From an uncultured Gemmataceae bacterium (lineage in GTDB: Bacteria > Planctomycetota > Planctomycetia > Gemmatales > Gemmataceae): a DNA stretch of 64,000 nt. The stretch is from positions 3,296,001-3,360,000 of the forward strand of contig CAVVPN010000003.1 in assembly GCA_963750165.1 (NCBI GenBank), written 5' to 3'. Below the pieces are notes generated by a model, which searched no databases, had not been told where the DNA came from, and was given only the letters and a program-made list of their open reading frames with translations. A program made the position numbers and the translations under genes. Positions 1 to 64,000 of the stretch are shown here, one piece after another (positions within the stretch are counted from its first letter, which is position 1; every line of letters starts with the position of its first letter).

Positions 1-1940
1 TTTCGCTCCACGAATCCGCCACCCTGGATGTTCCCAACCTTGACCCACACGCCCTTCGGCACTTGCAACCCCTTCAGTTCCTGTTCGATCTCCCCGACCA
101 CGGCTGCGGCCGTGCGCCCCTCGACGTTGACGCGGACGGTGAAAACGCGGGCCCCATCACTGTGGTGGATTTCCACCGGCACCTTACTCAACTGGATGCT
201 GGCCACATTGCTCAGCGGAACGGGAGCGTTGATCCTGGCGGAGTCGATCGGTCGGTTGCCGAGGTCGTCCACACCTTTCATGGCTTCACGGAGGTAACGC
301 AGCACCACGGGGACGGCGGCCCCGGTACTCGACCGAACCGCCGCAGGAAGGGTGACTCCTTCCCGCGTGGCGAACGCCAGTTGGCGGTGGATGTCCTGCT
401 GGGACAGGCCCAGGGCCGCGGCCTTCGCGGTGTCGATCCTGATCTGGACGGCGGCCAGGTCGAACCGTTCACCGACGTGGACATCCACGGCGCCCTTGAG
501 TTTGGCCACACGGTCGCCGAGTTGCTGGGCCAACTTCTCGGCCTGGCCGGGCGCACCGCCGCCCACCCGGAGGGCGATGGGCCAGTCCGCGCCCGCGCCG
601 GCGTGGAAGCTGGCCTGCAGCGCGGGGAACTCCTTCCGGAACAGGCCGCGCAGGGTGCGGAGATACTCCGGCGCCTTCGCGGCGTGCGCCGGCGTCAGCC
701 GCAGCCGGAGCGTGGCGTCCTGGGGGCCGTCGTTTTCCCAGGAGAGGGCCGGGCCGGCCGCGGGCACGCCCAGGTCGGTGAGCAGGAAGGCACGCGCCTC
801 GGCCGGGATCGTCTTCTCCAGAAACGCCTCCACCGCCGCGACCTGTTTCTCCGTTTCCTCCAGGCTGGTGCCGGTAGCCGCGCGGAGGTGAATGGTGATG
901 AGACCGTGCCCTCGCGCCTGGCCTTCCGTCCCGAAGTCCAGGACGTGCAGGGTGGCTCCCTCCGGCAACTGCTTGCGGACGACCGGGACGACCCGCTTCA
1001 GGGCCTCGTTGACCTGGGCCGCGCCGGCCCCGCCCCCGGGCGAAAGCAGCACCCCCACCTGACGCCGGCCGTTGAGCCGCAGCAGGGCGGCCGGAGGCGG
1101 GGCGGCGTCTTTCAGGGAGCCGATGTCCCGCAGGAAGATGCGATTCCCGTTGGCCATTTTGACGACGCTGTTGCCGAGCTCCTTGATGTCAAGCTCCCGG
1201 TCTTCCAGGGGCAGCAACTGCTTTCCCACCCGAATCGTGCCCGCCAGCGGCGGCGCCGGGGACGGTTCCAGGGCCTGCAGCACCGCTGCCGCGGACACTT
1301 TCAGCGCGCGCATGCGCATCGGATCCAGGAATACCTCCAACACCCTTCCCCCGGGGTTGGGCGCCTGCCGGACCACCACGGGCAGCGGGGCGAGTGCGTC
1401 CACGACCAGCCGGCGGACCAGTTCCTCGCGCTGGACCTGGTTCAGGGCGGGGTGGTCGAGGACCAGGGCGGCGACGGGCAGCGGGTCGGCCGGGTTGAAC
1501 CGGAACACCTGCGGCGCGGCCGTGCCCGCCGGCAAGTCGGGGCGGACGCTCGCCACCAGGCTGACGACCTGCGCCAGGGCGACGCCCGGCACGATGTCGT
1601 CGCGGAATTGCACGCGGATGCTGCACAGCCCGGTGACCGATCGGGATTCGACGTGCCGCAGCCCGTCGGCGCCGCGCAGGAGCCGTTCGACGGGGCTGGT
1701 GATGGTGCGCTCGACGGCGTCGGCGGCCAGCCCGGGGTGGCGAATCAGGACGGCGACGCCGGGCGCGACCTTGGCGGCCGGCTGCGCTTGCTCGGTTTTC
1801 TTGCCAGGCCCCTTCTCCTGGGCGGTCGCCGGCCGGCGGGGAAATCCGCAGGCCGCGAACAGCGCGGCGCCGATCACCAGGCTGCCGAGCGCGACCGATA
1901 CCACCGTGCGGCGATCCTGTAAGGTCTGAAACTTCGGCAT
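1..1940 (-). CDS. RND/AcrB-like protein made of periplasmic domains, TM2-TM7 absent; 3' end runs off the window
   Basis: Manual translation from ATG at 1940 (missing from the ORF track because there is no stop): MPKFQTLQDRRTVVSVALGSLVIG...HPGLAADAVERTITSPVERLLRGADGLRHVESRSVTGLCSIRVQF...IFLRDIG...LPEGATLHVLDFGTEGQARGHGLITIHLRAATGTSLEETEK...VPLSNVASI...VFTVRVNVEG. These are typical AcrB PN1/PN2/PC1/PC2 motifs. GGAG RBS upstream. Confidence 0.8.
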   Translation of the reverse strand, partial: MPKFQTLQDRRTVVSVALGSLVIGAALFAACGFPRRPATAQEKGPGKKTEQAQPAAKVAPGVAVLIRHPGLAADAVERTITSPVERLLRGADGLRHVESRSVTGLCSIRVQFRDDIVPGVALAQVVSLVASVRPDLPAGTAAPQVFRFNPADPLPVAALVLDHPALNQVQREELVRRLVVDALAPLPVVVRQAPNPGGRVLEVFLDPMRMRALKVSAAAVLQALEPSPAPPLAGTIRVGKQLLPLEDRELDIKELGNSVVKMANGNRIFLRDIGSLKDAAPPPAALLRLNGRRQVGVLLSPGGGAGAAQVNEALKRVVPVVRKQLPEGATLHVLDFGTEGQARGHGLITIHLRAATGTSLEETEKQVAAVEAFLEKTIPAEARAFLLTDLGVPAAGPALSWENDGPQDATLRLRLTPAHAAKAPEYLRTLRGLFRKEFPALQASFHAGAGADWPIALRVGGGAPGQAEKLAQQLGDRVAKLKGAVDVHVGERFDLAAVQIRIDTAKAAALGLSQQDIHRQLAFATREGVTLPAAVRSSTGAAVPVVLRYLREAMKGVDDLGNRPIDSARINAPVPLSNVASIQLSKVPVEIHHSDGARVFTVRVNVEGRTAAAVVGEIEQELKGLQVPKGVWVKVGNIQGGGFVER

Positions 1941-1970
1941 GGGAGGCTCCTTGTTACGGAACGCGAGCGA

Positions 1971-2702
1971 TCATTGCGGGTCGATGATCGAGAAAAAGCC
2001 GTCCGCCATCAGCCAGCACTGCGGCTCCGGGTGCGCGTCCGGCCAGAAGAACGGCCGCGACAGCCCCAGCCGCACTGCTACCGTATCACCCAGGCCGCGC
2101 ACCGTCGCCGTCAGCCAGGCCGCCTGCCCGTCCGGGTCCGGCGCGGCCTCGGCGGCGCGCAGCAACAGGTGATGGTCCGTCACCGGCAGCGTGCGTTGGC
2201 CCAGGTCGCGCACCGGCAGCGACACCCGCATCCGCACCTCGTCGGAGAATTCGCGGCGCTGGCCGCGGAAGCTGATGTCCTGCGCCGGCACCGCGATGGT
2301 CGTCAGGCTGTACTTGCCGGTGCCGGGGTTGGCGAACGCGGTCGCGCGGCTGGCGTGCAGGGTGGTGCCGAACAGCGGGTCGTTGTTCTGTGCCGTGGCG
2401 GCGAGGATGGCACGGCGCATCTCGACCGGGGCGAAACGGCTGGTCGGCCGCAGCTCGCGCACCCAGGCGTCCTCGGTGTGCGGCGCCGTGGCGTCGGCCC
2501 GCTCCGGCTCGAACAACTCGAACACCTGCCAGCGCTCGTAACCCGCGAGCAAGCAGGATTCCCAACCGAGTTTGAGCGACTCCCAGCCGCGCTGGCCGAC
2601 GGGCAGCGGCCGCACGACGTACAGCCGCTGGCCGTCCACGACGACGCCCGCGAGACAGAAGCACTTGCCCATCCGCGTCCAGTCGAGCAAAATCAAATCC
2701 AC
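1971..2702 (-). CDS. dual OB-fold (DuOB)-like domain protein
   Basis: N-terminal TRMGKCFCLAGV...VRP, PHTED, and C-terminal RLGLSRPF...CWLM motifs resemble the dual-OB family; adjacent to DUF488. Confidence 0.65.
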   Translation of the reverse strand: MDLILLDWTRMGKCFCLAGVVVDGQRLYVVRPLPVGQRGWESLKLGWESCLLAGYERWQVFELFEPERADATAPHTEDAWVRELRPTSRFAPVEMRRAILAATAQNNDPLFGTTLHASRATAFANPGTGKYSLTTIAVPAQDISFRGQRREFSDEVRMRVSLPVRDLGQRTLPVTDHHLLLRAAEAAPDPDGQAAWLTATVRGLGDTVAVRLGLSRPFFWPDAHPEPQCWLMADGFFSIIDPQ

Positions 2703-2758
2703 GGCGAACCCCCCTTCCGCAAGACGGTTCGCCCCATCATGGAAAGGGATCGGCGGCG

Positions 2759-3384
2759 ATGCAAATGGAAAACGGCCAGAATGGCGTCTTCTCGATCGGC
2801 TACTCGGTGCATGAGGTGGAGCATTTTCTGCGGCTGCTGCGCCAGGCGGGGGTGACGCTGCTGGCGGACGTGCGTACCCACCCGTCGAGCCGTTACATGC
2901 CGCTCTACAACCGCCCCGACCTGGAGGCGGCGCTGCGCTCCGTGGGCATCGGTTACGTCTTCCTCGGCGATGACCTGGGCGGCCGGCCGCAGTCCCGCGA
3001 ACTGTACGACCCGTCTGGCCGCGTCAATTACGTGCGCACCCGCGCCACCGACTTCTTCCGCCGCGGCCTGGACCGGTTGTGCGCACTGGCGGCGGACGGA
3101 CGCGTGGCGATGATGTGCGGCGAGGAGGATCCGCTGGACTGTCACCGCGGGCTGATGATTACGCCCGCGCTGGGAGAACGCGACGTGGCGCCCTACACCT
3201 GCGCGGCGACGGCAGCGTGGAAACCACCACGGCGCTGGAGGACCGCCTGTTGCGTGCGACGCGATTGGAGAGTCCGCTGTTCGCGCACGACCCGGAGGAG
3301 CGGCGGGAACTGCTGGTGCGGGCGTACCAGGTGATGGCGGGCCGCAAGGCGTTTCGCCGGACGCGCGACGGCGATTCGGATTAA
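2759..3384 (+). CDS. DUF488 family protein (apparent frameshift near 3190)
   Basis: FSIGYS, LADVRTHPSS, LGGRP, MCGEEDPLDCHR motifs; C-terminus (LHLRGDGSVETTTALEDRLL) continues in ORF 3079..3384. Confidence 0.85.
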
Positions 3385-3393
3385 CGCGGGAGA

Positions 3394-4536
3394 TCACATC
3401 TTCCCGGGCACCAGTTCATACCGCAGCAACCGGCACGGAATCTTGCCGTTGAACAGCGGCGTCTGCGCCGCCGGCCGCAGGCCCACCTCTTCCGCCAGCA
3501 TGCGGTTGCTGGTGAACACAAACGCCGTCCAGCCCTGGAAGTGCCGCATCAGCACCTCGCCGAGCGTCCGGTACAGCGGCACCAGTTCGTTCTCGTCGCC
3601 GAGCCGTTCGCCGTAGGGCGGGTTGCACAGCAGCGTTCCCGGCGGCCCGGCCGGCGGCCGCACCTGCGGCAGGTCGCGCGTCTCGAAGCGGATCAGATGG
3701 CCGACGCCGGCGGCGCGGGCGTTGCCCTCGGCGAAATGCACCACGTCACGGCGAACGTCCGAGCCGAGCACCGGGGCCGGTAATTGCTTCAGCACCTGCC
3801 GCCGGGCCTCGTCGCGCAGCTCCGACCACAGGCCGATGTCGAAATCCATCCAGCCCTGAAAGCCGAAGCGCTTGCGCGTCAGCCCCGGTGGCCGCCGCAG
3901 CGCCAGCCACGTCGCCTCGATCGGCAGCGTGCCCGAACCGCACAACGGATCGATGAAGGGAGTGTCGCCGCGCCAGCCCGTCAGCAGCACCAGCGCCGCC
4001 GCCAGCGCCTCGTTGAGCGGCGCCTTCGTCAGCACCGGCCGATAGCCGCGCTTGTGCAGCGAATCGCCGGAACTGTCCAGGCTCAGCACGGCCTCGTCGC
4101 GGTAGATGTGCAGGTTCAGGCCGACCATCGGCGTCTCCACGTCCACGCTCGGCCGGCGGCCGCACCTGTCAATGAACTGGTCGCAGATCGCGTCCTTGGT
4201 CTTGAGGGCGGCGTATTTCGAGTGCGTCAGGTGCGAGTCGCGCACGTTGCAATCGACCGCCAGCGTGCGCTCCGGCGTCAGATACTGCGACCAGTCGATG
4301 GTGCGGACGGCCTCGTACAGTTCCTCGGGTGTCGTGACCTGGACCTGCAGGATCGGCCACAGCACACGGATGGCGGTGCGCAGCCAGAGGTTGGCCCGGT
4401 AGAGCAGCGTGCGGTCGCCGGCGAAGCCCACGCCGCCGCGGCCCGCCTCGACCGCTTCAGCGCCCAGCGCCCGCAGTTCGTCCGCCAGCACCGGCTCGAT
4501 GCCGCGGGCACACGTCGCGAAGTAGCGCTCGCGCAC
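3394..4536 (-). CDS. rlmL: THUMP-domain class I SAM-dependent RNA methyltransferase (RlmL-like)
   Basis: SLHKRGYR, APLNEALAAA, DPLCGSGT, NPPYGER motifs. Confidence 0.85.
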   Translation of the reverse strand: MRERYFATCARGIEPVLADELRALGAEAVEAGRGGVGFAGDRTLLYRANLWLRTAIRVLWPILQVQVTTPEELYEAVRTIDWSQYLTPERTLAVDCNVRDSHLTHSKYAALKTKDAICDQFIDRCGRRPSVDVETPMVGLNLHIYRDEAVLSLDSSGDSLHKRGYRPVLTKAPLNEALAAALVLLTGWRGDTPFIDPLCGSGTLPIEATWLALRRPPGLTRKRFGFQGWMDFDIGLWSELRDEARRQVLKQLPAPVLGSDVRRDVVHFAEGNARAAGVGHLIRFETRDLPQVRPPAGPPGTLLCNPPYGERLGDENELVPLYRTLGEVLMRHFQGWTAFVFTSNRMLAEEVGLRPAAQTPLFNGKIPCRLLRYELVPGKM

Positions 4537-4541
4537 GGAGA

Positions 4542-4589
4542 CCCCCTCACCCCCGACCCCTCTCCCCCTTCAGGGGGAGAGGGGAGCAA
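4542..4589. repeat. REP-like palindrome (CCCCTCACCCC...CCCTCTCCCC...GGGGAGAGGGGAG family)
   Basis: Intergenic hairpin; related copy at 33349-33402. Confidence 0.75.
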
Positions 4590-4592
4590 AGG

Positions 4593-5072
4593 TCACGCCG
4601 GCACCAGGCCCAGCGCCTGCCGTTTTTCCTTTACGAACTTCAGGTGATGCTCGATGTGGCCGGTGATGGTGGTCAGCAGCTTCTCCAGCGTGACCGGGCC
4701 GCGCTCGTTGTGGGCGCCGCTGCGCTGCAGGGCCGCGTCCGGCAGTGTGCGCAGGATGCGGGCCATCTGCTGGCGCGTTTTCTCCAGGAGCGTCAGTTCT
4801 TCTTCCAGGTCGCGCTCGTGGTAGGCCAGGGCCGCGGCGAACCGCTCCTCGCTGGCGCCGAGCAGCGTTGGGCTGTCCTCGGCGATGACGCGTTTCATGC
4901 GGTCGGCGTAGATCGGGTCGAAGTCCGTCAGGTGACAGACAACCTCCAGTGTGCTCCACTTGCCCGGCACCGGCCGCGCCAGCAGTTGCTGCCGGCTCAT
5001 GCCGGCGGTCGCCCGCCGCAAGGCTGAGGTGCCGGCGAGGTAGGCATCGACCAGTTCCGTCATTGCTGCCAT
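4593..5072 (-). CDS. DinB family protein
   Basis: PGKWSTLEVVCHL...GHIEHH metal-ligand pattern; GGAG RBS before ATG at 5072. Confidence 0.9.
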   Translation of the reverse strand: MAAMTELVDAYLAGTSALRRATAGMSRQQLLARPVPGKWSTLEVVCHLTDFDPIYADRMKRVIAEDSPTLLGASEERFAAALAYHERDLEEELTLLEKTRQQMARILRTLPDAALQRSGAHNERGPVTLEKLLTTITGHIEHHLKFVKEKRQALGLVPA

Positions 5073-5230
5073 GTTCGTTCCTCCGAGGTGTGCCGACTCA
5101 GCGGGGCCCAACGCAGCCCCCCGGCCATTTTACGGAACCGGGCCGGCACGCGCCTCCGCAGATTTGTCGGCTGGTGGACTTGTGAGTACGATGGATTCGT
5201 TGTATCGGTGAAGCGTTTGGGGGAAAGCAT

Positions 5231-5470
5231 ATGGAAAAGACCGATTTGAAGAGCCGCGTGGAACAAGTGCTCGCCGAGCAGGTCGGCCCGGCGCTGCTGA
5301 TCGACGGCACCGCGATTGAGGTGCTTGAGGTGCGCGACGGCATCGCCCAGCTGCGGCTGAACGGCGTCTGCAGCGGTTGCCCGAGCACGCTCATGCTGGT
5401 CATCAACGGCATCGAGCAGGAGTTGCGCCGCCACCTGCCCGAGGTCGAATACATTGAGGCGCTGCCGTGA
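5231..5470 (+). CDS. NifU C-terminal domain (Nfu-type Fe-S carrier) protein
   Basis: LRLNGVCSGCPS CxxC motif, GIEQEL. Confidence 0.9.
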   Translation: MEKTDLKSRVEQVLAEQVGPALLIDGTAIEVLEVRDGIAQLRLNGVCSGCPSTLMLVINGIEQELRRHLPEVEYIEALP

Positions 5471-6300
5471 GACTCGGCTACAACACCAACGGCTTCGCCC
5501 ACCACCGCCTGGAGGACGCCCTCGTCATCCTGGCCGAGTTGGGTTACGAGAGCGTTGCGCTGACGCTCGACCACCACGCCCTGCACCCCTACGATCCCGA
5601 TCTGCTCGGCCGCACTTACGAGCTGCGCCGTCTGTTGGAGAGGCTCAGGCTGCGCGTCGTAATCGAGACGGGCGCCCGCTTTCTGCTCGACCCACGGCGG
5701 AAACACCGGCCGACACTCGTCAGCCCCACGGCAGACGAGCGCGCGAAACGGCTCGACTTCCTGCTACTGGCCGCGGACATCGCTTTCGAGTTGGGTGCCG
5801 ACGCCGTCAGCTTCTGGTCCGGCGCGGCCATCGACAGCGCCCCGCCGGATGTGCTGCTGGGCCGTCTGGTGGACGGCTGCCGGCGGCTGTGCGAACACGC
5901 CGAGCGCAAGCGAGTACGGCTGGCGTTCGAGCCGGAACCGGGCATGTTCATCGACACCATGCCGCGCTTCGCCGAACTGCACGAGCGCGTCGGCCATCCC
6001 GCGTTCGGCCTGACGCTCGACATCGGCCACCTGCACTGCCTGGGTGAAACGCCGATCGCGGACCACATTCACCGCTGGCGCGACCGGCTGTGGAACGTTC
6101 ACATCGAGGACATGCGGGCGGCCGTCCACGATCACCTGATGTTCGGCGACGGGGAGATCGACTTCGCGCCGGTGCTGGCGGCGCTGCGGGAGATCGGTTA
6201 CGAAGGGGGAGTGCATGTGGAGTTGAGCCGGCACAGTCACAACGCCGTGGAAACGGCGCGGCGGGCGCTGGCGTTCCTGCGCCAGGTGGCGGAGCGCTAA
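5467..6300 (+). CDS. sugar phosphate isomerase/epimerase (xylose-isomerase-like TIM barrel)
   Basis: FEPEPG, LDIGH, VHIED, HVE metal ligands; GTGA overlap with the nifU-like gene. Confidence 0.85.
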   Translation: MRLGYNTNGFAHHRLEDALVILAELGYESVALTLDHHALHPYDPDLLGRTYELRRLLERLRLRVVIETGARFLLDPRRKHRPTLVSPTADERAKRLDFLLLAADIAFELGADAVSFWSGAAIDSAPPDVLLGRLVDGCRRLCEHAERKRVRLAFEPEPGMFIDTMPRFAELHERVGHPAFGLTLDIGHLHCLGETPIADHIHRWRDRLWNVHIEDMRAAVHDHLMFGDGEIDFAPVLAALREIGYEGGVHVELSRHSHNAVETARRALAFLRQVAER

Positions 6301-6367
6301 GCCGCAAGCGGCAGACCAGAAGGGATGGCGCTGCCTTCCAGCTGTTCTGCCGCTTGCGGCTTAGCGC
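6294..6367. repeat. REP doublet (GCGCTAAGCCGCAAGCGGCAGA, 22-bp inverted arms)
   Basis: Inverted arms between convergent genes; single arm repeated at 55578-55599. Confidence 0.8.
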
Positions 6368-6375
6368 GCTGTGCC

Positions 6376-6975
6376 TCAGCTACTCTTGCGGAAGACCGCG
6401 TGGCAGCTGTTGCAGCTGGCGTTCAGCTTGGTCGCGGCGTCCTTGAGATCAGCGGCGCTGCCGCCCTTGGCGGCCTTGGCCATCTCGCGAGCGCCCGCCC
6501 GCATGTCCTCGGACCACTTCATCCAGTCGGCCTTCGTCTGCTTGGCGGTATACTTTTCGTAACCCCGGACGTGGGCCACCTCGGCGATGGCGGCGGTGCG
6601 CCAGGCGGCCTGCTCCAGAGCGGGGCCAAGCTTCTTCGCCTTGGCTTCGGTGATGCCGTCGCGGGCGATAAACCGGATCTGATCCTCGATGCCGTCCGGC
6701 GTGGCCTCGCCCTTCTTGCCGACGCCGAACCCCTTCTTCTTCGAGTTGCGCGGCTTGAAGGCGTACATCACGTCGTCGAGTTCCTCGATCTTCTTGGCCA
6801 GCGCCGCGGCATCCTTCTGGGCGGCGGCCTTGTTGTCCGCTTTCAGGGCCGCGGCGATCTTGTCGATGGCCTTGGCGACCTCCTCGTCGATGACGGCGCC
6901 GCGGGCCGGGGCCAGCAGCAGGTGCAGTGCCAGCAGCCCGCAGGCGGCGGCACTCAGGATGGCGAATTTCCTCAT
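6376..6975 (-). CDS. exported class II cytochrome c (cytochrome c'-like)
   Basis: Signal peptide, helical body, C-terminal CNSCH heme motif. Confidence 0.85.
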   Translation of the reverse strand: MRKFAILSAAACGLLALHLLLAPARGAVIDEEVAKAIDKIAAALKADNKAAAQKDAAALAKKIEELDDVMYAFKPRNSKKKGFGVGKKGEATPDGIEDQIRFIARDGITEAKAKKLGPALEQAAWRTAAIAEVAHVRGYEKYTAKQTKADWMKWSEDMRAGAREMAKAAKGGSAADLKDAATKLNASCNSCHAVFRKSS

Positions 6976-7019
6976 GGGTCCTCCTCGGTCCAGGTTCACG
7001 GATGCTCGCCGCCCCGGCG

Positions 7020-9637
7020 TCACTGTTTGCGCGGCGGCCCGGCGATCGGCTGACCGCCGAAGATAACGCGGTCGTCCTGGTACAGGAAGCGCAAATTAAT
7101 TCGCGCTCGATGTCGTTGAGGGCGATGACCTCGACCTTGCGGTCCTGATGGAGTTCCTGGAACACTTGCTCGTTCACCTGCGCGGCCGGCCCGTCCAGGT
7201 TGCGGAACGCCGGCATGAGGTTCGTGTTGGGGTAGCGCTCCGGGTGTGTCGGGAACATGACCATGAGCCGCGTCCACTGCGGCGAACCGTAGCCCTTCAG
7301 GTTCGGCGCAGATTTGGAGCCCTTGTCGCCGTAGCCGTGGCACTCCATGCAGGTCTGCTTGAACGCCCGGTAGCCCCTGGCAAATTCGCCCTGGTCGTCG
7401 GCCTTTGGCGGGTCGGCAGTCGGTTGCTTCGCCAGCCAGGCGGCGATACGGTCGATCTCGTCATTATCATTCTTCAAACTCTTCTTCGCATCCGCCTTCT
7501 CCTCCGGGCTCGCTTTGGGGTTCGCGATGATCTTCTCGAAAGCCTCGCGGGTCTGGCGCTGTTCGGCGGACCACGTGGCCATGCCTCCGAGCACCGGCGG
7601 GTCCTTCAGCCGCTTCCGATTCGCCTTCAGGTCTTCGATCCGCACCTGAATCACCGCGTCCACGAGGTAGGGCAGGTTCAGCCGATCCAGCGTGCCGACC
7701 ACCGCGACCGACCTTGATTTCTGCAATTTCTGCATCTGATCCGTGATTTTCTTTTTCTCCGCCTCGATTTTCTCCACCAAGGGTTTGTTCCTGGCCTCGC
7801 CGGCCTTGATCGCGCGGCCGAAATATTTGTCATCGTCGGCGCGTTCGATCATGCCGAGGATCCAGTCCTTGCTGCCGAAACCGCCGAGGTCGGACGCGGT
7901 GAAGCCACTCTTGGGGGTCTCGAACTCAGGCAGGCCGGTCTTCGGGTTGGTGTAACTGTGGCAGGTGGCGCACTTCGTCTTGAACAGTTCGCGGCCGCGC
8001 GTCATCGGGTCGTTGCGCACCAGGAACACCGGCCCCTCCGCCGGGATGCCGCGCGACGCCTGCAGCACCGCCCGCTCCGCCGATTCGTGCGCCTCCTTCA
8101 GCGCCTTGAAGTGCTTCTCGATTTCGCCCTGACGCTTCGCCCGGGCGGCGTGCTGCTCGGAGCTTTCTGCGTGTTCCTTCTTCTGCAACTCGTCCCGGGC
8201 GAACTCCCAGACCTCGCGCGGCGTCGTGCTGCCCTCGGGGTACTCGCGGTCCTTGACCGTGAGCTTGATCTTCTCCTCGCTCCTGACCGCGAGATGTTCG
8301 TTGTCGGCCTGGGTGGCGTAGATCAGGAAGCCGGTGAGACCGAGCACCGTCACCAGCACGAGCACGCCGAAGCCGTACACCACCTTGCGGACGACGCCGT
8401 GCGGCAGTACCGCCAGCAGCCCCAGGTAGAGCAGATAGAAGCCACCCGCGGCCGGCACCACGTACAGCGCCAGCTGCGTCAACAGTTCGCGCAGCACCGG
8501 GTCGATGGTGTCGTCGGCCAGCGCCAGGATCGTCAGCGTCGCGGCGCCGACGATCAGCGACAGCACCACGATGACGCCGAGCACGCGGCCGAACGGTCGT
8601 AGTTTGCCGATGCCGAAGAACGGCAGCAGGAACAGCAGCAGGCCGGCCCCCTGCGGGATGGCGACCGTGCCGATGAGGATCTGCGGTCCTTCAAAATACT
8701 TCAGCAGCTGGAACAGGAACAGGAAGTACCACTCCGGCCGGGCGGGGAACTCCTTCGTGCGGTCGGCCGGGGCGTCGAGATTGGCGCCCATCCCCTTGCG
8801 GCCGGCCTTCGCCCAGTCCTCGTACAGGCCGGGCACCTCCGCGCCGGCCGCGGCCTCGGTTTCGATCTTGTTGCCCTGGCCGCCGAAGACCACCAGCGAC
8901 ACCATGACCGCGAACACGACCAGGCAAGCGACCAGGTCCTTGAACGCCTGGTCCGGCCAGAAGACGCCCTGTTTGGGGTGGTCCTCGGGCACGTTGGCGG
9001 TGAGGCCCTGCTTGCGGAAGACGGCGATATGGGCGATGATGAGCACGATCATGAGCGGCGGCAGGATGGCGACGTGCAGCGCGAAGAAGCGCGTCAGCGT
9101 GGCGTTGCCGTACTCCGGGCCGCCGACCGCGAAGCGCGCGATCTCCGGTCCCAGCACCGGCAGCGTGCCGGCGATGTTCGTGGCCACGCGCGTCGCCCAG
9201 AAGCCCTTCTGGTCCCACGGCAGCAGGTAGCCGGTCAGGCTCAGGCCAAGGACGCAGCCCATCAACAGCAGGCCGAGCCACCAGTTAACCTCACGCGGCG
9301 GCAGCTGGGCCCCGGCGATGACCACCTGTAGCATGTGGACGGCCAGCAGCACGACCATCGTCTGCGAACCGAAGTGATGCAGGCCGCGAATGAACCAGCC
9401 GAAATCCATCTGGTACTGGATGTAGAACACGCTCGACCAGGCAGCGGTGTCGCCGGGGCTGTAGGCGGTCATGAGCAGCACGCCCGTGACCAGCTGGATG
9501 AAGAAGACGAACGTCAGCGTGCTGCCCCAGACGTACCGCCATTTGGCGCCGCCGGGGATGTGCTCCAGCAGCAGCGCCGCCATGAGCTTGCGGTAGTTGG
9601 TGCGTGCGTCCAGCCAGTCACGGAATTTCGAGACCAC
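7020..9637 (-). CDS. cytochrome b fused to a diheme cytochrome c domain (bc complex); apparent frameshift near 7092
   Basis: Cytochrome b motifs RGLHH, GYLLPWDQ, FFALHV, PEWY; two CxxCH (CATCH, CMECH); C-terminus RFLYQDDRVIFGG lies in ORF 7020..7343. Confidence 0.9.
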
Positions 9638-9692
9638 GACGGTTCCTTTGCTGCTGCGGGGAGAGGGAAGGCCTCCGGGGCGAACGCGGGCC

Positions 9693-10217
9693 TTACTTCC
9701 GCTCGTCCTTCTCGGGCCGGCCCTGGATGAAGTTCTTGTATTCCACCTCGACCACGGCGTCGGGGCCGGTGCCCTGGACGCGGCATGCCAGCGAGTCCAT
9801 ATCGCGCGGCGCGGGGTTCTCGCCGCCGGCCATCAGCCGAGTGCCGTTGCTGTCGAAGGTGGCATGGTGGCAGGGGCAGATGAACTGCTGTCCCTGGGAG
9901 CCGATGGGGCAGCCCAGGTGCGGGCAGATTTGCGTGAACGCCTTGACGCTGTTGTCCGGCTGGCGGATAAGCCAGACGCGGCCGATCACGTCATCGGGGT
10001 AGAGCGTCCAGGCGTCGGTGCGTGTGTCGCGGACCACGGCGGCATAGGGCACGTTCTCGCGCAGGTCGCTGAGGCGGGCGACGGCGCGGAACTTGCTGTC
10101 CGGGGCCTTGCGGTTGCGCGGGTCGATGAGATAGCAGACGGCCGGCACGCCGAGGACGACGGCGAAGATGCCGCTCAGCCCGTTGGTCAGCCAGGCCAAA
10201 AAGGTGCGTCTTTCCAC
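9693..10217 (-). CDS. Rieske 2Fe-2S subunit of the cytochrome bc complex
   Basis: RRTFL Tat-like leader, CPHLGC and CPCH boxes. Confidence 0.93.
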   Translation of the reverse strand: MERRTFLAWLTNGLSGIFAVVLGVPAVCYLIDPRNRKAPDSKFRAVARLSDLRENVPYAAVVRDTRTDAWTLYPDDVIGRVWLIRQPDNSVKAFTQICPHLGCPIGSQGQQFICPCHHATFDSNGTRLMAGGENPAPRDMDSLACRVQGTGPDAVVEVEYKNFIQGRPEKDERK

Positions 10218-10529
10218 TGGGAGAGCCTTTCGTCGCGGGAAATCCGAGTGCGACGCTGACCGGCCGGCGGAGGCGGGTCGCGCGCTTCAGGCGGGCAGAA
10301 ACCGGGGGCGAAGGCGATTCACTAACCCCTCATGGTATCCGCGTCACAGTGGTTGTCAATCGGCAGGCGGCCGCAGGGTCGTTCCCCAGAAGCGCGCTCA
10401 GGGGTATAATAGAGACAGTGCCAGGGAGGGTTTTCATCTCGTTTCATTTCACACCCCCCCTGTCAGCCCCAGGGGACGCGCAGGTTCCCTACCCTCGACC
10501 TCCGGTCGCTGACACTCCCGGCTCGCCAA

Positions 10530-11510
10530 TCAACCATTCAGCGCCGTCTGCACCGCCGCCAGCACGCGCGCCTTCGCCTCCGGCAGCGCCGCCTCGATAA
10601 TGGCCCCGGACGCCAGGCGGTGACCGCCGCCGCCGAACAACTCCGCGACCTTCGCCACGTCCACGCGCGCCCGCGACCGCAGGCTCACCTTGACGCCGCC
10701 GCGCGGCTGCTCCATGAAGAACAGCCCGACCTCGACGCCGCTGATGCTGCGCGTGAAGTTCACCAGGTCCTCGGTGTCCTGCGGCACCGCGCCGGTGGCG
10801 GCGTAGTCGTCGCGGTGGATTTCCGTGAACGCGACGCGACCGCCCTCGATCACCTGCAGCCGGCCCAGCGCCAGGCCCATCAGCCGCAGCCGCGCCAGTG
10901 TGCTCTGCTCGAACAGGTGCTCGTAGAGCTGCGTCGGCTGTGCCCCGGCCCGGACCAGCTGCTCGGCCAGCGCGAACGTCGCGGGGCTGGTGTTGGAGTG
11001 GCGGAACCAGCCCGTGTCCGTCGCCACGGCGGCGAACAGATGGTTCGCGGCCGCCGCCGACAGCCGATCCCCCAGCACCGCCACGGCCTCGAAGACGAGC
11101 CGGCCGGTCGCCTCCGCGGTCGTGTCCACCAGGCGCACCGCCCCCAAGTCGTCCTGCGAGACGTGATGGTCGATGACCACCTTGGACACGTTCAATTGTC
11201 GCAAAAACGGCCCGAAGTCGCCGAGCTGGTTCCAGGTGCCGGTGTCAAGGACGACGACCACCTCGGCACCGAGCCAGGCATCGCCGGGCGGCTCGAAACG
11301 CTGAATGCGGCGGCGGGGGTCGAGGAAGTCATAGCGTGGCGGCCAGGCGCTGGCGATGACCAGCTGCACCTGTTTGCCGCGCCGCTCCAGCACGTCGGCC
11401 AGGGCCAGCTGCGAGCCGAGGCCGTCGGCGTCGGGGCGGACGTGCGTGGTGAGCAGGAAGCGTTGGTGCCGGTGTACCAGATCGACCAGCGGGGCCCAGT
11501 CTAGCGGCAT
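10530..11510 (-). CDS. nrnA: DHH/DHHA1 oligoribonuclease / pAp phosphatase NrnA
   Basis: HVRPDAD, IDHH, TDTG, SLRS, GGGH motifs. Confidence 0.9.
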   Translation of the reverse strand: MPLDWAPLVDLVHRHQRFLLTTHVRPDADGLGSQLALADVLERRGKQVQLVIASAWPPRYDFLDPRRRIQRFEPPGDAWLGAEVVVVLDTGTWNQLGDFGPFLRQLNVSKVVIDHHVSQDDLGAVRLVDTTAEATGRLVFEAVAVLGDRLSAAAANHLFAAVATDTGWFRHSNTSPATFALAEQLVRAGAQPTQLYEHLFEQSTLARLRLMGLALGRLQVIEGGRVAFTEIHRDDYAATGAVPQDTEDLVNFTRSISGVEVGLFFMEQPRGGVKVSLRSRARVDVAKVAELFGGGGHRLASGAIIEAALPEAKARVLAAVQTALNG

Positions 11511-11802
11511 GGACTACCCTTCGTGAGGTGTGGGCGAAAGTAATTGATGCTTCAATTATAGCCTGCGCCGCGGCAGTCGCCCATTGGGGCGGAAGAGCAG
11601 TCGTTACGGATCAGCGAAAAGCGCGGGCTACGTTGGGAAGAAGCGAAAGGATTTGTCCGGCAGCAGGCTTGCGAAGCCCGATTTGTGGTGCATAAGAAGA
11701 GTGTTCCTGGTGGGAACCACGGGTGTGGGCGATAGGCCATGGACCTCACGGTTACGGGATTGTCATCCAACCGGCACGATGCCGGCACTCTCCCGAATAT
11801 CC

Positions 11803-12016
11803 TAGCGCGGTTCGCAGTTGTGTGGCCCACGAAGGGCAGGCCAGTGCTCCCGAACCGTCCTGCAAACTGCGCGAGCCGCTCCCAGGCTCGAATCTCGACG
11901 TGTGAAAAAGTTGGCCCCCTTGGCCTCCTTGGCCCCCTTGCTATGGCAGCGCAGGCCGCTGGAGGTCAGCCCGTGCCCGCCGACACTTGTGCGCAAACCG
12001 TGCGTGAACCGCGCTA
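11803..12016. mobile_element. about 210-bp MITE-like repeat, copy 1
   Basis: 11-bp perfect terminal inverted repeat TAGCGCGGTTC/GAACCGCGCTA; closely similar inverted copy at 35656-35863. Confidence 0.75.
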
Positions 12017-12147
12017 AAGGATACCGCCAGTGGCCCACCAGGGACACTCTTACCTTCCAGAGAATAACCAATCCATTCTCAGGACACAAGACGGCCTTAT
12101 TTCAGAAGCCGTCTCCCCGACTGCTTCGGGCCCGCACAAAACGCAAA

Positions 12148-12954
12148 TCAGGCATCCACGGAACCGGAAACCGCGCTTGCGGCTGTTTGCCGCGCCGACG
12201 CTGCCCCCGAGTTCGCCAGCCGCACCCGCGCCGTGGTGACCTGCGCTGCCTGCGCCGGCTGGCGGCCCAGCAGCACCCGCGACCACCAGAACGGCAGTAG
12301 CACCGCCAGCGTCCGCGGGATGTCCGCCAGCGACACCTTGCTGCCGCCGCGCAGCCGTGGACGGTGCGTCACCGCCGCCTCCGCCACCGCGAAGCCCAGT
12401 TGCCGCGCGCGCGTCAGCATCTCCGTGTTGACGAAGTAGCCGCGCGACTCCGGCAGCAGCAGCGCCAGCGCCTCGCGGCGAAACACCTTCAGCGCACAGT
12501 CCACATCGCGCACGCGCGTGCCGAGCAACCGCCGCACCAGCACGTTGTAGCCCCACGAGTAGAACCGTCGCCGCCAGGGATCCTGGCGGTGCCGCCGATA
12601 GCCGACCGCCACCGGCCGCGCGTCCGTCAGCGGCACCAGGCGGCCCAGGTCGGCCAGGTCGAACTGGCAGTCCGCGTCGGTGAACGCCACGCGCTCGCAG
12701 CGCACCGCCTCGAAGCCGGTGCGCAGGGCGGCGCCGTAGCCGCGGTTTTTGTCGTGGCGCAGCAACCGGACGCACGGGCGACCCACGGCGGCCGCGGCGG
12801 CAACCGCGGCGGTGCGGTCGGTGCTGCCGTCGTCCACGACCAGGATTTCGTAGTGATCGGTGAGGCGGCGCAGGATGTCGTCCGCCTCGGCGATGGCCTG
12901 AGCGATGCCCGCTTCTTCGTTGTAGGCCGGCAAGATGAGTGATAAACCGTCCAT
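12148..12954 (-). CDS. glycosyltransferase family 2 (DPM1/ArnC-like)
   Basis: LPAYNEE, VDDGSTD, NRGYGAA, FTDAD, DVDCALK motifs. Confidence 0.9.
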   Translation of the reverse strand: MDGLSLILPAYNEEAGIAQAIAEADDILRRLTDHYEILVVDDGSTDRTAAVAAAAAVGRPCVRLLRHDKNRGYGAALRTGFEAVRCERVAFTDADCQFDLADLGRLVPLTDARPVAVGYRRHRQDPWRRRFYSWGYNVLVRRLLGTRVRDVDCALKVFRREALALLLPESRGYFVNTEMLTRARQLGFAVAEAAVTHRPRLRGGSKVSLADIPRTLAVLLPFWWSRVLLGRQPAQAAQVTTARVRLANSGAASARQTAASAVSGSVDA

Positions 12955-13013
12955 GGTTCTCAGTCCTCCCGGGCGGAGATTACCATCCCCAGCCCGGGAA
13001 TACCAGACGAACA

Positions 13014-13112
13014 GGATTCACCACAAAGACACAAAGGACACAAAGAAGACAGAAGAAATTAATTTAATTTCTTCTGTCTTCTTTGTGTCCTTTGTGTCTT
13101 TGTGGTGAATCC
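13014..13112. repeat. long palindrome built of roughly 9-bp-periodic CACAAAG units
   Basis: 48-bp inverted arms around a 3-nt centre; related to 31739-31863, 34234-34334 and 47382-47494. Confidence 0.85.
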
Positions 13113-13118
13113 CTCTTC

Positions 13119-14165
13119 CTATCGTTGGAAGATGGGCAGGTAGTTGGCCGGCACCGACAGCACGATGACGGCGATGCTGGTCTGGTAGACCGGCCCAACC
13201 TCACCGCGGCTGACGTGCGTCCAGCTGCCGTCCTTGGACTGCATCTTCAGAAACTGCTGGCTGATGTGCGTGTACCAGTCGTCCCACTCACGACCGCCGA
13301 CGCGGTGCATGGCGTGGGCGGCGTAGTAGTGGCCGTAGAAGTAGTGCATGTACTCGTTGGAGCGGTTCTTCAGGAACGTGATCGCCTTGGGCATTTCCGC
13401 CTTGGTGAAGCGCTTATTGGATTCGTCCTCCTCCTTGCCGCCCTCGCGCTTGCGGTCGCCCTCGGTCAGGAACAGAATGCACAGGCCCGCCGCGGTGCGG
13501 GCGAAGCCGGGCGCCCCGCCGCCCGCCTGGTACGAGAAGCCGCCGGCGTTCTTGTTGTAGCAGCGGTCGATGTAGCCGAGCGCCTTCTTCATAGTCTCCT
13601 TGGGCACCGCCATGCCGGCGTTGTTGGCGGCGCGCAATGCCATCACCTGCATGACCGTGATGGAGATGTCCGAGCCGCTCGGGTACGGTTGGTAGCGCCA
13701 GCCGCCCTCGGGGCTCTGGCACTTGATAATCAGATCGACCGCCTTCTTCAGGACCGGTTTAATATCCTCGTTGTTGGTCGAGCCCCACAGTTCCGCCAGG
13801 GCCAGCGTCGCCATGGCGTGGCAATACATGTTGCCGCCCTGGCCGCCGACCAGGTAGCCGTCGTTCGGCCGCGAGCAGCTGATGAGGAAGCGGGCGCCCT
13901 TGGACACCTCGGGGCCAAACTGGCCCTGGTTGGGCAGGTGACCCTGCGACATGAACGCCAGCAGCGCGAAGGCGGTGATGGCGGTGTTGTGCGAGTAGCC
14001 GCCATCGCTCCAGGAACCGTCCTGGTTCTGCCTGGCGGCGAGCCATTCCAGAGCCTTGGCGGTGGCCTTCTTGGTTTTCTCATCCATCTTCACGTCGGCC
14101 GACGCAGGGCCAGCGAACGTGACAACCAGCACCGCGGCGGCGCCGACACTGAGGAACCAGCGCAT
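13119..14165 (-). CDS. exported prenyltransferase/squalene-oxidase-repeat (alpha/alpha barrel) protein
   Basis: Signal peptide; QW-type repeats QNQDGSW, QSPEGGW, QSKDGSW; SDISIT. Confidence 0.85.
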   Translation of the reverse strand: MRWFLSVGAAAVLVVTFAGPASADVKMDEKTKKATAKALEWLAARQNQDGSWSDGGYSHNTAITAFALLAFMSQGHLPNQGQFGPEVSKGARFLISCSRPNDGYLVGGQGGNMYCHAMATLALAELWGSTNNEDIKPVLKKAVDLIIKCQSPEGGWRYQPYPSGSDISITVMQVMALRAANNAGMAVPKETMKKALGYIDRCYNKNAGGFSYQAGGGAPGFARTAAGLCILFLTEGDRKREGGKEEDESNKRFTKAEMPKAITFLKNRSNEYMHYFYGHYYAAHAMHRVGGREWDDWYTHISQQFLKMQSKDGSWTHVSRGEVGPVYQTSIAVIVLSVPANYLPIFQR

Positions 14166-14201
14166 ATCAATCCTCCCAACCAGTAAGGACCGCCGGACAA
14201 A

Positions 14202-14271
14202 ACCCGTCTCCGTTGATGATTCGTGGGGCAGACATTCCTGTCTGCCCCACGAATCATCAACGGAGACGGGT
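14202..14271. repeat. perfect 70-bp hairpin containing the GTGGGGCAGACATTCCTGTCTGCC REP
   Basis: 33-bp arms and a 4-nt loop; REP core repeated at 55512-55572. Confidence 0.85.
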
Positions 14272-14296
14272 GGTTATCCGCCAACTCCAAGGGGGG

Positions 14297-17200
14297 TTAC
14301 TTCTTCTGCGTCGGCATCGGCGCGGGGGCGTTGGCCACCGGCCGGCCGCGAGCGATGTTGGCGAAGTACTGCTGGATCAGGTTGGCGTACTCCGGCGGCA
14401 GTTCGCCGCTGAGCGCCTGGCGAATCATCTCGCGCTGCCGCGGCGGCAGGTCGAGCAGGGAGGCGTCGTTGAGCACGTCGTTCAGTTTCGACTTCTCATT
14501 GCTGACCTTGCCGTCAGCGATGCGGTCGCCGCTGCCCTTCGTGTCATTTCTCTCCTGGCTCTTGCCCTTGCCCTTGCCTTTGCCCTGCCCCTGGCCTTGT
14601 CCCTGCCCCTGGCCTTGTCCCTGGCCCTGGCCTTGACCTTGACCCTGGCCTTGACCCTGCCCCTGGCCTTGACCCTGACCCTGACCTTCGCCCTGGCCCT
14701 GACCTTCGCCCTGACCCTGGCCTTCGCCCTTGCCCTGGCCCTCACCCTTCTGAGCCTGGGCCATCTGCGCCTGTTGCATGGCCTGCTGGGCCTGCTTCAT
14801 CTGCTGGGCGGCCTTCTGCTGCGCCTGACCGGCCTGGCCGGGCTGACCCTGACCGAGCTGACCCTGCGCCTGGTTCAGGTTCTGGGCGGCCTGCTGCAGT
14901 TGCTTCTGCACCTGCTGCGGCGCCTGGGCCTGGGCCTGACCGAGGGCGCCCTGGGCGGCCTGCGTCGCCTGCTGCGACTGGGCCGCGGCCTTGGTCGCGT
15001 CCATCAGCTTCTGCTGCGCCTGCGCTAGCTGGCCGGGCGTCTTGGCGTCACCGGGTTGCGGGGCGCCCTGCTGGCCCTGACCCTGCTTGGGCTGGCCCGC
15101 CTGGGCTTGCTGCGGCTGGCCCTGCTTGGCGTCGCCAGCCTTGGCCTGACCCTGCTTGGCGTCGCCGGCCTTGGGCTGGCCCTGCTTCGGGTCGCCGCCC
15201 TTGGCCACGTTGTCCTTCGGCTGCCCTTCCTTGGCCTGACCCTGCTTGGGGTCGCCCTGCTTCGGGTCGCCGGCCTTGGCCTCGCCCTGCTTGGGATCGC
15301 CCTCCTTCATGTCGCCCTGCTGCTTGGCCTCGCCCTGCTTCTGGTCGCCCTGCTTGGGGTCGCCCTGTTTCGCCTCGGACGGCTGGGCCTGGTTCTGCTT
15401 GGCCTCGCCCTGCTTGGGGTCGCCCTGCTTCGGATCGCCCTGCTTGGCCTCGGCGGGCTGTTGCTGCTTGCCGTCCATCGGATTTTGCTTGGCCTCGCCC
15501 TCCTTCGGCTGCTGCTCCATCGGCTGGCCCTTGGCGGCCTCCTGCAACTTCTCCAGGGCCTGCTTCTGCTCCTCCAGGGCCTTGTTGAAGTCGCCCTGCT
15601 TCAGCGCCTCGGCGGCCTTGTCGGCGGCCTTGTTCGCCTCGGGCTGCTTCAGCTCCGCGGCCTTGTCGGCGATGTCCTTCTGCAACTCGGCCAGATCCTT
15701 CGCGGCCTGGGCGGCCTCGTTGGCCTTGTCGGCCGCCTTCTCAGCCTGCTCGATGGCCTTCTGCAACTGCTCCTGGGCCTGCTGCGGATCGACCTTCTTG
15801 CCCTGCATGGCAATCTGGTCGGCCAGCTCCTTGCCCTTCTCATTGGCCAGCTGTTTTTGAATCTCCTTCGCCGCCTCGTCCAGCTTTTGCTTGGCGGCGT
15901 CAGCGTTCTTGGCGCCCGGGTCCGTCTTGTTATCCGCAAGTTCCTTCTTGGCGGCGTTCATGTCCTTGGCGCTGTCAGCGACCTTCTCGCCGGCCTTCGG
16001 CGCCAGCGGGTCCAGTTCCTTGCTCAGATCCTTGGCCTTCGGCTCCAACTGGCCCTGCTTGTTGGCGATGTCCTTCGGCTCCTGGGCGGTCGGGGCCTTC
16101 TGGGCGGCCTCGTTGGCCTTGTTCGCGACCTTGCCCTGCTCCTTCGCCAGCTGGTCGAGCTTTTTGGCGGCCGCTTCCAGCTTGGCGATGTCGTCGCGGC
16201 GCTTCTGCACCTCGGCGATCTGGTCTTCCAGGGCCTTCTTGGCCTCTTCCAGCGACTTGATGGCGTCGGTCTGCTTGGACATCGCCGGCGGGGCCTGCTT
16301 GTCCTCCAAATTCTTGGTCGCCTTGTCCATCGCCTTGGCGGCCTGATCCAGCGCGTTCTTCACTTCCTGCTTTTCCGGCAGCGGCGTGTCCTTCAGCTCC
16401 TTGGTCTGCTTGGCCAGATCCTTCTGGATTTCGCCAATCTGCGGCAGCTGGTCAGCCGGCGCCCGCTTGGTGTCGCTGCGAGTTTCCTTCTGCTCCTTGA
16501 TGAGCCTTTCGACCTGTTCGGCGGCGTTCTTGAGGGCCGCCAGCGGATCGACCTTCTGCTTTTCTTCCTTGGCGATCATCTTCTCGATTTCATCGCGCAC
16601 CTTTTTCATCGACTCGGCGGCCTGCTCCTGGTTGGGGTTGGCCTTGTCGAGTTCGGCGTGGCGCAACTCCTTCTCGGCGTCGCGCATGGCCTTCTGGGCC
16701 TCGCCGAGCTTGGCGGCCAGATCGGTGGAGTGCGGGTTGAGCAGGTTGCGCGTGTCGCGCGTGTCGAACTCCAGCTTCGCCTGGAAGTCGCTCAGATCCT
16801 TGGCGGCCTTGGCGACTTCGGCGGGCGTCAGCTTCTTGTCGCCCTCGGGCAGTTCCAGGCCCGGCACCCTGTCCTTCTTGCCCTTGTTGGCGGTCTCGGC
16901 CTGCTTGGGCTGGTCCTTACCGTTGACCTCCTTGGCGACCTCGGCCAGGGCTTCCTGCTCGCGGATGGACTGGTCGAGGCGGGCCTTGGCTTCCTTCAGG
17001 GCGGCCAGCTTGGCCTGCGGGTCGCGCAGGGTGCGGGCCAGCGATTGCAGGTTGCTCTCGGAGGTCCGCTGCAGCTCGTTGGCCTCCTGCCAGACCTTCA
17101 CCTGGTTGTCCAGGTCGTTCGGCCGCAGGGTGTTGAGCCGATTGGCGATCTTGACCATGTTGTCCAGAACGTCCTGCTCCTTCGCCAGATACTGCATCTC

Positions 17201-17938
17201 CTTGAGGCGGTCCTTCTGGTCGTCGGTCAGGCTGTCCTTGATCTTGTCCAGGTCTTCCAGCGTCTTGCGCACGTCCTTCATCAGGTCGGCCTGCTCGTCG
17301 GCCTGGTGCTTGACATCGAGCGGGAGGGCGTTCAGGCTTTGCATGATCTGCAGGCGCTGTTGCGGCGTCAGTTTGTTGCTCTTGTAGTCCTCGCGCTCCT
17401 TGATGAGCTGGGCCGTCTGCGTGCGTAACTGCTGCTGCTTCCTGGCGGCGTCCTCCAGGCGCTGGGCGGCCTGGTCGAGCGAGCGGATCGCCTTGTACTT
17501 GGCGATCATGGTGTCGAGGGTTTCCAGAATCTCGCGGTGCCGGGCGTAGACCTTGACGAGTTCGGTGTTGCGGACATCCTTGGGGGCCTTGGCGGCGCGC
17601 TCCAGGCCCTTGATGACCGCGGTCATCTGGTCCTGGCTCAAGTCGCCGAGAGTGCGGGTGATCTTGTTGAGGATCTGCGTTTCCTCGTTCTTGTCGAGAC
17701 GGTAGTAGGTCAGCAGCCGAATGGAAGCGTTCAGGCGGCTCACGAGTTTCTCGGTCTCTTCCTGGACCTGCTTCTGCTGCTCCTGCTTGGCGCGGAGTGC
17801 GGCCTCGGCGCGCAACTTCTCCTGCTGCGCGGTGGTGTCGTCGGTGCCGGCGCGGAGCAGGGCGTTGGTGCCCCAGGCGACCAGGACGGCCGCCACTCCG
17901 AGCACCGCCAACCGGGCCAGTCTTCGGCTGCTTAACAT
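14297..17938 (-). CDS. large exported coiled-coil protein (DUF4175-like) with KQGDP/KQGEA and (GQ)n low-complexity tail
   Basis: Signal peptide, long Q/E/K/A heptads, conserved-looking end LPPEYANLIQQYFANIA. Confidence 0.75.
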   Translation of the reverse strand: MLSSRRLARLAVLGVAAVLVAWGTNALLRAGTDDTTAQQEKLRAEAALRAKQEQQKQVQEETEKLVSRLNASIRLLTYYRLDKNEETQILNKITRTLGDLSQDQMTAVIKGLERAAKAPKDVRNTELVKVYARHREILETLDTMIAKYKAIRSLDQAAQRLEDAARKQQQLRTQTAQLIKEREDYKSNKLTPQQRLQIMQSLNALPLDVKHQADEQADLMKDVRKTLEDLDKIKDSLTDDQKDRLKEMQYLAKEQDVLDNMVKIANRLNTLRPNDLDNQVKVWQEANELQRTSESNLQSLARTLRDPQAKLAALKEAKARLDQSIREQEALAEVAKEVNGKDQPKQAETANKGKKDRVPGLELPEGDKKLTPAEVAKAAKDLSDFQAKLEFDTRDTRNLLNPHSTDLAAKLGEAQKAMRDAEKELRHAELDKANPNQEQAAESMKKVRDEIEKMIAKEEKQKVDPLAALKNAAEQVERLIKEQKETRSDTKRAPADQLPQIGEIQKDLAKQTKELKDTPLPEKQEVKNALDQAAKAMDKATKNLEDKQAPPAMSKQTDAIKSLEEAKKALEDQIAEVQKRRDDIAKLEAAAKKLDQLAKEQGKVANKANEAAQKAPTAQEPKDIANKQGQLEPKAKDLSKELDPLAPKAGEKVADSAKDMNAAKKELADNKTDPGAKNADAAKQKLDEAAKEIQKQLANEKGKELADQIAMQGKKVDPQQAQEQLQKAIEQAEKAADKANEAAQAAKDLAELQKDIADKAAELKQPEANKAADKAAEALKQGDFNKALEEQKQALEKLQEAAKGQPMEQQPKEGEAKQNPMDGKQQQPAEAKQGDPKQGDPKQGEAKQNQAQPSEAKQGDPKQGDQKQGEAKQQGDMKEGDPKQGEAKAGDPKQGDPKQGQAKEGQPKDNVAKGGDPKQGQPKAGDAKQGQAKAGDAKQGQPQQAQAGQPKQGQGQQGAPQPGDAKTPGQLAQAQQKLMDATKAAAQSQQATQAAQGALGQAQAQAPQQVQKQLQQAAQNLNQAQGQLGQGQPGQAGQAQQKAAQQMKQAQQAMQQAQMAQAQKGEGQGKGEGQGQGEGQGQGEGQGQGQGQGQGQGQGQGQGQGQGQGQGQGQGQGQGKGKGKGKSQERNDTKGSGDRIADGKVSNEKSKLNDVLNDASLLDLPPRQREMIRQALSGELPPEYANLIQQYFANIARGRPVANAPAPMPTQKK

Positions 17939-20139
17939 GAAAAGCCCCCCTTGAATTTGTGACAGGGGTCGTCCCCCCGCCACGACGGTTCCCATGCTAC
18001 CTGATGCCGGGCGATAATAAAAGCACCTAAATGGTGGATTTCCGTCAAAGGCCCCCTCACCCCAGGCCGCGTCCCCGGTTGCAAGAAACTGCTGTTCACC
18101 GGCGATACCTTCTCCTGCTGCCGGCGCAACTCCCGCAACCGATCCTCCTGCTGGATGCGCCGCTGCCGCGCCTCGTCCCAGTCCTTGACGGTCACGATGT
18201 CCTTGCCACGGATTTCCGACTTCCCCGGCGGCCGCTGGGCCGCGACCTCCGTCTCGCGGTCATACTTGCCGTCCGGGAAAACCTCCACGTAGAACTCGAT
18301 GCGGTCGCCGGGCTCCAACTCCTGGCCGACGTAGGTTTGGCCGCGACTCTTGAACGTCAATTTCGACGTTTGGAAGTTGTAGCGGCCGCCGCCCTCGGTC
18401 TTGCCGGGCATGCCGTCGCCGCGGGCGAGCACGTGGAAGCCGACGTTCTCTTCGCTGCCGCTTTTTACGAACGCCCCGCTGCGCAAATCGAACGGCCCCT
18501 TCTCCAGCGACTCCGGCTCCTCGATCAACTTCAGCGTCTGCCAGTCCTCCTCGGTGGGCAGGGGCGAATCGCCACCGCCCTCCGACGGTTTCTTGATGAC
18601 CCGGTAATACAGCGTCGCCCGCCCCAGGCTGAGCGGCCCCGTCGCCGTGTAGGCGATCTGGATCCGCTGCCCCGGGGGGAGCGGCATGCCCGTCTGGTCG
18701 TAGTCCTCGGTGAAGCCCTTGTCGCTCGGGTCGCGGATGATTTCCGGCAAGAGGGCCACCTGCGGGGCTTCCTCCGGCACCAGCCGCAGCGTGCGCACCG
18801 GGGGCGGCACGTTCTCGAAACCGTACTCATCAAACACCGTGATGCGGTGCGCGGTTTCGGTCGGCCGTAACTCGAACTCCGCCTCCGCGTACTGGTTGCC
18901 CTTCTTGTCCGTCCACACTTTCATGGGGACGGTGCGCAACACGCGCTCCTCGCGGTTGGCGTTTTGCACAGCGCGGGCCAGCACCTCGCCGCCAAGATAG
19001 TCTCGCAGATTGTCCGCCAACGTCTTGACGCCGCGGGACTGCGAATCGCTGTCGCCCAGCGGTGCCGACAGGTCCGGCAGCGGCGAACCCAGCAATTCCA
19101 GCTTACCTTTCTCAATCGGCTTCTGCACCTTGACGCGCACCAGGACGCGCTGCCGCGGCATGGTCACGATGTCGCCGGTGCCCGACAGCAACACCGGATA
19201 CGGCTTCTCGTGCCTGGCACCGCGGTTGCCGAAGCGGAGCAGCACCCACGCCTCCTGCTGCGTGATGACCGGCCGCGGCTCGAAATGCACGTAGCCCGGC
19301 TGTGATAGCCGGGCGTCGCCGACGTAGGCCCGGAAGCTGAAGTCGGCGCTCGGTGCTGGCAGCGTGACCGTGTAATACGCCTGGCCGTCTCCGGCGGGCG
19401 AGTCGTACACCAGCGGGTAATCTTCGCCGCCCTGCCCCTCCGGGGAAATGGTCGCGTTCCCCGCCACGTCTGGCCCCAGCTCCGGCCCCTTGACTAGGAA
19501 CTTGAGCGTCACCTCCTCGCCGGCCGGCCACACCTTGCGGGTCTGGCTCACCAGGGAGTAGCGGCGCGGGATGTCCACGTCCATGAGCAGTTGCCGCGCT
19601 ACCAATGCCTGGACGATCTCGGGCAGCAGAACCAACAGGGCCGCGGCCGCCAGCACCACCGGCGCCGTCACACCGGCGCTCCACGACAGCCGGCGGTGAT
19701 CGGCCACCGCGGCGAAACTCATGCCCTTGGTCTGCCGCTCCGTCTCCTGCGTGACCGCGGCGATCAGCTCCTTCGACATGCCCTCCGTTTTGGCGCCGCG
19801 CTGGTTGAGCTGCACTGTCGAGATCAGGCGGTGGCTCAGGCGCGGCGTCTTGTCCTCGACCCAGAGGGCGAGCAGGCTGTCACTGAGGCGGCGCAGGGTG
19901 GGACCGAACACCCAGACGGCCAGGATGAAGCAAGCGAGCAAAAGCTGCGCCGCGGCCAAAGCGTAGCGCAGCGGCCAGGGCGTTTCGGTGTAGCGGTCGA
20001 TGAGGTAGTCGGTCAGGCAGGCCAGGCCGAGCACGATCAGCACCACGGCCAACCAGCGCGCCGCGCCCCAGGTGAAGCGCAGCGACCGCTCGCGCCAGCG
20101 TAACCGCGACAGTTGGCGGAGGATTGTTCTCGGCACCAT
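17932..20139 (-). CDS. membrane-anchored protein (DUF4175 N-terminal-like) of the MoxR cluster
   Basis: Three N-terminal TM segments, LSHRLISTVQL motif, beta-rich periplasmic part; exact C-terminus uncertain. Confidence 0.7.
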   Translation of the reverse strand: MVPRTILRQLSRLRWRERSLRFTWGAARWLAVVLIVLGLACLTDYLIDRYTETPWPLRYALAAAQLLLACFILAVWVFGPTLRRLSDSLLALWVEDKTPRLSHRLISTVQLNQRGAKTEGMSKELIAAVTQETERQTKGMSFAAVADHRRLSWSAGVTAPVVLAAAALLVLLPEIVQALVARQLLMDVDIPRRYSLVSQTRKVWPAGEEVTLKFLVKGPELGPDVAGNATISPEGQGGEDYPLVYDSPAGDGQAYYTVTLPAPSADFSFRAYVGDARLSQPGYVHFEPRPVITQQEAWVLLRFGNRGARHEKPYPVLLSGTGDIVTMPRQRVLVRVKVQKPIEKGKLELLGSPLPDLSAPLGDSDSQSRGVKTLADNLRDYLGGEVLARAVQNANREERVLRTVPMKVWTDKKGNQYAEAEFELRPTETAHRITVFDEYGFENVPPPVRTLRLVPEEAPQVALLPEIIRDPSDKGFTEDYDQTGMPLPPGQRIQIAYTATGPLSLGRATLYYRVIKKPSEGGGDSPLPTEEDWQTLKLIEEPESLEKGPFDLRSGAFVKSGSEENVGFHVLARGDGMPGKTEGGGRYNFQTSKLTFKSRGQTYVGQELEPGDRIEFYVEVFPDGKYDRETEVAAQRPPGKSEIRGKDIVTVKDWDEARQRRIQQEDRLRELRRQQEKVSPVNSSFLQPGTRPGVRGPLTEIHHLGAFIIARHQVAWEPSWRGDDPCHKFKGGFSC

Positions 20140-20200
20140 GAAGGTCGTCTCGTGCGAAACCCGGATGTCTTTTCTGCCGCAAGCGGCGGAACAGCAAGCT

Positions 20201-22678
20201 TCAAATCAAATTCGCAAACTTCCGCAGCAGCCACTCGAAGGTAATCAGGCCCGCGAACAGCAGCAGTGTCAGCCAGTTGTACAGCAGCACCTCGCGCTTG
20301 AGCGTGTACGGCGTCGTGCGCGTTTCGATCTTGTTGGGCAACTGGCCCAGCGACAACTCCTGGAAGAACTGACCGCCACTGATCTGCGCCGCCTCGCGCA
20401 GCAACTTTTCCTCCATGTTCGCCTCTTGCAATTCGTGTCGCGGCGGCAGGTTGACCTCGTAGAAGAACGAGGTCTGCTCCGGCTGCGCGACGCGAATCTC
20501 GAAGCGGCCGGGGCGGTCGTGCGGCAACTGCACCTGATAGTAGCCGCTCTTGATGACGCCGCCGTCGCGGTCCTCCTCCGGCTTGAGCTTGATGGTGCGC
20601 GGCTTCTCCGTGCCGTCGAGCGCGATCAGTTCGGCGCTGACCTCCTTGGCGACATACGGCGTGCGGTCCCTGTCGTACAGCCAGGCGTAGAGCATGCCCG
20701 GCCGGCCGAAGACGGCGCGACCGCCTTCCAGGCCCATCTGCACCTGCTGCGACTCGCGGCCCTGCAAGTGCGGTAGACCCATGTGGCTGACCACCTGCGA
20801 CCAGAAGCGGCCGAAGAATTTATCCTCCTCGTTGAAGCGCCAGCGCCACGTCTCCTCGAAGCCAAGCCACAGCACCTCGCCCTTGCCGAACTTTTGCAGC
20901 ACCGCCAGCGGCATCGGTTTCTCGCCCATCTTGATGCGGGGGTGCTCCAGCAGCACGCGCGCTTCCTTGCGCACCTTCGTGACCGGGTAGAACCAGTAAA
21001 TGCCCTCCAGGTCCTGCCAGATCTTGGTGGTCTGCGCGCCGGTGTCACCCAGTTGCAGCATCAGTTCGCTCTTGCCGGCCTTGCTCAGCTGCATCTTGAA
21101 CGCCTGCGTCCGGGTCTGATCGCCCTTGAACGACTGGGCCACGAACTCGACCGGCAGCAGTTCGGCGACCGGCGAGTCCTTGTCGGTGTAGCTGCCCGGC
21201 ATGTGCTGGGTGCCGGCGATGACGATCAGGCCGCCGCGCTGCTCCTCGACAAATTTGCGGAGCACCTCCTGGTTCTTCTTGCCCAGGTACGCCGCCGGCA
21301 CGTCGCCCAGAATAATGACGTCGTAATCGTTGAAGAGTTCCTTGGCGTTGGGGAACTTCGTGAGCATGGCCGGCGATTTGATGTCCTTGGCCTCGCCGCC
21401 GATGAGCAGGAATTTCGCCTGGATGCGGCGGTCGCGCTTCAGCGTGTTCGACAGATACTTGTACTCCCAGCGCGGCGCGTTCTCGACGTACAGCACGCGG
21501 ACCTTGTTGTCCACGACGCGCACTGGACGCTTCAGCGAATCCCTGAACTCGTCATTGCCCTTGAGGCGGATGGTCGCTTCCAGCGTCATCTTCTCGACGG
21601 TCTTCTCGTTGGGATCGGTGCGGCGCGGCAGCACAAACGTCAGTTCCTTTTCGTAATTGTCGCCGGCCTGGCCCTCCTTGTCCTTGTCCTGGTCCTTGTC
21701 GGCATCGGTGCGCAGCGGCACGTCCTCGGACTCCTTGCCGTTGGTCAAGCGGACGCGCTCGCCGTTCAGGAACAGGGCGACCTCGACGGTGCCGGCCTTG
21801 AAGCCCTGAGCGGTGAAGCGCACCGGCACGGTCACGGTGTCCTCGCGAAACAGCGTCTCGGAAACATGCACGTCCTTGAGGCGGAGGCTGGTGGACTCGG
21901 AGGAGCCGACGCCGTAGATGAGCAACGGCACTCGGCGGACACGGCACTCGCGGGCGGCGTCACGGAGAGAGTCGAAATACTGGCTGGCGTTGTCCAGGCC
22001 ATCGGTCATGAGGACAATGGCGGTCGGCAGTTCCCCCTCGGGCCGCTGCAACTGCTTGTAGATGGCGTCGGACAGGGCGGTCTCGGATTCGTGGCGGTCG
22101 AAGCCGGCGAGCAGCGCCTTGATGTGCTCGGCTTCGCTGCCCTGCTCCAGGCCGGCACGCGGCACGCTGTGGACTTCCTGACCGAACAGAAACGCCTGCA
22201 CCGGCCCCTTCTCTTGCAGCCGGGCCAGTAAATTCAGCCGTTTGCTCTTCCACGCAGCCTGAACGAGTTCGGCGCGGGAGGCTCGCAGGTTGGCGCCCTT
22301 GGGCAGCAGGGCGGCGGCGCGTTCGAGGTCCACGGTGGAGGCGCGGCGGTCGCGCTGGTCCATGCTCTTGCTGTTGTCGAGGAGCACGGCGATGCTGCGG
22401 ACTCGCTGGCCCTTGAACTCGGAGACGAGCACGGGCCGGAACAGCAGCAACACGAGCACGACGATGACGGCGACGCGGACCAGGGCCATGAACTCGCGCA
22501 GCACAAAGGGCACGCGCCGGGCCTCGCGCCAGTAGAGCACGCCGACGAGGACGGCCAGGGCGGCGATCAGCAGCACCGCCAGCGGCCAGGGGAACAGGCC
22601 GCGGAAGGCCAGTTCCGCGGACTCCAGTGTGGTGCCCGGCGGCGCGTCTTCGCCCAGCAAGTTGTTGAGCCACTCCAT
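20201..22678 (-). CDS. vWA + class I glutamine-amidotransferase-like membrane protein
   Basis: LLDNSKSM MIDAS, MTDG, PRWEYKYL, YDVIILGDV, ETWRWR, C-terminal EWLLRK. Confidence 0.85.
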   Translation of the reverse strand: MEWLNNLLGEDAPPGTTLESAELAFRGLFPWPLAVLLIAALAVLVGVLYWREARRVPFVLREFMALVRVAVIVVLVLLLFRPVLVSEFKGQRVRSIAVLLDNSKSMDQRDRRASTVDLERAAALLPKGANLRASRAELVQAAWKSKRLNLLARLQEKGPVQAFLFGQEVHSVPRAGLEQGSEAEHIKALLAGFDRHESETALSDAIYKQLQRPEGELPTAIVLMTDGLDNASQYFDSLRDAARECRVRRVPLLIYGVGSSESTSLRLKDVHVSETLFREDTVTVPVRFTAQGFKAGTVEVALFLNGERVRLTNGKESEDVPLRTDADKDQDKDKEGQAGDNYEKELTFVLPRRTDPNEKTVEKMTLEATIRLKGNDEFRDSLKRPVRVVDNKVRVLYVENAPRWEYKYLSNTLKRDRRIQAKFLLIGGEAKDIKSPAMLTKFPNAKELFNDYDVIILGDVPAAYLGKKNQEVLRKFVEEQRGGLIVIAGTQHMPGSYTDKDSPVAELLPVEFVAQSFKGDQTRTQAFKMQLSKAGKSELMLQLGDTGAQTTKIWQDLEGIYWFYPVTKVRKEARVLLEHPRIKMGEKPMPLAVLQKFGKGEVLWLGFEETWRWRFNEEDKFFGRFWSQVVSHMGLPHLQGRESQQVQMGLEGGRAVFGRPGMLYAWLYDRDRTPYVAKEVSAELIALDGTEKPRTIKLKPEEDRDGGVIKSGYYQVQLPHDRPGRFEIRVAQPEQTSFFYEVNLPPRHELQEANMEEKLLREAAQISGGQFFQELSLGQLPNKIETRTTPYTLKREVLLYNWLTLLLFAGLITFEWLLRKFANLI

Positions 22679-22691
22679 GAGGTCGTACCTT

Positions 22692-22784
22692 TCAGAGAGG
22701 TCAGAAGTCAGAGGTCAGAAATCAGCAAGCAAGTTGAGGATTTTGGCTTTCGCTGATTTCTGACCTCTGACCTCTGACTTCTGG
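22692..22784. repeat. inverted heptamer tandem repeat (GTCAGAG / CTCTGAC)
   Basis: Heptamer arrays in opposite orientation form a hairpin in the intergenic space. Confidence 0.8.
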
Positions 22785-22786
22785 AA

Positions 22787-25660
22787 TTACCACGCCCGCC
22801 CGCACAGCCACGCCAGCACCGACTCGCCCACCGTCAACAGCAACACCAGCGCCAGCAGCCACAGCGTCCACTCCTGGCTGGCCGCGTCCATGCGCACCGA
22901 ACCGCCCGCGGCGTCGCCGGCGCTGACGTGCCGCGCCCGGAAGCCCAGGGTGGCGTCCAACTCCTGATCGCTCAGCGTCTCCAGGTTGGCTGCCTCGCGC
23001 GGGTCCGCCACCACCGCGAACGGCACCCACGCCGTCCGCGCCCGCCCCCTGGCCGCGCCCGCCGCCCCGATCCGGTCCTCTTCGTTCTCGCGGTCGGCGC
23101 GGCCCAGGAGGTACAGGCCGGCGCGATCCAGCACCGGCGTGACCAGCAGCGGTTGGCCATCCTCGGTGCGCGGCCGACCCAGGCGCTCCTTCGGCCCGGC
23201 CGCACCGGTGGACAGCTTCGGCGTTTTCAGCACGAACGGCGCGTCGGCGTCGTCGGCGTCCGGCTTCCAGCGAATGGTTTCGCCCGCGGTGTAGTTGTGC
23301 TTCTGCGTCTGCCGCTCCAGCATGTGCGTCAGACAGGACTGCACGAACGGCAGCCAGCCGGGCCAGAAGGACAGTTCGTTCCAGGTCGGCTCATTGCTGG
23401 CCGGGTCGGTGCCGGGGTCCGCCGAGGTGGCGATGAAAAGCACGTCGCCGGCGCCGAGCTTGCGGCCCACGATGGCCGGGCTGCCGTTGGTGTAACGCAT
23501 CAGCACCTGGCCCACCTCCGGCGCGTGGCCCGCGGCGTCCTTGCCCTGCGGCTTCTTCGTCGGCTCCTGCACCTCCAGCGTACGCCACACCTTGACGCCA
23601 TCGAGCGTCTCGTAGAACTTCTGCTGGTTGAAGCGCAGAAAAGCCGGCGCGGTCGCCGTCTTGCGGTCAAACTTGATGGCCGGGGCGTCCACCTTGAGCA
23701 GCCGGTCGTTGGCATCAATGACCGGCCTGCCACCCAGCTTGAGGACGTTCTGGTTATACGTCAATTCCTTGCTGCCAAGGACCGGTAGCCGGCCGCCCAG
23801 CAGCAACCGGCGGCCGCTCTCGCTGTACAGCAAATCCTCGCCACCGATCCGGAGCGGTTTGCCATCGACGCGGATTTTCCGGTCGGTGCGGTCGTAGCCG
23901 ACCAGCTTGGCCTCGGCCTTGCGGCGGTCGTCGTTGAACTCCACGGTGGTCAGCAGCGGCGCCGGCAGCAGACCGAGCTTGCCGAGCACGCGGTTGTACG
24001 GCTCGGCGGCAACGTGCTCACCGCCAAAGATGATGAGGCCGTTGCCCTTCTGCACGAAATCGCTCAGATCCTTGAGGAACTCCTGCGGCAGTCCGGGCGC
24101 CTTGCGCTGCTGATCGTCCTTCAGGGCGCAGTTGGCGAGGATGCACACGTCATACGCCGACAGCAGCACGCCCTCGACCTTGCCAGGCGTGACGGTGTGA
24201 ATGCGGATCGGGAAGCGGGCCAACTCCGTCTTGTTCTCGGGATTGATCGGCACCAGGGCGTGGCCCAGCTCATAGCTGCCGGACTGGGTCTCGACCTCGT
24301 TGGGGGCCCCGTCCACGACGAGCACACGCACCTGGTCGCGCACGGCGACGACGTGGTGAAACAGGTTGTCCGCCGGCAGGTCGTCGTTGCTCAGTTCCAC
24401 CGTCAGCGTGCTCAGGCCGAGGCGCTCGAAGCGCGAACTGAGCGTGACGGTACGCGGCTCACCGGGGGCCAGGTGATCGATGATCTGCGAATCCGGGTTG
24501 GCGGCCCGCGTCCTGTCCGCCTTGCGGTTGCGGGGCGGTTGCTTGCCCTTGTCGGCACCGGGCCGGTGATCCTCGATGGCTCGCGGCTGCTGGTCGTTTT
24601 CCAGCGTGACGGTCAGGTTACGCAGCACCTCACTGCCGGTGTTGCGGACCATGACCGCGAAGCTGACGCGCTCCTTCGGCCGGGCGATGCCGGTCTGCGG
24701 CACCACCGCGACGATGGCGGCGTTTCGCGGCTTCTTGCTGCCGCAGCGCACCAGGTTGACCTGCGCCTTCTCATGCAGATCGCGCAGCGTCTTGCTCAGG
24801 GTGCCGTCCTGGTCCTGCCAGCCGAGCTTCTGCATGTCGCTGAAGACGTACAGTTCGCGGCTGCGGGTCTTTTCCTCGTCGAGCAGCGCGGCGGCGGCGA
24901 CGATGCCGGGACGCAGGTCCGTGGCCAGGTGCGTCAATTCGATGGCGCGGATCAGTTCGCGGGCCTCCTGGACGTTGCCGGCGTCGCGCGGGCCGATGAC
25001 CGTGGCCTGGTTGGAGCAGGTGATGACCTTGACGTGAGCGTAGGGCGGCAGCTGGTCGAGGACACGCAGGGCGGCCTCTTTGGCGAGGTCGAGCCGGAGC
25101 TTGTCGTTATCGGGGCGGTCCCGGTCGCCGGCGCGGTTCGGGTCGGCCTCACGGACGCCCATGCTCATGGAGTTGTCGATGACCAGGACGGCCAGCACCT
25201 CCTCGCGGCCCGAGGCGGCGGCCGTGCCGGAGAACCACCCGGCCGCGGCCAGCGGCACCCAGAGCAGGGCACACACCCCCAGCATGGCGACCTGCGTCAC
25301 CGCGAAAATCAGGGCGTTGCCGGCCTTCGACTTCGTGAGTTGCCAGAATGGAGAGAGCACCCAGGTGAGTGTGATGGCAGTCAGGACGACGACGGCGAGC
25401 AGCCAGAAGAAGCCCACGGGGACGAGGTTCAGCAGGCGGGCCAGGGCCAGGGCCAGGAAGGCCAGCACGAGGATGCGGGCCAGCAGCAGCAGGTATTCCT
25501 GAAACTTGACGCGGCGGCTGGTCTGCTCGATGCTGGTGAGCAGGAACTTCATGGCCGCCCACGGCACCCGGCGGTAGCGCGTGCGGAACAGGAAATGGAG
25601 CAGGACCGGGATCGCCGCCGCGGCTGCGCCGAACAACAGGATGGGTGCCAGGAAGGTCAT
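22787..25660 (-). CDS. BatA-domain + vWA membrane protein
   Basis: N-terminal IPVLLH...VPWAAMKFL...LLLLAR..LALAR BatA signature; IDNSMSM, FSDMQ. Confidence 0.88.
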   Translation of the reverse strand: MTFLAPILLFGAAAAAIPVLLHFLFRTRYRRVPWAAMKFLLTSIEQTSRRVKFQEYLLLLARILVLAFLALALARLLNLVPVGFFWLLAVVVLTAITLTWVLSPFWQLTKSKAGNALIFAVTQVAMLGVCALLWVPLAAAGWFSGTAAASGREEVLAVLVIDNSMSMGVREADPNRAGDRDRPDNDKLRLDLAKEAALRVLDQLPPYAHVKVITCSNQATVIGPRDAGNVQEARELIRAIELTHLATDLRPGIVAAAALLDEEKTRSRELYVFSDMQKLGWQDQDGTLSKTLRDLHEKAQVNLVRCGSKKPRNAAIVAVVPQTGIARPKERVSFAVMVRNTGSEVLRNLTVTLENDQQPRAIEDHRPGADKGKQPPRNRKADRTRAANPDSQIIDHLAPGEPRTVTLSSRFERLGLSTLTVELSNDDLPADNLFHHVVAVRDQVRVLVVDGAPNEVETQSGSYELGHALVPINPENKTELARFPIRIHTVTPGKVEGVLLSAYDVCILANCALKDDQQRKAPGLPQEFLKDLSDFVQKGNGLIIFGGEHVAAEPYNRVLGKLGLLPAPLLTTVEFNDDRRKAEAKLVGYDRTDRKIRVDGKPLRIGGEDLLYSESGRRLLLGGRLPVLGSKELTYNQNVLKLGGRPVIDANDRLLKVDAPAIKFDRKTATAPAFLRFNQQKFYETLDGVKVWRTLEVQEPTKKPQGKDAAGHAPEVGQVLMRYTNGSPAIVGRKLGAGDVLFIATSADPGTDPASNEPTWNELSFWPGWLPFVQSCLTHMLERQTQKHNYTAGETIRWKPDADDADAPFVLKTPKLSTGAAGPKERLGRPRTEDGQPLLVTPVLDRAGLYLLGRADRENEEDRIGAAGAARGRARTAWVPFAVVADPREAANLETLSDQELDATLGFRARHVSAGDAAGGSVRMDAASQEWTLWLLALVLLLTVGESVLAWLCGRAW

Positions 25661-25665
25661 GTTAG

Positions 25666-25768
25666 GTCATTAGTCATTAGTCATTAGTCATCAGTCATTA
25701 GTCCCTAGCCACCGTCATCGGTCATCAGGAATTGAAACTAATGACTAATGACTGATGACTAATGACTA
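25666..25768. repeat. inverted heptamer tandem repeat (GTCATTA / TAATGAC)
   Basis: About 5 units each side; further units at about 35864-35879 and 36036-36067. Confidence 0.8.
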
Positions 25769-26662
25769 AACCACCCGCACGCGCTGCCGCCGCGCCAGGT
25801 ACTCCGTCAGCGTCACCGCCAGCGGCCGCGACGTGTTCAGCAACACGTAATCGCAGCGGTTGTTCTCGCAGCCGGTCTGCAACTCCTTCAGATACTTCTG
25901 CACCGCTCGCAGATACGCCGGCCGGATCAACTGTGGCCGCGTCAGCAGGTGCAGTTGCTCCTCCATGCCGTCGAACTTGATCGTGCCGTCGAACGGGAAC
26001 TGTAGCTCGTCGGGGTGCATGACGTGGAAGACCGTCACCTCATGGCCCTGGAAGCGCAGGTGCTGCAAGCCCGACATCAGCGCGTCCACATCGTCGAAGC
26101 AATCGGAGATGACGAACACCAGACCGCGGCGCGTGATGCGCTGGGCGATGTCGTGCAGCAGCGGCCCCATGCTCGTCTTGTCGCGCGGCTCCAGCTGCTC
26201 CAGTGCGTGCAGGATCGTCAGCACGTGGCCCGTCTGGCTGCTCGGCGGAAAAATCTCGCGCCAGGTTTCGTCAAAGATATTGAGGCCAACGCTGTCGCGC
26301 TGCTGCACGATCAGGTACGACAGCACTGCCGTCAGCACCTTGGCGTATTCGAGCTTGCGCTGCTGGCCGCCGCCGTAGAGCATCGACTTGCTGGCGTCCA
26401 GCAGCAGATGGCAGGTGAAGTTCGTCTCCTGCTCGTACTGCTTGATGGTGTAGCGCTCGGAGCGACCGTAGCTCTTCCAGTCGATGTGCTTGATGTCGTC
26501 GCCAGGGACGTACTCGCGGTGCTGGACGAACTCGACCGAGAAGCCGCGGAAGGGGCTCTTGTGGTCGCCGACGCGCAAACCCTCGACGATGGTGCGCGCC
26601 GCCAGACCGAGCGCCTGGGCGCGCGCCACCACGTCGGGATGGAGGTATTTGGTGCTTGCCAC
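25766..26662 (-). CDS. DUF58 family protein
   Basis: GFSVEFVQHREYVPGDDIKHIDWK, LLDASKSM. Confidence 0.93.
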   Translation of the reverse strand: MASTKYLHPDVVARAQALGLAARTIVEGLRVGDHKSPFRGFSVEFVQHREYVPGDDIKHIDWKSYGRSERYTIKQYEQETNFTCHLLLDASKSMLYGGGQQRKLEYAKVLTAVLSYLIVQQRDSVGLNIFDETWREIFPPSSQTGHVLTILHALEQLEPRDKTSMGPLLHDIAQRITRRGLVFVISDCFDDVDALMSGLQHLRFQGHEVTVFHVMHPDELQFPFDGTIKFDGMEEQLHLLTRPQLIRPAYLRAVQKYLKELQTGCENNRCDYVLLNTSRPLAVTLTEYLARRQRVRVV

Positions 26663-26664
26663 GG

Positions 26665-27777
<1,113 letters not shown>

Positions 27778-27992
27778 CGTGGGGTCTCGCGGAAGGTTGG
27801 GTCGGCAAACGCAAACGCGCTGGGGCGCGCATCCAGGGAACCTGACCGGCTGGTAAACGTTTCACCAGCAACCGGGGCTGGCTGGTGAGGGATTGTGCAA
27901 GAAGAAGACTGTCAGGTCGCCTTCTTCCAACAGGGGAGGCGAATTCCATCGTAAGCCGCAATTGCGGCGCGTCAACTGATTTCTCCATTATT

Positions 27993-28320
27993 CTACGAAC
28001 CGAGGGGATTTGTCCAGGTGCCGGGCTGCGCTCCCCAGCAACCAGCGCTGGCCCGCGCGCAGCGCCTCCTGCAACTCAGGGATCTGTTCGCGCAGTCGGC
28101 CGCGCGCCAGGTCGGCCAGCGCCGCCAGAGCGCCTGCTCCCGTTGCCAACGCAGGAGTGTGCGCTCGGGCAGGCTCACGACCTGGTGGACATCGGCGACC
28201 ACGGCTGGGGGGACGGCGTACTGCGCGGCCACCGCCTGCAGTTCCTCCTCGAGTTGCTCAGCGAAAGCCAGCAAAACGTCGCGGTGGTTCTCCAGGCGGG
28301 CCTGGCGGGCCGCTCTCTGG
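27993..28320 (-). pseudogene. possible transposase remnant
   Basis: No proper start; RLENHRDVLLAFAEQLEEEL...RWQREQALWRR recalls a segment of large cyanobacterial/planctomycete transposases (from memory, unverified). Confidence 0.35.
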
Positions 28321-28343
28321 ACCGGGCACGAGAGAGCCGTGTG

Positions 28344-29930
28344 TCAGTGGCGGAAGTGCCGCACGCCGGTGAAGACCATCGCCAGGCCGTGTTCGTCGCA
28401 CGCCGCGATGGAGTCGGCGTCGCGCTTCGAGCCACCCGGCTGCACGATCGCCGCCACGCCCGCCCGGGCCGCCTCGTCCACGTTATCGCGGAACGGGAAG
28501 AAGGCGTCTGACGCCAGGACACTGCCCCGTACACGCTCCGCCGCCTTGCGCACTGCGATCTGCACCGAGTCCACCCGGCTCATTTGCCCCGCGCCGACGC
28601 CGATGATCTGCTGCCCCTTCGCCAGCACGATCGCGTTGCTCTTGACGTGCTGAGCCACGCGCCACGCGAATTTCAGGTCCGCCCACTCCGCCGCGGTCGG
28701 CTGCCGCTTCGTCACCACCTGGGCGTTGGCGAAGTCGTCGCCGCTCTCGTCCGCCGTCTGCACCAGCATGCCGCCATTGATGGGCCGATAGTCGTACCGC
28801 GCCGCATCGGTCGCGGAAGCGGTCAACGGTCCCGTCGCCAGCAGCCGAACGCTCTTCTTCCAGCTCGGCTTGGTTGTCAGCAGCTGCAGCGCCGCGTCGG
28901 CGAAGCCGGGAGCAATGATGCACTCCAGAAAGCGGCCGTCCTCACACAGCAGCTCGGCGGTCGGCTGATCGATTTCGCGGTTGCAGCCGAGGATGCCGCC
29001 GAAGGCGCTCACCGGGTCACCGGCGTAGGCGGCGGCGAAGGCGGCGGCGAGCGTGTCCGCGACGGCGGCGCCGCAGGGGTTGTTGTGTTTTATCATCACG
29101 CACGCCGGCTCATCAAAACGCCGCACCAGCGCCAGGGCGGCGTCCAGGTCGAGGAGGTTGTTGAAGGACAGTTCCTTGCCGTGCAGCACGCGGGCGCTGA
29201 CGACGGTGGCACTGCGGCCGGTGGGGTCGGCGTACAGCGCGGCGTGCTGGTGCGGGTTCTCGCCGTAGCGCAGCACCTGCCGCCGCTCCAGCGTCAGCGT
29301 CAGCCGCGGCGGCCATGCGGCCGGTTCGGTGGGGGGGATTGTCGCGAAGTAGTCCGCGATGGCCTGGTCATAGGCGGCGGTGCGGGCGAAGGCGGCGCCG
29401 GCCAGCCGCTGCCGCGTCGCCAGCGTCAGCGCCCCGTTGTGCTGCTGCAACTCCGCGACCACCTCGGTGTACTGCCCCGGGTCGCTGACGACAGCGACCG
29501 CCTCGTAATTCTTGGCGGCGGCGCGGAGCATGCTCGGACCGCCCACGTCAATGTTCTCGATGATGTCGTGGTGCGTGGCGCCGGGCCTGCCCCGCGTCTG
29601 CTCGAACGGATAGAGGTTGCAGACCACCAGGTCGATGAGCGCGATGCCGTGCTGTTGCAGCGTCGCCAGGTGCTGCGGGTTGTCGCGCCGGGCGAGGATG
29701 CCGCCGTGGATGCGCGGGTGCAGCGTCTTGACACGGCCGTCGAGCATCTCGGGAAACTGCGTAACCTCGGCCACCTCCGTGACGGGGACGCCGGCCGAAC
29801 GCAGCGCTTGATAGGTGCCGCCGGTGGAGATGAGTTCGATGTTGAGGCGACGCAACGCCTGCGCGAACTCGACCAGGCCGGTCTTGTCGCTGACGCTGAG
29901 CAGGGCACGCTGGATGGGTCGCTGGTTCAT
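28344..29930 (-). CDS. purH: bifunctional AICAR transformylase / IMP cyclohydrolase
   Basis: RALLSVSDKTG, GRVKTLHP, LRYGENPHQ, SDAFFPF, TGVRHFRH. Confidence 0.98.
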   Translation of the reverse strand: MNQRPIQRALLSVSDKTGLVEFAQALRRLNIELISTGGTYQALRSAGVPVTEVAEVTQFPEMLDGRVKTLHPRIHGGILARRDNPQHLATLQQHGIALIDLVVCNLYPFEQTRGRPGATHHDIIENIDVGGPSMLRAAAKNYEAVAVVSDPGQYTEVVAELQQHNGALTLATRQRLAGAAFARTAAYDQAIADYFATIPPTEPAAWPPRLTLTLERRQVLRYGENPHQHAALYADPTGRSATVVSARVLHGKELSFNNLLDLDAALALVRRFDEPACVMIKHNNPCGAAVADTLAAAFAAAYAGDPVSAFGGILGCNREIDQPTAELLCEDGRFLECIIAPGFADAALQLLTTKPSWKKSVRLLATGPLTASATDAARYDYRPINGGMLVQTADESGDDFANAQVVTKRQPTAAEWADLKFAWRVAQHVKSNAIVLAKGQQIIGVGAGQMSRVDSVQIAVRKAAERVRGSVLASDAFFPFRDNVDEAARAGVAAIVQPGGSKRDADSIAACDEHGLAMVFTGVRHFRH

Positions 29931-30093
29931 GGGTAACCCGGCGGTTGCGGTGGGAGTGCGGGCGATCCCTGGGGTGATTGTCGGCAAGGGGCGGCGCCCG
30001 GCAAGCCTTTGTGCAGGCGGGCCGTCCGCACTACGGAAAAAGTGCATAGAATGAGCGGAGCCCACCGCCGTCCGCCCGGGAGGCCCGCCGCTG

Positions 30094-31092
<999 letters not shown>

Positions 31093-31144
31093 TGGCCGGA
31101 TAAGGAAGACGCTTCGTAGCCACAATCGAGCCGACCGCGATTGG

Positions 31145-31220
31145 GTGTGCCACTGCTTGGCCGCCCTTCTGGAACTGGATGGGGATACCAGAGACGAGGG
31201 GCGGCCAAGCAGTGGCACAC
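31145..31220. repeat. REP doublet (GTGTGCCACTGCTTGGCCGCCC)
   Basis: 22-bp perfect inverted arms. Confidence 0.8.
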
Positions 31221-31312
31221 GGATCGGCAATCCGACTCGACGCCGGCCGCCGCACATGGTACGCTGCCCGCAGCCCTGGAACAGTGAGCCGCCCAGGCAG
31301 CACGAGGCACCG

Positions 31313-31732
31313 ATGAGCGTGTTCCCCGGTCCCGCCCTCGCATCCCCGGACAGTCCGGAGCCCCGGCACCGCAGGGCGCCGCGGCGCTGGCGCGACAAGT
31401 TCCGCGAGGCGCTGCGCGGCATCAAGTTCGGCGTCCGCGGCCAGTCCAGCTTTTTCGTTCATTTCTTCTTCGCCGCCCTGGTGATCGCCGCGGCCCTGGT
31501 GCTGCGCTGCCCGCTCATCGAGAGTTGCATCCTCCTGGGCTGCATTGCGATGGTGCTGGTGGCGGAGCTGTTCAACACCGCCGTCGAGACGCTGTTCCGT
31601 GGCCTGGATGAGGAGGCCCGCGAGCGCGTCTGGCCGTGCCTGGACATCGCCGCCGGCGCCGTGCTGCTGGCCAGCGCCTTCGCCGCCATCATCGGCGGTC
31701 TTGTCTTCCTCCGCCTGCTCAGCCTCTTGTAA
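31313..31732 (+). CDS. dgkA: diacylglycerol kinase family (DgkA)
   Basis: AELFNTAVE and DIAAGAVL motifs, three TM segments. Confidence 0.88.
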   Translation: MSVFPGPALASPDSPEPRHRRAPRRWRDKFREALRGIKFGVRGQSSFFVHFFFAALVIAAALVLRCPLIESCILLGCIAMVLVAELFNTAVETLFRGLDEEARERVWPCLDIAAGAVLLASAFAAIIGGLVFLRLLSLL

Positions 31733-31738
31733 ATAGAG

Positions 31739-31863
31739 GGAACCACGAATAACACGGATAACACGGATTAATACAACAGCGGGAAGGCGAGGACGGCCAA
31801 CCGGCATTCCGGCACCCGTCGTTTTCCTTCTTTATCTGTGTTATCCGTGTCATCCGTGGTTCC
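31739..31863. repeat. 9-bp-periodic palindrome (CACGGATAA units)
   Basis: GGAACCACGAATAACACGGATAACACGGAT ... ATCTGTGTTATCCGTGTCATCCGTGGTTCC. Confidence 0.75.
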
Positions 31864-31884
31864 TGCTTGAGAGGAGATGTACCG

Positions 31885-33481
31885 ATGCAGCGCGTCCAGG
31901 ACTGGCTGAAGGCGAACGACGCGAAACTGATTCAATCCCTGGCGAGCCTGGTGGCCATCCGCAGTATCAGCACGGACGGCGAGCACCAAAAGGAACTCGA
32001 CGACAGCGCCGCCCTGACCTGCGAGCAGATGCGCCAGGCTGGCCTGCAGAACGTCGAGTTGCTGCGCTGCGGTGACTCCAATCCCTATGCCTACGGCGAA
32101 TGGCTCGGCGCCCCCGGCAAGCCAACCGTCTTCCTGTACGCGCATCATGACGTGCAGCCGGTCAACGACGTTGGCGACGAGAAGTGGCAGTCCGATCCGT
32201 GGGTGCTGACGGAGCGCGACGGCCGGCTCTACGGCCGTGGTGCCGCCGACGACAAGGGCGCCATCCCCGCTCAGCTCGGCGCCATCGCGGCGTACCTGCA
32301 GACGCAGGGCAGTCTGCCCGTCAACGTCAAGGTGCTGGTCGAGGGCGAGGAGGAGTCCGGTTCAACGAACCTGGGCAAATTCTTTCAGGAGCAGAAGCAG
32401 CGGCTGCAGTCCGACGTGATTGTCGTGTGTGACACGGAGAACATTGACACCGGTTTGCCGAGCCTCACGTACTCGCTGCGTGGCTTCGTGGGGATGCGGG
32501 TGGACGTGGAGAGCGCCACCAAGGCGAATCACAGCGGCATGGCTGGCGGCGTGCTCGCCGACGCGGCCCTGGCGCTGAACGTGATCCTGGCGCGGCTGTA
32601 CTGGAAGAACGGCAAGATTCCCGTCCCCGGTCTCTACGACAAGGTGCGGGCGGTGACGGCGGCCGAACGGCGGGCGATCAAAAAGATGCCCGGCGATGAG
32701 GCCCGCTGGCGCGGACTGTGGTGTGCTCCCGGATGTCGGCTTCGCCACGAAGAAGGGCACCAACCCCTACGAGCAAACCTGGCGGCTGCCGGCCCTCACG
32801 GTCACTGTGCTGGAGGCCAGTTCGTTCAAGACCCCGTCCAACCAGGTGTTGCCGCGGGCGTCCGCCCTCGTCAGCTGCCGCATCGTGCCGGATCAGGAGC
32901 CGGACGAGGTCTACGAGCAGTTGAAGACGTTCTTGACGGCGGACCCGCCGTGGGGCGTCCGGGTGACGGTCAAACCAGCCGGCCTGGCCAAATGGTGGAT
33001 GACCGATCCGAAAGGGCCGGCGTTCGAGGCGGCGCTGGCGGCGCTGAAGACGGGCTTCGGCCACAAGCCGGTGGCCATCGGCTGTGGCGGCAGCATCCCC
33101 TTCGTCGGCCCGCTGGCGGAGCTGTTTGGCGGCGCCCCGGCGCTGCTGCTGGGCATTGAGGATCCGAAGACCAACGCCCACTCGACCAACGAGAGCCTGC
33201 ACGCCGACGATTTCCGCAAGCTCACCGCGTCGCTGGCGCGGCTGTTCGAGAATATCGGCAAATTGCCGGACGGCAGGGTGAAGGCCGAGGCCGCACCGAC
33301 CAGTCCCGAACCCGCACCGCCTGCCGTGGTCGAGGTGAGTCCGAGTGTCCCCCTCACCCCAGACCCCGCTCCCTCTCCCCCTGAAGGGGGCGAGGGGAGC
33401 AAGACCGAAACCCCGTCACCCGTGACTGCCGTCGCCACCAGCGAGGGGGGACCGGGTGGGGCCGATGGTGCCCAGCAGTGA
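31885..33481 (+). CDS. M20 family metallo-dipeptidase (apparent frameshift near 32712)
   Basis: YAHHDVQP, GRGAADDKG, EGEEESGS, HSG, GGSIPF, AHSTNES across ORFs 31867..33159 and 32696..33481. Confidence 0.9.
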
Positions 33482-34213
33482 GGTCAACGGATTGTCCTGC
33501 GGGTAACTATGGCCGAGGTGCTGGCGATAGCCCTCCGCGAAGGCGACGCCCCAGGCCCGGCCGCGGTGAGCGTTCCAGGCGCGGAGCGTCTCCAAATAAT
33601 GGTCCATGCCGTGGTGCCGCAACAGCCATTCGCGCTGGCTGGCGTGGGCGGCCATCATGTGGACCTTGCGCTCCATGACGCCGCTGATGTCGATGCAGAA
33701 CCCGGGCTTGATTTCCTGGCCGAAAATGTCCTTGCCCTCAATGGCGTCGCAGTAGTACAGGTGCGGCATCACGCCCAGGGCCGGCGGCAGACCGCGGTCG
33801 AGCAGGTAGTTCGGCACCGGCGCCGCGAACACCGCAGCGCGGACGACGTGGCTGGTCATCTCGTGGTCGAGCAGATAATCCTGCGGGCTGTGCGTGAACA
33901 CGATCCGCGGCCGCACCTCGCGCAGCAGTCGGGTCACCCGCGCCAGGTTGAGCTCGTTGTACGTGATGAGCAGGTCGCGCGCCTCCAGGCAGTGGTAGCG
34001 GCCGCCCACCAGGGCCGCGGCCTTCGCGCCCTCGGCGCGGCGGATGAGGCTGATTTCGTGCGGCGGCAGCTCCGCGGAGCCGCAGTCGCCCGGCGTCATG
34101 CTGGCGATGTGGATGTGCCAGCCGTGCTCCTCGTGCAACCGCAGCAGGGCGCCGGCGCACAGGAACTCGGCGTCGTCGGGGTGGGCCATCACGGCCAGGG
34201 CCACGTCAGACAT
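33416..34213 (-). CDS. PIG-L family deacetylase
   Basis: AHPDDAE, DYLLDHE, HASQ motifs. Confidence 0.9.
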   Translation of the reverse strand: MSDVALAVMAHPDDAEFLCAGALLRLHEEHGWHIHIASMTPGDCGSAELPPHEISLIRRAEGAKAAALVGGRYHCLEARDLLITYNELNLARVTRLLREVRPRIVFTHSPQDYLLDHEMTSHVVRAAVFAAPVPNYLLDRGLPPALGVMPHLYYCDAIEGKDIFGQEIKPGFCIDISGVMERKVHMMAAHASQREWLLRHHGMDHYLETLRAWNAHRGRAWGVAFAEGYRQHLGHSYPQDNPLTSLLGTIGPTRSPLAGGDGSHG

Positions 34214-34233
34214 GGTACGCTCCCTCGAAGAGG

Positions 34234-34334
34234 ATTTCACCGCAGAGAACGCAGAGAGCGCAGCGAAAAGACAAAAGAATTTTATTTCATTCTTTGTCTT
34301 TTCGCTGCGCACTCTGTGTTCTCTGTGGTGAAAT
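34234..34334. repeat. 9-bp-periodic palindrome (CGCAGAGAA units)
   Basis: TTCACCGCAGAGAACGCAGAGAGCGCAG ... CTCTGTGTTCTCTGTGGTGAA. Confidence 0.75.
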
Positions 34335-34344
34335 TTTTCAACGC

Positions 34345-35010
34345 TCAACTTTTCCGGCGCAGGCGCTCCGCTCGCAACTGTACTTTTTTGATCTCGTCGG
34401 CCAGTTCCGTCAGCAGCCGCTCGCGCGGCAGGGCGGCGAAGTAGCCGGCGTCCAGCGGTTCGCCCACCGCCACCGCCAGCGTCCCGCGCTCCGCCGGCAG
34501 GAACAGCGGCGCCAGCGTCGGCAGTTTCTGCGTCCGCGGCCACGCCTGGAACGCCCCGGCGATGCCCACCGGCACAATGGGCGCCCGCGTCCGCTTGATG
34601 AGCAGCTGCACCCCCGGCTTCAGCTCCTGCACCTTACCGTCCGGCGTCCGCGTGCCCTCCGGGAACACCACCACCGCCTGGCCGTGCTCCAGTTCGTGCA
34701 GAATGGTCTTGATGCCCTCCTTGCCGACGCCGTGGTGGTCGATGGGTACGGCGTTCAGCCAGCCGAGCACCGTCCACAGCAGGGGGCGCTCCGACAGCGT
34801 CTTGCGGGCCAGGAAGGACAGATGGCGGTGCGTGGACAGGCCGACGAGGAGGGGGTCAAGGAAGCTCTGGTGATTGGCGACCAGCAGCGCGGGGCCGGTG
34901 CGCGGGATGTGCTGGCGGCCCGCCGTGCGCAGGCTGAAGCCAAGGGTAAAAGCGCTCATGCTGACCCAGTAGGTGGCTTCGTAGAAGCAGGGACCGAACC
35001 AGCTTTGCAT
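34345..35010 (-). CDS. plsC: 1-acyl-sn-glycerol-3-phosphate acyltransferase
   Basis: NHQSFLD and FPEGTRT motifs; follows cmk. Confidence 0.9.
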   Translation of the reverse strand: MQSWFGPCFYEATYWVSMSAFTLGFSLRTAGRQHIPRTGPALLVANHQSFLDPLLVGLSTHRHLSFLARKTLSERPLLWTVLGWLNAVPIDHHGVGKEGIKTILHELEHGQAVVVFPEGTRTPDGKVQELKPGVQLLIKRTRAPIVPVGIAGAFQAWPRTQKLPTLAPLFLPAERGTLAVAVGEPLDAGYFAALPRERLLTELADEIKKVQLRAERLRRKS

Positions 35011-35645
35011 CGCACTTCGCGTTCCATAACGTCCACGACCTGGGCCAGCGTCAGGTGTGTGGTGTCGAGTCGGATGGCGTCGGCGGCGGCCCGCATCGGC
35101 GCGAGATCGCGCGCGGCGTCGCGGGCGTCGCGTTCCTGCTGCGCCCGCAGCAAGTCGTCCAGCGCCACGGTTTCGCCGCGGGCCGCCAGGTCGCGCTGGC
35201 GGCGGCGGGCGCGCTCGATTGGCTCAGCGACGAGGAAGAATTTACAGGCGGCGTCCGGAAAAACAATTGTGCCCTGATCGCGGCCCTCGGTCACCAGGTC
35301 GCGGCCCACCGCGGCGGCGCGCTGCAACTCGACCAGCCGGCGGCGCACTACCGGGCTATCGGCCACGGCTCGCGAGGCGGCGGTGACCTCGCTGGAGCGG
35401 ATCAGGCCCGTCACGTCCTCGCCGTCCAGCAGCATCCGGCCCGGCGGCATCTCCAGCGCCAGCCCCGTTAGCAATTCGGTGAGGACAGCCTCGTCGTGCA
35501 GGTCGGCGCCGCGGCGCAGGCCGGCCAGGGTCACGGCGCGGTACATGGCGCCGGTGTCCAGGAACGCGAAGCCCAGGCGCTCCGCCAGGGCGCGGGCGGT
35601 GCTGCTCTTGCCGGCGCCCGCGGGTCCATCAATGGTCACGATCAT
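34956..35645 (-). CDS. cmk: cytidylate kinase
   Basis: IDGPAGAGKS, LDTGAMYR, EGRDQGT. Confidence 0.96.
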   Translation of the reverse strand: MIVTIDGPAGAGKSSTARALAERLGFAFLDTGAMYRAVTLAGLRRGADLHDEAVLTELLTGLALEMPPGRMLLDGEDVTGLIRSSEVTAASRAVADSPVVRRRLVELQRAAAVGRDLVTEGRDQGTIVFPDAACKFFLVAEPIERARRRQRDLAARGETVALDDLLRAQQERDARDAARDLAPMRAAADAIRLDTTHLTLAQVVDVMEREVRCKAGSVPASTKPPTGSA

Positions 35646-35653
35646 AGTCATTC

Positions 35654-35977
35654 GAGCGGTTCACGCACGGTTTGCGCACAAGTGGCGGCGGGCACGGGCT
35701 GACCTCCAGCGGCCTGCGCTGCCACAGCAAGGGGGCCAAGGGGGCCAAGGGGGCCAACTTTTTCATACGTCGAGATTCGAGCCTGGGAGCGGCTCGCGCA
35801 GTTTGCTGGACGGTTCGGGAGCACGGGCCTGCCGTTCCTGGTCCACACCACTGCGAACCGCGCCAGTCATCAGTCATTATTGCAGATTGCGAATGGGTGT
35901 AGCGGAAGTCGCCAGACTTCCGAGCAGCACCGGACGGAAGTCTGGCGACTTCCGCTACACCCAACTGCGAACCGCTC
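35654..35977. mobile_element. composite MITE-like element: inverted copy 2 of the 210-bp repeat plus a 28-bp-arm REP doublet
   Basis: Outer ends GAGCGGTTC/GAACCGCTC; 35656-35863 matches 11807-12012 inverted; perfect hairpin GGGTGTAGCGGAAGTCGCCAGACTTCCG at 35895-35962. Confidence 0.72.
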
Positions 35978-36073
35978 CAGTCATTGGCGAACAAGGTTCG
36001 AGTAGGGGGCTTTTCACCCGGCGCTCAACCCTGTTTACTAATGACTAATGACGAATGACGAATGACTTCCTGG

Positions 36074-36775
36074 TTATTGCACCTCCACCCGCAGCGGGCA
36101 GCCAGAGCGGATCACGCTGGTGCGAAGGGTTTCGCCGAAGGACGAAATGATGCCGTAGGTGACCGTGCCGAGCGGCACATCGCGGACGACCGCCTGCATG
36201 TTGGGCGCGATTCGGGCCCTCTCGATGCCATTGACAGTCAGTACAATCGTCTCGGGACGGCGGTTCGTCACCACCAGGGAACCGCTGTTGATGACATCGA
36301 GGATCACCGGCGGTTGACCGACCGACGACGGATACTTCGAGATCGACTGCTGCACCGTCTGTTTCAGGTCCGCAATCTGGCGCTGCAACTCCGCCATCTG
36401 ATCCCGGGTTTCCGACGGGTACAGGGAGATGCGTTTGTCGCTGAAGCGCAGCGCCTCCAGATCAACCCGCATGCGCTCCATGTCCGATTTCAACTGTTTC
36501 AACGACAGTTCGAGCGCGGCAATCCGGCCGTTGGCAGCCTCGGCCTTCAGGTTCATGTTCGTGCGCAGATCCTTCATGTCGTCCTTGACGGCCTTGAAGG
36601 CGTCCGCAAGCGTGGCGATCAGTTTCTTCTCGAAATCCTCCATCTTCTTTTCCAGGCTTTTGAACCGGTCATCCTGTGGCGGTGCGCCGTCGAACTGCCC
36701 GCGGGCGGCGCCCGGGACGGCCATCGCGACGGTCAGCAGCGTGGCGACGCCGAGCCACTTCCAGTTGCGCAACAT
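36074..36775 (-). CDS. exported hypothetical protein (coiled coil + small beta domain)
   Basis: Signal peptide MLRNWKWLGVATLLTVAMAVPGAARG; typical codon usage. Confidence 0.7.
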   Translation of the reverse strand: MLRNWKWLGVATLLTVAMAVPGAARGQFDGAPPQDDRFKSLEKKMEDFEKKLIATLADAFKAVKDDMKDLRTNMNLKAEAANGRIAALELSLKQLKSDMERMRVDLEALRFSDKRISLYPSETRDQMAELQRQIADLKQTVQQSISKYPSSVGQPPVILDVINSGSLVVTNRRPETIVLTVNGIERARIAPNMQAVVRDVPLGTVTYGIISSFGETLRTSVIRSGCPLRVEVQ

Positions 36776-37123
36776 GGGGGAATCTCCTTGATGTCGGACA
36801 GAGACGCAAGGACTGGTCGGAGCCACCACCCTCGGCCGCCCTTCCGCGTCCGCAGTTGCCTGCTCAGCCGTCACGGCCCGCAGCGCCGGCACAAGCGGCA
36901 GGGCCGCGACCGGGGCGCTGACCGACAGCACCGGCTTGGGGAGAACCACGGAGAACGCTGAGGTGGACGTGCAGGCTCCGGCTCGGCCGTTGGTTGCCTG
37001 TCAAGTTGGATTTGAGGTGCCGGCCCGGCCGGGAGCGCGGCCGCCTCCGCACTGGTAGTATTGAGCTTAGAAAAAGCACCATCACTTCGCAAGACAAATC
37101 CGGCAAACTCCGCCGGCAGCCCG

Positions 37124-37193
37124 CGGCGAGCGGCGCGGCGTCAGGCCGCCGGTGCTTCGGAATACCGGCGGCCTGACGCCGCGCCGCTCGCCG
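37124..37193. repeat. REP doublet (GGCGAGCGGCGCGGCGTCAGGCCGCCGGT)
   Basis: Near-perfect hairpin; near-identical copy at 38381-38448. Confidence 0.85.
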
Positions 37194-37325
37194 GATCATG
37201 GCGCAAGTCCCCTCCGGTGGCTCGTTACCCTCCTGAAGATTACTGCGAGTGTCCGCTGGCGTGGGGCCTCGCTGTGACAGGAGGTCCGGCGGGGCCCCAA
37301 CTTTCGCCACTCAACGTAGCGCAAT

Positions 37326-37354
37326 CAAAAAGCCCACGGCATCTCTGCCGTGGG
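37326..37354 (-). terminator. intrinsic terminator of the TIGR03000 gene
   Basis: Minus strand GCCCACGGCA-GAGA-TGCCGTGGGC followed by TTTTT, about 30 bp after the stop. Confidence 0.75.
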
Positions 37355-37382
37355 CCGTGCGGTTGCAGGGGGTTGCCGATCA

Positions 37383-38111
37383 TTAGCGCGACGCGGTGCG
37401 CGTCAACGCCGGTTCGGCGAACTCGACGCGGACCTGCTGGCCGGCGGTGAGGATCGCCCGCGCCGTCTCCGTGTAGGTCTTGCCGTTGCGCACCACCTCG
37501 GCGCGGAGGTTGTAGAAGTACTGCTTGCCCGCATCCAGTCGCGGCGTCTTGAACGAACGCTTGTCGGACGTGAGTGGGCAGCGGACGTTATCGACGTAGA
37601 GCTTCGCGTCGGCCGGCAAATGCACGACGACCTCCGCCGGCCGGGCGCCGGTCCTGACCTCATCCTTGCGATTTTCCAGCTTCTTGAGCCGCTGGTCCAC
37701 GTCGCTCAGCAGGTCCACGATGCGCTTCATCGTGGCCGCATCCTGGGCACTCGCTCCCCCGACGGCCTGCGGTTGCGCCTGCGCGTAACTGGCCACCGCG
37801 ACCGGGTAGGAGTAAACCACCGATCCGCCGTAGCAGCCATAGCAGCCATAGCAGCCGTAGCAGCCGTAGCAGCCGCTGTAATATGCGGGGTAGTAGTAGC
37901 CGCCCCAGCAACCGCTGCAACCGTAGCAACCGTAGCAACCGTAGCAGCCGTAGCAGCCGAAGGCGTAGCCGCCGCCCCAGCAGCCGTGGCAACCGTAGCA
38001 GCCATAGCAGCCCCAACAACCGTGACAGCCCCAGCAGCCGTAGCAACCGTGCCCCCAGGACGGCGAGGTGGTCCCCGCCGCCAACATCGTCGCCAACACC
38101 ACGCTATACAT
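37383..38111 (-). CDS. TIGR03000 planctomycete domain protein with (Gly-Cys-Tyr/Trp/His)n repeats
   Basis: MYSVVLATML leader, 19 GCx triplets, C-terminal LPADAKLYVD...RSFKTPRL...YFYNLRAEV domain. Confidence 0.88.
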   Translation of the reverse strand: MYSVVLATMLAAGTTSPSWGHGCYGCWGCHGCWGCYGCYGCHGCWGGGYAFGCYGCYGCYGCYGCSGCWGGYYYPAYYSGCYGCYGCYGCYGCYGGSVVYSYPVAVASYAQAQPQAVGGASAQDAATMKRIVDLLSDVDQRLKKLENRKDEVRTGARPAEVVVHLPADAKLYVDNVRCPLTSDKRSFKTPRLDAGKQYFYNLRAEVVRNGKTYTETARAILTAGQQVRVEFAEPALTRTASR

Positions 38112-38380
38112 GCTTCTTGACCCTCCGTTACCAGAACGAGCCCGACCGCGCTGGCAGTACGGGCGAATTTGAGGTACACGTCCCCGAGGTTTAACCCACG
38201 TGAGCAAGTTGCAGAAGCTGTTCCCGGTTTGGGGAAAAGACAGACTTTTCCGGACAGGTTACCTCGAATTTACATTAAGAAGGGAAACAATGGGAGTCAA
38301 AGGCAAAATAGTTAAAATGGGCAAAAAGAGGGAGGGAGTCGTGCCGGTCGTGCGGCCGATGAGGTGGGGGGAAAAACCGC

Positions 38381-38580
38381 GGCGAGCGGCGCGGCGTCAG
38401 CCCGCCGGTACTTCGGAGCACCGGCGGGCTGACGCCGCGCCGCTCGCCAAATCCGACTTGAGCGGTTCCCAGTCGCGTGGACCACAAGTCGTGGGACGGC
38501 TCTCCAGAGCCGTCGGGAGAACGCTGACGGCTCTGGAGAGCCGTCCCACGACTTGTGCGCTACCCAAACGCGAACCGCTC
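38381..38580. repeat. two adjacent REP doublets, the second bounded by GAGCGGTTC/GAACCGCTC
   Basis: Hairpin 38381-38448; element 38460-38580 encloses GTCGTGGGACGGCTCTCCAGAGCCGTC inverted arms. Confidence 0.8.
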
Positions 38581-38600
38581 CAGGTGTAAACCCTGTGAGT

Positions 38601-40091
38601 TTAGCGCAAATACTTGCGGCGCAGGTCGCGCATGCGCTGAAGGGCCGGCCGGGCCTGGCCCGCGGCGTCCACCAGACCGCAGTGCGGGAACTGATGCGGC
38701 TCCGCGTCGAGCAGGTTGGCCCACTGCACGCCGCGGACGTAGGGCTTGCACAGCGCCAGCGAACCGAACGCCGTCAGCCAGTCGGCCTGCGTGTCCGGCG
38801 CGAAGCCGTCGCGCCAGAAGCCGCCGCCGGGGTTCATCTCGGCGTCCGCGTTCGGGTCCGGCGCCATGTCCGCTGGGTAGCCCAGCGTGACCTGTAACGG
38901 CACGCCCAGCAGCGCGTACAGGTCCAGCAACCGCGACAGCTCCAGCAGGTCCCGGCAGTAGCTGCCGCGCGGCGTCACGCCCATGACCACTTCCAGGTCG
39001 AGCGCCGCCAGGCTCAGCCCGGAGCGGATGAGGGTGTCGGCGAAGGCGAACGGTGTGTGCGTGCGTTCGCGCGGCGTCAGGTACTCGCCCCACGGCTGCG
39101 CCACGCCGACGATCACGTCAATGTCCGGATCGACTTGCCGGGCCGCCTCCGCCAGGCGCACCGTCAGCCAGAGCAGTTCGTCCTCGCCCAGGTTCAGCAG
39201 GTCGGACCAGTTGCTGGCGGCGGCCAGCTGCCAGGTGGTCACGCGGCCCTGGTAGCGCTTGACCGTCTGCTCCACAAAGTCGCACATGAAGCTGGCCAGG
39301 CTGGACAGGTCGCCCTCCCACAGCCACAACCAGTCGGGCAGCCGCGCGGCCGAGAAGTCGATCAGGGGGCCGCCGATCACCGGCTTGCGGTGTCGCTCGG
39401 CCCACTGCAGCAGGGCGTCGTGCGCCGCCCAGTGGTAGTCGGCCTCGGCCGGCTCGATGTCGCTCCAGGAAAACGGAATGGTGACGGCGTTACAGGCCTC
39501 CAGCAGCGGATCGACCAGCTCGTCCGGCGGCGGCGTGGCACCGAGGCGAACGCTGAGCGTGGTGTCGAGGCGCGGCTGGCGCTGGCGGCGCACCAGAAAG
39601 ACCTGGTTGACGTACGCCTGCACAAGCTGCTCTGCCGCGCGGTAGCTCTGTTCCAGGGCGGTCTGTGCGTGCTGCTGGGACTCCGGAGCGGGCATGGCGG
39701 TGATGGCCTTGCCGAAGCTGAAGGTGGCGTCGCGGATCAGGTGGTGCAGGGCCGCGGGCATTTGCAGACCGCCCTGCAACCAGTCCGCCGCCTGGCCGCG
39801 CACCTGGTTGACCTTGCCGCGGGCCAGTTCGATGGCCAGGTAGTAGGGCTGCAGTCGTTCGATGACGGTGGCGGTGCTGCTCATGAGCAGGCCGGCGCCG
39901 GCGATCTGCCAGGGGGCCGTCAGGTAGCCGCTCTCATCGACGCGACGGCTGGCCTCCAGCTTCACCGGATCGATCTCGACCAGCGTGGCGAAGGGCATGC
40001 CGTCCTGTCCGCCGGCCATGCTGGCGCGCTCCAGTTCCTGGACGGCCTCCAGGGGGAGTCCGGACGGAAGCAGGAAGGTCAGTTTGCCCAT
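38601..40091 (-). CDS. GH10-like TIM-barrel protein
   Basis: PFSWSDIEP...YHW...D.L..W pattern, GGPLIDF, RYQGRV..W. Confidence 0.7.
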   Translation of the reverse strand: MGKLTFLLPSGLPLEAVQELERASMAGGQDGMPFATLVEIDPVKLEASRRVDESGYLTAPWQIAGAGLLMSSTATVIERLQPYYLAIELARGKVNQVRGQAADWLQGGLQMPAALHHLIRDATFSFGKAITAMPAPESQQHAQTALEQSYRAAEQLVQAYVNQVFLVRRQRQPRLDTTLSVRLGATPPPDELVDPLLEACNAVTIPFSWSDIEPAEADYHWAAHDALLQWAERHRKPVIGGPLIDFSAARLPDWLWLWEGDLSSLASFMCDFVEQTVKRYQGRVTTWQLAAASNWSDLLNLGEDELLWLTVRLAEAARQVDPDIDVIVGVAQPWGEYLTPRERTHTPFAFADTLIRSGLSLAALDLEVVMGVTPRGSYCRDLLELSRLLDLYALLGVPLQVTLGYPADMAPDPNADAEMNPGGGFWRDGFAPDTQADWLTAFGSLALCKPYVRGVQWANLLDAEPHQFPHCGLVDAAGQARPALQRMRDLRRKYLR

Positions 40092-40312
40092 GAGGTTGTC
40101 CGTTGTCCGAAAGGTTGGGCGTCTTCATCCTGCGGCTGCCGCCTGGCGGAGGAGCGCTACAAAGGTGCGCGACCAGGCCACGGCGATGTTGTCGTCCAAC
40201 AAATCTATGCTGTTAATTTAACCAGCGCGGGCGATTTGAACACGCCGAAAAATCGGAAAACTGGCGCAGGCGGGAAAAAACCTGGGTGGGGGGAGCGGCG
40301 GTAGCGGGCGGG

Positions 40313-41151
40313 TCAGCGCGCCACGATGGCGATGCCGTGGCGATCCGCCAGGGCGACGGTATCGGCCTGATCGATGACGATGGTCTTGCCCGCCTCGATG
40401 GCCAGGACGGTGGCGCCGGCCTGGTGCATGGCCTCGATGGTGGCGACGCCGACGGTCGGCACGTCGAAGCGCATGTCCTGCTGCGGCTTGGCGACCTTGA
40501 CGACGACGAAGCCGCCGCGCGGGCACAGCCGGCCGGCGCGCAAAATGGCCTGGTCGGTGCCCTCGATGGCCTCGACCGCCAGGGCCGCCTTCTCCTTGAC
40601 GGCGACGCTCTGGCCGACATCGAGCCGGCCCATCTCGCGGGCCAGTTCCCAACCGAAGTCCACGTCCGCCAGCTCACGCGCCCCCGGGCGCGGCGCGTCA
40701 ACACTCCCGTTTGCACGAGCAACTCCGGGCAAAAGTCCAGGGCCGAGGCGAACTGCACTCCATCCCTGGCGAACTCCTTGATGATGCCGAGCAGCAGGCT
40801 ATCGTCACGGTTGTCGCGGCGGCCGCGGCCGTACCAGAAACGCAGTGTCCGCAGGTCCGGGATGTAGTGCAGCCAGCGCCAGGGCGTGTTCATGACGACC
40901 TTGTGAATCTTGCCGGCCATGACCGCCTGGCGACAGCCGCCGCGCTTGAAGCAGCGGATCATCGCTCCGAGCCGGGCCAGGCCGACCCACTCGAAGCGCT
41001 CCACCAAACCGGCCAGCTCCGGCGGCGCCAGGTTGCGGATGCCGGCGCACACGACTGGCAGGCCCAGCTGCCGCGCCTTCTCGGCGAACAGCACCGGGAA
41101 GCGGCCGGCGCCGGCGAGCAGGCCCACGGGTTGGGTGGAGCGCGAAACCAT
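40313..41151 (-). CDS. lpxI: UDP-2,3-diacylglucosamine diphosphatase LpxI (apparent frameshift near 40686)
   Basis: GLLAGAGRFP, LDVGQSV, VEAIEGTD, KPQQDMRFDVPTVG; adjacent to lpxD. Confidence 0.92.
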
Positions 41152-41164
41152 GAATGAAAGCCCG

Positions 41165-42196
41165 TTACGCGGCGTCCTCCTGCTGCCCGAGACTGAGGTG
41201 CTGCTTGATGGCGTGAACGTCCTTGCGAATCTCGGGCAGCTTTTCCAGCGTCATGAGAATGCGTTTCTGCTCGCGCTCCGGGGTGGCCGGCGAGCCGAGC
41301 ACGCGCAGGCCGTCGGGCACGTCCTTGGTGACGCCCGCCTGGCCGCCGACGACGGCGCCGGTGCCGATGTGGACGTGGCTGACGACGCCGACCTGACCGG
41401 CGAGCACGACGTAATCGCCCGTGCTGCACGAACCGGCCATGCCCACCTGGCTGACGAACAGATTGTGCCGGCCGACGCGGCAGTTGTGGCCGACCTGCAC
41501 CAGGTTGTCGATCTTGGTGCCGGTGCCGACGCGCGTCGCCTGAAAGGTGCCGCGGTCGATGGTCGTGCAGGCGCCGACCTCCACATCATCGCCGATCTCG
41601 ACGAAACCGAGTTGCGGCACCTTGACGTGGCGACCGTCCTGGAAGCGGTAGCCGAAGCCGTCCGCCCCGAGCACCGCGTTGCCGTGGACGATGACCCGGT
41701 GGCCGAGCACGGTATCGTCGTACAGGACGACGTTGGCGTACAGGAGCACATCATCGCCGAGGCGGCAGTTGCGGCCGACGACGACACCGGGGTAAATGCG
41801 GCAGCGGGCGCCGATGACGGTGCCCGCGCCGACGACGGCGAATGGGTAAATGCTGGCGTCGGGGCCGACGCGGGCGCTGGGGTGGACCTCGGCGCGCGCA
41901 TCGATGCCGTGCGGTTGCGCCTCGGCGTGGCCCTGCATGTGGCGGACGATGGCCACGAAGGCCATGAGCGGATCCTGCACGCGGATGAGGGTGCGGTCGG
42001 GGGCGGTGACGCCGGGCGGGGCCACGACGCAGCAGGCGCGGCAGTCGTCGAGGCGGCGGGCGTGGACTTCGTGGTCCAGGAAGGTGATGTCGCCGGCGCC
42101 GGCCTCGTCGAGGCAGCGGGCGGCACGGACGACCTGGGTGCCATCGCCGAGGACCTGTCCGTGTACGAGGTCGGCCAACTCGCGAACCGTAATCAC
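41165..42196 (-). CDS. lpxD: UDP-3-O-(3-hydroxyacyl)glucosamine N-acyltransferase
   Basis: Hexapeptide repeats, [25 protein letters not shown]. Confidence 0.96.
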
Positions 42197-42314
42197 GTGA
42201 CTGTCCTTTCTTCCCTGAAAGACGGGCACCGCCCAGGCCGGCGCCGAAATCGGCCGCGATCATAGCCACCGACCCTGGATCGGGCAATGCGAGTTTGTCG
42301 CGCGCGGAACGGCG

Positions 42315-43069
42315 TCACCACGGCGTCATACCGCCGTTGACGCAGAGTGTCTGGCCGGTCACGAACGACGCCTCTTCGCTGGCGAAGTAGAGCACGGCGT
42401 TGGCCACATCCTGCGGCACCCCCCAGCGGCCCGCCGGGATCAGCCGCAAATACTCGTCCTTGGCCTCCTGCGGATCCTTTTCATGGCGCTCCACGGGGAT
42501 CCAGCCCGGCGCCACCATGTTCACGGTGATGCCGAACGGCGCCAGCTCGCGCGCCATGCTCCGCGACCAGCCCGTCTGCCCGCCCTTGGCCGCCACGTAT
42601 GCCGAGAACGGCGCCACACTGCGGTGGAACACTTCACTGGTGATATTAATGATGCGGCCCCAGCGTCGCTGCTTCATCGCCGCCAGGCTGCGGCGTGTCA
42701 GCAGGTAGGGGCTCTTGACGAAGAAATCCGTCATCGCCTGATAAAACGCCCAGTCGTACTCCTCGATGGGCCGGAGCGGTTGTTCGCAGGTGGCGTTGGG
42801 CACCAGGATGTCCACGGGTCCGAGTTTCTGCTCGGCCTCGGTGAACAGCAGGTCCACGCCCGCCTCGGTGGTGGCGTCGCTGCGGACCAGGATAGCGCCC
42901 ACGCCGGCCGCCTGGAACTCGGCGAAGGTGTGCTCGGCGCGGGCCTGGTTGTTGCAGTAGTTCAGCGCCACGCGCGCCCGGCCTTGCCGAGCGTCAGGGC
43001 GATGACCTTGCCCAGACCGGTGCTGCTGCCGGTGACGACGGCGACGTGGTTTTTCAGCGAAAACGGCAT
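42315..43069 (-). CDS. SDR family oxidoreductase, FabG-like (apparent frameshift near 42978)
   Basis: VTGSSTGLG (ORF 42962..43288), YVAAK, NMVAPGWI, VTGQTL. Confidence 0.88.
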
Positions 43070-43110
43070 ACGCACTCCTCGTGGGGGTCTCCTGGTCCGA
43101 GCCGCGCATT

Positions 43111-43181
43111 CCGCCTGAAGAGAGCGTCCAGCTTTTCCAACACCTGAAAGCTGGACGCTCTCTTCAGGCGGTACTACGAAC
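43111..43181. repeat. REP doublet (CCGCCTGAAGAGAGCGTCCAGCTTT)
   Basis: 25-bp inverted arms ending in GTACTACGAAC. Confidence 0.8.
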
Positions 43182-43194
43182 CAGGACCGGGGCG

Positions 43195-43758
43195 TCATTT
43201 CGCGTTGAGGGACACGATGATTATGCCGAAGATGATGCACCAACCGACCAGCCCGAGGGCGCCGAGCGCGGTGCCGACGATGCCGCAAATGCGGCCGGCG
43301 TTGGTGGAGCCTTCGCCGTCAGGGTCCATGCGGCCGGCGCGGATCTCGGTCAGGTCCGTGTTGCCCATCACCCAGGCGATCGGCCCCATGATGATCGAGG
43401 CCACCGTCCCGACGCCGTAACACCAGCCGAAGACCGCCGCGGCCACGATGCTGATGATGCCCAGCGTGAGCACGGCACTGCCGCGGTGCGGCATCAGGTC
43501 GCGGCGCGGTCCGGAGTCGCCGTAGCCGCCACGGTCGCGGTCCCAGTCCCGATCACGGTCGCGGCGGCTGTCGCGGTCGTCGGTCCAGCGGTCGTCGGAG
43601 TAGCGTCCGGGGGAGCCGGCGGGTGCGGTGGGCGCCGGGCCGCCGACCCGGGCGGTGAAGGTGGCGCCGCAGGTGGGGCACTGCACGTCCTGGCCGATCA
43701 GGCCCTCCGGCACCTGCAGTTTGCGCTTGCAACTGGGGCAGCTGATGATCTCTTGCAT
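43195..43758 (-). CDS. zinc-ribbon + DUF4190-like membrane protein
   Basis: CPSC...CPTC, R/D-rich linker, PHRG, two or three TM segments, AGRICGIVG. Confidence 0.8.
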   Translation of the reverse strand: MQEIISCPSCKRKLQVPEGLIGQDVQCPTCGATFTARVGGPAPTAPAGSPGRYSDDRWTDDRDSRRDRDRDWDRDRGGYGDSGPRRDLMPHRGSAVLTLGIISIVAAAVFGWCYGVGTVASIIMGPIAWVMGNTDLTEIRAGRMDPDGEGSTNAGRICGIVGTALGALGLVGWCIIFGIIIVSLNAK

Positions 43759-44142
43759 GCGTCCTCACTTGCCTCGCGTCCGGGGTTCACAGGTCGTCGA
43801 AGAGGACGCCGTTATTTCCGGAAGGGCTCGCCGGCAACCAGCCAGGAGAAGCCCCCCCTCTCCCTGATGTTCGTTGACCGAATGGTTTTGTTTGACCGGG
43901 GCCGAAAAGCCAACGAGTTATCCAGAGTGTATCCGTGGTTTTCACCGCTGAGAAGGGCCGGCCGCCGGTTTCTTGCCCGACTGCCGCCGCGGCGGCACCT
44001 TGTTTCGGCGCGCGGCGCGGTTAGAATAATCCTTCGTCCCTGACCAACCCGGGCGCCGGTCTCCACAGCACACGGACGTGTGTTCCGCCGCCCGGACGCG
44101 AAGCATTCCCAGACCTCGCCCTCTCTTCGACCCCCAGCGCGC

Positions 44143-47100
44143 ATGCACCGCGAAATCTCGCACACCGATTCGGCGTTCGCCCCGCAGCGCAACCTGGCGC
44201 TGTACCTGCTCACCGGCCTGCTCGGCCTGCTGATCGCCATCGACGGCTGGCCGCGGCTCGTCGAACTGTTCGGCTGGCGCGGCCTACCGACCTGGCCCAA
44301 TCAGATCGCCGGCTATCCCATCGCGCTGATCGCCGCGGTCATCGGCGGCGCTCGCATCCTGTTCACGTCGCTGGAGGGGCTGCTGGAAGGCCGCGTCGGC
44401 GCCGACCTGGCGCTGGCCATCGCCTGCATCGCCGCCCTGCTGCTCAACGACGAGAAGACCAACGAGGGCGCGTTGATCGCTGCGGAGATCGTCTTCATCG
44501 GCCTGTTCGGCGAGTGTCTGGAGGCGTTCACCTTCGACCGGACACAGCGGGCCATCCGCCGCATTCTGGAGGTGTGCCCGCGCCGCTGCTGGCTGCTGCG
44601 CGACGGTCAGGAGGTCCGCGTTCTGACTCAGGAACTGAAGGGCGGCGATGTGGTCGTGGTCAAGCCGGGGGCACGGGTGCCGGCCGATGGCGTGGTCCGC
44701 GACGGCCGTTCCGCCGTGGACGTGAGCGCCCTGACCGGCGAGAGCACGCCCGTGGACAAGGTGGCCGGCGACGAGGTGCTGGCCGGCTCGCTCAACCAGT
44801 TCGGGGCGCTGACCATCCGCTGCGACCGCGTCGGTGAGCAAACCGTCGTCGGCCGTGTGGTCGAGTTGACGGCGCGGGCGCTGAAGGACAAGGCCAGCAT
44901 TGAACGCACCGCCGACCGGCTGGCGCGCTACTTCCTGCCGGCGGTGCTGGGGCTGGCGCTGGTGACGTTCCTGGGGGCGCTGATCCTGGGCGGCGGCAAC
45001 CGCGACGAGGACTCGCTGCGCAACGCGGCCATGCCGGCGCTGGCGGTGCTGGTGGTGGCCTGCCCGTGCGCCCTGATCCTGGCGACGCCGGCCGCCATTA
45101 TTGCGGCGCTGGGCCGGCTGGCCGGTACGGGCGTGCTCATCAAGGGCGGTGCCGCGCTGGAGCGGCTGGCCGGCGTGACCGCGTTCGCCTTCGACAAGAC
45201 CGGCACGCTCACCGAAGGCAAGCTGACGCTCGGCGATGTCCACGGCCTGGCCGGCGTCAGTCCCGACGAACTGCTGCGCGTCGCCGCCGCCGCGGAGCAG
45301 CGCAGCGAACACCTGCTGGCCCGCCTCATCCTGCAGGAGGCCGCCGTCCGCAAGCTGGAGCCGGCGCCGCTGGAGGATTTTCAGGCTCACGCAGGCGCCG
45401 GCGTCACCGCCCACGTCGCCGGCCAGACGGTGGTTGTCGGCACACGACGGCTGCTGGAGGAGCAGGGGGTCGCGCTGCCGCCGGAAGCGCTGGCGCTGCT
45501 GGAGCAGCTGGACGCAAGCGGACAGACGGCCTTGCTCGTGGCCCGCGACGGCGTGGTGCTCGGCGCCATCGGCGCCCGTGACGAGGTGCGCGAGGACGCC
45601 GCCGTGGTCCTGGATGAGCTGCGGGCGCTGGGCATCAGTCAGATCGCGCTGCTGACCGGCGACCGGGCCGCCGTCGCCCGTGCCGTCGCTGCGAAGTTGA
45701 AGATCGACGACGTTCACGCGGAACTGCTGCCCCAGCAAAAGGCGGAACTGGTCGAAAAACTGGGGCAACGCGTGGCGATGGTCGGCGACGGCATCAACGA
45801 CGCCCCGGCGCTGGCCCGCGCTGACGTGGGCCTGGCCATCGGCGGCGGCACCGATGTGGCCGCGGAGGCGGGCGACCTGGTGCTCATGGGCGCCCCGCTG
45901 CGGCCGCTGCCGTTGCTGGTGCGGCTGTCGCGTGAGACGGTCAAGATCATCCGTCAGAACATTCTCTGGTTCGCGTTCGGCGTCAACGCGGTCGGCATTC
46001 TGTTGACGGCCTGGCTGTGGCCGCTGCTGCTGCCGAAGGACTGGCACAATCGGGCGCCCATCGCGGCGGTGCTGTACCATCAACTCGGCTCGCTGGCGGT
46101 GCTGCTGAATTCGATGCGGCTGCTGCGCTTCGAGCGCGGCGCCAGTCCGGGGCTGGAGCGCACCCGCGGCGTCTTCAAGCGCATCGACGCCTGGATGGAA
46201 ACGTATCTCAACGTAGACGACTTCTTCCACTGGGTCAGCCACGCCTGGCCGCGGTTGGCGGCGGTCGGCGTCGTGCTGCTGCTGGTCGGCTACGCCCTGA
46301 GCGGGTTGACGATGATCCAGCCCGACGAGCAGGGCATCCGTCGCCGCTTCGGCCGGCCGGTTGAGGATCTGGGGCCGGGGCTGTACTGGTGCTGGCCGTG
46401 GCCGGTCGAGGACGTGGTGCGTGAGCGCGTGGACCGCATTCGCACGGTCGAGATCGGCTTCCGCCTGGACCCGAAGAGCGGCCAGAAGGGAAGCACAGTA
46501 TTTTCCTGGTCGTCCTCGCACGGCGACGACGGCATCAAGCGCATCGCCGACGAGGCGGTGATGATTACCGGCGACGGCAACCTGGTGGAAGTGCAGGCGA
46601 GTGTGCGCTACCGCATTGTCGATCTGCACACGACGGCCTTCCAGGTCAACGAGGTGGACGAGATCGTGCGGGCCGCGGCGGAGGCGGTGCTGCGCGGCAT
46701 GGTGGCGGGCCGACCGTTCGCCGAACTGCTGACGCAGCAGCGCGGGGCGTTTCAGCGGGACGTGCTGGCGCGGCTGAAGGAGCGCTGCCGGGAGTACAAG
46801 CTCGGCATCGAACTGGACGGCTTTTCGCTGCACGATTTGCACCCGCCGCAGGAGGTGGTGCTGTCGTACTACGAGGTGACGCGGGCGATGGAGACGCGCG
46901 ACCGGCTCATCAACGAGGCCCAGGCGGACGCGCTGCGCAGCGTTCGCACCGCGGAGGCGCAAAAGACGAAGCTGGTGTTGATGGCCCAGGCGGAGCGCAA
47001 CGAGGCCATCCGCCAGGCGGAGGCGAACTACGCCACGTTCGCGCAGCGCAGCCAGGCCCGCAAGCGGCTGGGCTTCGACTACGAATGGGCCGAGTTCCTG

Positions 47101-47373
47101 GGTGCGGTCGATGGGCTGCTCGACGGCACCGACCCGGCCGCGGTGTGCGACCGCTACTGTGCCCGGCGCGCGCAGGCGCTGCAAACCCACGCGGCGCTGA
47201 TGGACTTCCGGCTGTACTGGGAGACGCTGAGCCGGTCGCTGACGGGCCGTGACCTGGTGCTGATCGACGCGGCAAAAATCACGGGCCGGCGGCAGCTGAT
47301 GTTCCTGGACCCGGAGCAATGGCGCATCCCGGTGCCGATCCTGATCCAGCCGGATCGCGAGACGTCGAGGTAG
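44143..47373 (+). CDS. P1B-type heavy-metal ATPase fused to a C-terminal HflK-like SPFH domain
   Basis: [26 protein letters not shown]; after an extra TM come [31 protein letters not shown] and DLHPPQEV (SPFH) in one uninterrupted frame. Confidence 0.92.
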
Positions 47374-47381
47374 AAATAATA

Positions 47382-47494
47382 TCACCACAAAGACACAAAG
47401 AGCACAAAGGAAAAGGCAAGGATAAAGAAATTGATTTAATCAATCCATTTTTTGCTTTGATTTCTCCTTTGTGCTCTTTGTGTCTTTGTGGTGA
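47382..47494. repeat. 9-bp-periodic palindrome (CACAAAG family) inside the ATPase-hflC operon
   Basis: TCACCACAAAGACACAAAGAGCACAAAGGA ... TCCTTTGTGCTCTTTGTGTCTTTGTGGTGA. Confidence 0.8.
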
Positions 47495-47522
47495 ATTCCT
47501 CTTCTCCTGTGAGGGTTCACCG

Positions 47523-48536
47523 ATGCGGATTTTCTGGTGCCTGCTCGCCGTGGTGCTGGGGCTGGTGGTGCTGTCGCAGTGCTACTTCACGGTCGATCCG
47601 ACCGAGTTCGTTTACGTGACGCAGTTCGGCGCCCCGGTGGCGGTCTACGACGGCGGCGCCCGCGACAGCGACGCCGGCCTGCACTGGCGCTGGCCGTGGC
47701 CGGTGCAGTCGGTGCAGCGCCTCGACCGCCGCCTGCAATACTTCGACCTGCCCGCCGCGGAACTGCTCACCAAGGACGCCGCCGGCGCCATCGACAAGAC
47801 GCTGACCGTCAAGGCGTACGTCTGCTGGCGCATCGTCGGCAAGGACACCGACGAGAACGGCGTCGATCGCTTCATCCGCCGCATGGGCAACGCCAAACAG
47901 GCCGAGGCGACGCTCGGCAAACGCCTCAACGGCGAACTCGGCGCCGTCATCGGCCAGATGCGCATGGACGACCTCATCAGCACCGACAGCGCCCGCGTGG
48001 AAACCAACCTGAAAGACCTGCGCGACCGCCTGCTCGGCAGTCTCCAGTCGCCGGCCCAGACCGAGTATGGCATCGAACTGGTCGATATTCGGCTGCGGCG
48101 CTTCAACCATCCGGCCCAGGTGCGCGAGGCGATCTTCGAGCGCATCCGCAGCGACCGCAACAAGCGCGTCGAGGAGTACCGCACGGAGGGCAAGCGCCTG
48201 GCCGACAACATTCGCAGCAACGCCAAGAAGAAGGTCGATGACCTGCTCGCCCAGGCGAAGTCCGAGGCCCGCATCCTCAAGGGCGAGGCGGAGGTCGAGG
48301 CCGACCGGCTGCGCAACCTGGCCAACCTGCAGGATCCCGAGTTTTACGTCTTCCTGAAGAAGCTGGAGAAGATGCAGAGCATCCTCGGCGAGAACAAGAC
48401 CCTGCTGCTGCTCTCGACGCACCGGCCCATCTTCGACCTGCTGTTCGCGCCGCCGCGGCCCGGGTTGAACGGCCCCGTCATGCCGCAGCAGCCGCCCGCT
48501 CCGCCGGCGCAGCCGAAGAAGGAGGGCGGCGCATGA
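47523..48536 (+). CDS. hflC: HflC-like SPFH protein
   Basis: N-terminal TM, VTQFG, GLHWRWPWPVQSV, LLTKD, IFERIRSDR, DPEFYVFLKKLE. Confidence 0.85.
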   Translation: MRIFWCLLAVVLGLVVLSQCYFTVDPTEFVYVTQFGAPVAVYDGGARDSDAGLHWRWPWPVQSVQRLDRRLQYFDLPAAELLTKDAAGAIDKTLTVKAYVCWRIVGKDTDENGVDRFIRRMGNAKQAEATLGKRLNGELGAVIGQMRMDDLISTDSARVETNLKDLRDRLLGSLQSPAQTEYGIELVDIRLRRFNHPAQVREAIFERIRSDRNKRVEEYRTEGKRLADNIRSNAKKKVDDLLAQAKSEARILKGEAEVEADRLRNLANLQDPEFYVFLKKLEKMQSILGENKTLLLLSTHRPIFDLLFAPPRPGLNGPVMPQQPPAPPAQPKKEGGA

Positions 48537-49579
48537 AATACGTGCTGTATGGGCTGCTGGCGTTATTGCTGCTGTCGCTGCTGACGGGCGTGACGCAGGT
48601 GCAACCGGGCGAGCGCACGGTCATCTGGCGCTGCGGCCGGCTGCTGGACGAGAAGCCGGGGCCGGGCCTGTACGTCGGCCTGCCGTGGGGCCTTGACCGT
48701 GTGGAGCGCGTGCCCATCGAACTGGTGCGGCGCGTGACGGTTGGCTACGAGCCGCGGCTGACGGACGAGGACGGCGTGACGATGCCCACCGGCCAGATGC
48801 TGACCGGCGATCACAACCTGGTGAACGTGCAGGTGGTGCTCGACTACAACGTCATTGAGGCGGAGGTGGAGCAGTTCGTGGTGCAGCAGGACGGCGTGGA
48901 CGCCCTGGTCAACCGGGCGGCGGAGACGGCCCTGGCGGAGTGGGTCGCCGGCCGCACCGTCGATGAGGTGCTGCTGCACGGCAAGCGAACGCTGCCGCCC
49001 TGGCTGGTGCAGCAGACGCAGCAGCGCATCGGCCCCTATCGGCTGGGCATCCGCATCCAGGGCGCTTACGTGACGCACCTGTATCCGCCGGCGGACGTGA
49101 AGCCGTACTTCGACGAGGTGACGCGAGCGCAGACGGAGATGCAGACGGACATCGTCAAGGCAGAGCAGGCCGCGAGCAGCCTCTGGCGCACGGCCGAGGC
49201 GGAGAAGTACGACATTGACATTCAGGTGACCTCGTACCGGCGCGAGCAGCAGCTGCTGGCGGCGGCGGATGTCGAGACGTTCGAGAAGCGGCTGGCCGCG
49301 TACCGCACGTTTCAGCGGAGCGACCCGGCGCTGGCCTGGTGCGCGGGCGGCGTCGCCGGGCTGGCGGCGCCCGGCGGCGGCGGACCGCTGGCCGGCGCCG
49401 CGGCGCTGGCGCACGGCGGCGGCGCCGGCAGCCGGTATCTCAACGCGCTGTGGTGGGACGAGATGAGCCGGCTGTACGGTCGGCTGCGGACCACCGGCCG
49501 CATTGATTTGCTGGACAATTACCTGAGCGGCGCGGGCCTGACGATCACGCAGGTGCCGACGCTGCCGAAGCGCAAGTGA
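48533..49579 (+). CDS. HflK-like SPFH protein
   Basis: PGPGLYVGLPWG, MLTGDHNLVNVQ, PPADVKPYFDEV; ATGA overlap with hflC. Confidence 0.82.
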   Translation: MKYVLYGLLALLLLSLLTGVTQVQPGERTVIWRCGRLLDEKPGPGLYVGLPWGLDRVERVPIELVRRVTVGYEPRLTDEDGVTMPTGQMLTGDHNLVNVQVVLDYNVIEAEVEQFVVQQDGVDALVNRAAETALAEWVAGRTVDEVLLHGKRTLPPWLVQQTQQRIGPYRLGIRIQGAYVTHLYPPADVKPYFDEVTRAQTEMQTDIVKAEQAASSLWRTAEAEKYDIDIQVTSYRREQQLLAAADVETFEKRLAAYRTFQRSDPALAWCAGGVAGLAAPGGGGPLAGAAALAHGGGAGSRYLNALWWDEMSRLYGRLRTTGRIDLLDNYLSGAGLTITQVPTLPKRK

Positions 49580-49609
49580 GTCGCCCGTCTCCCAACTGAA
49601 GGAGGTCGT

Positions 49610-50047
49610 ATGCGGAAGGTATCGGCCTGTATGGTGGCGGTCTGTCTGGTGGCGCTGGCCGCGGTCGCCTGGGGCAGCCCCCAGGACGCATCGAAGATCG
49701 ACGGGACGTGGACGGTCGTCGGGGGCTCCTCCGACGGCCAAAAAATCCCCGAGCAAAGCCTCAAGGAAACCCCGGTCACGATGGAACTCAAGAACGGCAA
49801 ATACACCCTCTTCGTGGCGGGGAAAAAGTTGGAGGCGGGAACGTATCGCCTCGACATCAACAAGAAGCCGGCCACCATTGACCTGAGCCTCACCGCGGGC
49901 GCCGACAAGGGCAAGACCCTGCTTGGCATTTTCAAGCTGGCAAGCGGCCAGCTGACCATCGCCATGAGCAAGGCCGGCGTCAAGCTGCGGCCCAAAAACT
50001 TCGAGCCCGCCGACGGGATCGACACGTTGGAACTGAAGCGGAAGTGA
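49610..50047 (+). CDS. exported TIGR03067 planctomycete domain protein
   Basis: [38 protein letters not shown]. Confidence 0.88.
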   Translation: MRKVSACMVAVCLVALAAVAWGSPQDASKIDGTWTVVGGSSDGQKIPEQSLKETPVTMELKNGKYTLFVAGKKLEAGTYRLDINKKPATIDLSLTAGADKGKTLLGIFKLASGQLTIAMSKAGVKLRPKNFEPADGIDTLELKRK

Positions 50048-50101
50048 GTGATTGTTGTTGATGCGTTTCCGTTTCGCGCAGCCTTCTTGCCCTGTCTCCC
50101 G

Positions 50102-50497
50102 TCACTGAGCCGTTGCCACGGGCGTCGGGTACAGGTAGATCTCCTCCGCGAAAATATCGCCGATGCGTTGGCCGGGAAACCGCGTGGGCGTCCGAACGGG
50201 GTAACGCCGCAGCAGCGCCAGGGCGTCCTGCGCCAGCGGGTCGTCTGCCCCGATCAATTTCACCCGCATGAGGTCGAACCACGGATCCCGGAGTTCATCG
50301 GCGATCCTCCCGACTTCTTCGTACCCCACGTCGAAATTGTCGTCCGTGATCTGGTCCGACGCGACGTAGAGCCAGGGTTGGCTCGCTTCCTCATCCTTGA
50401 GCCAGAAAGCGACCTGGACGGGGGCGTACTTGTTAAACTCACGAAGAAACCTGGCGCCGGCGTCGATCTGCGGTTCTACCAATGTGACCTGACCCAT
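50102..50497 (-). CDS. small hypothetical protein, putative partner/antitoxin of the HEPN gene
   Basis: Start overlaps the HEPN 3' end; 131 aa; VAFWLK...WLYVAS pattern. Confidence 0.7.
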   Translation of the reverse strand: MGQVTLVEPQIDAGARFLREFNKYAPVQVAFWLKDEEASQPWLYVASDQITDDNFDVGYEEVGRIADELRDPWFDLMRVKLIGADDPLAQDALALLRRYPVRTPTRFPGQRIGDIFAEEIYLYPTPVATAQ

Positions 50498-50614
50498 TGC
50501 ATCACCCCGTTTGGTTGGTTCGTGATTGTGTTATAGAGTTTCTTGGCTCGTTGATGCGTCGTGGTACGGTAACGGGACTGTTCACTCCAGTCCTTGACAA
50601 CCTGCCAGTGCTTA

Positions 50615-52001
50615 GGCAACGTTTCAAAATTAATCCGCAGTTCCCTTCTACAATAACCCTGGCCCAACCGGGGGCCTGGTTTGGAAGGGAGGCAGAGCCG
50701 TGGACATCCACCAATGCCAATGCCCTCACTGCCGACAAGGTGCGGACCACCCCGAACGCGCCCTCCATTACCGGCTCAACCTTCTCCTGAGCCGGTTGGA
50801 TGAGCACCAACGCCGGTGGTTGGCAGCCTGGGAGTCCCAGAAGGTCGGCCGCGGCGGCGACCGCCTACTGTCCCTCATCACCGGCCTGAACGTGGAAACC
50901 ATCCGGCGCGGTCGCCGGGAACTCGAGGACTCCCTGCGGGACTGCCCCCCGGATCGCATCCGCCGGCCCGGGGCAGGACGGCCCGCTGTGAAAAAAAAGT
51001 GCCGGGCCTCATGAACGCTTTGAGGCAGCTGGTTGAGGAGCAGACCGCCGGCAGCCCGCAAACCTGTCAGAAGTGGGTGCGCCACAGCGTCGCCTACCTG
51101 AGCACGCGGTTGCAAGGCCAAGGCTTCGCCGTCAGCCCCGCCACGGTCTATCGCCTGTTGGACGACCTGGGCTATTCGCTCAAGGCCAACCGCAAGCGCT
51201 TCACCGGCCCGCCTCACCCAGACCGGGACCGGCAGTTCGCGTACATCGCCGGGCAGCGGCGCCGCTTCGCCATCCTCGGCCAGCCGGTGATCAGCGTGGA
51301 CAGCAAGAAAAAGGAGTTGATCGGCAACTTCAAGAATGCAGGGCGGCAGTGGTGCCGGCGCGCGACGGAGGTCAACGCCCACGACTTCCTGGACGACGCC
51401 TTGGGCCGGGCCGTCCCCTACGGGGTCTACGACGTGCGCCAGGACCGCGGCCATGTCTACGTGGGGTTGTCCGCCGACACCGCGGCGTTCGCGGGGGACG
51501 TGATCGGCCGGTGGTGGCGCGGCGAGGGACGGCTGTGGTACCCGCAGGCCGACGAGTTGCTGATCCTGTGCGACGCGGGCGGGAGCAACAGTTGCCGCGT
51601 GCGGTTGTGGAAACAGCGCCTCCAGGAGGAGTTGGCCGACCGCTGGGGGCTGTGGGTGACGGTGTGCCATTACCCGCGGGGGGCGTCGAAGTGGAACCCG
51701 GTGGAGCACCGGCTGTTCAGCCGCATCAGCGTCAACTGGGCGGGGGAGCCGCTGCGAACCGTGGAGACGCTGTTGGCCTGCATCCGGGGCACGGAGACGG
51801 ACGCCGGTTGGGCGGTACGTGCGACGTTGCTGGACGCGGAGTACGCGAAGGGGGTCAAGGTGCCGGACGCAGAAATGCAGACGTGGCGCCTCCAAAGGCA
51901 TGCCGTCTGCCCCAGTTGGAATTACACCATCAAGCCACGTTGGACAATATTCTAACATCAGCACCCAGGTGTAAGCTGCGGACTAATTTTGAACGGCTGC
52001 C
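50615..52001 (+). mobile_element. complete ISAzo13-family insertion sequence (1387 bp)
   Basis: 26-bp imperfect TIRs GGCAACGTTTCAAAATTAATCCGCAG / GGCAGCCGTTCAAAATTAGTCCGCAG; TTA duplicated at 50612-50614 and 52002-52004. Confidence 0.93.
50700..51955 (+). CDS. ISAzo13-family DDE transposase, two ORFs joined by a -1 shift at A8G (50991-50999)
   Basis: ISVDSKKKELIGNFKNAG, CDAGGSN, SKWNPVEHRLFS, WNYTI. Confidence 0.92.
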
Positions 52002-52542
52002 TTACGGAAAGCCGCGTTCGCGGCTTCAAGCGCGGCCCGATCGGGTTCCAGGCCGGCGAGTTTGACCAGGTCGAGGAGATTGTGCGTCCAGCACTTTTCC
52101 GAGAACCTGCGATCCTCGAAAACCACCTCGTTGGTGACGGCCACACGTGCCAGGACGCACGCCTTGAGCCCACACTCGACGGCATAGCCGGCCACATAGT
52201 ACGCCGCCGACCAGCAGTGGGCGTCGAGCATGGCCTTGGCGTCCACCAGCCAGCGGTCCGCGAGCATTTGCCATTGCAACCGGTTCACCGCGCTGACCTC
52301 CCTGTCAAATCGCGATCGACAACCGCGGATTCCTGTTGACAGGAGACGCGGCCTCCGCGTCGGCGCCCAGAGAAGTTCTGGGCGGGTCGGCGCGGACTGC
52401 GCACAGGTCGGCAGTTCGTCCGCCACCCAGCGCTCGCCCCGAAATCTCCCCATTTCCTTTGCTACCAACCCGACAATTCGGTAATTTAGAGAAGAGGAAA
52501 GATGCCCGCCATCTGCCTGCCGTGGTGTTCCTGGAGAGCTTG

Positions 52543-55497
52543 ATGATGCGCTGCCGGAAGTTGATGGCCACCAGTGTGCCGTTCTGCCTGGCACTACTGC
52601 TGACCCTGGGCCTGCTGCCGACCGCGGCATGGGCACAGGGGGACAAGCAATCGGCCCAGCCGTCGCCGGCGGCTGTGCAGTTCTTCGAGACGAAAATCCG
52701 CCCCATCCTGGCCGCGAACTGTTTCGGCTGCCACGGCCCCAAGAAGCAGCGCGGCGACCTGCGCCTGGACTCGCGGGCCGCCATGCTCGAGGGTGGCGAT
52801 CAAGGCCCCGTGCTGGTGCCTGGCAACCCGGACAAGAGCCTCATTATCAAGGCCGTCCGCTACGACGACAAGCACCTGAAAATGCCGCCGGACAGGAAGC
52901 TGCCGCGCGAGCACGTCGCCGACCTGACGCAGTGGGTCAAGCTGGGCGCCCCCTGGCCCGGTGACACGAAAGTCGCCGGCAACCCACCGCGCAAGGGCGA
53001 GTTCAAGATCACCGACAAGGACCGTCAACACTGGTCCTTCCGCCCGCTCCAGCGTCCGAAGACGCCGGCCGTCAAGAACGCCAAATGGGTGACCAATCCC
53101 ATCGACGCCTTTATCCTGCACGGCCTGGAGGCGAAGGGCCTGCGACCGAACCCGCCGGCGTCGAAGCGCGAACTGCTCCGCCGCGTCTACTACGACCTGA
53201 CCGGCCTGCCGCCGACGCCCGCCGAGGTGGAGGCGTTCGTCAATGACAAATCACCGGACGCTTATGAGAAGGTGGTGGACCGCCTGCTGGCGTCGCCGCA
53301 CTACGGCGAGAAGTGGGCGCGCTCCTGGCTGGACCTGGTGCGCTTCGCCGAGACCAACAGTTACGAGCGCGATAACCCCAAGCCGCACGCCTGGCGCTAC
53401 CGCGATTACGTCATCCGCGCCTTCAACGAGGACAAACCCTATGACCGCTTCGTCAAGGAGCAGCTGGCCGGCGACGAGCTGGCCCCCGACAACGCGGACG
53501 CGCTGATCGCCACGGGTTACTATCGCCTCGGCATCTGGGACGACGAACCGTCCGATCCGCTGCAGGCGCGCTTCGACGGCCTGGACGATCTCGTCGCCAC
53601 CACCGGCCAGGTCTTCCTCGGCCTGACGATGGACTGCGCCCGCTGCCACAACCACAAGATCGACCCGATTTCGCAGAAGGACTACTATCGCTTTTTGAGC
53701 TTCTTCCACAACGTCAACCACTACCGCGGCGGCGGCCCGACCGACCTGCGGCCGATCCTCACGCCGGATCGGAAGAGCGCCTACGACCAGCAGGTCAAGG
53801 AACTGCTGGCGAAGCGCGACAAGGTGCAGGCGGAACTCTCGGCGATCGAGAAGGAACTGCGTGTCGCCCTGTTGAAGACTGGCAAGGGCGCCGCCCAGGG
53901 TTTCGACCTGGACGATTTGACGTACCGATATTACCGCGACAGCTGGACGAAGTTGCCGGACTTCACCGCCCTCAAGCCGGAGGACACGGGCAAACTGCCG
54001 CGCAACCTTTTCGACCTGGGACCGCGCACGCGCGACGAGGCGTTTGGCTTCGTCTACGAGGGCGTGCTGATCGTGCCCGAGGCCGGCAAATACACCTTCT
54101 ACCTCGACTCCGACGACGGCGCGCGGCTGACCGTGAACGGCAAGCAGGTGATCCTGTACGACGGCATTCACGGCGAGGGCATGGAGAAGACCGCGACGGT
54201 GACGCTACCGAAGGGCCGGCTGCCGATCAAGCTGGAATATTTTCAGAACCAGTTCGGCTTCGGCCTGACGGTGGGCTGGTCCGGTCCCGGCTTCGGCCGC
54301 CGTTACCTGTCGGTGTCGGCGCGGCAGGCGGCGGGCGATCTGCGGCAGTTGATGGCCAGGGAGGGGCCGAGTCTGCTCGGCAAGGAGCGCGTGGCGGCGT
54401 ACAACAAGCTGAAAAAATCGCTGGAGGCGTTGAAGAAAAAGCAGGTGCCGGCGGAGATGGCGCTGTGCGTGAGCGAACCGGGGCCGACGCCGCCGGAGAC
54501 GCGCGTCATGATCCGCGGCAACCCGCACGCGCCCGGCGACGTGGTGACGCCCGGCTTCCCCGAGGTGCTGACGACCGCCGCGCCGATCATTTCCGCACCG
54601 AAGCCGGGCGCCCGCAGCAGCGGCCGCCGGCTGGCGCTGGCGAACTGGATTGCGTCGAAGGACAACCCGCTGACGGCGCGCGTCCTGGTCAACCGCGTCT
54701 GGCAGAATCATTTCGGCCGCGGCATCGTGCGCTCGACGAACGACTTCGGCTACCAGGGCGCGAAGCCGACGCACCCCGAGCTGCTGAACTGGCTGGCGGC
54801 GGAGCTGATCGACGGCGGCTGGCGGCTGAAGCGGCTGCACCGCACGATTCTGCTGAGCAGTGCTTACCGCATGTCGTCGCGGCCGCAGGAAAAGGCGCTG
54901 GCCGCGGACCCGGCCAACGATGCTTTCTGGCGTTTCGACATGCGCCGCCTGACCGCGGAGGAAATCCGCGATTCCATTCTGGCCGTCAGCGGCAACCTCA
55001 ATGGGAAGATGTTCGGCCCTGGCATTTACCCGGAAATCCCGAAGGAAGTGCTGGCCGGGCAGTCGGTGCCGGGCCGCGGCTGGCCGAAGTCGTCGCCGGA
55101 GGAGGCGGCGCGGCGGAGCGTCTACATCCACGTGAAGCGGTCGCTGATCTACCCGATCCTGGAGACGTTCGACGTGGCGGAGACGGATCGCTCCGTGCCG
55201 GTGCGTTTCTCAACAACGCAACCGCTGCAGGCGCTGACGATGCTCAACGGCGACTTCCTGAACAAGCAAGCCGTCCTCTTCGCCGACCGCCTGCGCCGCG
55301 AGGCGAAGGACGTGCCCGCCCAGGTGCGGCGCGGGTTGTATCTGGCGACGCAGCGACCGCCGACCGCCGCGGAGGTGCAGCGCGGCGTGGACCTGATCGC
55401 CGCGCTGCGGCGCGAGGACGGCCTGTCCGAGACGGCGGCGCTGAACGGCTTCTGTCTGGTGGTGTTGAATTTGAACGAGTTCATGTATCTGGATTGA
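52543..55497 (+). CDS. planctomycete cytochrome c + DUF1549 + PA14 + DUF1553 (PSD1) protein
   Basis: CFGCH, NPIDAFI, YGEKWARSWLD, CARCH, SDDGARL (PA14), PTHPELL, LNLNEFMYLD. Confidence 0.93.
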   Translation: MMRCRKLMATSVPFCLALLLTLGLLPTAAWAQGDKQSAQPSPAAVQFFETKIRPILAANCFGCHGPKKQRGDLRLDSRAAMLEGGDQGPVLVPGNPDKSLIIKAVRYDDKHLKMPPDRKLPREHVADLTQWVKLGAPWPGDTKVAGNPPRKGEFKITDKDRQHWSFRPLQRPKTPAVKNAKWVTNPIDAFILHGLEAKGLRPNPPASKRELLRRVYYDLTGLPPTPAEVEAFVNDKSPDAYEKVVDRLLASPHYGEKWARSWLDLVRFAETNSYERDNPKPHAWRYRDYVIRAFNEDKPYDRFVKEQLAGDELAPDNADALIATGYYRLGIWDDEPSDPLQARFDGLDDLVATTGQVFLGLTMDCARCHNHKIDPISQKDYYRFLSFFHNVNHYRGGGPTDLRPILTPDRKSAYDQQVKELLAKRDKVQAELSAIEKELRVALLKTGKGAAQGFDLDDLTYRYYRDSWTKLPDFTALKPEDTGKLPRNLFDLGPRTRDEAFGFVYEGVLIVPEAGKYTFYLDSDDGARLTVNGKQVILYDGIHGEGMEKTATVTLPKGRLPIKLEYFQNQFGFGLTVGWSGPGFGRRYLSVSARQAAGDLRQLMAREGPSLLGKERVAAYNKLKKSLEALKKKQVPAEMALCVSEPGPTPPETRVMIRGNPHAPGDVVTPGFPEVLTTAAPIISAPKPGARSSGRRLALANWIASKDNPLTARVLVNRVWQNHFGRGIVRSTNDFGYQGAKPTHPELLNWLAAELIDGGWRLKRLHRTILLSSAYRMSSRPQEKALAADPANDAFWRFDMRRLTAEEIRDSILAVSGNLNGKMFGPGIYPEIPKEVLAGQSVPGRGWPKSSPEEAARRSVYIHVKRSLIYPILETFDVAETDRSVPVRFSTTQPLQALTMLNGDFLNKQAVLFADRLRREAKDVPAQVRRGLYLATQRPPTAAEVQRGVDLIAALRREDGLSETAALNGFCLVVLNLNEFMYLD

Positions 55498-55511
55498 CAT
55501 TAACCCTTCTT

Positions 55512-55599
55512 TCGTGGGGCAGACATTCCTGTCTGCCATTGAGGTTGACAGACAGGAATGTTTGCCCCACGACAAGAGCGCTAAGCCGCAAGCGGCAGA
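55512..55599. repeat. REP doublet GTGGGGCAGACATTCCTGTCTG plus a single GCGCTAAGCCGCAAGCGG arm
   Basis: Matches repeats at 14221-14252 and 6294-6315. Confidence 0.8.
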
Positions 55600-55617
55600 A
55601 ACAAGGAACTTCACCCC

Positions 55618-57078
55618 ATGAGCGCATCCCCCCCCGACCCGAAGCAACCGCACGGCACCTTCTGCCGCCGCACCCGCCGCGAGTTCCTCTGGGAGGCCGG
55701 CGCCGGCTTCACCGGCCTGGCGCTGTCCGCGCTGCTGGCGAAGGACGCCGCGGCCACTCCGCAATCCACCAACCCGCTGGCGCCGCGGGCGCCGCACTTC
55801 GCGCCGAAGGCCACGAGCGTGATCTTCCTGTTCATGTACGGCGGCCCCAGCCAGGTCGATACCTTCGACTACAAGCCGCGGTTGTACCAGCTGGACGGCC
55901 GCACCATCCAGGTGCAGACGCACGGCCGCGGCGGCCACCGCAATCAGGGCCGCGTCGTCGGGCCGAAGTGGCGATTCCGCCAGTACGGCCAGAGCGGCAA
56001 GCACGTCAGCGACCTGTTCCCGCACCTGTCCGGCTGCGTCGATGACATCGCCTTCCTCCACAGTATGACCGCGGACTCGCCGATCCACGGCTCGGCCATG
56101 CTGCAGATGAACAGCGGCAAGATCCTGTCCGGCAGCCCGTGTGTGGGCTCGTGGGTCAACTATGGCCTGGGCAGCGAGAACCAGAATTTGCCGGGCTTCG
56201 CGGTCATGCTCGACCCGACCGGCGGCCCCATCAGCGGCGCCAAGAACTGGTCGAGCGGCTACATGCCGGCCAGCTACCAGGGCGTGATCCTGCGCGGCGG
56301 CGCTCACCCGATCCTCGACCTGGACCGGCCGCAGGGCACGCCCGCCGCGGCCCAGCGCCGCCTGCTCGACACGCTCAACCAGTACAACAGCGCTCACCAG
56401 CTGCCGCGTGCCGACAACAGCAACCTGGCGGCCCGCATCGCCAGCTACGAGCTGGCCTTCCGCATGCAATCGCACGCCCACGAGGCGGTGAACCTGGCCC
56501 AGGAGACGGAGGAGACCAAAAACCTCTACGGCGTCAACCAGGCGCAAACGGCGGACTTTGGCACGCGCTGCCTGCTGGCGCGGCGCCTGGTGGAGCGCGG
56601 CGTGCGCTTCGTCCAGCTGTATTCCGGTGGCGCCCACAATGACGACAACTGGGACGCGCACGGCAACCTGGTGTTGAACCACACCCGCCACGCCGGCCGC
56701 ACCGACAGGCCGATTGCGGCGCTGCTGAAGGACCTGAAGCGGCGCGGCCTGCTGGACACGACGCTGGTGATCTGGGGCGGCGAGTTCGGCCGGCAGCCGA
56801 CGGCCGAATACGCGACCGGCACGGGCCGTGACCACAACGCCTACGGCTTCACGATGTGGTGCGCCGGCGGCGGCATCAAGGGCGGTGTCAGCGTCGGCGC
56901 CACGGACGAGCTGGGCGCCGCCGCGGTGGAGCACCGCTTCCACGTCAAGCACCTGCACGCGACCATCCTGACGCTGATGGGCCTGGACCCGATGCGGCTG
57001 ACGTATTTTTACGGCGGCCTGGATCAGCGGCTGGTCGGTGTCGAGGGGGCGGAGCCGATTCGCCAGATCATGGCTTGA
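55618..57078 (+). CDS. DUF1501 family protein (Tat-exported)
   Basis: TRREFL, GGPSQVDTFDYKP, ERGVRFVQ, WDAH, GEFGR, GRDHN. Confidence 0.93.
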   Translation: MSASPPDPKQPHGTFCRRTRREFLWEAGAGFTGLALSALLAKDAAATPQSTNPLAPRAPHFAPKATSVIFLFMYGGPSQVDTFDYKPRLYQLDGRTIQVQTHGRGGHRNQGRVVGPKWRFRQYGQSGKHVSDLFPHLSGCVDDIAFLHSMTADSPIHGSAMLQMNSGKILSGSPCVGSWVNYGLGSENQNLPGFAVMLDPTGGPISGAKNWSSGYMPASYQGVILRGGAHPILDLDRPQGTPAAAQRRLLDTLNQYNSAHQLPRADNSNLAARIASYELAFRMQSHAHEAVNLAQETEETKNLYGVNQAQTADFGTRCLLARRLVERGVRFVQLYSGGAHNDDNWDAHGNLVLNHTRHAGRTDRPIAALLKDLKRRGLLDTTLVIWGGEFGRQPTAEYATGTGRDHNAYGFTMWCAGGGIKGGVSVGATDELGAAAVEHRFHVKHLHATILTLMGLDPMRLTYFYGGLDQRLVGVEGAEPIRQIMA

Positions 57079-57208
57079 ATCCCGGAACGTTGAAGAGGCT
57101 TCGATGCTCGATGCATCGCCATGGCGCTCAGACCAGGCGCTGTTGCGATGCACTGTGCCAGGGTCCGCGCCGTGAACGATCGTGAGAAACCCCTGAGAGG
57201 ATTGTGCC

Positions 57209-59776
57209 ATGCTGCCGTCAAAGTGCCGACTCTCTCGCAAGCTCCTGTTGCCGCCCGTGGCGCTGCTCGCCGCGGCGCTGGCCTGGCAGGCTTACGCCAG
57301 GGTAACCGCGCCCACGCGGCCGGCTCCGGTCGCCACGGATCGCCCGTCTGAACTGGAAGCACTGGCCAACGTCTACACCGTAGCGGACGGCACCGTCCTG
57401 CGCAAGTCACCGGCCGGCGGCAAGAAGGCCGGCGCCGAGACGCCAGGCAATGTGGACTCCCTCGACCTGCCCGCCGCGTATCTGCGTGCCGAGCAGCTCG
57501 GCAAACAGACGCAGGGCCGCGTCTTCAAGGCGACGATCACGCCGCACTGGTTCGCCAACAACACGCGCTTCTGGTATCGCAACGACCTCAAGGGCGGCAA
57601 GAAGGAGTTTATCCTCGTCGATGCCATCAAGGGCACGCGCGGCCCGGCATTCGATCACCAGAAACTCGCGGCGGCGCTGTCCAAGGCGGCCGGCATCGAC
57701 TCCAAGGCGGACCGGCTGCCCTTTGACGCCATCGAATTCGTGCAGGACGGCGGCGCGGTGTGCTTCAATGCGGCCGGCGGCAACTGGCAGTGCGATCTGA
57801 CTTCGTATGTATGCAGCCCCACGGAGAAGACGCCGCAGGTGGAAGCCCCCGAGGAGTTGCCGCCGCCCGCGGTGGAGGAGGATCGCTGGGGCCACGACGC
57901 GCCGGCCGATGATGAACTGTCGCCCGAAGAGTCGCCGCAAAAGGGCAAGGGCAAGAAACAACCGGGCAAGGTACTTGCCACCGAGGCGAAGTCGCCGGAC
58001 GGGAAATTTCTGGCCTTCATCAAAAACCGCAACGTGGTGCTGCGCGACGCGGACGGCAAGGAGACGCAGGTGACGCAGAACGGCGTCGAGGGCAACCCCT
58101 ACGGCGCCCTGGCGTGGTCGCCCGACGGTAAGGCGCTGCTGGCGTTCCGCATCGAACCCGGTGACAACAAGCCGGTGTACCTCATCGAAACCAGCCCGAA
58201 GGATCAACTCCGCGCCAAATTCCGCGAGCGCGTTTACCCGCAGCCCGGGGATAAGTTCGCGGTTTATGAAATGTACGCCATCAACCTGGCGGACAGGACG
58301 CCGGTCAAGGTGGCCGTGGACCGGTTTGATAGTTTCAAGGGCCAGCCGCGGCTACGCTGGAAGAAGGATGGCCGTCACGCCCTCTACGAACAGATGGACC
58401 GCGGCTACCAGCGCTTCCGCTTCATCGAGGTGGACGCCCACACCGGCAAGGCCCGCAACATCATCGACGAGAAAACCCAGACGTTTATCGATCATTACAC
58501 GTTTCACTACCTGCAATATTTGCCCGACACGGAAGAAGTGCTGTACGTCTCGGAAATGGACGGCTGGAAACACATTTATTTGTATGATGTCAAGGCCGGG
58601 AAACTCAAACAGCAAATCACGAAGGGCGCGTGGGTGGTGCGCGGCATCGACCGGGTGGACGTGCAGAAGCGGCAAATCTGGTTCCGCGGCAGTGGCAAGA
58701 ACGCCGGGCAAGATCCGTACCTGGTGCATTACTATCGTGTGAACTGCGACGGCGGCGGCCTGGTGGCGCTGACCGACGGCAACGGCCATCATGTTCCCCA
58801 GGGAGCGGGGAAGTTCGCCCAGCAGGGCTTGAAGTTCTCCCCGGACAGGAAATACATCATCGACACCTATTCGCGCGTGGACATGGCCCCCGTCCACGAA
58901 CTGCGGCGCGTTGCGGACGGTGCGTTGGTTTGCGTCCTGGAGAAGGCGGACGTGAGCGCCCTGGAGGCGACCGGCTGGCGCTACCCCGAGGTGTTCCAAA
59001 CGAAGGGCCGCGACGGCAAGACGGACATCTGGGGCATTGTGTGCCGGCCGCAGAAGATGGACCCCAACAAGAAATACCCGGTGATCGAATACATCTACGC
59101 CGGGCCGCACAGCCATCATGTGCCGAAGTCGTTCAGCGCCTATCGGCAGATGGCGGCGCTGGCGGAGTTGGGGTTCATTGTGGTGCAGATTGATGGCATG
59201 GGCACTGCCTGGCGGTCGCGGGCGTTTCATGACGTGTGCTGGAAAAACCTCGCCGACGCCGGCTTCCCGGATCGTATTCTGTGGATTCAGGCGCTGGCCA
59301 AACGCTACGGCTACGTGGACGTGACGCGCGTGGGCATCTACGGCACCTCGGCCGGCGGCCAGAACGCGCTGGGGGCGCTGCTGTTCCACCCCGACTTCTA
59401 CAAGGTCGCCGTCTCCGCGTGCGGTTGCCACGATAACCGCATCGACAAGTGGAGCTGGAACGAAGCCTGGATGGGGCTGCTCGGCAAACATTATGTGGAG
59501 CAATCCAACGTCACCAACGCCCACAAACTCCAGGGCAACCTATTACTCATCCTCGGCGAACTGGACACCAACGTGCCGCCGGAATCGACCTACCGTGTGG
59601 TGGACGCGCTCGTCCGCGCCGGCAAGGATTTTGACCTGCTGGTGGTGCCGGGATTGGGGCACTCCAGCGGCGGCCAGTATGGCGGCCGTCGCCGCGACGA
59701 TTTCTTTGTGCGCCACCTGCTTGGCGTCGAACCGCCCAACCGCAACGCCGCCCGTGCAAAAGGCGGGGCGGAGTGA
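57209..59776 (+). CDS. exported S9B (DPP IV-like) peptidase
   Basis: Beta-propeller, YAGP, GTSAGG nucleophile, LDTNV, GLGH. Confidence 0.92.
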   Translation: MLPSKCRLSRKLLLPPVALLAAALAWQAYARVTAPTRPAPVATDRPSELEALANVYTVADGTVLRKSPAGGKKAGAETPGNVDSLDLPAAYLRAEQLGKQTQGRVFKATITPHWFANNTRFWYRNDLKGGKKEFILVDAIKGTRGPAFDHQKLAAALSKAAGIDSKADRLPFDAIEFVQDGGAVCFNAAGGNWQCDLTSYVCSPTEKTPQVEAPEELPPPAVEEDRWGHDAPADDELSPEESPQKGKGKKQPGKVLATEAKSPDGKFLAFIKNRNVVLRDADGKETQVTQNGVEGNPYGALAWSPDGKALLAFRIEPGDNKPVYLIETSPKDQLRAKFRERVYPQPGDKFAVYEMYAINLADRTPVKVAVDRFDSFKGQPRLRWKKDGRHALYEQMDRGYQRFRFIEVDAHTGKARNIIDEKTQTFIDHYTFHYLQYLPDTEEVLYVSEMDGWKHIYLYDVKAGKLKQQITKGAWVVRGIDRVDVQKRQIWFRGSGKNAGQDPYLVHYYRVNCDGGGLVALTDGNGHHVPQGAGKFAQQGLKFSPDRKYIIDTYSRVDMAPVHELRRVADGALVCVLEKADVSALEATGWRYPEVFQTKGRDGKTDIWGIVCRPQKMDPNKKYPVIEYIYAGPHSHHVPKSFSAYRQMAALAELGFIVVQIDGMGTAWRSRAFHDVCWKNLADAGFPDRILWIQALAKRYGYVDVTRVGIYGTSAGGQNALGALLFHPDFYKVAVSACGCHDNRIDKWSWNEAWMGLLGKHYVEQSNVTNAHKLQGNLLLILGELDTNVPPESTYRVVDALVRAGKDFDLLVVPGLGHSSGGQYGGRRRDDFFVRHLLGVEPPNRNAARAKGGAE

Positions 59777-59825
59777 CGGGCCGGAACTGGGAGCATTGGC
59801 ATCGCTGGTCGCCTGGTGGCGCCGG

Positions 59826-59886
59826 TTGTCCGCGCAAGGGAGCCAAGGGAGCCAAGGGAGCCATCTTTTTCACACGTCGAGATCGG
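59826..59886. repeat. partial third copy of the MITE core
   Basis: (CAAGGGAGC)x3 followed by TTTTTCACACGTCGAGAT, as in 35728-35776. Confidence 0.65.
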
Positions 59887-59917
59887 GCACCCTTCCATCA
59901 CGCCGGAGTAATTCGTC

Positions 59918-62900
59918 ATGATCGGTCGTTGGATTCAACCTGTCCTGCTGGCCACGTTCCTGGTGCTGGTGAGCGGGACGCTGCACGGCGAAGGGCCCGG
60001 TCCCTCCGCCCGGCAAGAGCCAAAGGTGAAGGGCGGTGAACAGAAGCCTGCGGTAGCACAGCCCAAGGGCAAGACGCCGCCCGTCCCGGATTTGCGCGAA
60101 CTGCTGGCGACGCCGCGCAGCGAGTTCGCCGTCGTGGTCCGCCGCTTCGACGCCGATCACGGCAACCTCAATCGCCTGTATTCCATCCAGGCCTCACCCA
60201 CCCGACACGCCCGGCTCAGACGCTTTTACGCCGACTGGCTCGACGCGCTGCGGAAACTAAACCCCGCGGCGCTGAGCAAGGAAGGGCGCACGGATCACGA
60301 AACCCTGCAAAAAACCATAGAAGCCGACCTGATGCGCCTGAACCAGCAGGCGCGTGTCCAGGCCGAGATCGTCCCGCTGGTGCCGTTCGCCGCGACGGTC
60401 ATTCACCTGGAAGAGTCGCGCCGCCGGTTGGAAAAGGTGGACGGCGCCAAAGCCGCCGGGCAATTGACGGCGCTGAAGAAACAAATTGGGCAAACACAGT
60501 GGTTGATCGAGACGGGCCTCAACGTCAACAAGTCGCTTCTCACCCGCGCCGCCGATACGACCGCAGCATTACGCGCCGCGCTGAAAAACTGGCACAACTT
60601 CTATGATAGCTACGACCCCGTGTTCAGCTGGTGGGTGAGCCTGCCGTACAAAGACGCTGACCAATCCCTGCAAAGCTATGTTAGTTTCCTGCGTGAGCAG
60701 GCGAACCAGGCCGGGGACGACCCGGTGACCTACGCCCCGGGCGCGGCCGGCCCGCTCAAGGTCAACGTCAAGCTGCCGCCGAAGGCCGCCGACGTGCCGA
60801 ACCTGAAGGAAATGCTGGCCGCGCCGCAGAGTGAGCTGGCCGTGGTGCTCCAGCGCTTTCAGAAGGACCGTGGCAGTCTGGGCGGCAAGCTGACGAAGCT
60901 CCCCGGGTTTCCAAAGGGGCCGGTGTCGCCAGAGCGCGCCGCCCGTCTGAAGAAGTTTTACGGCGACTGGCTCGCGGCGCTGCCGAAACTGGACTTCGAC
61001 AAACTCAGCCGCGAAGGTCAGGTCGATTACCTGCTGCTCAAAAACCATCTCGAACGCGAATTGCGCCGGCTGGACCTGCCGCCCCCGAAGGCGGCGGCGA
61101 AGAAGGATAACAGCGGCATTACTGGTCGGCCCATCGGCCGCGAAGCGCTGCTGCTGGAGCTGGCTGGCGAGATGATCCCGTACACGCCGGAAGAGCTGAT
61201 CGCGCTGGCCAACGCGGAGTTCGCCTGGTGCGACCGCGAAATGCTCAAGGCGTCGCGCGACCTCGGCTTCGGCAACGACTGGCGCAAGGCGCTGGAGAAG
61301 GTCAAAACGCTGCACGTGCAACCGGGTCAGCAACCCGAGTTGATCCGCTTCCTGGCGTTCGAGGCCATCGACTATTTGAAAAAGCACGACCTGGTGACGG
61401 TGCCGCCGCTGGCTGCGGAGACGTGGCGCATGGAAATGATGTCGCCGCAGCGGCAACTGGTGAATCCGTTCTTCACCGGCGGCGAAACCATCAGCGTGGC
61501 GTTCCCGACCAGCACCATGTCGCACGAAGCCAAGCTGCAAAGTATGCGCGGCAACAACAAACATTTCAGCCGCGCGACCGTGCATCACGAATTGATCCCG
61601 GGACATCATTTGCAGCTGTTCATGAACGCCCGAACCAACACGCACCGGCGGCAGTTCGGCACGCCGTTCTGGGTGGAGGGCTGGGCGCTGTACTGGGAGT
61701 TCGTGCTGTACGACCACGGCTTTCCCAAGACCGCCGAGGACCGCGTCGGCTTTTTGTTCTGGCGCATGCACCGCTGCGCCCGCATCATCTTTTCGCTGGA
61801 ATATCATCTGGGCAAGAAGTCGCCGCAGGAGTGCATTGATTTTCTGGTGGAGCGCGTCGGCCACGAGCGCGACAACGCCACCGCGGAGGTGCGCCGCTCC
61901 TTCCAGGGCAATTACGGCCCGCTCTACCAGGCAGCGTACATGCTCGGCGGGTTGCAAATCCGGGCGCTGCGCAAGGAACTCGTGGACAGCGGCAAGATGA
62001 CGGAGCGCGATTTCCACGACCGCATCTTGCAGGCGGGGAACATGCCCATCGCAATGGTCCGCGCCTGTTGACGGACGAGAAGCTCGGCCGCGACTACGCG
62101 CCGAACTGGAAGTTCTACGGCCCCAACCCGGGCGGGGCCGGCGGTGCTCAGGCGGAGAACGGTGATGACACCGCCGCGCGCGGCCCCGCTCAGAAAGCGT
62201 TTGACAAACTACAGGAAGAACACTTCGAAGCCAACCAGAAGTTGCAGAGTGGCCTGGAAACTGACAGTCCAGAATGGCAGGGCTACTGTAGAAAGTACAT
62301 CGACAAATACCTCGCTCACGCCCAACAATTTCCCCGGGATAGTAGCGCCGTTGGTGCCTTGCTCGAGGTCGTTTCGCTCTCGGGGGAGGTTGACCGTCAG
62401 TTGCAAAAACAAACTCTGGCCCGGTTACGCCGCGATTACCTCAAGACGCTCCTGGTCATCCCTTCCTTACGAAATCTCGGCCTCGGGCAGAGCCAGCTTG
62501 CGCATGAACTCTTGCGTGAGATCGGCGAAACCAACGAAAGTAAGCGGGTCCGTGCGTTGGCGTGGCGCGCCCTCATCAATGGGCGTTCGTTTTACGTGGA
62601 TAGTCAAAAGCCGCTGCTGGCCAAAGCCAAGGCGCGCACGAACAATCCGGAAGCAGTGGCCGACTGGGAAGCCAGGATTGCGAAGTGGGAGCGGGACATT
62701 GCCGAGGCCAAGGCAAAACTCCGTGCCCCCGAGTTGGCCGGCGCACTGGCCGACGTTTCGGTGGGGGCGAAGGTTCCCGGGACGCAGGCCATCAGTTTGA
62801 CCGGCAAGAAAGTGTCCCTGGCCGACCACAAAGGAAAGGTGATCGTCCTTGATTTCTGGCACACGCACTGCGGCCCGTGCCTGCGGATGATTCCTGCAAC

Positions 62901-63200
62901 CAATGCGCTGGTGCGCGAGATGAAAGGCCGGCCCTTCGCAGCCATCGCCATCAGCGCGGATGAGCGCAGGGAAGTGGTCCTGAAGTTCCAGGAGAAAACG
63001 GCGCTGCTCGGCGAACAGTGGTGGGCAGGGCACGGCGCCGCGCCCTGGAAATCTGGGACGTCAACGGGTATCCGACGGTGTACGTTATTGATCATGAAGG
63101 CATCATCCGGCACCGGCAAACCGGCTATGACCCAAAAACGGACAGGCTTGCAGAGTTGGTCCGAGCGTTGGTCAAAAAGGCGGAAGCATCTACAAGATGA
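59918..63200 (+). CDS. DUF885 family protein apparently read through into a TlpA/redoxin domain (apparent frameshifts near 62065 and 63043)
   Basis: HHELIPGHH, EGWALYWE, YMLGGLQ; C-terminal LTDEKLGRDYAPNWKFYG opens ORF 62068..63309, which has DFWHTHCGPC; YPTVYVIDHEGIIR lies in ORF 63018..63200. Confidence 0.7.
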
Positions 63201-63314
63201 CGAGAAGCTGAAAAGGATCGGGTCAAGCAGCACGGTCGAGCCGATGAGTTCTGTTGTTCAGCAACGAGAGGAAAAGGGGGCGCAACTCGATTCGGCGTCA
63301 AACAAATGAGAGCG

Positions 63315-63404
63315 GCCGAACCAGGTGTTGCACGTGACGGGTCAACTGAGGTTGCGATGACAGCATTGAGTCGAGCGGCCCGCACGTGAACTGGGGTGTT
63401 CGGC
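63315..63404 (+). mobile_element. attC-like integron cassette recombination site
   Basis: R'' GCCGAAC, L'' TTGCACGTG, L' CACGTGAA (one extrahelical G), R' GTTCGGC; 90 bp. Confidence 0.7.
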
Positions 63405-63447
63405 CCAGAGGTGGCGGGTCAAGCGTTGCTGTCCAGAAGTGAGGTGA

Positions 63448-64000
63448 ATGGTGGAACGAGGTAATCGCTACGTCTGGCGAAAGCTTAATAGCATTGCCTT
63501 CTGCCAGAAGGCCGTTATCCTCTGCGTCTCGGTTTATTTCTTCGTCGTCTTGGTTTACGTATTCTTTTCCGTCCTCCCAGTGGCCGCCAAGATCCACCTC
63601 CCCGCCGAACCCTTCGCAATTTTCGCCGGGCTGCTGCTCATCGTCGGACTGATTAGCACCGTGTTCGTCTTCCAGCTCGCGACCGAGGTCCATGGCGTCG
63701 GCCTGGGGGTTCTCCTGGGCTTTTTGACGCTCGTCCCCGTCCTGGGGCTCATCGTCCTGCTGGTCATCAACGGGAAAGCGACCGCATTCCTGAAGAGGCA
63801 TGGTATCCGCGTCGGCTTTTTTGGGGCAGACATGTTGGCGTTCGAGGGGGAGGGGAGGCGGCCGGACGGCGGTGGGGGCGTGAAGGCAGTCTACGACGGG
63901 GGACAAACCGAGGAACCCCAGGCCACGGCCGCCAGCCTGTTGCCCCCCATCGCCGCTCCCTTACCCAGGGACGACAACCCGTTCGCCGGACTCATCGCGG
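63448..64000 (+). CDS. membrane hypothetical protein (about 4 TM), 3' end off the window
   Basis: Manual translation MVERGNRYVWRKLNSIAFCQKAVILCV...LGLIVLLVINGKATAFLKRHGIRVGFFGAD, open to the window end; GAGGTG RBS. Confidence 0.75.
   Translation, partial: MVERGNRYVWRKLNSIAFCQKAVILCVSVYFFVVLVYVFFSVLPVAAKIHLPAEPFAIFAGLLLIVGLISTVFVFQLATEVHGVGLGVLLGFLTLVPVLGLIVLLVINGKATAFLKRHGIRVGFFGADMLAFEGEGRRPDGGGGVKAVYDGGQTEEPQATAASLLPPIAAPLPRDDNPFAGLIA

Follow-up and report, generated by a model that had tools for sequence, protein, structure and literature searches.

The locus lies in a window of 64,000 nucleotides, the whole stretch of DNA analysed, from an uncultured Gemmataceae bacterium. Positions 44143-47373 of the forward strand form a single open frame of 1077 codons, coding for 1076 aa plus the stop, with the P1B ATPase motifs TGES (residue 198), CPC (307), DKTGT (351), GDGIND (548), and YHQLGS (645), followed on the same chain by an HflK-like SPFH domain termed K1 (Table 1). 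Pfam assigned E1-E2_ATPase to residues 146-327, Hydrolase to 346-561, and Band_7 to 724-930 but identified no HMA domain in the fusion, and the score against TIGR01525 was 542.8 (cut-off 346). Hydropathy displayed eight peaks, the last at residues 698-716 ahead of the SPFH domain, and missed M6; in the AlphaFold model (pLDDT 77, pTM 0.55) the eight P1B helices lead through a linker of two helices to helix nine, after which come the SPFH domain and a long coiled helix. Motifs, Pfam, and AlphaFold agreed with the sequence-only reading of a full P1B ATPase lacking an N-terminal metal-binding domain and continued by an extra TM helix and an SPFH/coiled-coil part. With the P1B fold and HflK as guides, the ninth helix would put the SPFH domain on the periplasmic side, where the pump has its exit. 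The linker was modeled with low confidence (pLDDT about 60) and the pump could therefore sit outside an SPFH ring.

Table 1. Features of the fusion gene, its two partner genes, and the adjoining DNA (window positions)
Feature	Position	Strand	Remarks
Candidate sigma-70-like housekeeping promoter	44000..44027, approximate	+	-35 TTGTTT, -10 TAGAAT
P1B ATPase part, aa 1-662	44143..46128	+	Eight TM helices; N-terminal metal-binding domain missing
ATPase residues			CPC 307-309; N615 in M5; H646-Q-x-x-S650 in M6
Linker of two cytoplasmic helices plus TM helix nine, aa 663-720	46129..46302	+	Predicted from hydropathy and AlphaFold
K1 (aa 721-1076), HflK-like SPFH domain with coiled coil	46303..47373	+	
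K1 marks			W789-x3-H793 loop; D898-x-H900-P-P
Intergenic hairpin, 30-bp perfect arms, REP-like repeat	47382..47494	.	Genome-wide, not unit-specific
HflC-like SPFH protein, 337 aa	47523..48536	+	Start ATG; one N-terminal TM
K2, second HflK-like SPFH protein, 348 aa	48533..49579	+	No transporter, without the K1 histidines

As had been read earlier from the sequence, hflC-like and hflK-like (K2) genes follow and overlap each other via ATGA, the HflC-like product scoring 136 against TIGR01932 (cut-off 134.4). The 149 nt between the fusion and hflC contain the repeat hairpin, an arm of which gave 82 matches of at least 20 nt across the genome and 34 inverted pairs. The consensus promoter scanner returned 0 sites; the candidate promoter, whose -35 element reads TTGAC in relatives, follows a pattern picked post hoc that occurred in 10 of 25 upstream regions (shuffles: mean 0.7, maximum 4). 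No operator palindrome was common to these 25 regions, no flanking gene was conserved across 51 loci, and neither a metal-enzyme neighbor nor a metal-sensor gene was conserved beside the unit in the order. A fourth small anchored gene lay 3' of the unit in 15 loci outside the order; a search of the own genome did not find it (best E 0.003), and it gave one weak match among 61 order genomes.

The fusion of a P1B ATPase and an HflK-like SPFH domain on one chain was confirmed as real. The best 120 of 7833 homologous matches all carried Band_7 plus Hydrolase, E1-E2 additionally being found in 113 of the 120, so that the assembly artefact considered in the sequence-only reading was set aside. The full-length homologues conserved CPC, DKTG[TS], and GDGxND in 113/113 and TGE in 112/113, and a CxxC within the first 60 aa was present in a single one of the 113. 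A literature search found no publication on a P1B ATPase-HflK fusion.

With TGE, DKTGT, GDGxND, a CPx in M4, and the P1B fold, the pump belongs to the P1B ATPases. The P1B-1 class (Cu+, CopA) is marked by YN in M5 and M-x3-S in M6, and P1B-2 (ZntA) by a Lys in M5 and an Asp in M6, signatures that were checked against E. coli CopA and ZntA. The fusion pump fits neither, as it keeps the P1B-1 Asn with no Tyr, has His in place of Met, falls outside the Cu clade, and has neither the Lys nor the Asp of ZntA. In the alignment, H646 takes the place of the M6 ligand, which is Met in CopA and Asp in ZntA. The database label "Cu+-exporting" is therefore unsupported by motifs and Cu-clade placement. CPC, the Asn, and HQxxS instead define a P1B group that is commonly mislabeled as copper exporter. 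In the tree, fused pumps and HmtA-type pumps formed separate groups (support 97 and 98), and a clade joining the two was neither recovered nor rejected (p-AU 0.119). The link to zinc is accordingly one of gene architecture. In its own genome (93% complete) the fusion was the sole non-CopA P1B pump and neither CDF nor ArsP was found.

The SPFH chains belong to the SPFH/HflK-HflC superfamily by TM anchor, Band_7, and coiled coil. The best solved relatives of K1 were HflK from E. coli HflK/HflC-FtsH (PDB 7vhp, 7vhq, 7wi3, 9cz1, 9cz2, 9paw; E 6.5e-21), with which the unit shares the TM-SPFH-coiled-coil build and the presence of K- and C-type genes together; it differs in having three genes instead of two and one K fused to an eight-helix pump. 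By score and by grouping with two-gene hflK, neither K protein classifies as an FtsH-modulator HflK: both fell outside the ordinary hflK group in a phylogeny of the kind proposed in the sequence-only reading (FastTree, with FastTree support only), and both scored below the TIGR01933 cut-off of 159.4 (K1 134, K2 96.9) compared with 298 and 279 for two ordinary planctomycete HflK. This cut-off separates the groups imperfectly since the K2 of one ArsP unit passes it with 221. In the same FastTree phylogeny the K1 types formed no single clade and K2 was closer to ordinary HflK than most K1. A complex prediction of K1 (696-1040), HflC, and K2 gave no verdict (score 0.01) and weighs neither way.

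K1 was found behind three different N-terminal partners, namely the P1B ATPase, CDF (PF01545), or the ArsP permease (PF03773), while in other K1 this place was taken by an unnamed TM domain, and the P1B pump was encoded by a neighboring gene of its own; for this TM domain, descent from a decayed CDF had an hhalign probability of 27%. Unlike ordinary HflK, K1 carries histidines of its own. The His before the PP/AP turn (H900) was present in 65/67 K1 compared with 0/23 ordinary HflK and 0/67 K2, and the W-x3-H loop, which comes after the position of E. coli R141/E142, in 35/35 ATPase-fused, 3/4 CDF, 13/15 TM, and 0/13 ArsP K1, in 0/90 other K proteins, and in 11/12 further fusions. These histidines may be inherited marks of the clade as kin are not independent.

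The order (Gemmataceae and kin) was sampled with 121 genomes, of which 116 carried the fusion, 112 hflC, and 114 K2. Comparing the three tables, 111 genomes had all three genes, five had none, and five lacked one or two, the latter being fragmented drafts of 80-920 contigs. Fusion and hflC were adjacent in 74 of 112 genomes, on different contigs in 31, and unlinked on the same contig in seven at distances of 53 kb-6.9 Mb. Several complete genomes retained the trio megabases apart, such as G330, where they lie at 1.24, 6.26, and 3.43 Mb. Outside the order, the survey of neighborhoods added two phyla, with 8/201 genomes in Acidobacteriota and 4/201 in Verrucomicrobiota, all 12 in the K1-C-K2 layout, and it was found in 0 of 151 genomes of a deltaproteobacterial phylum. 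A profile search of genome contigs with the full-length alignment picked up mostly ordinary P1B pumps (77 of 80 loci had a pump only), which were used as outgroup. A PCP-type pump as replacement for a lost fusion gave no signal (3/5 fusion-less versus 41/116 other genomes). The data support that the pump and the three SPFH genes behave as a single unit, since within the order they are present or missing jointly and have been retained even where linkage was lost. A neutral fusion of operon neighbors with no physical partnership could draw on the readiness with which neighboring genes fuse; against retention in three phyla, three different transporters fused to K1, and co-retention after operon break-up, it is barely credible.

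The sequence-only reading had also noted correctly that the operon lacks ftsH, and two membrane FtsH genes sit elsewhere (C3:670453 and C4:483851), neither near the unit and both products with a weak FtsH_ext match. This absence is uninformative because hflKC and ftsH of E. coli are themselves about 1.08 Mb apart. The trio was the sole set of HflK/C-type genes found in the genome, which is one half of what that reading had named as contrary evidence, the other half being absence of interaction with the ATPase. In E. coli, R141/E142 of HflK contact FtsH within the cage, and the contact residues matter in FtsH pull-down (10.1101/2025.07.21.662073). The "Arg191" of one preprint is Ala in E. coli HflK, for which reason R141, E142, and R185 were compared; residue text searches in PMC13220708 and PMC13097134 gave no match. 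K1 has R767, T768, and R843 at these positions, and Arg at the R141 and R185 positions, respectively, occurred in 24/35 and 31/35 K1, 6/22 and 18/22 ordinary HflK, and 43/67 and 27/67 K2. A partnership with FtsH may persist, given these retained R141/R185 equivalents in the genome's only HflK/C genes. The trio could thus be a quality-control cage, possibly the cell's only HflKC, that binds FtsH via K1/K2 so that proteolysis sets the pump level, either by recruiting the protease to a tethered transporter or by shielding that transporter from it; the TIGR01932-positive hflC and the nearness of K2 to ordinary HflK would suit such a role. It is considered unlikely, as C and K2 were gone wherever the fusion was gone and FtsH was retained in these five of five genomes, FtsH was present in all five single-contig class genomes without a K1-query match, other planctomycetes (G243 and G063) have an hflKC pair of the ordinary kind in addition to the trio, and the K1 histidines are left unexplained. 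The earlier proposal of an HflKC cage repurposed for a metal pump is supported in part: it gains from co-retention, the tree, and the three partner families, and is weakened by the retained FtsH-contact Arg.

The P. aeruginosa hmtA cluster PA2439-PA2434 (PaFlo5/6/7, HmtA) offers a nearer precedent than CtpC; in it HflK, HflC, and a third SPFH gene accompany a P1B ATPase, and hmtA-like layouts also occurred on Klebsiella, Paraburkholderia, Rhizobium, and Burkholderia plasmids. Its pump is a separate gene compared with the fusion here, and the cluster is patchy and mobile in Pseudomonas, unlike the fusion unit that is near-universal in its order. The pumps of the look-alike loci have CPC plus HN and form a separate clade. 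In P. aeruginosa, expression of the gene set goes up when zinc is depleted, and its promoter is bound by Zur; in one study hmtA mRNA was not zinc-repressed. A knockout paper on genes of this cluster lacked the words "ATPase," "hmtA," and "fusion" and had no metal assay among its sections. By analogy, the unit might be an uptake device for Zn/Cu in which a His-lined cage gathers periplasmic metal: HmtA is described in a second-hand account as a Zn/Cu importer, its cluster is bound by Zur, and periplasmic histidines could collect metal as readily as accept it. Export is the rule for P1B pumps, the fused pumps form a clade apart from the HmtA-type pumps, and CDF partners suggest export, making import very unlikely.

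The likeness to CtpC held for the P1B pump, CPC, and M6 His, and for dependence on a scaffold, as CtpC relies on PacL. The fusion pumps have Gln/Glu where CtpC (P1B-6-like) has Asn (HQ in this pump versus HN; PMC9374683). PacL is a small cytoplasmic DUF1490 protein as opposed to an SPFH scaffold, and CtpC forms its foci without flotillin, has an N-terminal metal-binding domain, and is not fused. Ferrosome FezB (P1B-6) likewise lacks a classical N-terminal metal-binding domain, has an M6 His, and is tied to a compartment; it fills a lipid-bounded organelle and differs by D[Y/F]SCA, HNxxT, and six helices from the CPC, HQxxS, and eight helices of the fusion pump. The periplasmic storage compartment suggested earlier found no support here. 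A plain efflux platform of the PacL-CtpC style, with an SPFH ring clustering and stabilizing a zinc-type detoxification pump and no hand-off of metal, would agree with the CPC and M6 His, with the fusion as sole non-CopA P1B pump in a genome where CDF and ArsP were not found, and with the annotation of the CDF and ArsP partners as exporter families. It is decidedly unlikely considering the missing N-terminal metal-binding domain and near-absent CxxC, the want of a conserved metal-sensor gene or operator alongside, the missing ZntA Lys and Asp, and a P. aeruginosa unit that responds to zinc lack and not excess.

The preferred explanation, which we regard as evenly poised between right and wrong, is a dedicated HflK/C-type cage to which a divalent-metal pump is tethered and which captures the metal or passes it on. 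It draws on co-retention, the fusion in three phyla, the exchange of transporter partners, the K1 histidines, H646 in M6, and the zinc response in P. aeruginosa; weighing against it are the retained FtsH-contact Arg, the trio as the only HflK/C-type genes found, the absence of W-x3-H from ArsP fusions, the scattered K1 types in the tree, and the want of a conserved metal-enzyme neighbor or operator. The three chains would assemble one periplasmic cage with the pump inside and with HflC and K-type subunits in alternation; K1 with its tethered ATPase would occupy some of the K positions, and pump-free K2 would fill the remainder as spacers. In E. coli the closed cage consists of 24 subunits surrounding four FtsH hexamers at two helices a subunit, and the space of these 48 helices might accommodate about six eight-helix pumps, which would explain K2. 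The ATPase would export a soft divalent metal from the cytoplasm to the periplasmic face, most likely Zn2+ with Co, Fe, or Cu possible, where H793 and H900 of K1 together with D898 would catch it and pass it onward, as part of housekeeping, be it metal handling or metal delivery, and not of inducible detoxification. The wider proposal, that a separate HflK/C branch swapped its protease for a covalently attached transporter and formed a His-lined metal-delivery chamber belonging to the core housekeeping of the Gemmatales, is put forward tentatively and is on balance doubtful.

The bacterial cage structures described hold FtsH. The fusion offers a natural test of cage action on a client other than a protease: with the client built into a cage subunit, and in three unrelated transporter families, a single purification would be enough to reveal a cage holding a defined non-protease client. 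It also provides a concrete hypothesis for the hflK/hflC genes beside P. aeruginosa hmtA. If the wider proposal on the Gemmatales is true, a protein-walled compartment would hold exported metal and load it onto client proteins.

The sequence-only reading of one frame encoding a full P1B ATPase followed by an SPFH domain (K1, HflK-like) held up, as did its placing of an hflC-like gene and a second hflK-like gene (K2) downstream, sharing ATGA (see the table). From the N-terminus, the structural model of the fusion ran through eight pump helices, two linker helices, and one further (ninth) helix into the SPFH domain and finally a coiled coil; its top fold matches were P1B pumps, and the nearest solved relatives of its tail were E. 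coli HflK. P1B pumps end in the cytoplasm and a ninth helix follows, so the SPFH domain is predicted to be periplasmic, as in HflK. Hydrolase and Band_7 domains co-occurred in all of the best 120 of 7833 matches (7996 candidates scored), several of them labeled Gemmataceae. Neither flanking gene, TIGR03067 or zinc-ribbon/DUF4190-like, was conserved beside the unit. The transposase-like frame is presumably ISAzo13-like. The REP-like repeat had 82 arm matches and 34 inverted pairs across the source genome (G000), and the hairpin between the fusion gene and hflC could affect the subunit ratio.

Features of the locus, the source genome (G000, contigs C3 and C4), and loci retrieved from other sequences (L numbers)
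Feature	Location	Description
P1B ATPase-SPFH fusion gene	window 44143-47373	1076 aa; complete P1B ATPase, C-terminal Band_7
hflC-like gene	window 47523-48536	3' of fusion gene
K2 gene	window 48533-49579	3' of hflC, ATGA overlap with hflC
TIGR03067 protein gene	window 49610-50047	flanks unit
Divergent zinc-ribbon/DUF4190-like membrane protein gene	window 43195-43758	flanks unit
REP-like hairpin repeat	window 47382-47494, 13018-13110	30-bp arms
Transposase-like frame	window 50816-51955	1.2 kb 3' of unit
Cysteine-rich frame	window 37383-38207	many Cys-Tyr-Gly repeats
CopA-type pump gene	G000:C4:76680-78703 (-)	outside window; E. coli CopA match split over two frames, shift near 78225
Stomatin-like SPFH gene, proton-pump-like P-type ATPase gene	G000:C3:969389-975193 (-)	outside window; SPFH gene ~2.4 kb upstream, same strand
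Small membrane-anchored protein after K2, outside the order	L218:9875-10336, L015:3531-4046, L223:9720-10196	also at 12 more loci
Metal-related genes near some units	L223:3903-4655, L023:7353-8612, L031, L032:3500-4087, L034	His-motif membrane protein (no family match); ArsP permease; PCu(A)C with metal ABC permease; DUF4198; ZntA-type pump with PCu(A)C and SCO

Among 121 genomes of Gemmataceae and kin, the pump-SPFH junction was matched in 116, hflC in 112, and K2 in 114, and comparison of the three tables placed all three genes in 111. The junction lay in an open frame of at least 1000 aa in 102 of the 116 matches, the others being shorter and inspected only in part. Five genomes (G306, G360, G373, G388, and G400) lacked the trio entirely and all kept FtsH, while five fragmented drafts missed one or two of its genes. 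Of the 112 genomes with both fusion and hflC, 74 had the two adjacent, seven separated them by 53 kb to 6.9 Mb, and 31 had them on different contigs; G330, G324, and G326 kept all three genes in three separate places. That the genes are kept together even after break-up of the operon speaks for a functioning complex and against hitch-hiking, with the counts not being independent events because the genomes are kin.

The survey of fusion neighborhoods proposed earlier revealed recurrent K1-C-K2 units (C, the HflC-like protein) with P1B, ArsP, or CDF partners. An HflK-like match occurred in 133 of 301 genomes of the phylum sample, from which 60 loci were retrieved by score and frame length, hence non-randomly. 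Ordinary two-gene hflK-hflC pairs made up 20 loci chosen as short matches plus L178 (relabeled ordinary HflK), and the remainder were mostly K1-C-K2 units or pieces of them. K1 was joined at its N-terminus to a P1B pump in 9 loci, to an ArsP permease in 13, to a CDF protein in 3, and to an unnamed membrane domain in 13, of which 11 also had a separate P1B gene. The P1B fusion was also present in 8/201 Acidobacteriota and 4/201 Verrucomicrobiota genomes, all 12 in K1-C-K2 layout with the CPC metal-site motif and HQxxS, and was not found in 151 genomes of a deltaproteobacterial phylum; three ESM Atlas fusion clusters were drawn most often from Planctomycetota, Acidobacteriota, and Verrucomicrobiota. 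Four proteobacterial plasmids carried an unfused four-gene form and an Aquibium plasmid the CDF form. In CDF-fused K1 (L020, L022, L034, and L186; alignment A4) the SPFH domain occupied the usual place of the cytoplasmic dimer domain, and both site helices kept an H-x3-D pair, which we take to be a zinc-type site. The small anchored protein 3' of K2 had no Pfam family, weakly resembled DUF4878, and was not found in G000. The His-motif membrane protein near one unit was reminiscent of Ni/Co transporters.

The strongest rival explanation is FtsH-linked quality control. The residues equivalent to R141 and R185, which contact FtsH in E. coli (bioRxiv 2025.07.21.662073), were kept in 24/35 and 31/35 fused K1, speaking against a clean break from FtsH. 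The five Band_7 matches in G000 were the trio and two stomatin-like genes; this locus was the sole match to E. coli HflK and HflC, a result on the side of the refuting case named with the sequence-only reading, in which these HflK/C are the genome's only FtsH partners. The absence of ftsH from the operon stands, both membrane FtsH genes lying far from the unit, but is uninformative because E. coli hflKC and ftsH are likewise far apart. Set against ordinary HflK by FastTree (128 rows, Gemmatales thinned to about one third; L035, L036, L100, L121, L137, and L146 omitted from the alignment for frameshift or duplication, and frames <200 aa omitted too), K1 types and K2 were separate: ordinary HflK (support 94) and K2 (support 83) each fell on one side of a branch, with K1 types outside both in several groups. 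G243 and G063 carried the trio plus an ordinary pair. A His before the PP/AP turn marked 65/67 K1 versus 0/90 other K, and W-x3-H, whose loop begins right after the R141/E142 position, marked 51/54 non-ArsP K1 versus 0/13 ArsP K1 and 0/90 other K.

In the pump, H646 aligned with the M6 metal-ligand position (CopA Met, ZntA Asp); M5 kept the CopA Asn and lacked the CopA Tyr and ZntA Lys. These subgroup signatures were checked against E. coli CopA and ZntA. [YF]HQxxS was present in 113/113 full-length homologs. The Cys2-His site suggests a soft metal. Fused pumps of three phyla clustered with one another (SH-aLRT 97) and stood separate from the Cu, Zn, and HmtA-type pumps; their union with the HmtA type in one clade was neither recovered nor rejected. 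The only other P1B pump of G000 (93% complete) was one CopA, whose shift is a frameshift or assembly error; searches of G000 found neither a CDF nor an ArsP gene. The stomatin-like gene and proton-pump-like ATPase on C3 are a second, loose SPFH/P-type pairing.

Most likely, K1 would tether the pump in a dedicated cage and K2 would occupy the remaining K positions; we infer the cage, the pump inside it, the metal, and the direction alike. The closed E. coli cage encloses 48 FtsH helices (bioRxiv 2024.08.09.604662), which would offer space for about six pumps, not twelve. Metal, once exported, would reach the K1 histidines. Because the pumps are near-universal single copies in the order, 10/25 upstream regions had a plain promoter-like site (pattern chosen post hoc), and no operator or sensor gene was found beside the unit, housekeeping delivery would fit better than inducible detoxification.

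In gene layout, the unit resembles P. aeruginosa PA2435-2439. There, a znuA mutant raised hflK 9.0-, hflC 10.6-, PA2437 14.4-, and hmtA 5.6-fold (PMC4542158), Zur shifted the PA2439 promoter and zinc did not repress hmtA mRNA (PMC8531726), the cluster proteins increased in zinc depletion (PMC11761036), paFlo5-7 deletion lowered biofilm by ~20% (PMC13086221), and HmtA was reported as a Zn/Cu importer (PMC8456098). Comparisons with the CtpC metal platform and FezB/P1B-6 drew on PMC9374683 and bioRxiv 2020.01.10.902569 (see also PMC12005517). Literature searches without most subscription journals listed no paper on a P1B-SPFH fusion, though domain surveys of P1B pumps in supplements might include one. 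The unfused cousin is already named in print, without explanation. The fusion unit is a genuine HflK/C variant, conserved and, in the papers covered, unstudied. New here are the counts of co-retention and co-loss across the order, the histidines specific to K1, and the FtsH-contact arginines that K1 retains.
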